Part shown: positions 1 to 32,000 of the stretch, in pieces | How the letters are laid out: the number at the start of each line of letters is the position of its first letter | Numbering within the stretch: the stretch's first letter is position 1 | Source of the DNA: Candidatus Electrothrix sp. GW3-4 | GTDB lineage: Bacteria > Desulfobacterota > Desulfobulbia > Desulfobulbales > Desulfobulbaceae | DNA: 32,000 bases | Direction: 5' to 3' | Assembly: GCF_037902255.1 (NCBI RefSeq) | Contig: NZ_CP147990.1 | Coordinates: forward strand, 3,420,001 to 3,452,000 | Program-made: the position numbers and the translations under genes | Notes under the pieces: model-generated | Told to the model about the DNA's origin: nothing | Databases searched by the model: none | What the model saw: the letters and a program-made list of their open reading frames with translations, nothing else

Positions 1-1410
1 AAGCATGTTCCAGACACGGCTAAGCTGATCTATGTGGGCAAAAAAGGTGGTGGCCTCCATGCCTACACCCAGGAAGGCATTAACCAATTATTGGTAGAGT
101 ACGGCACGTCTGGTAAACGGGTGGTCCGACTCAAGGGCGGTGATCCCTTTATCTTTGGTCGTGGTGCAGAGGAAATCCAGGAGCTGGTCGAAGCAGGGGT
201 CGATTTTGAGGTAGTTCCCGGTGTCACCTCGGCGACAGCTGCTGCGACCTATGCCGGTATCCCCATCACCCATCGGGGCTACACGACCTCAGTGGCCTTT
301 GTCACTGGTCATGAAGCCACCGGCAAACGGGAGTCCACAGTGGCCTGGGATAAGCTGGCCACCGGTGCGGGCACTATCGTCGTGTACATGGGGATCAAGA
401 ACCTCCCTATCATTACCTCCAAGCTCCTGGAGCACGGACGTGCCCCTGAGACCCCGGTGGCCGTGGTCAGATGGGCCTCAACCCCGATCCAACGTTCTGT
501 GGTTGGCACCTTGGCAACGATTACTGACGTGGTTCGCGAGGCGGGTATTACTCCCCCTGCCCTCGTCATTGTCGGTGAGGTAGTGAATCTGCGCGACACC
601 GTTGACTGGTTTGAACGCCGCCCCCTGTTCGGCAAGCGTATGGTTGTTACCCGAACCAGGGAGCAGGCCAGCGAACTGGTTTCCCTTTTGGAAGAAAATG
701 GCGCGGATTGCCTGGAGTACTCTACCATTCATATCAAACCAGTAGACGACTACAGCCTCTTGGATCATGCTGTACAGAACATGAGCAGCTATGACTGGAT
801 ACTCTTTACCAGCCTAAATGCCATCACCTATTTTTTCAAACGGCTGGAGGCCATCGGACAGGACAGCCGTATCCTGGCAGGCTGTTGCATTGGCGCTGTG
901 GGCCGGGCAACCGCAGATGAATTACTTAAGCACGGCATCCGGGCGGACCTGATACCGGAAAAATTTACCGGCGCAGGCTTGGCTGAATCACTAATTGCAG
1001 GCGATATGTCAGGGAAACATGTCCTGCTGCCAAGGGCAGAAAAGGCCATGGAGACCCTGCCGGAAATGCTTCAGGATGCAGGTGCAGCCGTTACAGTGAC
1101 CCCAGTATATCGTAACATACCCCCACAAGGGCGTAAGGATGAGCTACGAGAAGAGCTGGTCGATGGCAATATTGAACTGGTGACCTTTACCAGTTCTTCA
1201 ACCGTGACCAATTTCCTCACCATGATTGATGCTACGAATGAGCAGGAATTGCACCAACTGCTGGACGGAGTCAAGCTTGCTGCCATAGGACCTGTCACAG
1301 CGGAAACTATCCAGAAAAACGGGCTGAACGTTGATATTCAACCGGACAACTATACCATTCCCGATATGGTGGCCGCTATTGTGGGCCATTACCGCCCAGA
1401 CGAGACCTAA
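1..1410 (+). CDS. cobA/hemD: Fused uroporphyrinogen-III C-methyltransferase / uroporphyrinogen-III synthase (CobA/HemD), 5' end cut by the window edge
   Basis: The frame is open from nt 1 ([17 protein letters not shown]...), so the ORF-track Met at 34 is internal. The N-terminal half has SUMT signatures ([48 protein letters not shown]). The C-terminal half ([31 protein letters not shown]) looks like HemD. The stop codon is at 1408-1410. Confidence 0.9.
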
Positions 1411-1813
1411 TTGCCTCTCCGAGATCCCGGAACAAAAAACGGCGATGAACACAACCTGCTGGACAACACGACCAGCAGGTCGTTGAACAAAGATGATGAG
1501 CCGATCCGATGTCGTACCTGCTACACGCCACTCACCAGCAAGGATCAGGCAACAAGCAAACAGGGGCGGCATGAGCACGCCTTTTTCAATCCCGCAGGCC
1601 GTGCCTTTGAAATCCACTGCTTTCAGGATGTACCCGGCTGTCGTGTACAAGGACGACCAAGAGCCGAATTCAGCTGGTTTACAGGGTATCTTCTGGCAAT
1701 ATGCCCTCTGCATGAACTGTGGGACTCATTCGGGATGGTTTTTCATCGCCCCTAAGGGGGCCTCAATAAACAATGTTTGTTTCTTTGCCTTGATTACCCA
1801 GCAGATTGTATAA
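1411..1813 (+). pseudogene. Cereblon-like CULT (thalidomide-binding-type) domain protein, interrupted by a 1-nt frameshift near 1690-1693
   Basis: Frame A (1411-1755) gives IRCRTC...HEHAFFNPAGRAFEIHCF...AEFSWFTGY. Frame B (to 1813) gives WQYALCMNCGTHSGWFF...FFALITQQIV*. Joined, they reproduce the CxxC / FNPxG / SWFxGYxW / CxxC / GW layout of bacterial and human cereblon C-terminal domains. The junction reads GGG TAT CTTC TGG, 4 nt where one codon is expected. The start is uncertain: there is no in-frame ATG, and the candidates are TTG 1411 (abutting the cobA/hemD stop) and TTG 1483. Confidence 0.7.
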
Positions 1814-1969
1814 TTGCAACTGTGGGCTTTTTTCTCCTACGTGCCCACCACCTCCGTTTTATTTTTTTTACGGATACCACCTTGTACAGTTTTTTGTATT
1901 GCCATTTCTCTTTGCAACCACTATAGTAAAATATAGCATAATGAGAATAATTACATCCCAGAGAAAAAA

Positions 1970-2695
1970 ATGGTCAGCAAAAAAATTTCATATCTGTGTA
2001 TCGCACTGACAGCATTATTGATAGGCAATGAATCTGCCTGTGCTGAAACTGCTCAACAGAATATCATCAGTAACGCCTATGATGAAAGCGCAATGAGCAG
2101 TCTTTTATTGGCCGCTGGGATGTATGGCGGCCTCAAGAATGAAAGCTCACCAGGAGTCAGCCTGTCCCTTGGTCAATCCAAAGACATGATGAAGGGTTTA
2201 TTTACCGATCAAGGCCAATTTGACGGTCAGGATATCACCCTTTCCTATGAGGGATCAGCAGGTCGTCTCGGTTTTTCCGCAGGGTACATATACACCACTG
2301 GGGAGAAAGACCAGAACGGTGGCTCTGTCCTGCTTGGTCTGGACAATTACAGCAAAAACACCTTGAACAATATCCAGGAAAGACCTTGGTACGTAACCCT
2401 TGATCTTTCACGCTCGTTTCAGCTCAGCAATAACTTGGCCGTTGGCGTTGGCTCAAAAACCGTACTGCTCGCGAATACCCTTAACGAAGAAGACAGCACC
2501 CATAAAGCGGTTTCCATGTCACTGAATCTTCCTGTCTCCTACAAAGGATTCCTGACAGTTACGCCAGAGTTCCAATGGTCCCGTGCTCTTCTTACTGACG
2601 GAGAGCCCTCCACCAATGACATTGACAACCTCTTTGCCCCGGAGGACGGACAAAATACCTTCTATGGAGGTATGTCCATCAGCTTCTCCTATTAA
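1970..2695 (+). CDS. Putative outer-membrane beta-barrel protein (family not recognised)
   Basis: It has a signal peptide (KKISYLCIALTALLIGNESACA) and a Gly/Ser/Thr/Asn-rich sequence with alternating hydrophobic residues. The C-terminus GGMSISFSY ends in an aromatic residue, as in many OM beta-barrels. Confidence 0.6.
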   Translation: MVSKKISYLCIALTALLIGNESACAETAQQNIISNAYDESAMSSLLLAAGMYGGLKNESSPGVSLSLGQSKDMMKGLFTDQGQFDGQDITLSYEGSAGRLGFSAGYIYTTGEKDQNGGSVLLGLDNYSKNTLNNIQERPWYVTLDLSRSFQLSNNLAVGVGSKTVLLANTLNEEDSTHKAVSMSLNLPVSYKGFLTVTPEFQWSRALLTDGEPSTNDIDNLFAPEDGQNTFYGGMSISFSY

Positions 2696-2716
2696 CCCAA
2701 ATTCATCTTGCCCTCC

Positions 2717-2748
2717 ATTTCCTGCAGCGAACCGTTGCTGTAGGAAAT
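2717..2748 (+). terminator. Strong 12-bp hairpin just after the OMP gene (no U-tract, so a non-canonical terminator or RNA-stability element)
   Basis: ATTTCCTGCAGC (2717-2728) pairs with GCTGTAGGAAAT (2737-2748). There is one G-T pair and an 8-nt loop, GAACCGTT. The downstream sequence ATTCCTCACG is not U-rich. Confidence 0.35.
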
Positions 2749-2810
2749 ATTCCTCACGTTCCTTCCTGCAAAAAAAACGTGGGTGCGCTCCCACAGAATC
2801 CCCCTACTTG

Positions 2811-2839
2811 TCGACAAGAATTATCCCTTGCGTTATAAT
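2811..2839 (+). promoter_or_regulatory. Sigma70-like promoter upstream of the FG-GAP gene
   Basis: TCGACA (2811-2816), a 17-nt spacer, then a perfect TATAAT (2834-2839). Two more perfect TATAAT hexamers follow at 2860-2865 and 2871-2876 without good -35 partners. Confidence 0.45.
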
Positions 2840-2981
2840 CAAAGGAAGTCCTGACTTCGTATAATAAGTGTATAATCTCTACAGTCGACTCATATCCAGA
2901 AACATTTTGGCGTAAAAAAAGACTCAGGTGTATTCTGGAGCACAGCCACCAAACTATTTCATACCGTAATATTAACGAGCC

Positions 2982-4754
2982 ATGAATCTTTATAACTGCC
3001 CTCGCTTTGGCACTAGTCTGCGGATCCAGCCATCATTCCTTTTCTGTTTACATCTCATTCTCACAGCCTGTTTCTTAGCAATACCGGCAACAGGACGCAC
3101 CGCAGATATTCCAACGACAGCCCAAAATGCCAAACAACAACTGATCATCCCACCTTTTGCCCTGCAAACGGGAACACCACGCCCTCATCTCCAAAGCGGG
3201 CTTGCCAATATCCTGGCTACTCGCATGAGCAAAAGAACTGGCCATATCGTTGCTCCGCAGAGCAGCAAAACAGCTCGGCTGACAGATCTGCTCCGCCAAC
3301 ATGACAATGCTGCCGTACAAAAAATGATACAGGGCATGGGCAATACCTATCTTTTGGCAGGAACTCTCAAAGAAAAAGAAAAAGGCTATGAAATCAGCAT
3401 AGACGTCTTTGGAGATCAGCCAACAGCGCAAATTACCTTATCGCAAACATTCAACCAGCTGGACCGCGCATTATCTGTTTTAGACGAACTCTCCCTGGAT
3501 ATTGCGGAAAAGATCTTTTCCCTTCCTCGGCCACAAGACGCTGAGGTTGTGGCGACAAGTGAAGGACTTGAAGGGTTTCATACCGCACATCCAGAACGTA
3601 TTTTTAAAGAAAAAAAATACAGTGATGAGGGATACAGCGAGCAAGGCATTGAACCGGAAGTCAAACATACCGATTTCGGCATCCAGTCCTCAAGAAAAGA
3701 TATATTGCCGTCCTCGGCAGCACAGGCAATGGCAGTAGGCGATCTCAATAACGATGGCAAAAAAGAATTTGTTGTCCTGGAAAGGGGAAACATAGCTCTC
3801 TATCATAGGACTCCAAACTCTTCCTTTGAGCGTATTGCGTTTCAGCCTATTGCTCGCCACCTTGGCCTCCATACAGTGTATCTTGCTGATCTTGATAACA
3901 ACGGCTTACAGGAGATCTATATAGGGGCCAGTAACGGAACCAATCCCGCATCACAGATCCTGGAATGGAATGGCAGGGCGTTCCATGTTCTCTATCAAAA
4001 TGCCCCCTTTTACCTCCGTCCTGGAGTGGATACAGAGGGTCAACCTTTTCTTCTTGGCCAGGAAAACGTCTTTCAGGAAACCGGAAGCAACGCTTTTTAC
4101 AGCGTAAGGAGAGTACCTGATGGATTGAAAAAAATACAACGGCTTACTGTCCCCCCTGGATTTAATATCTATGACTTTATCAGGGTGGATCTGGACCGAG
4201 ACGGGACCTTAGAGTTCGTCGGTATCACTCGCGGCAATAAGCTGACTGTCATCGATAACAGCGGCAAGACCTTATGGAAGAGCGAAAAAAATTATGGTGC
4301 AAGCAAGGATATCCTTGGGACACTTTCAAGCACTATTGATGGAGATCGGAATCAGGCGAATAATCCAGACCCCATCTACATGCATACTCGAATCATTACT
4401 CAGGACCTGAGTGGGGATGGAACACCAGAAATTATTCTCGGACGTAATCGCCTGGCTGATATCACCCTTTTTAAGCGTCTGAGATCTTTTGAAGGTTCTT
4501 CAGTCACTGCCTTGAGCTGGAACGACGGGACAATGAAAACATTCTGGGAAAGTCCCAAGCTCTCTGGATATACTGTTGATTTCCAACTCCTCCGAGATAC
4601 TAATACCCCTGGCAAATTCCGACTTTTCTCTCTTGAGCAGGAACATACGAGTAACCTGTTGTCCTTCTGGAACGCAAAAGCATCTCTTGTCCACTCCTAT
4701 ATTCTTGGCCAGAATGAGAGCCCGAGCCCCGTAAAAGAGGAGGAACAGAAGTAG
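2982..4754 (+). CDS. Secreted/anchored FG-GAP (integrin-alpha-like beta-propeller) repeat protein
   Basis: It has an N-terminal hydrophobic signal/anchor (FLFCLHLILTACFLAIPATG). Four clear FG-GAP/Ca-loop-like repeats are present: DLNNDGKKEFVV, DLDNNGLQEIYIG, DLDRDGTLEFVGI and DLSGDGTPEIILG. Confidence 0.8.
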   Translation: MNLYNCPRFGTSLRIQPSFLFCLHLILTACFLAIPATGRTADIPTTAQNAKQQLIIPPFALQTGTPRPHLQSGLANILATRMSKRTGHIVAPQSSKTARLTDLLRQHDNAAVQKMIQGMGNTYLLAGTLKEKEKGYEISIDVFGDQPTAQITLSQTFNQLDRALSVLDELSLDIAEKIFSLPRPQDAEVVATSEGLEGFHTAHPERIFKEKKYSDEGYSEQGIEPEVKHTDFGIQSSRKDILPSSAAQAMAVGDLNNDGKKEFVVLERGNIALYHRTPNSSFERIAFQPIARHLGLHTVYLADLDNNGLQEIYIGASNGTNPASQILEWNGRAFHVLYQNAPFYLRPGVDTEGQPFLLGQENVFQETGSNAFYSVRRVPDGLKKIQRLTVPPGFNIYDFIRVDLDRDGTLEFVGITRGNKLTVIDNSGKTLWKSEKNYGASKDILGTLSSTIDGDRNQANNPDPIYMHTRIITQDLSGDGTPEIILGRNRLADITLFKRLRSFEGSSVTALSWNDGTMKTFWESPKLSGYTVDFQLLRDTNTPGKFRLFSLEQEHTSNLLSFWNAKASLVHSYILGQNESPSPVKEEEQK

Positions 4755-4767
4755 TTACACGCGCGAC

Positions 4768-4793
4768 TCGAAGATAAGTTCGGTTTTGATTTT
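4768..4793 (+). terminator. Weak intrinsic terminator candidate after the FG-GAP gene
   Basis: A short stem TCGAA (4768-4772) / TTCGG (4779-4783) with one G-T pair and loop GATAAG, followed by TTTTGATTTT (4784-4793). Confidence 0.35.
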
Positions 4794-4858
4794 GGGTAAC
4801 GACCCGGGGTTAAATAAAAATTCCGGGCGAAAAAAAGGAACAGGTGAACTCTATCGTT

Positions 4859-5662
4859 TTATCGTCCAATAAGCGTTGTGTCCTTGCCGTACCTGGAACG
4901 CAATCCATTGGCAACAGGGCTGTATCCTTGTTGAAGATCCTGCCTCCTTTCTGGAGGCATTGTCCTCCACACCCAAGGTGCTATCGGCTCAGGGTATGAC
5001 CACAGCCCCTTTTTCGCTGCTTTGGCTTTATCTTGAAAAGACAGCCAGTCTGAGCAAAAAGACTCATAGCAACGTTCTCGCTTTACCCAAGCATGTCCGC
5101 CCTTGACCAGCAACTCATTAACATTTTTCTTTCCCGCAGACACAACGGCCAAACAGCGACGCTTCGTCCTGTCTTTATCATAGACCTGAAGTTTAATATT
5201 TTTCCTCTTGAGCAATTTTGTGATAACCTGAAGGGCTTTCATACCATGAGGCTGGGTTCGTTCCGGGCTGTCAATTCCGTAAAGACTCACAGTAAACAGC
5301 GAGTCGTTCCAAAGAACGCGTATTGTGTCGCCATCTTCAACATCGACCATCGTTACAGGCTGAAATGGCTTGGGCTCTGGTACGGTGTACACAATCTTAT
5401 TTTTTTCACCTTCGCCTGAGCCATAATTACCTTTACCTGCGCGAGACGTTTTCCTTTTTGCTGAGTTTGCTGAACTGTTGCTTCCTGAACCGCCACTTTT
5501 CGACGCGACTGAACCCGCGTTATTTTTTGATGCAGAAGAGTTCTTGAGCGTTTTCCGTAACGATCTCTTGCTGTTTGGGTCTACGCCAATGGAATGGGCA
5601 TTCTGGGCGGAGAAAAGCCATAGGAAAACACAAACAATGCTCAGAGTTTTATAGTGCGCCAT
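4859..5662 (-). CDS. Secreted thermonuclease (staphylococcal nuclease / SNase family) with a low-complexity basic Ser/Gly/Asn linker
   Basis: It has a signal peptide (LSIVCVFLWLFSAQNAHS). The SNase core motifs are DGDTIRV...VSLYGIDSPERTQPHG, RCLAVV and LVKGGHAWV...AKAAKKGLW. A linker (SASKNNAGSVASKSGGSGSNSSANSAKRK) lies between the signal peptide and the domain. Confidence 0.85.
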   Translation of the reverse strand: MAHYKTLSIVCVFLWLFSAQNAHSIGVDPNSKRSLRKTLKNSSASKNNAGSVASKSGGSGSNSSANSAKRKTSRAGKGNYGSGEGEKNKIVYTVPEPKPFQPVTMVDVEDGDTIRVLWNDSLFTVSLYGIDSPERTQPHGMKALQVITKLLKRKNIKLQVYDKDRTKRRCLAVVSAGKKNVNELLVKGGHAWVKRERCYESFCSDWLSFQDKAKAAKKGLWSYPEPIAPWVWRTMPPERRQDLQQGYSPVANGLRSRYGKDTTLIGR

Positions 5663-5839
5663 ACTGAAACCAAGTTTTTTTGATAAATTACGTATTCATT
5701 CTATACTGGCCTGTCATCCTTCACAAGCCATTCCCTCAAAAGAAAGCTCAAAACAACAAATAAACCAATCCGTTCCAGAAGTCTCCCCCTTTTTTCATCT
5801 CACATTCAAGGAGATCGGCAACACAAGGAAGGCCGTTCA

Positions 5840-8212
5840 TCATCCCCCTTTGAGCTCCTGTAAGGGCTCGGAAAAATAATAGCCCTGCAAAAAATCCACT
5901 CCCAAAGAGGTAGCTAACTCAGCCGTTTCCTTATCGTAAACAAATTCAGCAACGGTTTGGATCCCAAGTTTTTTGGCCACCGCGACAATGGTTTCTACGA
6001 TAGTTTGAGAGATCTCATCAGAGGTCAACTTCTTGAGAATCGACCCGTCTATCTTCAAATAATCCACCTGAAGCTTCATGAGGCGCTCATAGTTTGAATG
6101 CCCGCTTCCAAAATCATCAATAGCTATTTTACAGCCCATCCCTTTCATTTCTTTAATAAATTGAGCGACCTCATCGTAATTCTCAAAACCTTCTGTTTCA
6201 ACAATCTCGAGAATAATCCTTTGGGCAATAGATGATTTTCCCAGCTTTCTCTTCAGGTGTTTGACTACAGCCAAGTCAAGGATATCCTGAGTGGATAAAT
6301 TCACTGAAAAATCCATAGCAGAATCTGCAAAGGCGGAGCAGGCTCTATCAATGACTGCCATTGTTATTTTTGTATATATACGTGCTTTTTTGGCGGCATC
6401 AAGAAATTGACAAGGAGGAATAACGGTTCCGTCTTCTTCAATAATCCGAACCAAGCACTCATACTTATCAATTTCTCCTGTTTCTGCCCGGATAATAGGC
6501 TGAAAAAAGGTGACAACCCTTCCCTCATGCAGGGCATTTCGAATATCTACAGCGATAGAGTGATTCTTCTCCAACTCCAGCATGATGCTGCCACTCTCTT
6601 TATTGACAACATACTCCTGGCGATTCTTCTTGGCCTGTTTTAAGGCGATATCAGCCTCAAGAAGACCGTTCTTTTCCACGTTCCAGGCAATACCGCAGGT
6701 CACATGAACAGCTATCTCGCTATCATTGACATAAAAAGGTCTCCGCGTAATGGAATCATTGAGCTGTTCCACAGTCGCCTCAACTTCAGGCAACGGCCAT
6801 TTTTCATTTACCAGTAAGGCCGTCTGATCGCCCGGCAGCTTATACAGTTTACATGGTTTGTCTGTGCATTCCTGTTGCAAACGATGAACAACCTCAACAA
6901 GAATACTGTCACCGGTTTCTATCCCAAAATAATCATTAATATCAGCAAATGCGTGGATATCAAAGAGGATAACGGTTGTCAGCTCCTGTTTACTGAGATC
7001 CATCAGCATTTGGTAACGATTGGGCAGGCCTGTCAGATTATCTGTTGTCAACAGGGCTTGCATCTCTTGTCGATTCTCAACAAGTTCTGTAACATCGGCT
7101 CTGGCAGCGATGTACTCTACAATTTGTCCCGTATTATCCAAAATCGGGCAAACGGTCGTCTGTGCCCAACAATGGCTTCCGTCTTTCTTCCGATTTTTCA
7201 GCAGCCCCTGCCAAATTCTCTTGGCCTGAATATTTTTCCACAAATCAAGGAAGACGTAATCATCCATATCAGAATGCTGCAAAAACGAATGCGGTCTGCC
7301 AATAAGCTCACTCGGCTCATAGCCGAAGACTTGGCACATCTTATCATTCACATAGGTAATATTGCCTTCCAGGTCTCCTTTGGAAACAATAAGACTTGCA
7401 TCAAGGACCTTTGAATATTCCCGCAGCAGATTGACCTGTTCCTGGAGCTCACTCGTTTGATTCTGCACGGTTTTTTCCAATTCATGTGTGTATTGAGCAT
7501 CCTGTAGTTTCAACTTGCGGATCAAAAAAAAGATAACTATCAGAAAAAGAATGCTTCCGGCAAGGGTGACAAGGGTCGTTTTGATAAAAAAGAGACTTAT
7601 CAACTCATTCCTGATATTGGCCTTTTTCATCTTAATACTAATGACTCCACGTAATTCGCCTTCCTTGTAATCAAGGGCTGTGGAGTACTTCTGCGCAACG
7701 CCTGGGAGCACCTCATCTCTGGAGCCATGACATTGCAGGCACATCTTTTTTATATAAAATGGCGAAGCATAAAAATAAAACTGGTCTTCCCCAGAGGACA
7801 CCTGTTCAAAGTATTCCCGCTCTGTGCCATTTTCTCGAAAAAACTGTATGGCCTCCTGCTCAACATCGTCTGCCTTATTCTTCAGATTTCTCGGTCTATC
7901 AGTGACAGCATTAACTGTGACCCTATCCCCTGTAACCCTCTTAAACTCTTCTGAAATCCTTGAAATAGCCATAACTGGAAGAAGATGCATATTGCCTTCA
8001 TCCAGTGCAATATGATTTTCAACAAAGGCCTGCTGATAAACGGAACGGTACGCCTCAATAAAATTTCTCAGAACCTTAGAGTCTTCGCGATAAATCTTTT
8101 TCTCCAACAGGGAAAGGTTCCTATACTCGTCAACCATTTTCAGCGCGATAAAAATACAGAAAAATGTAACAATACATACAAACAGGCTATTTTCTTTTAT
8201 CAGCTTTATCAT
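5840..8212 (-). CDS. Membrane sensor c-di-GMP phosphodiesterase: DUF3365/Tll0287-like c-type haem domain - TM - PAS - degenerate GGDEF - EAL
   Basis: CLQCH (CxxCH, nt 7727-7741) sits in a DUF3365-like periplasmic domain (YKEGELRGVISIKM), followed by a TM segment (LVTLAGSILFLIVIFFLI). The PAS domain shows GNITYVNDKMCQVFGYEPSELIGRPHSFL. The GGDEF domain shows DNLTGLPNRY, but its signature is replaced by PGDQT. The EAL domain looks intact: ECLVR, NLS, EIVETE, DDFGSGHSN, KIDGS, QGYYFSEP. Confidence 0.9.
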   Translation of the reverse strand: MIKLIKENSLFVCIVTFFCIFIALKMVDEYRNLSLLEKKIYREDSKVLRNFIEAYRSVYQQAFVENHIALDEGNMHLLPVMAISRISEEFKRVTGDRVTVNAVTDRPRNLKNKADDVEQEAIQFFRENGTEREYFEQVSSGEDQFYFYASPFYIKKMCLQCHGSRDEVLPGVAQKYSTALDYKEGELRGVISIKMKKANIRNELISLFFIKTTLVTLAGSILFLIVIFFLIRKLKLQDAQYTHELEKTVQNQTSELQEQVNLLREYSKVLDASLIVSKGDLEGNITYVNDKMCQVFGYEPSELIGRPHSFLQHSDMDDYVFLDLWKNIQAKRIWQGLLKNRKKDGSHCWAQTTVCPILDNTGQIVEYIAARADVTELVENRQEMQALLTTDNLTGLPNRYQMLMDLSKQELTTVILFDIHAFADINDYFGIETGDSILVEVVHRLQQECTDKPCKLYKLPGDQTALLVNEKWPLPEVEATVEQLNDSITRRPFYVNDSEIAVHVTCGIAWNVEKNGLLEADIALKQAKKNRQEYVVNKESGSIMLELEKNHSIAVDIRNALHEGRVVTFFQPIIRAETGEIDKYECLVRIIEEDGTVIPPCQFLDAAKKARIYTKITMAVIDRACSAFADSAMDFSVNLSTQDILDLAVVKHLKRKLGKSSIAQRIILEIVETEGFENYDEVAQFIKEMKGMGCKIAIDDFGSGHSNYERLMKLQVDYLKIDGSILKKLTSDEISQTIVETIVAVAKKLGIQTVAEFVYDKETAELATSLGVDFLQGYYFSEPLQELKGG

Positions 8213-8423
8213 TTCAGTTTGTAGAGCGTATTTTATTCTCTTTCTGTATTCTTCTTCGAGGACGCATTATGCAAACAAGTTACAACTGAAGACCCTTCCT
8301 GAGGGATTCTACAGGAATACAGGGTGTACAGGAAACACCTTACCATACCTTTACGCAAATACTATAGAGGCGTCCCCTGTGTTCGCCTTTTCATACCCGA
8401 CAGGCACGGCCCCCTGCCCCTCC

Positions 8424-8453
8424 GACCCTGCATGGAAAACGGGGTCTTTTTTT
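8424..8453 (+). terminator. Orphan intrinsic terminator on the + strand inside a run of minus-strand genes
   Basis: GACCCT (8424-8429) pairs with GGGGTC (8441-8446): 5 Watson-Crick pairs plus one G-T pair, with an 11-nt loop. It is followed by TTTTTTT (8447-8453). No + strand gene lies upstream. Confidence 0.4.
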
Positions 8454-8524
8454 GGGCTGGGATCCCCTACGCTTTTTTCTTGGCATCAACAATGACGACA
8501 CAATCTCTGTTTCTCAAAGAGACC

Positions 8525-8938
8525 TCATGATATTTCCGTCGGATACCAGATTGTGATAGTGGAATATCCTTTTTTATAGGCAGTAGCGGAAACCTTGCTC
8601 CGCGCTGCCTGCACATCTGTCAGTGCATTAAGCAGCTCATTAATTTCCTGGTACATCTCCTCTTTCAATCTCTCCGTATCCCGATCATCAGCAATTGTAT
8701 TGACATCCCCCTTGACCCATTTGCCAATACTGGTGATTGCAGGCAAAGAAAAAACTTTTTCTGGATAAAAGACAACCGCCCGTGCCGCGCCCCCCACAAT
8801 ATTTGTCATAACAACTTTTGCATATTCTGCTCGCGGACCAAGGTCTTCCAATTTCCCCCTGACTCGGAGTTCCATCTCTGTCACTCCCTCCCGCCCTGAA
8901 TTCATTGACTCGAATGCCTCGTAGCTCCAGGTCATCAT
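8525..8938 (-). CDS. Hypothetical protein (no recognisable domain)
   Basis: This is a clean 137-139 codon ORF. GGAG lies 5 nt upstream of ATG 8938, and the ORF-track start GTG 8944 is two codons further up. I can place no motif. Confidence 0.55.
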   Translation of the reverse strand: MMTWSYEAFESMNSGREGVTEMELRVRGKLEDLGPRAEYAKVVMTNIVGGAARAVVFYPEKVFSLPAITSIGKWVKGDVNTIADDRDTERLKEEMYQEINELLNALTDVQAARSKVSATAYKKGYSTITIWYPTEIS

Positions 8939-9050
8939 TACCACTCCACTTTATTTTTTATCTCCCTATGCTTCCAAGACCCTTTTCACGCCAGAGAACT
9001 ATATTTTTCAGCCAAAGGACCCTCTGTTGCTTTCCACAAAAAGCATTAAA

Positions 9051-9080
9051 AATATACCGTAGTTACAGAAACATTGTCAA
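9051..9080 (-). promoter_or_regulatory. Sigma70-like promoter for the 8525-8938 gene
   Basis: On the minus strand: TTGACA (complement of 9075-9080), an 18-nt spacer, then TATATT (complement of 9051-9056). This implies a leader of about 100 nt. Confidence 0.35.
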
Positions 9081-9180
9081 GCATTTCCGCCCCTAAGAAA
9101 CGAAAGATAAAGTACACGATCGAATATCGAAAACGCAGGAAATCTCAGTTGCTCACAGTGGCTTCAAAGGATAGATCACC

Positions 9181-11796
9181 TCATAGCTCTGCAATAATCT
9201 TATTAATCATCGTGTAATCCGTCTTCCCGGTTCCTAGAAGCGGTATTTCCTCAACCCGGCGGACAAGTCGAATATTATGCAGAGGCGACAGACCTGCATC
9301 CCGGACCGCCTGATTCGCCTCTTCCCTATCCGTTTCCAAGACTGTGAGCAAAATCAACTCGGGATGATGTTCATCAGCAGTGGCTGCAACGGCCAAAACC
9401 GGTCCTTCTTCTGTTGAATAATGGGCCTCTAAAACCTGTTCAATCGCAGGCAGCGAGATCATCTCGCCCCCCATCTTAACAAAACGTTTCAGGCGCCCTG
9501 CAAAGACAAGCACCCCACCCTGCTCAAACATCAGATCTCCGCTATCATACCAAGATTTCCCGTCAAAGTCGACAAAGGGTGAGGGTGCATCACCGAGATA
9601 GCCGGAAAAAACATTAGGGCCACGAAGCAGCAGGCGACCGTTTTTTCCGGTAGGCACTGGTTCCCTGGTCTCCAGGTCCAAGAGGACATACTCCATGGAG
9701 TCCAATATCCTTCCGACGCTACCGGCCTGCGGGGCCTCAGGAGAATTCACTGTAACCACAGGGGAGCATTCAGTCACACCGTAGCCCTCACAAAGCACCG
9801 CTTGCGGACATTGCTTTTCCAGGGCAGCAAAGACATGATCCGGGCATTTTTCAGCTCCAGAGAAAATCAGACGTAACGAATGGAGCAGATCCGGCTTCCA
9901 TGCCCGAAGGATTCCGTGCAGAAAAGTAGGGGTGGTAACCAAGGTGGTTGCCCCGTAAGCCCCTATCATGCGGGCAAGCTGGGCCCCCTCAGTTGGATTG
10001 GGCCAGTACACGGTGCGCAGACCGGTACAAAGGGGAAGGATAACAGTACCAGCCAGACCGAGAGAGTGAAATACCGGTAGAATACCCAACAGACGATCAT
10101 TGGAGGACAAAGATAATACTTGCGTAAAATCGTGGGCATTCGCCAAGAAATTGGCGTGCGTCAGAGGGACGGCTTTCGGTTGGGCTTCTGAACCGGAGGT
10201 AAAGAGGACAGCTGCGTTTTCGGCAATCTCTGCCTCTCGCAATTCCTTCCATGACAGCCTGCTTTTCAGCAGGACCGTGATTTTACGGCCCACACTCATC
10301 CCGGCAGCGAGTTCTTCCAGATACACCCAGGATACGCCGACCTGATCCAACGCAACCCCGCGCTGCTGTAATCTTCCGGTCAAGGCCTTGGCCGTGATCA
10401 CCCTCTCCGCACCGACACTTCGCAGGGAGTAGCGCATATTGGCCGTGCCGCTGGTCCAGTTAACCATCACCGGCTCTTTACCGCTGAACATCACAGCCAA
10501 CCAGCTGACAACCGCACCGACCGAAGCTGGCATCATGATGCCGACCCTCTTTTCGGGCATTTTTCGGATCTCAGGCAACAGGGCATAGACAGCCATAATC
10601 AGCTGCCGCCAGGTTTTATCGCCGCTGATCTGGTCGGAAAGGATAACCTGATCCAGATTTTGCCGGGCCTGATCAAGAAAGAGTTCAGCAATGGTTGCTC
10701 CCTGGGGAAGAATCAGTGTTCGCTCCTCAATCTGTTCAAACCACTTGGCGGAAACCGGTTTGAGCGGCACGCCGGGCAAAACCGGCATGATCCCCCCTGC
10801 GGCCAGGATACAGTCAGAAACCGTCTGGAGCACTTCCAGATTTTCCGTGGCCACACCGAACTCCTGATGCAGCCAGGAACCGAACTCAGCCAGGACCAGG
10901 CTGTCCATACCAAGGTCCGTGGCCAGATGATCGCCTTCCTCAATTTCCTCCACCCCGGCAAGTTCAGTCAGCTGGGCCAGCACCAAACTTTGAATACTCT
11001 CTGAAATTCTGTCGGTATCTCGATTGATAAATTCCGGTCGCGCCTCATCATGATAAATTGGTTTATAGCCCTGCCACCAGTATTGAGGAATTTCTGTATT
11101 CCTGTCCGGCCCGACATTATAAAACTCCTCAAGGTAGTGATTTATCTCTCTCCTGTCCCTGCTCCTCGGAAAATCATCCGGCTCAACGAGCTCTATATGT
11201 ACAGGTCTCCGTGGCATAAACAGGAGACCATTAACGAGCACCCTGCCAAGCAGTTTCCCCACATCTCCAAATAAGGTAGGAAGACCACAGGCCCTGCTAA
11301 ACCGGCTCCCCCACAGCCCACGAATGCGTATGAGAACGATTCGGGCTTCTGGAACGGCATGTACAACAGAAACGGCCCCGCTATTGGCACCGATGACCTC
11401 CAAATGGCCTCGCGATATGCGCCCGGCAGGATACATGAGCACATTCTCCCCGCGCTTCAAACTTGCCACAATTTCCTCAATCCCGGCAAAGACCTGTTCT
11501 TTGGTATCTTGGCTACTGACATTCAAGTCCGGGATAAAGATGGCGTTCACCATATCCATGAAGGATTTAGCCAGAGGATGGTCGGCTTGCTTCTCGTCAA
11601 CCAGCGGCTTTGGAGCAAAGGGATTATAGAGCAGACTCATGACAATGACCGGATCAATCAAGGCCTGATGATTGGGGAGGAACAGAAGAGGACGGTTATC
11701 TTCAGTGCGGATTTTCAGCTCTTTGAGCCCATTCACCGTGATACGATAGCGAACACGGAGCATGAGTGCAAAGACGAAACTGATCAGCTTATTCAT
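9181..11796 (-). CDS. aas: Aas-like tri-domain enzyme: lysophospholipid acyltransferase (PlsC-type) - acyl carrier domain - acyl-ACP/AMP-dependent synthetase
   Basis: The acyltransferase HX4D motif is NHQALID. The phosphopantetheine-attachment motif is DLGMDSLVLAEF (about nt 10798-11010). The AMP-binding motif LFTSGSEAQPKAV is of the kind seen in E. coli Aas (TSGSEGxPKGV), with later YGVTE and GDL motifs. I prefer ATG 11796 (AAGGTG 5 nt upstream) over the ORF-track ATG 11832. Confidence 0.85.
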   Translation of the reverse strand: MNKLISFVFALMLRVRYRITVNGLKELKIRTEDNRPLLFLPNHQALIDPVIVMSLLYNPFAPKPLVDEKQADHPLAKSFMDMVNAIFIPDLNVSSQDTKEQVFAGIEEIVASLKRGENVLMYPAGRISRGHLEVIGANSGAVSVVHAVPEARIVLIRIRGLWGSRFSRACGLPTLFGDVGKLLGRVLVNGLLFMPRRPVHIELVEPDDFPRSRDRREINHYLEEFYNVGPDRNTEIPQYWWQGYKPIYHDEARPEFINRDTDRISESIQSLVLAQLTELAGVEEIEEGDHLATDLGMDSLVLAEFGSWLHQEFGVATENLEVLQTVSDCILAAGGIMPVLPGVPLKPVSAKWFEQIEERTLILPQGATIAELFLDQARQNLDQVILSDQISGDKTWRQLIMAVYALLPEIRKMPEKRVGIMMPASVGAVVSWLAVMFSGKEPVMVNWTSGTANMRYSLRSVGAERVITAKALTGRLQQRGVALDQVGVSWVYLEELAAGMSVGRKITVLLKSRLSWKELREAEIAENAAVLFTSGSEAQPKAVPLTHANFLANAHDFTQVLSLSSNDRLLGILPVFHSLGLAGTVILPLCTGLRTVYWPNPTEGAQLARMIGAYGATTLVTTPTFLHGILRAWKPDLLHSLRLIFSGAEKCPDHVFAALEKQCPQAVLCEGYGVTECSPVVTVNSPEAPQAGSVGRILDSMEYVLLDLETREPVPTGKNGRLLLRGPNVFSGYLGDAPSPFVDFDGKSWYDSGDLMFEQGGVLVFAGRLKRFVKMGGEMISLPAIEQVLEAHYSTEEGPVLAVAATADEHHPELILLTVLETDREEANQAVRDAGLSPLHNIRLVRRVEEIPLLGTGKTDYTMINKIIAEL

Positions 11797-11953
11797 GGCG
11801 ACACCTTGATATAATATTTGGGTGGAACACATGCACTATGTTCAAAACACAAGGGATGAAGCGTACAGGAAGACCTCTCCTCGGCACAGAAAACTTCGGT
11901 CCTCCTATTCAAATGATGTTATCCAGACAGAGCCACCCAGGAAAAAAGCAAAA

Positions 11954-12382
11954 TTAGGAGCTGATCATCCATTCACCCTTTCCCGTCTCCACAGCCAAGG
12001 AAAGACGATTTTCTACAAAGGAACGCAGGATTTCGCGTTGTGTCTCAGAGAGGACAGCAAAGGCCATCCCCAATAAAACATGCTCCAGGTACTCATTATC
12101 CATAATCCAGACAATCTGCATGGGAAGCCTTCTCAAAGCCTCAAGGCCTTGCCCCCCTCTTATATGAGACAATAAAATAGTGTCGCCCTGTCGCATCTCC
12201 TGAAACCGTTTCCGTTCAATAGAAACCTGCATACCTCCTTCACTCATGTTCAGGACAGAAGCAGGAATTTCCTGTGCCGAATCCTGTTGCTCGGATAAAA
12301 AAAGAAGAGCTTGAACTCTATTCCACTCATTAAAAATAATTCTTGTATAACGCCGTTTTTCTTCCTGTCTTTCCTTTGCCAT
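11954..12382 (-). CDS. PilZ-domain c-di-GMP receptor
   Basis: Both halves of the PilZ signature are present: RRYTR (RxxxR) near the N-terminus and NMSEGG ((D/N)xSxxG). Confidence 0.8.
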   Translation of the reverse strand: MAKERQEEKRRYTRIIFNEWNRVQALLFLSEQQDSAQEIPASVLNMSEGGMQVSIERKRFQEMRQGDTILLSHIRGGQGLEALRRLPMQIVWIMDNEYLEHVLLGMAFAVLSETQREILRSFVENRLSLAVETGKGEWMISS

Positions 12383-12496
12383 CGCCCGAAAAAATCCCCC
12401 CGAAAATCATGCCCCAATGAACGGAATATATCTCAATGGTTCTGCAGAGCACGTAACGACCTCGCGTTTCAAAAGGTATCCAGAGTGCGGCAAAAA

Positions 12497-13915
12497 TCAC
12501 TGTACCCACTCCACCAGCTGCCGAAACAACTTCTGCCTCTTCTCCGGTATCCCCAGTTGCAGCATCTCTTCTAAAATTTGCTGGTACTTATGCAGCGTGA
12601 GTTCATTACCGAATGCACCTGCAAGGAGACGGGACTCACAGAACTGCTGCCACTGATCAGCCTCCTTACCACTGAGTGTTTCCGGCCAGTTTCTCGCCCG
12701 GTAACGGAAATACAGAGGAGGCAAACGTCCATCCTCAAAAACAGGCTCCCACTCCGCGAGCTGTTCTGGTGACTTCCGCAACAGCGCGTCACAAAGCCTG
12801 CGATCATTATTAGAAATAAAACCTGTGTACAAGGCAATATCAACATCAGGTATGCCGCTCTCCGGGCCTCGCAGATACAACTCGACAAGACGCGTCCTTA
12901 GGGTGGGGTCCGCGACCAATAGCTGACGGTGTTGTTCTGCCTCTTGCCAGTCAATCTGCCATTGCTCTGCCATCTCTGGACTCAGGGTATTAAGCGGTGC
13001 CAGAGCAGGAGACTTGTTTAGGTGTACCCCTTTGAGGGCAATCCTTTCCACACCCTCAGGAAGATCTTCGTTAGGGGTGTACAGGTTCTCCTCCATCTCA
13101 TCCACCGTCATATGCAATAGATTTTGCGGATCTCGGCGCAAATCATAGACGATCACCTCGTTTTTATTGCGCGGATGTTGTAGGAGAGGGACAACCGGGG
13201 CAATGCATCCCTTTTCGGTAGGATACATACCGCTGACATGCAAGACAACGCCGTGTTCTCCCAGGTCCAGCATAGAGGCGGCCTCATGCTTACTGCGTAA
13301 CTTGAAAAAATATGCATAGAGGCGGGGTTTGAGTTCCTTAATGAGCCGGGCCAAGGCAATGGTGGCCCGAACATCGGATAGAGCATCATGGGCACCATGA
13401 TGCTCTATCCCGTTTGCTGCGGTCAGGTCTTCCAGTCTGAAACTAACCTTCCCGTCTTCCTTTTTGGGCCAGTTGATATCCTCGGGCCGCAGAGCATAGG
13501 CCAATCGTACCAGATCGATAATATCCCAGCGACTATTGCCGTTCTGCCATTCACGGGCATAGGGATCGATAAAATTACGATAAAAACCAAAGCGAGTGAC
13601 TTCGTCGTCAAAACGAATGGAGTTATAGCCCACCCCACAGGTCCCAGGTTGAGAAAAAGCAGTATTGATTTTGCCGAAAAAACTCGCTTCGTTCAGACCG
13701 GCTACTGCTGCTTCCTGCGGTGAGATACCGGTGAGCATAACCGCCTCAGGATGAGGGAGAAAATCGTCAGCTGGGCGACAGTACAGCATGATAGGATCGC
13801 CCAGCTCTTCCAACTCAGCATCTGTCCGAAGAGCCGCAAACTGGGCAGGCCTGTCCCTGCGGGGATCCAGCCCCCAGGTCTCATAATCATGCCATAACAA
13901 GGTTATATTAGACAT
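12497..13915 (-). CDS. sbcB: Exodeoxyribonuclease I
   Basis: It resembles E. coli SbcB along its full length: WHDYETWGLDPRRDRPAQFAALRTD, GYNSIRFDDEVTR, FRLEDLTAANGIEHHGAHDALSDVRATIALARL, YFRYRARNWPETL. Confidence 0.92.
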   Translation of the reverse strand: MSNITLLWHDYETWGLDPRRDRPAQFAALRTDAELEELGDPIMLYCRPADDFLPHPEAVMLTGISPQEAAVAGLNEASFFGKINTAFSQPGTCGVGYNSIRFDDEVTRFGFYRNFIDPYAREWQNGNSRWDIIDLVRLAYALRPEDINWPKKEDGKVSFRLEDLTAANGIEHHGAHDALSDVRATIALARLIKELKPRLYAYFFKLRSKHEAASMLDLGEHGVVLHVSGMYPTEKGCIAPVVPLLQHPRNKNEVIVYDLRRDPQNLLHMTVDEMEENLYTPNEDLPEGVERIALKGVHLNKSPALAPLNTLSPEMAEQWQIDWQEAEQHRQLLVADPTLRTRLVELYLRGPESGIPDVDIALYTGFISNNDRRLCDALLRKSPEQLAEWEPVFEDGRLPPLYFRYRARNWPETLSGKEADQWQQFCESRLLAGAFGNELTLHKYQQILEEMLQLGIPEKRQKLFRQLVEWVQ

Positions 13916-13933
13916 ACATCACTTGATTAAAAA

Positions 13934-14476
13934 TCACGCCAAGAACATGCCGCCTACCATCACCAGCCCCCCCACCGCAAGCAGCAGAAGGTCCAACCAC
14001 GTATACCGAAAAACAAACAATCCGCTCAGGGCAAGCACAACGATTAGAAGCGCTATACAATCTGTCAACCAGAGCCAAGTGGAGGCAACTTTATAGGACT
14101 TATGCAGACTATTCAGCCAATGCCAAGGCTGTTGTTCCTTCTTATCGATGCGGGTCATCTCCCCTTTTATCGAATCAATCACATAGGTTGTACGGCCATG
14201 AGAGCCATAAAGAAACTCAATAATACCTTTTTGTTTCAACCTGATAACTGTCGGGTCATCATCGCGACCAATCTGCTGCTTGTACGTAGCAATAATTTTA
14301 TTCAACACATCCTGCTGCTGACCCTCAATTACTGAAACCGTCTCATGGCGTGTTTGAAAATAGCCAAAGGACTTCCTATGATTGAGCAGCAGGCCCGTCA
14401 GGCTGTAAAAAAGCACAAAGCCGAGCAGAACGAGTCCGGCCCAACGATGCACCCTACGCCACCTTCTTTTATTCAT
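13934..14476 (-). CDS. PepSY-associated TM-helix family membrane protein
   Basis: The N-terminal RRVHRWAGLVLLGFVLFYSLTGLLLNH motif is typical of PepSY_TM proteins. A second TM pair lies at the C-terminus. Confidence 0.6.
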   Translation of the reverse strand: MNKRRWRRVHRWAGLVLLGFVLFYSLTGLLLNHRKSFGYFQTRHETVSVIEGQQQDVLNKIIATYKQQIGRDDDPTVIRLKQKGIIEFLYGSHGRTTYVIDSIKGEMTRIDKKEQQPWHWLNSLHKSYKVASTWLWLTDCIALLIVVLALSGLFVFRYTWLDLLLLAVGGLVMVGGMFLA

Positions 14477-14570
14477 TACTGACTCTTACTGACGTAAAGA
14501 TCAAGCCCCGATCAGGAGGAACCGAAACAAGGCCTGCACCGAAAAAACCTTTCCCTTTACCAAAAACAAA

Positions 14571-16394
14571 TCAACTCTTTTTGATAACAAGTTTTTTTCC
14601 AGGATGAAGCAGGTTATTGCTCAGGCGATTCCATCGTTTAATCTCCTGGGTGGAGACCTGATGTTTCCGGGCAATGGACCAAAGAGAATCGCCGTTACGA
14701 ACCTTATAATAACTCACCGTGATGTTGTCTTCACTCTTATCAGCCCCGGTATCAGCCTTCCCAGATGGGTAAAGAGCGATCTTTCGACCAGCCCGAATTC
14801 TCCGAACATCATCAATATCATTCCACTGCATAATCATATCAACCGAAACATTATACCGCTTACCGATCCCGGACAGGGTCTCTCCCTTACGAAGCCTATG
14901 CACTATTTTCCTTTCTTCATCAGCACGGATATGGTCGAGATTCGCAGCGATACGCGTACTGCTCCCCGCAGGTACTTTTATCGAATACATACCTTTTGTT
15001 GGAGGGACCTGATTTTTGAGCAGCTCATTATTCAATTGCCGAATCTTTTTCACCGAACAGCCTCCTGCTGCTGCGATTGCCGACAACGACGTCCGAGAAG
15101 GAACATCGACCACATCATACTGCGCCTTCTTTACCCGAACAGACTCAAAACCGTAGCGTTCCGGGTCATGGGCGATAATAATGGCTGCAATCAATTTAGG
15201 AACATAACGCTTTGTCTCAAGCGGTAAATAATCCTTGGCAGCAAGATCCCAGAAATTTTTTGCCTTGTACTTTACCAATCCTCGCTGAATTTTTCCTTCA
15301 CCTGCATTATACGCCGCAACAGCAAGTTGCCAATCGCCAAAGCGCTTATAGAGCGCATCAAGATAGGCCACAGCTGCCTGGGTCGCCTTTTCTGGATCTC
15401 GACGTTCATCCAGCCAGGAATCAATACGCAACCCGTAGTGACGGGCTGTGCTGGTTATAAACTGCCATAAACCAGAGGCACGGGCTGGAGAATAGGCAAC
15501 CGGGTTAAAGCCTGATTCAATCATAGCAAGATATGCCAACGATTGGGGTAACGCGGCTTTTTTCAATTCCTTCTCAATCACAGGCAGGTAGATAGCTGAC
15601 CGTTGCAACCACTGCCTGAAGGTCGTTCGCTGTCGATTCTGAAACTGATCCAGGTAAAATTCCACCTGTTTATTGATAATAACCGGAAAGTCACAGGCGC
15701 TCTTCCTCGACGGATCTAACTGCTCCGGCTGGACATCGCCCTTCCCTTTCGCAACAGAAGAGAGAAAATTTATATTTAAGTTGAGCTGAACCGGGGCAAA
15801 AGACTTGGGGAGATCACACTGTATTCCATAGGAAGAGAGGACATCCTGCTTCCCTTCCCCGCTATCACTCCAATCTCCTGTTTTCTCCAAAGCAGTCAAT
15901 TCTTCTTTCAGCTCCTGCTCGGATTGTACAGGAGTGTAGAGAGGAGGCACATCCTCAAGCTCCTGCTCCTGCTCCCCATAGCCTGAAATCTCCACGAGCG
16001 AAAACATCGATTTATCTGCGTTCCTCTCCCTATACTTCGACGAAGGCCGCAAGGAAGCCAATCTATTATTTTCGCTATTATTTTTAGCCACACCCTCCCT
16101 TTCTTCTCCCACAATAGGCACCAACTCGGAACTATAAACAACAAGGGCCTGGGAAAGACCTCTTTCATCAGTTTTCCTGTCGTTTTCAGCCGTTTTTTCT
16201 GGCCCCCCAGGGAAAACGATTTTTTTTTCAGGATGAACATCTTGTGGGGATTCTCTATTTTTTTCTGCTGAAAAAGAACTGATAGCAAACTCTTCCTGAT
16301 TGATATTCTTGAGAAGATCAGTATTATGAAGAGCAGGAGAACAAGCAGCAAAAAAAGGAAGAGAGACAAGGGGAACAAACAAGGATACTTTCAT
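14571..16394 (-). CDS. mltD: Membrane-bound lytic murein transglycosylase D-like lipoprotein (SLT domain + LysM repeats)
   Basis: It has a lipoprotein signal (LPFFAAC). The SLT catalytic region is LAMIESGFNPVAYSPARASGLWQF...AYNAGEG. There are at least two C-terminal LysM repeats (HRLRKGETLSGIGKRYNVSVDMIMQWN and YKVRNGDSLWSIARKHQVSTQEIKRWN). A long acidic N-terminal linker is present. Confidence 0.85.
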   Translation of the reverse strand: MKVSLFVPLVSLPFFAACSPALHNTDLLKNINQEEFAISSFSAEKNRESPQDVHPEKKIVFPGGPEKTAENDRKTDERGLSQALVVYSSELVPIVGEEREGVAKNNSENNRLASLRPSSKYRERNADKSMFSLVEISGYGEQEQELEDVPPLYTPVQSEQELKEELTALEKTGDWSDSGEGKQDVLSSYGIQCDLPKSFAPVQLNLNINFLSSVAKGKGDVQPEQLDPSRKSACDFPVIINKQVEFYLDQFQNRQRTTFRQWLQRSAIYLPVIEKELKKAALPQSLAYLAMIESGFNPVAYSPARASGLWQFITSTARHYGLRIDSWLDERRDPEKATQAAVAYLDALYKRFGDWQLAVAAYNAGEGKIQRGLVKYKAKNFWDLAAKDYLPLETKRYVPKLIAAIIIAHDPERYGFESVRVKKAQYDVVDVPSRTSLSAIAAAGGCSVKKIRQLNNELLKNQVPPTKGMYSIKVPAGSSTRIAANLDHIRADEERKIVHRLRKGETLSGIGKRYNVSVDMIMQWNDIDDVRRIRAGRKIALYPSGKADTGADKSEDNITVSYYKVRNGDSLWSIARKHQVSTQEIKRWNRLSNNLLHPGKKLVIKKS

Positions 16395-16751
16395 TCTTTC
16401 TCACGCTAGGTAGCATAACGAACAAGTTTTCGGCCCAATTACGGCCATTTTTTTCATTTTAACGGCCCTATAAAATAATGCCAAACCGAAAAAACACCCT
16501 AGTCAAAACAGTACCACAGACAAAGAATATTTTACAAGGAAAAACATATTGTTGACAATCGTTCTGTTTTTGATTTACAACATATACTATGATAACATAC
16601 TGGATCCAACCTTTTTTCCTTCGCAAAGAAAAAAATCTCTTTTTTATTGTGTTTCACGGTCATCCAATGGCGCGACCCAATCATTGGCGCAACACGTTCA
16701 ACACCTCTCTCTTTGAATAACAAAGAAAGAGGCACTGGAGTCTTCCTTTTT

Positions 16752-16780
16752 TTGACATTGACGCCGAAAACGCGTATCAT
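16752..16780 (+). promoter_or_regulatory. Sigma70-like promoter for the PBP gene
   Basis: A perfect TTGACA (16752-16757), a 17-nt spacer, then TATCAT (16775-16780), about 28 nt upstream of ATG 16809. Confidence 0.5.
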
Positions 16781-16808
16781 ATTTTTCCAAACTCTAATTA
16801 ACTAATCC

Positions 16809-19800
16809 ATGCGTCGTTTTTTCAGATTTATTCTCAAACTCTTTTTTTTCTTCTCTTTCTTAGGGCTACTTACCGCTGCTGGCGCCTTAGGCTGGGTCTA
16901 TTATCTGGTGACAGAGGTTCCCTGTCCAGAAATGACCCCAGAAAACATCTCCTCAATTCTGGGCCGGGAAAGCCCTGTTTATTATCGGGACGGGAAAGAA
17001 AAAATCGGCGTACTCTTTGAAGATATCCATCGCCAATACCTCAAATACGATCAGATTCCGGAAAAATTCATTAATGCCATTGTTGCAGCTGAAGACGATC
17101 AGTTCTTCAATCATTACGGTATTGATTTTTACGGAATTACCCGGGCGATGGTTGCCAATTTCAAGGCTGGCCGCATTGTCCAGGGGGGAAGTACCATCAC
17201 CCAACAAACAGCAAAAAACCTTTTTAAACGGGAATCACGCAGCTATGAGGCAAAACTCAAAGAGATGCTCTTTGCTCTCCGACTGGAGTATCGCTTTTCA
17301 AAAGAACAGATCCTTGAATTCTACTGCAACCAATTTTATGTCAGCGGCAATGGGCATGGTTTGGGTGTTGCGGCCCGATACTACTTCAACAAAGAACCCA
17401 ACGAACTGACCTTACTGGAGGCGGCGTTCATTGCGGGCTCAGTGAAGCAACCAAATTTTTACAATCCGTTTATAAAACAAGACAAGGTCTCCACCTTAAA
17501 GGCCCGATTACGGGCCGAGGAACGGGCAGAATATGTCCTGAGGAATATGCTCAAACTGGGCATGATCAGTCAGGCCGAATATAACGCTGCTGTTAAGGAC
17601 GATATCATGTTTAATCGTGGCAAAACCCGCTTTGCCCTGAATACAATTATGGACCTGGTCAAAGAAGGCCTGGAGTCTGAGGTAATCACCAATGCCTTAA
17701 CACAGCACGGGATTGACAATATCTCTACCTCTGGAGCCCGGATTATCAGCACGGTTGACCATGCCTTACAGACCGAAAGCTTATACAGTCTCCGCCGTGA
17801 TCTTTCCCGCCTTGATGTCCGCCTCCGTGGTTATAATAGAGAAGAAGTCCAACAGGAATATAAGGACCAGAGGGGAGACAGAGAAATCACCCAAAAAGGT
17901 TTTCTTTTCGGCACGATTAAAGAAATTGACACGACAGATCCTGAGCAACCAATTATCTCTGTAAGCTTTGGCGCCAAACGCCCAGAAGGTTTTATTGACC
18001 GCCCAGGGTTGGAACGGATGCTCGTGGCCCTTGTCAAGTATCGCAAACAACGTTGGGCAAAGCCCGAGAAAAAAGACCTGGAGGACCTGCTCGCTCGCCT
18101 CCAGCCTGACGATAAAATTTACGTCAGTGTCAGGGAGATTGATTTCTTTGACGGAACGCCGACCTTGGATCTGGAACGTTACCCCAAGCTGCAAGGAGCT
18201 GCTCTGGTTATGCAGCAGGGCATGATTCGCGCTATGGCAGGTGGCATGGAAAACCGCTTCTTCAACCGGGCCGTTGCCGCAAAACGCCTGATGGGCTCCA
18301 CCTTCAAACCTTTCTTATTTGCCGCAGCCCTGCAACTCGGCTGGAGCCCCCTGGATAAGCTTGATAACCAAAGAAACGTCTTTCTCTTCCAGGGAGAACC
18401 GTATTTTCCCCGACCAGACCATAAAAGCCCTTTTCACCACGTCTCTCTCAGCTGGGCTGGGGTAAAATCGGAAAACGTGGCAGCTGTCTGGTTACTGTAT
18501 CATCTCACAGACCGCCTTAATCCAGCACAACTCCAAGAACTGGCTCGTTTTCTTGACATGGCTCCCAGAGTCAAGGGAGAAAAAAAAGAAACCTACCAAC
18601 AATTCAGTCGCCGCATGCGTGATAGATTCGGCATCCGTATCACCTCTGGAGCCCTTGACCGGGCTGCCTATGAACTGGCAGTTCGAAGATTGGAGGCTGA
18701 CTTCTTGTTTGATGGACGGGCCCAAGAATATCGCCAATGGAAAAGAACCCACTATGGACTTAACTTTTCAAAAATTCGATCAGCAATCTATCAGGATCTC
18801 AAAAAGAAAAACCTTGAGGCCCGTCAACGATCAGAAGATTGGAGCCGCATCTCCATGCTCTATGGGAACTATCTCCAATTAAAAAAAGTTGGACAGGCAT
18901 TACAGAAATATCATCAATACATTGAACAGCTTCCCTCATGGTTTGGCAATCCTTTTGCTTTCTTCAACCAACAGCCCCCCGAAGAGCCCAAGAGTGAACG
19001 GCCAGCCGGAGCCCTTGTTGAAAACCCCAAAGGACAGCTCATCTATACCATGAGAAGTAAATTGCCAGAAGACTGGCAGCCGGTCAGCGAATTCACCCTG
19101 CGCCAGCGCTTGGCCAGGCTCTTTCCAGCTGAAAAAGAGGGTCTATGGGATAATGTCCTTTTAGAAGGCAGGGTCAGTGCTGCGAGCCTGAAAATGATTG
19201 AGCGCCAAATGCAGGTGGAACGAACGGCCTTGGCAGCACATAAAAACTATTCAATGCCTGTGCTTACCGCTCTCTCCGATTACAAGGTCATGCTCGGTCT
19301 GCAATATCTGATACGCCTTGCCCAGGAATGTGGAATTTCGAGCCGACTTGACCCTGTTCTCTCTTTCCCTCTGGGCTCCAATGTTATCTCTCTTCTCGAG
19401 GCAGTGGGCATGTACGAAACACTGGTAACTGGTAAAAATTACTCCGTTCACCTCCCAGCGCATGAAGACGACAAGGAAACAGAAAATGAAACGGTTAAGC
19501 AACAAGATGGGCTCGCCATCATAGAACAGATTGTAGGGGCAGATGGCGAAATTATTTATGCGAAAAAAACAGCTGCCACTCCTGTAGTCGACCAAAAAAC
19601 AAGCAATGAAATAAAGAGCATTCTCCATAATGTCATCAGGTACGGAACAGGGCGCTATGCCCTGAAAAATGTTCGTTTGGAGAGTACGGATGATGAACGA
19701 AATGCCAAATTACAGCAATTAGACCTTGCCCTCCCCCTTATGGGGAAAACCGGCACAGCAAATGAATTTCGTAACGCTGCTTTTCTCGGATATGTCCCCA

Positions 19801-20225
19801 CGAAAACGGGAGAGGAAGGAAGACTGCTTCTGACCGAAGAAGGGTATACCGTCGGTGTGTATGTTGGCTTTGACGACAACGATCCTATGAAAAAAGGTTC
19901 CACCCATATCAGCGGCTCACAAGGTGCCCTGCCAACCTGGAGCACAATTGCTGAATCCCTGTACAGCCTTGAAGGCGTTGCTGACCGCTTAGACCCTGTT
20001 GACCTCGCCTTTGATGGTATTTCCTTGAAGTACCCGGACACCGGACAATATTTCATCCCGGTACAACATAAGAATGGAGGAATTCAAAGCGGGAGGAGTG
20101 CAGGAGAACGGACAACTATCACACCGAACAGGCCTGTTGTCTTAGGACACGGGAAAGTGGAAAAAAATAGTGTTTTTACAGTAGAACGTCGTTTCATCCC
20201 GTTTTGGCTTAACCAACAGCCCTAA
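16809..20225 (+). CDS. Class A penicillin-binding protein (GT51 glycosyltransferase + transpeptidase), unusually long at 1138 aa
   Basis: It has an N-terminal TM anchor. GT51 motifs are EDDQFFNHYGID and GGSTITQQ. Transpeptidase motifs are STFK (about aa 497), SEN (about aa 554) and KTG (about aa 980). Confidence 0.9.
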   Translation: MRRFFRFILKLFFFFSFLGLLTAAGALGWVYYLVTEVPCPEMTPENISSILGRESPVYYRDGKEKIGVLFEDIHRQYLKYDQIPEKFINAIVAAEDDQFFNHYGIDFYGITRAMVANFKAGRIVQGGSTITQQTAKNLFKRESRSYEAKLKEMLFALRLEYRFSKEQILEFYCNQFYVSGNGHGLGVAARYYFNKEPNELTLLEAAFIAGSVKQPNFYNPFIKQDKVSTLKARLRAEERAEYVLRNMLKLGMISQAEYNAAVKDDIMFNRGKTRFALNTIMDLVKEGLESEVITNALTQHGIDNISTSGARIISTVDHALQTESLYSLRRDLSRLDVRLRGYNREEVQQEYKDQRGDREITQKGFLFGTIKEIDTTDPEQPIISVSFGAKRPEGFIDRPGLERMLVALVKYRKQRWAKPEKKDLEDLLARLQPDDKIYVSVREIDFFDGTPTLDLERYPKLQGAALVMQQGMIRAMAGGMENRFFNRAVAAKRLMGSTFKPFLFAAALQLGWSPLDKLDNQRNVFLFQGEPYFPRPDHKSPFHHVSLSWAGVKSENVAAVWLLYHLTDRLNPAQLQELARFLDMAPRVKGEKKETYQQFSRRMRDRFGIRITSGALDRAAYELAVRRLEADFLFDGRAQEYRQWKRTHYGLNFSKIRSAIYQDLKKKNLEARQRSEDWSRISMLYGNYLQLKKVGQALQKYHQYIEQLPSWFGNPFAFFNQQPPEEPKSERPAGALVENPKGQLIYTMRSKLPEDWQPVSEFTLRQRLARLFPAEKEGLWDNVLLEGRVSAASLKMIERQMQVERTALAAHKNYSMPVLTALSDYKVMLGLQYLIRLAQECGISSRLDPVLSFPLGSNVISLLEAVGMYETLVTGKNYSVHLPAHEDDKETENETVKQQDGLAIIEQIVGADGEIIYAKKTAATPVVDQKTSNEIKSILHNVIRYGTGRYALKNVRLESTDDERNAKLQQLDLALPLMGKTGTANEFRNAAFLGYVPTKTGEEGRLLLTEEGYTVGVYVGFDDNDPMKKGSTHISGSQGALPTWSTIAESLYSLEGVADRLDPVDLAFDGISLKYPDTGQYFIPVQHKNGGIQSGRSAGERTTITPNRPVVLGHGKVEKNSVFTVERRFIPFWLNQQP

Positions 20226-20516
20226 CGAAACACTGCAAGGAGAGGTGCCTATGAATCGGCCTGGCAAGAAGGGCAGGACAGGGCGATGACGTTTTTTTCT
20301 GTGCTGAAGAAAAAAGGAATTGTACAGACTCCCGTTTTCTGATAGCTTTCCTAGGTGGTAACAGTCTTCAGCGTCAGAAATCAGCAATAATAGCCCTGCC
20401 CTTTCTCCCGCATTCCCGACCAAAAACAAGGTCGGCATCAGCGGCTAACAGGATCTAATTACAAAGAATTATCCAAGCTATAACAGCTTAACCCTCTTAC
20501 AACGAAAAAAAAGAAA

Positions 20517-22349
20517 ATGTATATTTCGTCTATCTCCTTGAGTCTCAATCTCAAACTGCTGCTACTAGGAGTGGCGTCAGCATTGATTCTTTCCGGATGC
20601 ACAGCCAGCAGAACCAGGGTACAGCCGTACAGGGAAATACCGATAACACCTGAAGCATCGCAGCCCCAGCCCGCTACGCCGCAACAGGGACCTGTTCCAA
20701 CAGGGACACAACCTTATCAGCGAACAGCTCCTTACACACCGCAGGTACGGCACCAAACCCGTTCTTCAGCAGAACAACGCGCCTATAATAGGCAAGTATT
20801 ACAGCCTATACGCGTAACTGTTCGGGGCAGAGTTTCCTTCTATGCGCAGCGTACAAAATCCTGGCAGGAACTGGAGCAAGCAAGATCCCGTTATCGCACT
20901 CCTGAGCAATCCAGAAAACTTATTTCCTGCCAGAGCAAGGTCTCTGCCTTGCATGATGCATATACAGAATTACAAATTCAGCTCTTCAACGATCGCAATA
21001 TCGGGGATTCTCATGAGAAGATCATTGTGACCCTGCAACATCTGCAAAACAGAGATTTTGCCTATCTTGAAGGAGAATGTCCGGCCTTATTCAAACAACT
21101 CTCGGCAGCTCCTGAACAGATTGTTAATGCACCAATGACAGGCCTGACTGATCTCACGAATTCTCCACAAACCCGAACGCGATACGGGCAACCCGTGAGC
21201 AGCCCCGATACAGACCTGCTCTCTTTAACCGAACCAACACCAAATTATGAGGAAAGGTATCAGTACGCCCAATCCTTACTCAAGCAAGACAGAGAACAGG
21301 AGGCCCGACGCATTCTCAGTGATCTGCTGGCCAGTGTCCGACAAACAGGTAATAGAACCCTCCAGATAAAAATACTGCAAAAAATATCAGCGCTTGAGTT
21401 TGCTCTAAGAAACTACCTGCCCGCAAGAATATTGTATGAAGAACTTCAGCAGCTCAATGCCCCTTTTGCCAAACAACATCTGGCGGCCTTACAGTCTGTC
21501 AACTCCCAGCGAGAAAAGGTTGACGCCTACGCCGCCTTGCTTCTGAGCTCGATGACATCCAATCCTGAACAGGATGGATTCACCGTGGTTCAGCAGGCCC
21601 GTGCCTTTCTCCAAAACTATCCCAGTTCGCCCCTTCATACCAATGTTGAAAAGATGGCAACAACGGCGGAACAAGAGGCAGAACAATGGTTCCAGGGACT
21701 TCTGCGAACATTCGACAGGTTGGTAGCAAATCAACAACGCAAAGACGCCTTGGCCTTACTGGAAAAAGTGCCGCTTGATATACTTCCTCTGGATAAACAG
21801 GAAATCATACAACAGAGAAAAAACGCTCTGACAACGCCTGTGCCAGTGCAATCGAACAGTGCTCCAACCTCCACGACACCTGTCGTTGAGCAGCCTCCAC
21901 AGCCTGAGCCGCCTGCACAACAGGAAAGAACCCGTTCATCTGTGAACAAGGAAAAACCATCAAGCCCTCCTAAACAGACTGCTGATACAGTGTTACAAAA
22001 AAAATGGGACAAGGCTGAGGAGGCCTTCCAGGCCACAGAGTATGATAAGGCTCTCGCCCTGTTCTCGGAGTTGCTGACCACCCCGTTGGCTGCAACGGCA
22101 CGGCAAAGAATGGAAAAGGCCTCACTGGCAGCTGGCCAGGAGGCACGGAGAAAAGCTGCAAACTTCTTTCAACGTGCAAACAGTGCAACAGATCCCAAGG
22201 TCAGAAAGCAACACCTCCTTTCTTCCAAAACGCTTCTTGAAGATATCCTGCAAAAATATCCCCTTGCCGGACTGGATGCAAAGGTAAAACGAAACCTCAG
22301 CCGTGTTGATAAGGAACTCGCCGCTCTTGACCACGCACCGTTTGAATGA
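20517..22349 (+). CDS. Lipoprotein with a Pro/Gln-rich linker and TPR-like helical repeats (function unknown)
   Basis: It has a lipobox (ALILSGC) and P/Q-rich low-complexity segments. Helical repeat-like stretches include YQYAQSLLKQDREQEARRILSDLL and WDKAEEAFQATEYDKALALFSELL. Confidence 0.7.
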   Translation: MYISSISLSLNLKLLLLGVASALILSGCTASRTRVQPYREIPITPEASQPQPATPQQGPVPTGTQPYQRTAPYTPQVRHQTRSSAEQRAYNRQVLQPIRVTVRGRVSFYAQRTKSWQELEQARSRYRTPEQSRKLISCQSKVSALHDAYTELQIQLFNDRNIGDSHEKIIVTLQHLQNRDFAYLEGECPALFKQLSAAPEQIVNAPMTGLTDLTNSPQTRTRYGQPVSSPDTDLLSLTEPTPNYEERYQYAQSLLKQDREQEARRILSDLLASVRQTGNRTLQIKILQKISALEFALRNYLPARILYEELQQLNAPFAKQHLAALQSVNSQREKVDAYAALLLSSMTSNPEQDGFTVVQQARAFLQNYPSSPLHTNVEKMATTAEQEAEQWFQGLLRTFDRLVANQQRKDALALLEKVPLDILPLDKQEIIQQRKNALTTPVPVQSNSAPTSTTPVVEQPPQPEPPAQQERTRSSVNKEKPSSPPKQTADTVLQKKWDKAEEAFQATEYDKALALFSELLTTPLAATARQRMEKASLAAGQEARRKAANFFQRANSATDPKVRKQHLLSSKTLLEDILQKYPLAGLDAKVKRNLSRVDKELAALDHAPFE

Positions 22350-22476
22350 GTTTGAAGATTGTATTGGAGCAGTTGCTAGCGCCTTCAGTGTATCCTCCAG
22401 GGTATTCTAAGGCTCAGAACAGACAATGCGGGAAATCAGGGAAAAACTTTTTATAACTAATAGGAGTTAGGTCATT

Positions 22477-23289
22477 ATGAACAATATCTTAAACAAAAAT
22501 TCTCTTATCGGAGCACTGATCATCCTTTTACTGTTGACCTCTTGGTGGGGGCAGAGCCAAACCGGCGCCAACAAGCAGCTTAGAAAAGACAAAGAGGCTG
22601 CTGAGGCGCTGTTGGCTACAGAAGAAGCAAAGGCGGCCAATACTCGTCAAGCATTACAGGAAAAAACCGCAGCGCTGAGCAATGCTGAAGAAAAATTGAA
22701 CAAGAAAGAGCAGAACATTCAACGCCTCGGAAAAGAGCTTTCTACCCAAAAAGCCGCGCTGGCTACCTTTGAGAAAGAAGAGAAAATCCTTCTTAAAAAA
22801 ATTAAAGAGCTGGATTTTTCATTAAATAAAGCAAGGACTCAACAGGAACAGGCAGGCTCTCAGCAGCAAAATCTGCAAGAGTTTCCTAACAGCCATCAGG
22901 AGACTCTGGTAAAATTAGAAAAAGCTCAGGCCCAAGTCGCCCAGCTCGAAAAAGAACAGGCAGAGCTCAAAACAGAGACAGAGGCCCGGATTGCCCAGCT
23001 CCAGAAAAAAGAGGGTGAAGCAGCAACAGAGGTTGAATCTCTTAGCGCTCAAGTCATTGGCTTTGAAAAGGTTGTTGAGGAAAGAAATGCAGCACTTGCA
23101 GAGCTCGGAAGCGAGTTGGATGCCTGCAAGGTCAATACAAAGGTCCTGCTCTCCAAAATTTCAGAACAGGAAAACGCACAGCAGGGTATGGAAGAAAAAA
23201 TGCGTCTCATGGTGCAGAATCTCTCTGAAGAATCCGCGCATGAGGAAACCATTCCTGAGCAGAAAGAGCAGCCCACTGACGCGGAATAA
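22477..23289 (+). CDS. Membrane-anchored coiled-coil protein (function unknown)
   Basis: AGGAG lies upstream of the ATG. A single N-terminal TM segment (LIGALIILLLLTSWW) is followed by about 240 aa of E/K/Q/A-rich heptad-like sequence. Confidence 0.65.
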   Translation: MNNILNKNSLIGALIILLLLTSWWGQSQTGANKQLRKDKEAAEALLATEEAKAANTRQALQEKTAALSNAEEKLNKKEQNIQRLGKELSTQKAALATFEKEEKILLKKIKELDFSLNKARTQQEQAGSQQQNLQEFPNSHQETLVKLEKAQAQVAQLEKEQAELKTETEARIAQLQKKEGEAATEVESLSAQVIGFEKVVEERNAALAELGSELDACKVNTKVLLSKISEQENAQQGMEEKMRLMVQNLSEESAHEETIPEQKEQPTDAE

Positions 23290-23342
23290 CACCTCCTGCT
23301 TCTAGCGGATCAATAAAGTCGATCTCAGCCCGACGGACATGA

Positions 23343-23397
23343 AGGCTCAGGCTGTGCAGATAAAAATATCCTGCACAGTCTGAGCCTCTTTGTTGTT
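23343..23397 (+). terminator. Strong intrinsic terminator after the coiled-coil gene
   Basis: A 17-bp stem pairs AGGCTCAGGCTGTGCAG (23343-23359) with CTGCACAGTCTGAGCCT (23371-23387), with one G-T pair and an 11-nt loop. The tail is CTTTGTTGTT. Confidence 0.8.
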
Positions 23398-23467
23398 ACC
23401 CTGCTTCAGCAAAGTGGATGCAGGAAGAGACTTCCGTTAGTTCGTTTTTTGTATCTCGGAGGCGTAT

Positions 23468-23998
23468 GTGCAGACAATAGCAGACTGCCTTTCTTCACTC
23501 TACACGCTCACCTTTGCAAACGCCCATGTTTGGGGTTTACTGGCGACCCTGCCCTTTCTCATTGGAGGACTGGTAGGGACTGTTTTTCCTGCCCTTCCAG
23601 GGACAGTGCTGATCCTGGTCGGCTTTCTGGTCTACGGATCGATCACAGGATTCGACAGCTTATCAGTCGGGTTCTTTGTCGGTCAGATGGTCTTGGTCGC
23701 CCTGAGTTACCTCATTGAATTTTTTGCCACCGCTTTTGGGGTAAAAATGTTCGGTGGTTCAAAGGCGGCGGCCTGGGGTGCTGTACTCGGCTCTTTGCTG
23801 ATCTTTGTCCTTGGACCTATCGGCATCATTGTCGGCCCCTTACTGGGAGCCATCGCCGGAGAGCTGATCATGGAAGAACAGATTAAACAGGCCTTGCATT
23901 CCGGTGTTGGTTCCTTTCTTGGTTTCATGGGAGGGGTGATTGCTAACCTGGTTATTTCCGGCCTGATGATTGCCTGGTTTGTTTGGCAGCTACTGTAA
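23468..23998 (+). CDS. DUF456-like small polytopic membrane protein
   Basis: GTG start with GGAGG 5 nt upstream. The protein has 4-5 hydrophobic segments and the FPALPGTVLILVGFLVYG motif that I associate with DUF456. Confidence 0.55.
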   Translation: MQTIADCLSSLYTLTFANAHVWGLLATLPFLIGGLVGTVFPALPGTVLILVGFLVYGSITGFDSLSVGFFVGQMVLVALSYLIEFFATAFGVKMFGGSKAAAWGAVLGSLLIFVLGPIGIIVGPLLGAIAGELIMEEQIKQALHSGVGSFLGFMGGVIANLVISGLMIAWFVWQLL

Positions 23999-24084
23999 CA
24001 TACCGTAACAATATGCTGTCGTTTTCTTTCTCTCTCTTTTAACGTATAACTGAAGCAACAACGCACCTGCTCACCACTTTAACC

Positions 24085-26550
24085 ATGGGAAAAACACTCA
24101 TCATCGCAGAGAAACCCAGCGTGGCCGCTGACATCGTCAAGGCCCTGCCTGGCAACTTCAAAAAATCCAAAACCCATTTCGAGGGTGGCGATTATATCGT
24201 CTCCTATGCGGTCGGTCATCTTGTCTCCATTGGATTCCCCGAAGAGATTGACCCAAAATTTCAAAAATGGACCTTGGACAACCTGCCCATTCTGCCGGAA
24301 GAGTTTCCCCTGAGCGTCCTGTCCAATACCAAGACCCAGTATAACGCCCTGAGTAAGTTGATTCGGCGCAGGGACGTGAATATCATTGTCAACGGCTGTG
24401 ACGCCGGTCGTGAGGGTGAACTCATCTTTAAATACATCCTCAAACACGCCTATACTCGATCTGTGGCCGGAAAATCTATCCGCAGACTCTGGCTCCAGTC
24501 CATGACCTTAGACGCCATTAGGACAGGATTACAAAATCTGCGTGAGAATGAGGAGATGCTGAGCCTTGAAGATGCCGCTCTCTGTCGATCTGAAGCGGAC
24601 TGGCTCATCGGCATCAACGCAACCCGGGCCCTGACCTGCTATAACTCGCGCCACGGTGGATTCCGTAAGACCCCCTGCGGACGGGTCCAGACCCCAACCC
24701 TGTCCCTGCTGGTCAAACGGGAAGCGGACCGGCGTGCCTTTATCCCGACCGATTATTGGGAGCTGCATGCTGATTTCCTTTGCGAAGATGCTGTCTACCA
24801 AGGGATATGGATTGACACGGAGTTTAAAAAAGACCCGGACAATCCCCATGCCAACAAAAAACGCATCTGGGAAGAAACGCAGGCGGCCGAGATCGCAAAA
24901 AAATGCCTCGCTAAAGAGGCAACTGTTGAGGAGAACCATAAAAATTCCAACCAGGCTCCTCCTCAGCTCTACGACCTCACCTCCTTGCAACGTGAAGCCA
25001 ACTCCAGGTTCGGTTTTTCCGCCAAGAACACCTTGGGTCTTGCCCAGGCCCTGTATGAGCGCCATAAGCTGATCACCTATCCCAGAACAGACAGCCGCTG
25101 CCTACCTGAAGATTACTTGCAGTCTGTTCAAGCGGTCCTGGAACGGCAGCAAGGATGGCAATACGGCACATTTGCCACAGAGGCCCTGAGCAAGGACTAT
25201 CTGCAAAAGAACCAAAAGAATAAACGGCTTTTTAATAATAAAAAGATCAGTGATCATTTTGCGATCATCCCCACCTCCGGCCTTCCCGGCACTCTGAGCG
25301 AACCGGAAATGAAGGTCTACCAGATGATCGTGCAGCGCTTCCTTGCTATTCTTTTCCCGGCAGCGGTCTTTCATAACACCCGCCGTCTTTCCATTGTAGA
25401 GCAGGAGACCTTTCTCACAGAAGGCAAGATTCTGGTGGAACCGGGCTGGAAGGCTGTGTATGGGGCAAAAGCCGGGGCCGGTGACGCAAGCACCCTTGTG
25501 GCCCTGCCCGAAGGGAAGCCCGTACTCTGCAAGGAAATAGAGCAGAAAAAGCTTGTCACCAAACCGCCAGCTCGTTTTTCCGAGGCCACCCTGCTCTCAG
25601 CTATGGAGCATTCCGGAAAGCTGGTAGATGACGAGGAACTGGCCGAGGCCATGAAGGAGCGCGGCCTGGGCACCCCGGCCACCCGGGCCGCTATTATTGA
25701 AAAGCTGCTCAATGAAAAATACGTCGTCCGGGAACAAAAAGAACTCATTCCAACGGGTAAGGCCTTTGAGCTGCTCTCTCTGCTGGAAGCGCGGGACATT
25801 GATGTCTTGGCCTCGCCGGAACTGACTGGCGAATGGGAGTACAAGCTCAATCAGATCCTGCGGGGGCAAATGACCCGGGAGCAATTCATGCGGGAGATTC
25901 GGGAGCAGACCGCCAAGATTGTCGAGCAGGTAAAAACCGGCGAGGAAGCGGTTCGCAAGGAGGCCCCCTTCTCTCCGGTTGACGGGGTAAAATTCTTTGA
26001 GAACGCAACCGCCTACCAATCAGAAGACGGCAAGCTGATGATCCGCAAAATTCTTGGGGGCAGGATCATGGAAGACGAGGAGATCGTCCGCCTCATTCAG
26101 GGAGAAACCGTCGGGCCCTATACGGACTTTCGCTCCAAAAAAGGAAAACCTTTTACCGCCTCTGTCTCCATCAAGGACTCCAAGGTCTCTTTTCAATTTG
26201 CCGACTCCACCGATGGCCTTGATATGGAGGCCATTAAACAGCAAGACCCCATCGGCATCTCACCAGTGGACGAGACGAGGGTCTTTGAGACTCCTATGGC
26301 CTATATGTCCGAATCTGCCCTGGAGGGAGATCGGAAAAAAGGCCTGCGCATAGGAAAAATTATCCTGGAACGTACCATCACTCGGGACAATATTGCCCAA
26401 CTCTTGAGCAAGGGAAAGACCGAGTTGATCAAGGGATTTATCTCCAAAAGAAAACGACCCTTTGACGCCTATCTCTGCATGGACAAGAAGGGAAAGATCA
26501 CCTTTGAATTTCCACCGAGAAAACCACGGGCAACAAAAGGGAAAAGTTGA
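24085..26550 (+). CDS. topB: DNA topoisomerase III with duplicated C-terminal repeat domain
   Basis: The Toprim start is KTLIIAEKPSVAADI. The active-site region is LYERHKLITYPRTDS. The C-terminus carries two related modules (GPYTDFRSKKGKPFTASVSIKDSKVSFQF and KGFISKRKRPFDAYLCMDKKGKITFEF). Confidence 0.92.
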   Translation: MGKTLIIAEKPSVAADIVKALPGNFKKSKTHFEGGDYIVSYAVGHLVSIGFPEEIDPKFQKWTLDNLPILPEEFPLSVLSNTKTQYNALSKLIRRRDVNIIVNGCDAGREGELIFKYILKHAYTRSVAGKSIRRLWLQSMTLDAIRTGLQNLRENEEMLSLEDAALCRSEADWLIGINATRALTCYNSRHGGFRKTPCGRVQTPTLSLLVKREADRRAFIPTDYWELHADFLCEDAVYQGIWIDTEFKKDPDNPHANKKRIWEETQAAEIAKKCLAKEATVEENHKNSNQAPPQLYDLTSLQREANSRFGFSAKNTLGLAQALYERHKLITYPRTDSRCLPEDYLQSVQAVLERQQGWQYGTFATEALSKDYLQKNQKNKRLFNNKKISDHFAIIPTSGLPGTLSEPEMKVYQMIVQRFLAILFPAAVFHNTRRLSIVEQETFLTEGKILVEPGWKAVYGAKAGAGDASTLVALPEGKPVLCKEIEQKKLVTKPPARFSEATLLSAMEHSGKLVDDEELAEAMKERGLGTPATRAAIIEKLLNEKYVVREQKELIPTGKAFELLSLLEARDIDVLASPELTGEWEYKLNQILRGQMTREQFMREIREQTAKIVEQVKTGEEAVRKEAPFSPVDGVKFFENATAYQSEDGKLMIRKILGGRIMEDEEIVRLIQGETVGPYTDFRSKKGKPFTASVSIKDSKVSFQFADSTDGLDMEAIKQQDPIGISPVDETRVFETPMAYMSESALEGDRKKGLRIGKIILERTITRDNIAQLLSKGKTELIKGFISKRKRPFDAYLCMDKKGKITFEFPPRKPRATKGKS

Positions 26551-26595
26551 GTCCTCCTGCCAGAGGCCTCCTTTTAACCTCACAAACTTATTTTT

Positions 26596-26679
26596 ACATG
26601 AAAGTAGCGGGTGAGGCATTCAAGTCGCTCGACCAACTTTCATTTTTTATTGTCCCAGCCCGCTGGGATGGAAGTTTAT
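26596..26679 (+). repeat. Copy 1 of an ~85-nt two-hairpin repeat element
   Basis: The outer stem pairs ATGAAAGT (26598-26605) with ACTTTCAT (26636-26643) and encloses an inner hairpin that begins in GCGGGTGA. TTTTTTATTGTCCC follows. The second hairpin is TCCCAG-cccg-CTGGGA (26653-26668), and the tail is TGGAAGTTTATA. Confidence 0.75.
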
Positions 26680-26762
26680 ATGAAAGTGTCGGGTGATTCC
26701 GTCACCTGACCATTTTTCATCCTTTGTTGTCCCGACCGCTGGGCCGGGATAGGAGTTATATC
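26680..26762 (+). repeat. Copy 2 of the two-hairpin repeat element (head-to-tail with copy 1; its tail supplies the rsfS Shine-Dalgarno)
   Basis: The outer stem pairs ATGAAA (26680-26685) with TTTCAT (26715-26720). The inner hairpin is CGGGTGA-ttccg-TCACCTG (26690-26708). CCTTTGTTGTCCC follows. The second hairpin spans 26730-26749, and the tail is TAGGAGTTATAT. The period relative to copy 1 is 82 nt. Confidence 0.75.
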
Positions 26763-26767
26763 ATAAG

Positions 26768-27169
26768 ATGCGACAGCTGAAAAAAAAACACCGCGAACGG
26801 ACCCCGCTGGAACTGGCCGAAATCTGCGCCCGCACGGCCCTGGACACTAAGGCAGAAGACCTGATTATCCTGGACGTTCACACCACCTCCTCCTTTACTG
26901 ATTATTTCGTCATTATGAGTGGACGATCCAGCCGCCATGTTCAGGGACTGGCCGAGGCCATTGAGGAAGAACTGCGCTCTAAACGGGTAACCAGTACACA
27001 CTCAGAGGGATTAAAAGAGGGCATGTGGGTGCTCCTGGATTTCGGTGATATCGTGGCCCATATCTTCTATAAGGATCAACGGGAGTTTTATGATCTGGAA
27101 GGGCTCTGGCATGATGCCCCTCGAGTGGCTCTGAAAGAACTGGGTATTGAGGAACAGGAGGAAGGGTGA
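26768..27169 (+). CDS. rsfS: Ribosome silencing factor RsfS (Iojap family)
   Basis: Typical RsfS core: AEDLIILDV...[26 protein letters not shown]...[28 protein letters not shown]. Confidence 0.9.
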
Positions 27170-28728
27170 TGGCAGACAACAGACCGGTGGTCTTGGCAAT
27201 TCTGGACGGATGGGGCATTGCCCCGGCATCAGCAACCAATGCGGTTTCCCTGGCCCGCACCCCGAATATGGACCGCTGGCGTGCAGATTATCCTTCTACC
27301 ACCTTGGTTGCCCATAACGGCCAGGTCGGTCTACCTGAGGGCCAGATGGGCAACTCCGAGGTCGGGCATCTCAATATCGGTTCCGGGCGAATCGTCTATC
27401 AGGACTACACCCGGATCAACCAAGCTGTGGAACAGGGCGAGTTTGCCCAGAATCCGGTCTTAATCAAGGTCATGGAGCAGGTTAAAGCCGCAGGCAGCCG
27501 CATCCACTTCTGCGGTCTGCTCTCGGACGGCGGAGTCCACTCCCACCTCAAGCACTTAGAGGCTCTGTTGGCAATGGCAGGGGCCAAAGGGCTTGACGCC
27601 AAGGTACATTGCTTTATGGACGGTCGGGATACTGCACCTTCCAGCGGAGCAGGCTATATGAAAGAGCTGCTTGCCGCCATGGAAAGCATCGGCTGTGGTC
27701 AGGTAGCAACGGTCTCCGGCCGCTACTGGGCTATGGATCGCGATACCCGCTGGGACCGAGTGGAAAAGGCCTGGCAGGCTCTGGTCAACGGGCAAGGACT
27801 GACGGCGGAAGATCCTTTGCAGGCGGTGAAGGATGCCTATGCGCGGGAGGAAACCGATGAGTTCATCAAGCCCACAGTCCTTTTGGACAGCAATGGAGAA
27901 CCAGCGGGCAGGGTCAGCGACGGTGATGCCGTTATCTTTTTCAATTTTCGGGCTGATCGAGTGCGGGAACTCTGTCATGCCTTTTCCGATGCCGACTTTC
28001 AGGGCTTTGCTGTCAGCAATCGGCCCGAGCTGCTGGACTTGGTCACCATGACCGAATACGAGGCCGACTTTTCCTTTCCCGTCGCCTTTCCTCCGCAGAG
28101 CCTGACCAGCATTCTTGGGGAAGAGGTGAGCAAGGCAGGATTGCACCAGCTGCGCATTGCCGAGACAGAAAAATATGCCCATGTCACCTATTTCTTTAAC
28201 GGCGGGGAAGAGGAACCGTTTCCCGGCGAAGACCGCATCCTCATTGAATCCCCACGGGATGTAGCGACCTATGACCTTAAACCGGCCATGAGCGCGGTGG
28301 AGGTGACCGACCGCCTTCTAACCGCGCTGAAGGAGCAGGCGGCAGCAGGTACGCCCTATGACATGGTGATCCTCAATTTTGCCAACGGTGATATGGTGGG
28401 GCATACCGGCGTCCTGGAGGCGGCTGTGGAGGCCTGCGAAACCGTGGATCGCTGCCTGGGCCGGATTGCTGAACAGCTACAGGCGATGGGTGGCGCCCTG
28501 CTGGTTACGGCGGATCATGGCAATGCCGAGACCATGGTCAATCTGGAGACCGGGCAACCCCATACGGCCCATACCCTGAATCCGGTGCCGCTGATTCTGG
28601 TCAGTGAAGGGCATAAGGGCTGCACCCTGAAGGACGGTGGTGCGCTCAAGGATATTGCTCCTACCCTGATGAGCTTGCTTGGGTTGAAGCAGCCTGTGGA
28701 GATGGAAGGGGAGAGTCTGATTACCTGA
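27169..28728 (+). CDS. gpmI: 2,3-bisphosphoglycerate-independent phosphoglycerate mutase
   Basis: [10 protein letters not shown], the catalytic-Ser region [21 protein letters not shown], and later [10 protein letters not shown] and [11 protein letters not shown] 27169 overlaps the rsfS stop (TGATG). The ORF-track GTG 27166 is one codon upstream. Confidence 0.92.
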
Positions 28729-28744
28729 ATAGAAATATTGATGG

Positions 28745-28771
28745 TTTCGTAAAAAGTCCAATTTTACGAAA
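28745..28771 (+). other. Perfect 10-bp A/T-rich hairpin 17 nt after the gpmI stop
   Basis: TTTCGTAAAA (28745-28754) pairs with TTTTACGAAA (28762-28771) around the loop AGTCCAA. It is followed by AAATCG, so it lacks a U-tract and is not a canonical terminator. Confidence 0.5.
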
Positions 28772-28865
28772 AATCGTATTGTAACCCATTGAGTTGTCGT
28801 TGACAACTTGTCATTTTCTGACTTTTTACCAGGCCATCAATATTAACATCAATACATAAGAGTGA

Positions 28866-29939
28866 ATGGTGTCTTCTGACAAATATAAAAAACTGGCAAG
28901 CAAGTACCAAGTTGAAGATATAACGAGTGCATTGATCCCCGGAGGTCGCCTGTCCAATATTTTGAAACAGTTGGAAGAGGAAAAGCCGATTTCTGATTAC
29001 ACTCTACAGTATTTACGCAGCAAAGAGCTGTTGGCACTCTTTCATTATGCTCATGCAGAAAAAAAAATTATCTTTGCCGATTTTCTGGAGAGTGCAAAAG
29101 CAGAGCAAACCAAACGCCGTTTGGAAGCTGAAGCCAAGGCCGTTAAAGAGCAGGCAGAACAAAAATTGAAAGAGAAGGCCCGATTGGCCAGACTCAAGAC
29201 AGAGCAAGAACAAGCTGCTGCAAAAAAGCGCGCTTTCGACAGTAATCCTAAGAATATAGCCAAGAAGAAACAAGATAGACTGAGACGTAAATACCACCTT
29301 TCTTACTTTATAGAAAGGACTGATTTTCCAAAGCTCATGCAAATTTTGCATCAAGTTGATAACGGAGTGCGCCTATCCGAGGATGACATCATTTGGCTTT
29401 CAACAGAAGAATATGGAGAATATTACACAACAGAACTGAGAGAAGGCCATCACAAAAACGAGGCTGAATTTTATGCCGGTGAATTTAAAAAGCACAAAGA
29501 CCCTTGGGCCGCAGTCAACGCAAGCAGTCACTATCGAAAATGCAATGAAGCTGAAACGGCTGATGCGATGTTACGCACAATTAATATGCTCAATTTAAAA
29601 AATGTCAAATTGAAGTCCGCACTCTGCACAACACATGGAGGAACGAAACGGGATCTAAAAAAATGGGAAGAAGCGTTAGCCTTGGGAGAGCAGGCACACT
29701 TGCTGACCCCGCAGGATTTTCGGCCCTGCACTCTGTTGGGTGCGGTGAATATGGAAATCGGTCATTACGATCTGGGCCAATCCTGGTACAAAAAAGCTGT
29801 CGAACGGGGTTATAGCGAAAGAGCGATGGATAATGAACTGCGAAGTATTTTCATGCGTGCTGAAGAATCTAATAAAGAGAAATTGCGTAGTCATTTGCTC
29901 AATCTGAATCCCTCCCGCTATAGTTGGGCAACTTGTTGA
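28866..29939 (+). CDS. Hypothetical 357-aa protein: N-terminal region, K/E/A-rich coiled coil, C-terminal TPR-like helical repeats
   Basis: The central segment is AEQTKRRLEAEAKAVKEQAEQKLKEKARLARLKTEQEQAAAKKRA. The C-terminal helical repeats are WEEALALGEQAHLLTPQDFRPCTLLGAVNMEIGHYDLGQSWYKKAVERGY. I recognise no catalytic motif. Confidence 0.65.
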   Translation: MVSSDKYKKLASKYQVEDITSALIPGGRLSNILKQLEEEKPISDYTLQYLRSKELLALFHYAHAEKKIIFADFLESAKAEQTKRRLEAEAKAVKEQAEQKLKEKARLARLKTEQEQAAAKKRAFDSNPKNIAKKKQDRLRRKYHLSYFIERTDFPKLMQILHQVDNGVRLSEDDIIWLSTEEYGEYYTTELREGHHKNEAEFYAGEFKKHKDPWAAVNASSHYRKCNEAETADAMLRTINMLNLKNVKLKSALCTTHGGTKRDLKKWEEALALGEQAHLLTPQDFRPCTLLGAVNMEIGHYDLGQSWYKKAVERGYSERAMDNELRSIFMRAEESNKEKLRSHLLNLNPSRYSWATC

Positions 29940-29988
29940 TTGCATAACAGGAAATAGCCCTCAAAAATCTATAAGTAGGTCACCTTGA

Positions 29989-30058
29989 ATAATCGACACT
30001 TCTTATGCTCCAATATGCCGATAAATCAGTTCGGCAGCTAAACTGGAGTGTCGATTAT
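29989..30058 (+). promoter_or_regulatory. Nested inverted repeat in the spacer between the 357-aa gene and the NERD gene
   Basis: The outer 11-bp arms are ATAATCGACAC (29989-29999) and GTGTCGATTAT (30048-30058). The inner hairpin is TGCCGA (30016-30021) / TCGGCA (30031-30036) with a 9-nt loop. Confidence 0.5.
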
Positions 30059-30074
30059 ATTTAGCCGGGTACTT

Positions 30075-30848
30075 ATGAATTTCTCGCCAACCATCTATGA
30101 AGTTTTGAAAACGCTTTGGTGGGTCATCCCAATGATGCTGTTCCTCGCCTTCCTGGGGTCTCCCAAGTTCAAAGGGATATTTGGGGAAGCCTTAGTCAAG
30201 GTTGCGGCATGGTTACGCCTTCCTGCCAAAGTCTACCATCCTATCCATAATGTGACGATACCGACCCTGGACGGCACAACGCAGATTGACCATATCTTTG
30301 TTTCTTGTTTTGGCATCTTCGTCGTAGAAACGAAGAACATGAAGGGTTGGATCTTTGGCGGAGAGAATCAAAAGCAGTGGACACAGCGAATATTCAAAAA
30401 ATCATCTCCATTTCAAAACCCACTGCACCAAAACTACAAGCATGTCAAAGCACTGGAGACCTTACTTGCTGTCCCTCCAGAAACGTTACATTCAGTGATC
30501 GTTTTTATGGGTGACAGTACGTTTAAGTCGCCCATGCCAGCCAACGTCACTCGTGGCGGTGACTATATCACATACATTAAATCCTTCCGCAACCCCGTGC
30601 TGTCGGAAGCTCAAGTGCAGAAAGCGATAGCACAGATCCAATCTGGTCGACTTACACCGTCATGGGAGACAGATCGCCAGCATGTTCACCAGCTCAAAAA
30701 TCGCGCCGATCCGAATGCGGAGAGAAAATGCCCAAAATGTGGCAAACCTATGGTATTGCGTACTGCAAAACGAGGCGCAAATGCCGGTAATCAATTCTGG
30801 GGTTGCTCCGCATATCCCAAGTGCAGGATGGTGCAAAATATCAACTGA
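30075..30848 (+). CDS. NERD (nuclease-related domain) protein with an N-terminal TM segment and a C-terminal topoisomerase-type C4 zinc ribbon
   Basis: The TM segment is LWWVIPMMLFLAFL. The NERD core is HNVTIPTLDGTTQIDHIFVSCFGIFVVETKNMKGWIFGGENQKQWTQ. The zinc ribbon is KCPKCGKPMVLRTAKRGANAGNQFWGCSAYPKCR. I prefer ATG 30075, because the ORF-track GTG 30048 lies inside the 3' arm of the inverted repeat and GGAG abuts it with no spacing. Confidence 0.8.
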   Translation: MNFSPTIYEVLKTLWWVIPMMLFLAFLGSPKFKGIFGEALVKVAAWLRLPAKVYHPIHNVTIPTLDGTTQIDHIFVSCFGIFVVETKNMKGWIFGGENQKQWTQRIFKKSSPFQNPLHQNYKHVKALETLLAVPPETLHSVIVFMGDSTFKSPMPANVTRGGDYITYIKSFRNPVLSEAQVQKAIAQIQSGRLTPSWETDRQHVHQLKNRADPNAERKCPKCGKPMVLRTAKRGANAGNQFWGCSAYPKCRMVQNIN

Positions 30849-31120
30849 CAGTCTGTTACTGTTGTCTGCCAACGCACTACGAACAGGTTGTCATTGTATT
30901 TGAGACAGGAATTATCATCCTCCATCGCATCCTCAACCACCAGATTCTCCAACAACCACATCCGACTCTATCTCAACCGCACATACAAGCTCAGAACACA
31001 ACTCACATGTACGGTCAAAACTGGACAATCTCCAGCATCACGCGCCCTCTCCCCTTTTTCTATTGACAAAGAAAAATTTCCTTCTTAATTTAAGAATTTA
31101 TTATCTCACGGTCTTTCCAA

Positions 31121-31209
31121 ACAAACTCCCATCCCGCGCCCTGGGTGCGGGACAACAAAGCATGAAAGTTGATTAACTGACTCCAAGGAGTCACCCGGCA
31201 CTTTCGTAT
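31121..31209 (-). repeat. Copy 3 of the two-hairpin repeat element, inverted relative to copies 1 and 2
   Basis: The reverse complement reads ACGAAAGTGCCGGGTGA...CTTTCATGCTTTGTTGTCCCG...CGGGATGGGAGTTTGT, and all three conserved blocks match copy 2. Read on the + strand, the stems are GAAAGT (31164-31169)/ACTTTC (31200-31205), TGACTC/GAGTCA (31178-31193) and a 9-bp hairpin at 31132-31152. Confidence 0.75.
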
Positions 31210-31337
31210 AAATACTTTTTCATCTTTACAACGCAAGTAACTGATAAGCAGGAAAACAATTCCAACATAGGTTGATAGCCTATATTTTCCCAGGTTCTAA
31301 ACGGTTGTACCTATACACCATATAGGAGGAAACTGAC

Positions 31338-32000
31338 GTGGACCCGAAAAAAAGAGTTTGGTTGTTGATTCTCATCATGTTTCTCCTGGTTATCTCGACC
31401 ACAGTAGTTTCAGTTGGCCTTCTTTATCAAACCAGTATTAAAGAACAAAAAATACGCCTTGCCGAAACAGCAAAGAGCCAGGCACGGCTGATAGAAGCTG
31501 TCGCCAACTTCAATAAGAGCTATAGTAATAATTATTCACCCGGGGCGAGAGAGGCAACTCTCGTTCAAATACGAGAGGCTCACTCCAACTATCAGGGGTT
31601 TGGCGTTACCGGAGAATTCACCCTGGCAGAAAAGAAAAACAAACAAATTATCTTTCTCTTAAGTCACCGTCATTATGATCTTGATAACCCGAAACCTGTT
31701 CCCTGTGACTCTCCTATTGCAGAACCTATGCGTCTTGCGCTCTCCGGCAAGTCTGGAGTTGTCATTGGGCTTGATTATCGAGGAGCAAAGGTCCTTGCAG
31801 CGCACGAACCTGTTGGAGTATTTGGTTTGGGAATTGTTGCAAAAATTGACCTGGCAGAAATCAGAGCACCATTTATTAAAGTGATCAATATTACTGCTAT
31901 TTTCTCTTTTTTTCTCATTACATTAGGCGTAAGTATCTTTCTTAAGTTGACAAACCCTCTCTTGCGCAACCTCAACAATACTATAGAAAAACTCCAAAAA
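31338..32000 (+). CDS. N-terminal part of a membrane sensor protein (TM - Cache-like periplasmic domain - TM - linker), running off the window
   Basis: This ORF is not in the ORF track because it has no stop codon. AGGAGG (31324-31329) lies 8 nt before GTG 31338, and the frame is open for 221 codons to nt 32000. The protein begins VDPKKRVWLLILIMFLLVISTTVVSVGLLYQ. Its periplasmic part (GLDYRGAKVLAAHEPVGVFGLGIVAKIDLAEIRAPF) is Cache-like, and the second TM is AIFSFFLITLGVSIFL. Confidence 0.75.
   Translation, partial: MDPKKRVWLLILIMFLLVISTTVVSVGLLYQTSIKEQKIRLAETAKSQARLIEAVANFNKSYSNNYSPGAREATLVQIREAHSNYQGFGVTGEFTLAEKKNKQIIFLLSHRHYDLDNPKPVPCDSPIAEPMRLALSGKSGVVIGLDYRGAKVLAAHEPVGVFGLGIVAKIDLAEIRAPFIKVINITAIFSFFLITLGVSIFLKLTNPLLRNLNNTIEKLQK

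Follow-up and report, generated by a model that had tools for sequence, protein, structure and literature searches.

The 217-nt spacer between topB and rsfS of Candidatus Electrothrix sp. GW3-4 was probably built by two independent insertions of one non-coding, non-autonomous mobile repeat of Electrothrix, about 85 nt in length. The two units are arranged head-to-tail inside the spacer, and a third full copy lies elsewhere in the window, i.e. the whole stretch of 32,000 nt that was analysed. Cable bacteria are uncultured and genetically intractable and, to our knowledge, apparently nothing has been published on their non-coding repeats or sRNAs.

The two units of the topB-rsfS spacer

The upstream neighbour of the spacer is topB (24085-26550, plus strand), which encodes DNA topoisomerase III (NF006032, 1151.7 bits), and the downstream neighbour is rsfS (26768-27169, plus strand), which encodes a ribosome silencing factor (TIGR00090, 114 bits). 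The RsfS encoded in the window matches the protein of GW3-4, a marine cable bacterium, at 100% identity. Unit 1 (c1; 26596-26676, plus strand) is a full repeat copy and a GW3-4-specific insertion; unit 2 (c2; 26678-26757, plus strand) is older and is shared, as an orthologue, by at least four Electrothrix genomes. The sequence ATGAAAGT recurs at 26598 and 26680, giving a period of 82 nt. A profile derived from the copies and run on the window recognises unit 1 with E = 3e-24 and unit 2 with E = 4e-26, and covariance model R2 scores them at 72.7 bits (E = 5e-14) and 64.8 bits, respectively. Membership of both units in a single family is established by these scores, and the tandem pair of two-hairpin elements described in the initial annotation is confirmed.

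Each unit folds alone, with z-scores of the MFE fold of -2.4 (unit 1) and -4.3 (unit 2), and each fold reproduces the shared two-hairpin architecture that had been proposed. The stems of unit 1 (plus strand) are P1 (26598-26605/26636-26643), P2 (26608-26614/26625-26631) and P3 (26652-26658/26663-26669), and its linker is UUUUUUAUUGU; those of unit 2 (plus strand) are P1 (26680-26686/26714-26720), P2 (26688-26697/26701-26710) and the P3 core (26730-26737/26742-26749). The inner hairpin suggested for unit 1 is present, but its pairing is better written as CGGGUGA/UCGCUCG.

A T-run, TTATTTTT (26587-26595, plus strand), forms the left target flank directly 5' of the array, and the same left flank, AAACTTATTTTTT, precedes the single copy in three other genomes. 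Occupancy of the spacer varies among relatives: two copies in GW3-4, one in MFD10219, E. aarhusensis and Rat3 (L005, L027 and L028; unit-2 orthologues at 9908-9990 in L027 and 9910-9990 in L028), the right half only in E. gigas (L029), and no element in YB6 (L030, an unrelated 63-nt spacer) or Electronema (L031). Unit 2 and the single copies of the three other species have the P3 sequence, both flanks and the ATAGGAG tail in common, and unit 2 is 85% identical to the copy in L005. Unit 1 is absent from the spacers of E. aarhusensis, Rat3 and MFD10219, in which the unit-2 orthologue stands alone. In GW3-4 it occupies precisely the interval that separates the conserved T-run flank from the first base of unit 2, and a copy elsewhere in E. 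laxa has a similar P2 variant.

Unit 2 is an ancient resident that has been co-opted, as its tail gives rsfS its ribosome-binding site. Unit 1 arrived later and is confined to the GW3-4 lineage; the sequence comparisons point to a separate insertion into the same target rather than to a local duplication. Over an alignment of about 85 nt the units agree in 79% of columns, with two indels, and in the alignment that includes the dispersed copies they are 66% identical; identity is thus 66-79% overall, depending on the alignment, and TRF gives no call for the pair, which is too divergent. This level of identity, the orthologues of unit 2 and the apparently separate insertion of unit 1 agree with the earlier judgement that the pair is not a recent duplication. 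An independent second insertion would also explain why the stems differ between the units and the pairing is kept.

The Shine-Dalgarno (SD) sequence of rsfS is contained in the tail of unit 2, GGGAUAGGAGUU. It is the AGGAG at 26751-26755 (plus strand), located 12 nt upstream of the ATG at 26768 as had been noted before, and the tail is the sole SD-like sequence ahead of the gene. The ATAGGAG tail variant is restricted to rsfS-proximal copies. In the MFE fold of unit 2 the AGGAG is predicted to pair with UU.UU of the linker. The spacer offers a clean case of a probably mobile repeat that gives a ribosome-binding site to a conserved gene.

As a separate observation, the vertically inherited orthologues keep their hairpins, a hint of a host-level RNA function and not of purely selfish DNA.

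Fold of the repeat and its conservation

The repeat unit has three helices within about 85 nt (80-95 nt). Its outer stem, P1 (AUGAAAGU/ACUUUCAU), encloses the inner hairpin P2, which starts at CGGGUGA; a U-rich linker of sequence UUUGUUGU or UUUAUUGU leads to the GC-rich hairpin P3 (UCCC...GGGA), and the unit closes with the tail GGGAUGGRAGUU or, more broadly, GGGAU(G/A)GRAGUU. Written as one sequence, the unit reads (T-run)|AUAUGAAAG-P2 hairpin-CUUUCAU-GUUUUGUUG-P3 hairpin-UGGRRGUU|AU, with a left half ATATGAAAG..P2..CUUUCAU and a right half UUUGUUGUCCC..P3..GGRAGUU. The repeat has no terminal inverted repeats, its 5' end ATATGAAAG and 3' end GGRAGTT not being complementary, and all inverted repeats found are internal stems.

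Standard pairs occupy 91.1% of pair cells in the model-based alignment, a percentage inflated by the fitting of that alignment to the model; shifting the 3' partners by 1-3 columns lowers the figure to 41-60%. Two-sided changes were counted in 39 cells, against 14 +/- 4.8 in shuffles, and none of the 500 shuffles reached the observed number. The clearest covarying pairs include 93-107 (GC 12, UA 12, AU 5, CG 1) and 94-106 in P3, and P2 covaries at pair 26-47 (CG 12, UA 10, UG 6); the compensatory variants of P3 are obvious in the raw sequences too. The sequence of P1 is conserved and varies through G.U pairs only. As the covarying stems adjoin conserved blocks, the structure of the repeat is under selection, which is what had been proposed from the two window units.

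In total there are 96 G.U pairs against 44 A.C pairs, and P1 and P2 together account for 90 against 28. Because of this excess the fold is specific to the forward strand of the element as a single-stranded molecule, either RNA or top-strand DNA, and is not that of a symmetric duplex site. The strongly conserved linear blocks, the intergenic position and the arrays could also be expected of a double-stranded DNA site for a host protein (a nucleoid-associated protein, recombinase or replication factor), like REP/BIME with IHF or gyrase. However, the covarying stems and the asymmetry of G.U over A.C point to a folded single strand, no associated protein was found, and inspection suggests that an IHF-like consensus is missing from the repeat, so that we regard a duplex site as highly improbable.

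The conserved blocks flanking P3, which had been taken as unpaired, could form a wobble-extension of this hairpin that is pairable in 92.7% of cells. The extension shows no two-sided covariation, and shuffles score equally; it may be regarded as only a possibility.

The frame that begins with the ATG of the element (ATG AAA GT...) is broken by indels, reaches a stop after 9 codons in unit 2 and has no SD ahead of it, and a small ORF was rejected. The same applies to a tRNA or tmRNA identity, none being detected for the repeat. Knowledge of the repeat guards against mis-annotation, as its ATG start is read into nadA and other ORFs by naive ORF calling.

Distribution of the family and possible RNA roles

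A three-block DNA pattern was scanned over 185,579 species, one genome each, and true matches were found only in Electrothrix, namely in MAGs and in the 4.07-Mb chromosome of E. laxa, which has one exact match. A second pattern run on JGI metagenomes returned 19 contigs. With nhmmer and covariance model R2, which has 86 positions and 27 base pairs, 36 strong copies of 52-106 bits were recognised at 23 loci, and more copies were found in L027, L028 and L036, with relics in L029 and L035. The pattern scans and the covariance model bring the family to about 40 copies, and all copies that can be placed taxonomically are in Electrothrix. The NadA protein encoded on metagenome contig L020 is 90% identical to an Electrothrix protein, and other contigs are syntenic with Electrothrix loci.

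Five 20-kb regions contained no additional copies, and the element was absent from the 20-kb regions examined of Electronema aureum and Electrothrix sp. YB6. Pattern matches in Cytophagales (L002) and Methanoregulaceae (L006) are not recognised by the profile and were discarded as chance look-alikes, as were those on two contigs of 157-171 kb (L019 and L032), the match in L019 lying inside a 251-aa ORF.

The third copy in the window (c3; 31124-31209, minus strand) had been overlooked in the initial annotation and was found by the pattern search. It is recognised by nhmmer (E = 6e-28) and by R2 (84.6 bits), is also folded, and is antisense to both neighbours, a NERD-domain gene (30048-30848, plus strand) and a gene starting at 31338 (plus strand). 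The stretch carrying c3 has no counterpart in E. aarhusensis or E. gigas; the region is rearranged, and an empty-site comparison is therefore impossible for this copy.

It had been asked whether the repeat matches a catalogued motif such as Desulfotalea-1. Desulfotalea-1 and other Rfam motifs are likewise structured and lineage-restricted and occur in Desulfobulbaceae relatives, but no Rfam 15 model matches the repeat: there were 0 matches at gathering score in the window and six other loci, the relaxed cut-off of E <= 10 gave only noise of at most 14 bits on 26400-26900, and the L023 array had a single U4atac noise match of 21 bits. A search of the literature on Electrothrix or cable-bacteria sRNAs, repeats, intergenic elements and IS200/IS elements yielded nothing relevant. 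The family is uncatalogued in Rfam and in the searchable literature, yet it is of a familiar class, that of bacterial small structured repeats.

The intergenic dispersal of the family is plain, as copies are always intergenic, with about 13 loci in sense and about 9 in antisense orientation relative to neighbouring genes. Opposite orientations occur within 4.4 kb in the window and within 1 kb in L007. The neighbours are unrelated housekeeping genes (ABC permease, CbiQ/DUF4198, nadA, hisH, histidine kinases, acyltransferase). Several copies sit in short spacers, 9-50 nt from adjacent ORFs, that could not accommodate a promoter; an example is L009, in which one gene ends at 6720, the element covers 6719-6807 and the next gene starts at 6816. 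Arrays are head-to-tail throughout and their units abut directly. A T-run is present on the left of nearly all copies and ATW begins the right flank in most (38 tabulated). Within one metagenome, dispersed copies that are not orthologous still agree at 92-94%, against the 66% between c1 and c2, and this is counted in support of a recent spread of the family.

Conserved structure with conserved single-stranded blocks could also be expected of a family of trans-acting sRNA genes, like Qrr, PrrF or RsmX/Y/Z, in which the blocks UUUGUUGU and GGGAUGGRAG would serve as seeds or protein sites. Tandem and dispersed copies in either orientation to their neighbours and the apparently low copy number in some genomes would suit such genes, as would the GGA-containing tails, which we take to be reminiscent of CsrA/RsmA-binding sites. 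Against this, conservation upstream of the copies is limited to the T-run and ATAT, with no -35/-10 pair in scans and in the 25-nt left flanks, and a consensus scan found no promoter-like site ahead of the window copies. The abutting units of arrays and the short distance to adjacent ORFs of several copies leave little space for a promoter, no canonical terminator follows P3, and clean insertion polymorphisms and decayed half-copies are atypical of sRNA genes. We consider sRNA genes an unlikely explanation, and the discrete small RNA offered in the initial annotation is not supported, given the lack of a conserved promoter and the short spacers.

Somewhat less improbable, though still doubtful, is a cis-acting RNA module that works within mRNAs as a 3'-end or processing barrier, as a weak terminator or insulator (P1/P2 plus the U-rich linker), or as a 5' hairpin with an SD, and which could have spread as a repeat and been kept for its function. 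The vertically inherited orthologues next to rsfS keep the structure and change it via G.U intermediates, P2 being GGUGA/UCACC in GW3-4, GGGUGA/UCAUCC in MFD10219 and GGAUGA/UCAUCC in E. aarhusensis and Rat3. In the right half kept by E. gigas, P3 has changed in sequence yet remains paired, and it immediately precedes the rsfS SD. The SD supplied by unit 2, the forward-strand excess of G.U, which fits RNA, and the pairable P3-flanking blocks, which would occlude the SD in unit 2, agree with the same reading, as do two weak terminator-like matches in a consensus scan, P2 of unit 2 (with CATTTTTCAT) and P3 of unit 1 (with AAGTTTATAT); none was flagged for c3.

However, the repeat runs antisense to both neighbours at about 40% of loci, which makes these roles inapplicable there, and other downstream genes have an SD of their own after the element. 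The base of P1 is AU-rich, the tail after P3 has no U-run, the P3 extension lacks covariation beyond that of shuffles, and YB6 and Electronema express rsfS without the element. On account of the antisense copies, a cis-regulatory role fails as a general explanation of the family. For unit 2 itself, a host-level RNA role is likely in part, judging from its sequence. A riboswitch or 5'-leader was rejected in view of the antisense copies and the unrelated neighbouring genes.

A real terminator hairpin is present at 23343-23397 (z = -6.4), and a link between it and the repeat through TTTGTTGT had been suggested. No hairpin accompanies TTTGTTGT at its other sites in the window, and TTTGTTGT as a shared terminator tail was abandoned.

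Insertion sites and candidate mobilising enzymes

Four orthologous sites are polymorphic for the repeat, and both filled and empty states, as well as variation of copy number within arrays, were observed directly. Besides the topB-rsfS spacer, they include the spacer between genes for 220-aa and ~460-aa proteins, which reads AAATTTTCAT|TAAAAAAAA when empty (L007, L017) and AAATTTTTAT ATGAAAG...GGGTGTT ATTAAAAAAA when filled (E. laxa L004, L022). An array 3' of a 235-aa gene has 3, 2 and 1 copies in L004, L007 and L017, respectively, with identical flanks. In the csd-nadA spacer, L020 has a plus-oriented copy and L036 a minus-oriented one, and E. scaldis (L035) and L037 have none there. Relics are represented by an E. 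scaldis copy without P2, an isolated right half that lies upstream of the L020 copy and a truncated copy in L015. The repeat can serve as a marker for typing strains and for detecting breaks in the assembly of Electrothrix MAGs.

Copies are present or absent at the same site in different relatives, lie in both orientations, form head-to-tail arrays and include decayed relics, all of which favours the REP/MITE-like repeat among the three functions offered in the initial annotation. We accordingly prefer, as the more probable reading of the family, a mobile, non-autonomous structured repeat of REP/PATE/MITE type. Apparent copy numbers are low in several genomes, a circumstance that counts against mobility.

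Comparison of the filled and empty spacer between the 220-aa and ~460-aa genes, the one site that provides base-level boundaries, fits a clean insertion between the T-run and AT, apparently without duplication (TTTT(Y)/ATT); a duplication of 2-4 bp (AT/TTAT) would be compatible as well, both ends being TT|AT. The repeat would insert between a T-run and AT, in either orientation and with no visible target duplication. Both junctions would recreate TT|AT, so that a second copy could land at the same target or beside a resident one, giving rise to head-to-tail arrays. The tandem junction GGRAGTT|ATATGAAAG corresponds to the joined ends of one unit, and the TT|AT junctions would fit integration into a T-run|AT target through an intermediate that is circular or has its ends joined. 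Alternatively, insertion could take place 3' of a retained target, in the manner of IS200/IS605. Array growth by unequal recombination is also possible.

Stem covariation would be accounted for if the element were recognised as a folded single strand. Its reader may be a strand-specific ssDNA enzyme, most plausibly an HUH/Y1-type transposase as for the PATEs of IS200/IS605 and for REPs, or else the element may fold as RNA inside flanking transcripts. We infer both the transposition mechanism and the mobilising enzyme from these features, and a Y1/HUH driver specifically is a doubtful proposal. Should an HUH transposase that targets TT|AT prove to be the driver, the REP/PATE paradigm would extend to Desulfobulbaceae; in any case the repeat is a test case for the movement of small hairpin elements without inverted repeats.

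PATEs (palindrome-associated transposable elements) are non-autonomous derivatives of IS200/IS605 elements that are moved by the Y1 HUH transposase TnpA. Like them, the repeat lacks terminal inverted repeats, carries a hairpin close to either end, folds in a strand-specific way and, as judged from one base-level site and the T-run flanks, would insert next to a short sequence without evident duplication. Electrothrix contigs also contain Y1 transposase genes. IS608 is cleaved 19 nt 5' of the left hairpin and 10 nt 3' of the right hairpin, and it inserts 3' of TTAC with no duplication (PMC3201880); the foot of P3 is likewise about 10 nt from the 3' end of the repeat, as at the IS608 right end (PMC3201880). 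In contrast to PATEs, the left and right hairpins of the repeat are dissimilar, and no parent IS with its ends was found in ~340 kb, the Y1 IS examined having other ends. Moreover, IS200/IS605 insertions largely follow the lagging-strand template (PMC5027513), whereas nearby copies of the repeat point in opposite directions in a small sample (the window, L007, and the csd-nadA spacer of L020 versus L036).

Neither a cognate transposase, nor a full-length parent element, nor left and right halves separated by cargo (LE...cargo...RE) was detected in ~340 kb. The Y1 transposase IS in L011 (156-700, equivalent to L034) was rejected as the cognate element, as it carries GACTTT(C)AGTC mini-hairpins and other termini; a Y1 transposase IS is present in L011 and in YB6, with ends unlike those of the repeat. 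At a second Y1 gene, in L037, neither half of the element was recognised by profile search, and tblastn with an E. coli RAYT query gave no match in the loci searched.

With the REP/BIME (REPIN)-RAYT system the repeat shares short size, structure, intergenic location, clustering, lineage specificity, strand asymmetry and compensatory stem changes. However, REPs are single palindromes of 20-40 nt with a conserved 5' tetranucleotide and usually form inverted pairs, whereas the repeat is about 85 nt long, with an outer stem around two unlike hairpins and a head-to-tail order in its arrays. Classical MITEs and structured repeats such as Correia/NEMIS, ERIC/IRU, RUP and BOX are of comparable size (80-150 nt), non-coding, intergenic and found in either orientation; co-transcription with neighbours, donated regulatory signals (here the SD) and presence/absence polymorphism are further likenesses. 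The repeat has the MITE traits of being short, non-coding and multi-copy (about 40), with four insertion-polymorphic sites, but it lacks the terminal inverted repeats of MITEs and shows no evident target-site duplication.

A further reading, which we think rather unlikely, is a new strand-specific mobile element, whose two dissimilar hairpins and TT|AT junctions would be recognised by an enzyme so far unconnected with such repeats or by a Y1/HUH variant without lagging-strand bias, and whose copies would have been domesticated repeatedly as RNA modules in cable bacteria. Were this dual reading true, the repeat would spread as DNA and act in transcripts, and the P3 extension occluding the SD of rsfS would be one example of such action.

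Partial copies and pattern look-alikes

Beside complete units, incomplete versions of the two-hairpin element were found in relatives. In E. gigas (locus L029, 9930-9992), only the right half is present upstream of rsfS, comprising the linker, P3 and the ATAGGAG tail; its P3 has changed in sequence while its pairing has been kept. A decayed mini-copy of E. scaldis (L035, 8883-8939, minus strand; 22.9 bits) retains P1 and a P3-like hairpin, with no P2. Two further matches to the search pattern, L019 4047-4164 (minus strand) and L032 1072-1174 (plus strand), lie on contigs of 157 kb and 171 kb, one of which is in IMG/VR. They reach only 20-25 bits, and the L019 match is enclosed by a 251-aa ORF; both were judged to be chance look-alikes.

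The hairpin at 23343-23397 of the window (plus strand), which follows the gene at 22477-23289, is long, near-perfect (MFE -37.5 kcal/mol, z = -6.4) and succeeded by UCUUUGUUGUU, and is plausibly an intrinsic terminator. Its tail, TTTGTTGT, matches the linker of the element, a resemblance that looks coincidental.

ORF calls touching the element

The unit starts with ATG and its frame can remain open for 30-50 codons, therefore mechanical ORF calling either fuses it to downstream genes, as with nadA in L020 (435-1730), or lists a spurious ORF, such as that of 49 aa at 26547-26696 of the window. An ORF of tandem CCxDPHFCYHARI-like peptide repeats adjoining another copy (L018 465-797, minus strand) could be a tandem repeat at the DNA level instead of a gene.

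Transposase genes and a NERD-domain protein

Loci L011 (156-700) and L034 (1135-1679) carry an IS200-like element of ~545 bp, encoding a 144-aa Y1 transposase (PF01797, E = 1e-39), with reiterated GACTTT(C)AGTC mini-hairpins on its flanks and the same left boundary, TTTATTGT, in both; Electrothrix sp. YB6 has a 92% identical copy. A second, distinct Y1_Tnp gene (151 aa; L037 11653-12108) adjoins nadA in a relative, and is followed by hairpins CTTGGGGTGTTACCCCAAG and ACCCCTTCGGGGT plus ATGAAGATT. P3 and the tail of the element vaguely resemble these sequences; half-element profiles gave no significant match to this L037 region.

In the window, a NERD and Top1-type zinc-ribbon protein (30048-30848 and 30863-31338) is weakly similar to models of antiphage kinases (MADS6, PglW). 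Directly past it, the region is no longer syntenic with E. aarhusensis and E. gigas, and the GW3-4-specific stretch that follows holds the minus-strand copy c3 (31124-31209).

Follow-up and report, generated by a model that had tools for sequence, protein, structure and literature searches.

We identified a previously undescribed family of small, structured repeat elements that is restricted to some lineages of Candidatus Electrothrix and comprises, across at least seven Electrothrix genomes or metagenome bins, about 30 units distributed over 15 independent intergenic sites. The units are approximately 82 to 93 nt long and lie between genes, either singly or head to tail. Our preferred interpretation, to which we assign a probability of roughly 55%, is that they are small non-autonomous repeat elements that spread by copy-and-paste, one of which, in the leader of rsfS, has been kept. 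The starting point was a 32,000-nt stretch of the genome of Ca. Electrothrix sp. GW3-4, referred to here as the window, in which a sequence-only reading had described three copies of one element and had taken them to represent a dispersed family. The number of sites bears this out, and the possibility raised at that time that these were the only three copies does not apply. A literature search found no description of the repeat family, and the cable-bacterial genome papers that were searched describe only IS-type repeats longer than 250 bp. Comparison of the whole window with Rfam 15 at gathering thresholds gave no match, and at E ≤ 10 the region 26400 to 31500 gave two chance-level matches, both outside the units (Glutamine, 17 bits with a gathering threshold of 35, and S15, 15 bits with a threshold of 39.5).

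A covariance model built from the family recognized the third copy at positions 31121 to 31207 on the minus strand with a score of 84.3 bits (E of approximately 1e-15). Copy 1 (26598 to 26679) and copy 2 (26680 to 26760), both on the plus strand, scored 73.6 and 72.3 bits, and with filters off the rest of the window gave no further match above 14 bits. All three sequence blocks on which the third copy had been claimed occur with 0 mismatches at these three copies only; among them are GAAAGTNNCGGGTGA at 26600 and 26682 on the plus strand and at 31191 to 31205 on the minus strand, and TTTCATNNTTTNTTGTCCC at 26638 and 26715 on the plus strand and at 31149 to 31167 on the minus strand. The inverted third copy is therefore real, and its described position, 4.4 kb from two copies on the opposite strand, is correct. 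A three-way alignment of the window copies had a mean column identity of 79%, with pairwise identities of 69 to 74% (69% between copies 1 and 2).

Copy 3 is a complete unit of 87 nt, as judged from the covariance model and the block matches, and is oriented opposite to both flanking plus-strand genes. Read on the minus strand, it begins with the 5' arm of helix P1, ACGAAAGT (31200 to 31207, from the sequence and alignments), in which ACG replaces the consensus start-like ATG and thereby breaks the second P1 pair. The fold and the alignment place hairpin P2, CGGGTGACTC-CTTG-GAGTCAGTTA, at 31174 to 31197; it has a 6-bp Watson-Crick core and two G.U pairs that exist in the minus-strand reading only. 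The 3' arm of P1, ACTTTCAT (31162 to 31169, from sequence matches and the fold), is followed by the U-rich linker GCTTTGTT (31154 to 31161), which pairs with the Shine-Dalgarno-like tail through U.G and U-A pairs, then by hairpin P3, GTCCCGCACC-CAG-GGCGCGGGAT (31131 to 31153, from the sequence and the fold), and finally by the tail itself, GGGAGTTTGT (31121 to 31130, from the alignment). P3 has the conserved closing G.U pair and one A.C mismatch that becomes a G.T if read on the plus strand, and the terminal TTATA of the family is degenerate. Directly 5' of the copy lies the leader of a T-run plus ATA (TATTTAT/A; 31208 to 31214, minus strand) that is conserved ahead of arrays. The two hairpins named in the sequence-only reading, TGACTC/GAGTCA and TCCCGCGCC-ctg-GGTGCGGGA of 9 bp, which contains a G.T when read on the plus strand, are present in both the sequence and the folds, and the G.T or A.C positions that it listed (26691/26707, 26735/26744, and 31138/31146) were all correct when the sequence was reread. 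We propose that copy 3 is an old, diverged and oppositely oriented insertion between the NERD gene and the gene that follows. We detected no link between it and copies 1 and 2, and a look-up of the NERD protein by exact sequence, aimed at an empty copy-3 site, returned no record.

Across the family, P1 (AUGAAAGU:ACUUUCAU) encloses P2 and is followed by the U-rich linker, the G+C-rich P3 and a Shine-Dalgarno-like tail (GGAAG or AGGAG). The internal loop between P1 and P2 is small and variable. The base of P3 is extended onto the tail by three wobble pairs, found family-wide at columns 56/95, 58/94, and 59/93; the first two of these are U.G in 18 and 16 of 22 units, respectively. Paired cells amounted to 91.1%, compared with 85.5 ± 0.6% in shuffles and 42 to 55% in slid controls, and P1 was paired in 94.9% of cells family-wide. 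Two-sided, compensatory change was observed at 12 pairs, compared with 6.0 ± 1.6 in shuffles, none of 500 of which reached 12. A pseudoknot between the tail (GGAG/GGAAG) and the 5' arm of P2 (ACUCC/AUUCC) was considered and rejected, the association being weak and confounded by orthology. A riboswitch or ribozyme was likewise rejected; the conserved unpaired bases are confined to the U-rich linker and the tail, and the neighboring genes are unrelated.

The sequence-only reading had found conflicting strand signals and concluded that no functional strand could be assigned. The family as a whole identifies it as the sense strand, read in the direction ATGAAAGT to GGAAGTTATA. This strand has 85 G.U pairs, compared with 25 on the antisense strand, a mean minimum free energy of -30.3 kcal/mol, compared with -25.3 kcal/mol, a better fold in 16 of 18 units, and the three conserved wobbles. 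The earlier conflict arose because copy 3 is the least asymmetric member of the family. Copies oriented against their neighbors keep the asymmetry, which is 6 versus 2 in copy 3, and L023_a and L023_b also favor the sense strand.

Searches with an HMM and a CM across 320 kb of DNA fetched from cable bacteria added the loci L006 (three units), L019 (two units), L020, L023 (four units), L024 (two units), and L025 (two units and one half unit), with L020 being a second region of the window's own genome. A genome scan detected one unit in the rsfS leader of two further Electrothrix species, and a metagenome scan detected four contigs, all from a single sample, with 1 to 3 units per contig. When frame translations were used as a census proxy, a set of 5.8 billion proteins yielded only five open reading frames (ORFs), all from Electrothrix. 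A viral-contig scan gave 0 matches and hence no sign of a phage origin, and a model of the 3' module alone detected no extra copies at the E. scaldis, YB6, or Electronema loci. Tandem arrays of 2 or 3 units with a period of 82 to 93 nt are present at 9 of the 15 sites and are all direct and head to tail; against these nine, the only inverted pair is that of the window. The neighboring genes are unrelated, and the units occur in co-oriented, anti-oriented, convergent, and divergent contexts, which agrees with the earlier view that the element is not a simple locus-specific 5'-UTR regulator or terminator. Of the sites between genes on the same strand, about 6 or 7 follow the direction of those genes and 2 run against it, a difference that is no more than suggestive. 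Orientation was also compared with GC skew to see whether insertion is linked to replication: at 8 of 11 independent loci the C-rich strand is the sense strand, a bias that is not significant, and the window holds both orientations.

Sites are gained and lost between species. Three sites that are filled in L006 are empty in L019, an 88%-identical relative, and no element occupies the L020 site in E. scaldis, L019, or L006. The one locus sampled in E. scaldis contained no element. In the rsfS leader, GW3-4 has two units, Rat3, L001, and L002 have one each, E. gigas retains the 3' half alone, and YB6 and Electronema aureum have none. Units from different loci of one genome can be 91 to 94% identical (0.94 for L025_a and L024_a; 0.92 for L004_a and L006_b), whereas tandem neighbors are only 69 to 83% identical. 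That identity across loci exceeds identity between tandem neighbors points to copy-and-paste rather than local duplication.

The boundaries of the element were compared across arrays. A T-run plus ATA precedes the arrays and GTTATA stands at their ends. Nearly all arrays carry TT(T)ATA at either boundary, and units within an array have one TTATA in common at their junction. Empty site B in L019, the only empty site that is reasonably alignable, the others being too diverged, has a single TTTATA at the corresponding position. The TT(T)ATA motif could instead belong to the unit itself. P2 begins about 10 nt inside the left boundary, and P3 stops about 10 nt before the right boundary. There are no terminal inverted repeats (TIRs), as the 5' end, TGAAAGTAGCG, and the reverse complement of the 3' end, ACTTCCATCCC, have only the boundary TATA in common. 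The guide rule of IS608 would require complementarity between the TTATA boundary and the sequence on the 5' side of each hairpin, and none was evident on inspection.

In front of rsfS, copy 1 is the upstream member of the tandem pair, and copy 2, whose P2 is 5 nt shorter, is the orthologous leader unit; rsfS itself (ribosome silencing factor, identified by Pfam RsfS; 26768 to 27169, plus strand), whose product is 100% identical to the Ca. Electrothrix sp. GW3-4 protein, lies directly downstream of the pair. Since three relatives (L001, L002, and L016) hold a single-unit leader, copy 1 is a later addition. Copy 2 is conserved in GW3-4, Rat3, and two MAG species and is 87 to 90% identical to its orthologues, compared with 57% identity at rsfS four-fold sites; for the rsfS-leader element in general, identity is 0.87 to 0.96, compared with 0.57 to 0.80 at the four-fold sites. 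Conservation well above that of synonymous sites suggests that this copy was co-opted and kept for a purpose. In E. gigas, P1 and P2 have been lost, and the linker, P3, and AGGAG have been kept, with compensatory changes. The AGGAG in the tail of copy 2 (26751 to 26755, plus strand) pairs with the U-rich linker in the folds of both copy 2 and its orthologue L001. In the L001 fold, UUGUU/AUU and AGGAG are held together by A-U, G.U, A-U, and G.U pairs; the fold of copy 2 is alike with fewer outer pairs. The leader hairpin probably masks AGGAG ahead of rsfS and may in this way affect rsfS translation. Against masking, the 12 nt between AGGAG and the rsfS ATG are a long spacing for a functional Shine-Dalgarno sequence.

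We hypothesize that the family spreads by copy-and-paste, inserting beside TTATA in AT-rich DNA between genes, and that the TTATA end of an existing unit often receives a new one, which would build the head-to-tail arrays. Strand asymmetry and compensatory change are found regardless of the orientation of neighboring genes, and it follows that the fold is probably needed at a single-stranded stage of the element's propagation. The likeliest form of this would be single-stranded DNA handled by an HUH/Y1-type enzyme supplied in trans, as for IS200/IS605 derivatives and REP/RAYT. An inserted copy would be transcribed within the neighboring mRNA, and the copy in the rsfS leader would have been retained under purifying selection. 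By Pfam labels, the 320 kb of fetched DNA contains no HUH or RAYT gene, and the list of repeated IS elements in E. scaldis comprises IS5, IS1380, ISKra4, IS630, and IS3 but no IS200/IS605. Variation of the hairpin sequences from copy to copy counts against the model; within one genome, the ends that a Y1 enzyme recognizes are as a rule conserved. The conserved wobbles also count against it, being more typical of RNA than of DNA hairpins and favoring selection at the RNA level. In addition, the four sampled units of the GW3-4 genome are only 68 to 74% identical to one another and so, if mobile, the family has not been recently active there. A further reading, that the family is a mobile riboregulator, that is, a self-folding, RNA-type module with a masked ribosome-binding site, no TIRs, and a single-stranded DNA or RNA intermediate, one copy of which was domesticated for RsfS, is in our view unlikely.

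An alternative is that the unit is a host-beneficial, portable cis-regulatory RNA module, favored by selection at each of its sites, in which P3 and the U-rich linker mask the Shine-Dalgarno-like sequence. Such a module could be a fourU-type thermometer, a site for an RNA-binding regulator such as CsrA, or an mRNA stabilizer, and would have spread by duplication and recombination, not transposition. We regard this as possible, though on the unlikely side. It would explain why the linker and the GGA-containing tail are connected through conserved U.G, U.G, and G.U pairs, why AGGAG is paired through A-U and G.U in the rsfS-copy folds, and why the rsfS copy is conserved above synonymous sites, with its 3' half surviving in E. 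gigas. Copies between same-strand genes are mostly co-oriented, and many units stop about 4 to 32 nt before the next start codon (at rsfS, cbiC in L025, L004, L005, L019_b, L020, and L006_b); however, the element fills most of a short spacer, so that this short distance is forced. The neighboring genes are functionally unrelated, sites turn over between close species, L003 and L006_c sit between convergent genes without a downstream gene, and copy 3 and the L023 array of three units keep the sense asymmetry although they run antisense to the genes on either side. This independence from neighboring genes would suit a family of trans-acting small RNA genes or a protein-sponge RNA with its own promoter, in which TTTATAT would serve as the -10 box. 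A conserved AT-rich motif stands directly 5' of every array, GGA motifs occur in the tail of each unit and often in the P2 apex, and tandem small RNA arrays exist in other bacteria. We nevertheless judge this improbable: no -35 element is conserved, and sequences beyond the T-run on its upstream side are unrelated; a transcript starting 6 to 8 nt after TTATAT would lack the 5' arm of P1, the best-conserved helix; and no intrinsic terminator follows P3 (tail GGAAGUUAUAU), the matches in a terminator scan being the P2 and P3 stems themselves. The conserved rsfS copies lack the P2-apex GGA, and CsrA-type GGA sites were likewise rejected.

A DNA-level role, such as a nucleoid, gyrase, or IHF-like binding site or a recombination substrate whose copies could invert the rsfS-to-NERD segment, draws on the inverted orientation of copies 4.4 kb apart, on differences between species in the region after gpmI, and on a short-read contig from a GW3-4 sample that stops 39 nt after gpmI. 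The sequence-only reading had described the three copies as bracketing rsfS-gpmI-357aa-NERD, but we found no evidence for a functional inverted-repeat unit. The order and orientation of topoisomerase, rsfS, and gpmI are the same in 8 of 8 relatives, including those with one, half, or no copy, and the window copies are only 69 to 74% identical. The inverted copies, at 70 to 74% identity and with longest ungapped stretches of about 44 to 64 nt at 73 to 75%, would be poor substrates for homologous recombination. Recognition of double-stranded DNA would also not yield wobbles on one strand only or compensatory changes, and we consider such a role quite improbable. A composite transposon or invertible segment was rejected as well, given fixed synteny with 0, 0.5, 1, or 2 units and the low arm identity. 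Finally, each unit might encode a small peptide (MKVAGDSLESPGQLSYFVVP...), its ATG being served by the GGAAG of the preceding unit as a Shine-Dalgarno sequence. GGAAG or GGGAG is indeed found 4 to 6 nt ahead of the ATG of the next unit, frame 1 is open across many units, the three most variable P2 pairs link third codon positions, and five ORFs of this kind are present in gene-caller annotations. Of the codon differences, 30% are synonymous in frame 1, compared with 17% in frame 2 and 12% in frame 3, but 30% is about what unconstrained change would produce. A 5-nt deletion in the rsfS copies shifts the frame to leave 9 amino acids in GW3-4 and 33 in L001, premature stops occur in L005_a, L005_c, and L006_a, and the start codon is lost in copy 3 (ACG) and L023_tetR (ATA). 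With loop indels that are not multiples of three and first array units that have no Shine-Dalgarno sequence, a coding function is very doubtful.

The family was compared with known short bacterial repeats. Like REP/BIME sequences, RAYT-associated elements, and REPINs, it is short, abundant, extragenic, hairpin forming, strand asymmetric, and probably transcribed within mRNAs, and it is gained and lost between relatives; both would move single-stranded by means of a trans-acting HUH enzyme. The REP-like role suggested by the sequence-only reading survives in this sense, as part of the preferred mobility model, but not in its structural hallmarks. A REP is a palindrome of 20 to 40 nt with a GTAG head, whereas the 82- to 93-nt unit has two different hairpins and an enclosing helix, starts with ATGAAAGT after the T-run, and has no GTAG at either end. 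REPINs and BIMEs are closely spaced inverted pairs, whereas this family forms direct head-to-tail arrays; its stems, unlike those of REPs, vary through compensatory change, and no RAYT was found in the fetched 320 kb. IS200/IS605-derived PATEs resemble it in the absence of TIRs, a hairpin near each end, and boundaries about 10 nt outside the hairpins; insertion may likewise be beside a short specific sequence, here TTATA, which the 3' end of the element would regenerate. Unlike in PATEs, the hairpin on the left shows no relation to that on the right and both vary in sequence, with no evident guide complementarity. MIRUs have in common with the family 40- to 100-bp units in direct tandem arrays at many intergenic sites, mostly oriented as their neighbors, and start-like and Shine-Dalgarno-like motifs at the junctions. 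They are unrelated in sequence and host phylum, and the family has a strong RNA-type structure with covariation. The coupling of MIRU small ORFs to flanking genes has no counterpart here, as frame 1 is interrupted or shifted and copy 3 and the L023 array are anti-oriented.

Other resemblances are more partial. BOX elements of Streptococcus pneumoniae and the Correia, ERIC, and RUP elements are likewise intergenic and predicted to fold as stable RNA. They are also modular, as is this family with its 5' module (P1-P2) and its 3' module (linker-P3-tail), the latter also found alone, and they can alter the expression of neighbors, as this family may. Unlike these, the family lacks the TIRs that define DDE-derived MITEs; its 5' end forms no pairs with its 3' end, its orientation is polar, and whole units form direct arrays. 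The rsfS-leader copies resemble fourU and ROSE elements in that AGGAG is predicted to pair with UUGUU at a weak hairpin base before the start codon, and it is in these copies only that the predicted pairing of a U-run with the Shine-Dalgarno sequence is of the fourU type. Unlike fourU and ROSE elements, the family is a dispersed repeat, its AGGAG is 12 nt from the ATG, and the G+C-rich 10-bp upper stem would not melt physiologically. Integron attC sites are single imperfect palindromes in which R'' (RYYYAAC) at one end pairs with R' (GTTRRRY) at the other; the family differs in that its 5' end forms no pairs with its 3' end and its two domains are separate, with GTTATAT in place of GTTRRRY at the 3' end and no 5' RYYYAAC.

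Cable bacteria are uncultured, electrically conductive filaments whose genome biology has barely been explored. The repeat provides a marker with which strains can be typed and breaks in short-read assemblies explained. Even if it is merely a decaying repeat, the region upstream of rsfS is not a tandem riboswitch. The family also allows the conversion of selfish hairpin elements into gene leaders to be studied as a natural experiment, the rsfS copy being the example. If the mobile riboregulator reading were true, insertion would rewire the translation or stability of the gene downstream, and if a mobilizing enzyme is found, the family could represent a new example of TIR-less single-strand transposition outside the classical hosts of REP/RAYT and IS200/IS605.

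A family covariance model recovered three units from the window: copy 1 at 26598-26679 (+, 73.6 bits), copy 2 at 26680-26760 (+, 72.3 bits) and copy 3 at 31121-31207 (-, 84.3 bits). With filters off, no score above 14 bits was obtained in the rest of the window. The sequence-only reading had described 31115-31215 as a reverse-complement copy of the tandem unit preceding rsfS, the ribosome silencing factor gene, and this was confirmed: its two long blocks occur at 0 mismatches only in the three copies, and its third block (GGGAT-GGAG/GAAG-TT) is seen in the alignment of copies 1 to 3, whose mean column identity is 79%. The individual hairpins and the G.T and A.C positions that it listed proved correct in both sequence and folds. 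The RsfS protein encoded in the window is 100% identical to that of Ca. Electrothrix sp. GW3-4.

The DNA flanking orthologues was fetched and searched with an HMM and then with covariance models. In total, some 30 units of the family occupy 15 independent intergenic sites. Units were present in another region of the window's own genome (fetched locus L020, 11045-11126), in Ca. Electrothrix sp. ATG2 (L024 and L025) and in three metagenomic Electrothrix (L003-L006, L019 and L023). When one genome per species was scanned by pattern, the unit turned up elsewhere only in two other Electrothrix MAGs, each with one unit in the same place, between a topoisomerase III-like gene and rsfS, and a looser scan of metagenomes gave four contigs from one single sample, with 1-3 units each. 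As a proxy for a census, unit translations were compared with 5.8 billion predicted proteins, which returned only five spurious ORFs, four from named Electrothrix MAGs and one from a JGI metagenome contig. A viral scan for the unit gave no matches. The closed-genome cable-bacteria paper covers only IS repeats of >250 bp. The family is real, is confined to some cable bacteria and is apparently undescribed, as there was no match to the unit in Rfam and no account of such an element in the cable-bacteria literature searched.

Each unit opens with a leader (a T-run plus ATA), followed by the 5' arm of P1 (ATGAAAGT), a 2-nt spacer, P2 (5' arm CGGGTGAYTC, variable apex), a spacer of about 4 nt and the 3' arm of P1 (ACTTTCAT). 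The linker (ATTTTGTT) leads to P3 (GTCCC...GGGAT, with a variable G+C-rich apex) and to a tail of GGAAG, AGGAG or GGGAG, then TT(T)ATA. Among 22 aligned units, standard pairs filled 91.1% of cells, compared with 85.5 ± 0.6% in shuffles (observed value reached by 0/500) and 42-55% in slid controls, and 12 of 29 pairs showed two-sided change, against 6.0 ± 1.6 in shuffles. The unit is modular, since the 3' module (linker, P3 and tail) is also found alone, without P1-P2, in the E. gigas rsfS leader (L008, 9915-9995) and at L025 1484-1527; in E. gigas, P1-P2 appear to have been deleted between the T-run of the leader and that of the linker. In the P2 helix of the family alignment (e.g., window 26690-26708 and 31174-31197), the three most variable pairs join third positions in the frame of the unit's ATG, and the compensatory changes are therefore synonymous on both sides. 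With so few independent sequences, this pattern may be due to chance or to a coding origin of which it is a remnant.

The family data assign a functional (sense) strand. At the P3 base, three consecutive wobble pairs are conserved (U.G in 18/22, U.G in 16/22 and G.U in 17/22 units) and would become A.C mismatches on the opposite strand. In minimum-free-energy folds, the sense reading has 85 G.U pairs and the antisense reading 25, and the sense fold is the stabler in 16/18 units (means, -30.3 versus -25.3 kcal/mol). The sequence-only reading had found conflicting signals and concluded that no strand could be assigned. The conflict is explained by copy 3, which is the least asymmetric unit (-31.1 versus -30.9 kcal/mol; 6 versus 2 G.U pairs) and whose P3 carries one A.C that is a G.T on the plus strand, but the conclusion does not extend to the family, in which even anti-oriented copies keep the sense-strand asymmetry.

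The family behaves as a mobile or fast-turnover element, and occupancy of orthologous sites varies by species. At three sites, L006 carries units and L019, in which the flanking protein is 88% identical, carries none; E. scaldis, L019 and L006 all lack a unit at the L020 site. In the rsfS leader there are two units in GW3-4, one in Rat3, L001 and L002, half a unit in E. gigas and none in YB6 or Electronema aureum. Tandem neighbors are 69-83% identical and never mutual closest relatives, whereas units at different loci within one genome reach 91-94% identity; therefore, arrays grow by incoming copies and not by local slippage. Every array has TTT(T)ATA before it and GTT(T)ATA at its end, adjoining units have one copy of the motif in common, and a single TTTATA stands at the one empty site that could be aligned. 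No terminal inverted repeats were found at unit ends. The four units sampled from the window genome share only 68-74% identity, and on this sequence evidence the genome looks like an old carrier.

Of the sites between same-strand genes, most are co-oriented with transcription (rsfS, L020, L006_a, L006_b, L019_b and L025, suffixes denoting units or arrays on one locus), as L005 and L024 probably are too. Copy 3 and the L023 array of three units run antisense to the genes on either side; other sites fall between convergent genes (L003 and L006_c) or divergent genes (L004, L019_a and L023 upstream of a TetR gene). Copies on the same contig mostly share orientation (6 concordant pairs versus 1 discordant), and a GC-skew orientation test (8/11 loci) was not significant.

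A cis-regulatory module selected by the host accounts well for the rsfS copy but not for the turnover, the anti-oriented arrays or the units that lie between convergent genes. A DNA recombination or binding site would not account for the strand-specific wobble pairs, and synteny speaks against inversion; no functional link was seen between copy 3 and the tandem pair, and the sequence-only reading had taken all three copies as a bracket. Were the units sRNA genes, they would be genes without a conserved -35 element or a terminator, and transcripts that began past the TTATAT motif would lack P1. Frameshifts, stops and lost start codons contradict an encoded peptide, for which the frame-1 synonymous fraction (30%) is slightly raised and near the neutral expectation.

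As the fold is kept by compensatory change, is one-stranded and is independent of the direction of local transcription, and the units turn over and lack terminal inverted repeats, the family is most simply explained as a non-autonomous element. Its structure would be needed in single-stranded form for the element's own propagation; it would be mobilized in trans by a putative enzyme, and regeneration of the boundary motif at the 3' end would yield head-to-tail arrays. In its geometry, with hairpins some 10 nt in from either boundary and a short motif at the boundary itself, the unit recalls IS200/IS605 derivatives and REP/RAYT systems, although its two hairpins are dissimilar and variable. No guide complementarity was seen in the unit. 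The unit works like REP, PATE and MIRU yet seems to belong to none of these, and the family is best classed among the small structured interspersed repeats of bacteria.

The orthologous rsfS-leader unit is 87-96% identical among four species, compared with 57-80% at four-fold degenerate sites of rsfS, and its substitutions keep pairing (G-C to G.U and G.U to A-U). The E. gigas leader, having lost P1-P2, keeps linker, P3 and AGGAG, with compensatory changes in P3. In predicted folds, A-U and G.U pairs join AGGAG to the U-rich linker. Because of this conservation above four-fold sites, the retained pairing and the predicted pairing of AGGAG, we think that the rsfS copy has been co-opted into the rsfS translation-initiation region. 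There it would most likely act as a Shine-Dalgarno-masking hairpin, with the caution that the AGGAG-ATG spacing is 12 nt and the upper stem is stable. The topoisomerase-rsfS spacer of Electronema aureum (L013, 9356-10000; 645 nt), without the element, holds an uncalled ORF of some 140 codons that includes hydrophobic stretches and may encode an unannotated small membrane protein.

Copy 3, whose best match among other units (80%) is in another genome, appears to be an old, diverged insertion. It is flanked by a NERD/zinc-ribbon gene (30048-30848; Pfam) and by a plus-strand gene starting at GTG 31338, whose first 220 residues hold no Pfam domain. By inspection, TTGACA-17 nt-TAATTT at 31063-31091, upstream of copy 3, points to the latter gene; a consensus scan did not flag this site, because its second hexamer matches at only 3/6 positions. 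This putative promoter would place antisense copy 3 in the gene's 5' leader. A glutamine-riboswitch-like match beside copy 3 (31215-31260; 17.2 bits versus a gathering score of 35, E=5.5) was dismissed as chance. Just 3' of gpmI lies a 25-nt inverted repeat (28734-28758/28820-28844; 88% complementary, arms 61 nt apart). L007, a contig assembled from short reads of a sample of the same organism, ends inside it, at window 28766. What follows gpmI in the window (the genes for the 357-aa protein and NERD) is different in Rat3, E. gigas and YB6, and the repeat may mark a strain-variable junction or be a further small element.

Elements also adjoin gene starts in relatives. On the minus strand of L004 (2306-2373), a degenerate second unit runs straight into the start of a downstream 683-aa gene, whose first codons (ATGAAAATAACGG) resemble the unit head (ATGAAAGTAGCGG); to judge by this resemblance, the start may be supplied by, or overlap, an element. 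After the last unit of L025 (338-352), GGGAG stands 5 nt before an ORF of two codons (ATG CTA TGA), and the stop of this ORF overlaps the ATG of cbiC (ATGA), an arrangement that could couple cbiC translation to the element's Shine-Dalgarno-like tail. A second, unrelated G+C-rich palindromic repeat, GTAGGGGCACGGCRCGCCGTGCCCCTAC, lies at L019 8113-8132 and 9355-9374, with a variant at about L006 4975-5000; it occurs in several spacers between genes on metagenomic Electrothrix contigs, is not in the window and looks like REP, even with a GTAG head. The one-strand structure of the two-hairpin unit, its head-to-tail arrays without terminal inverted repeats and the conserved rsfS leader copy make the family worth attention.
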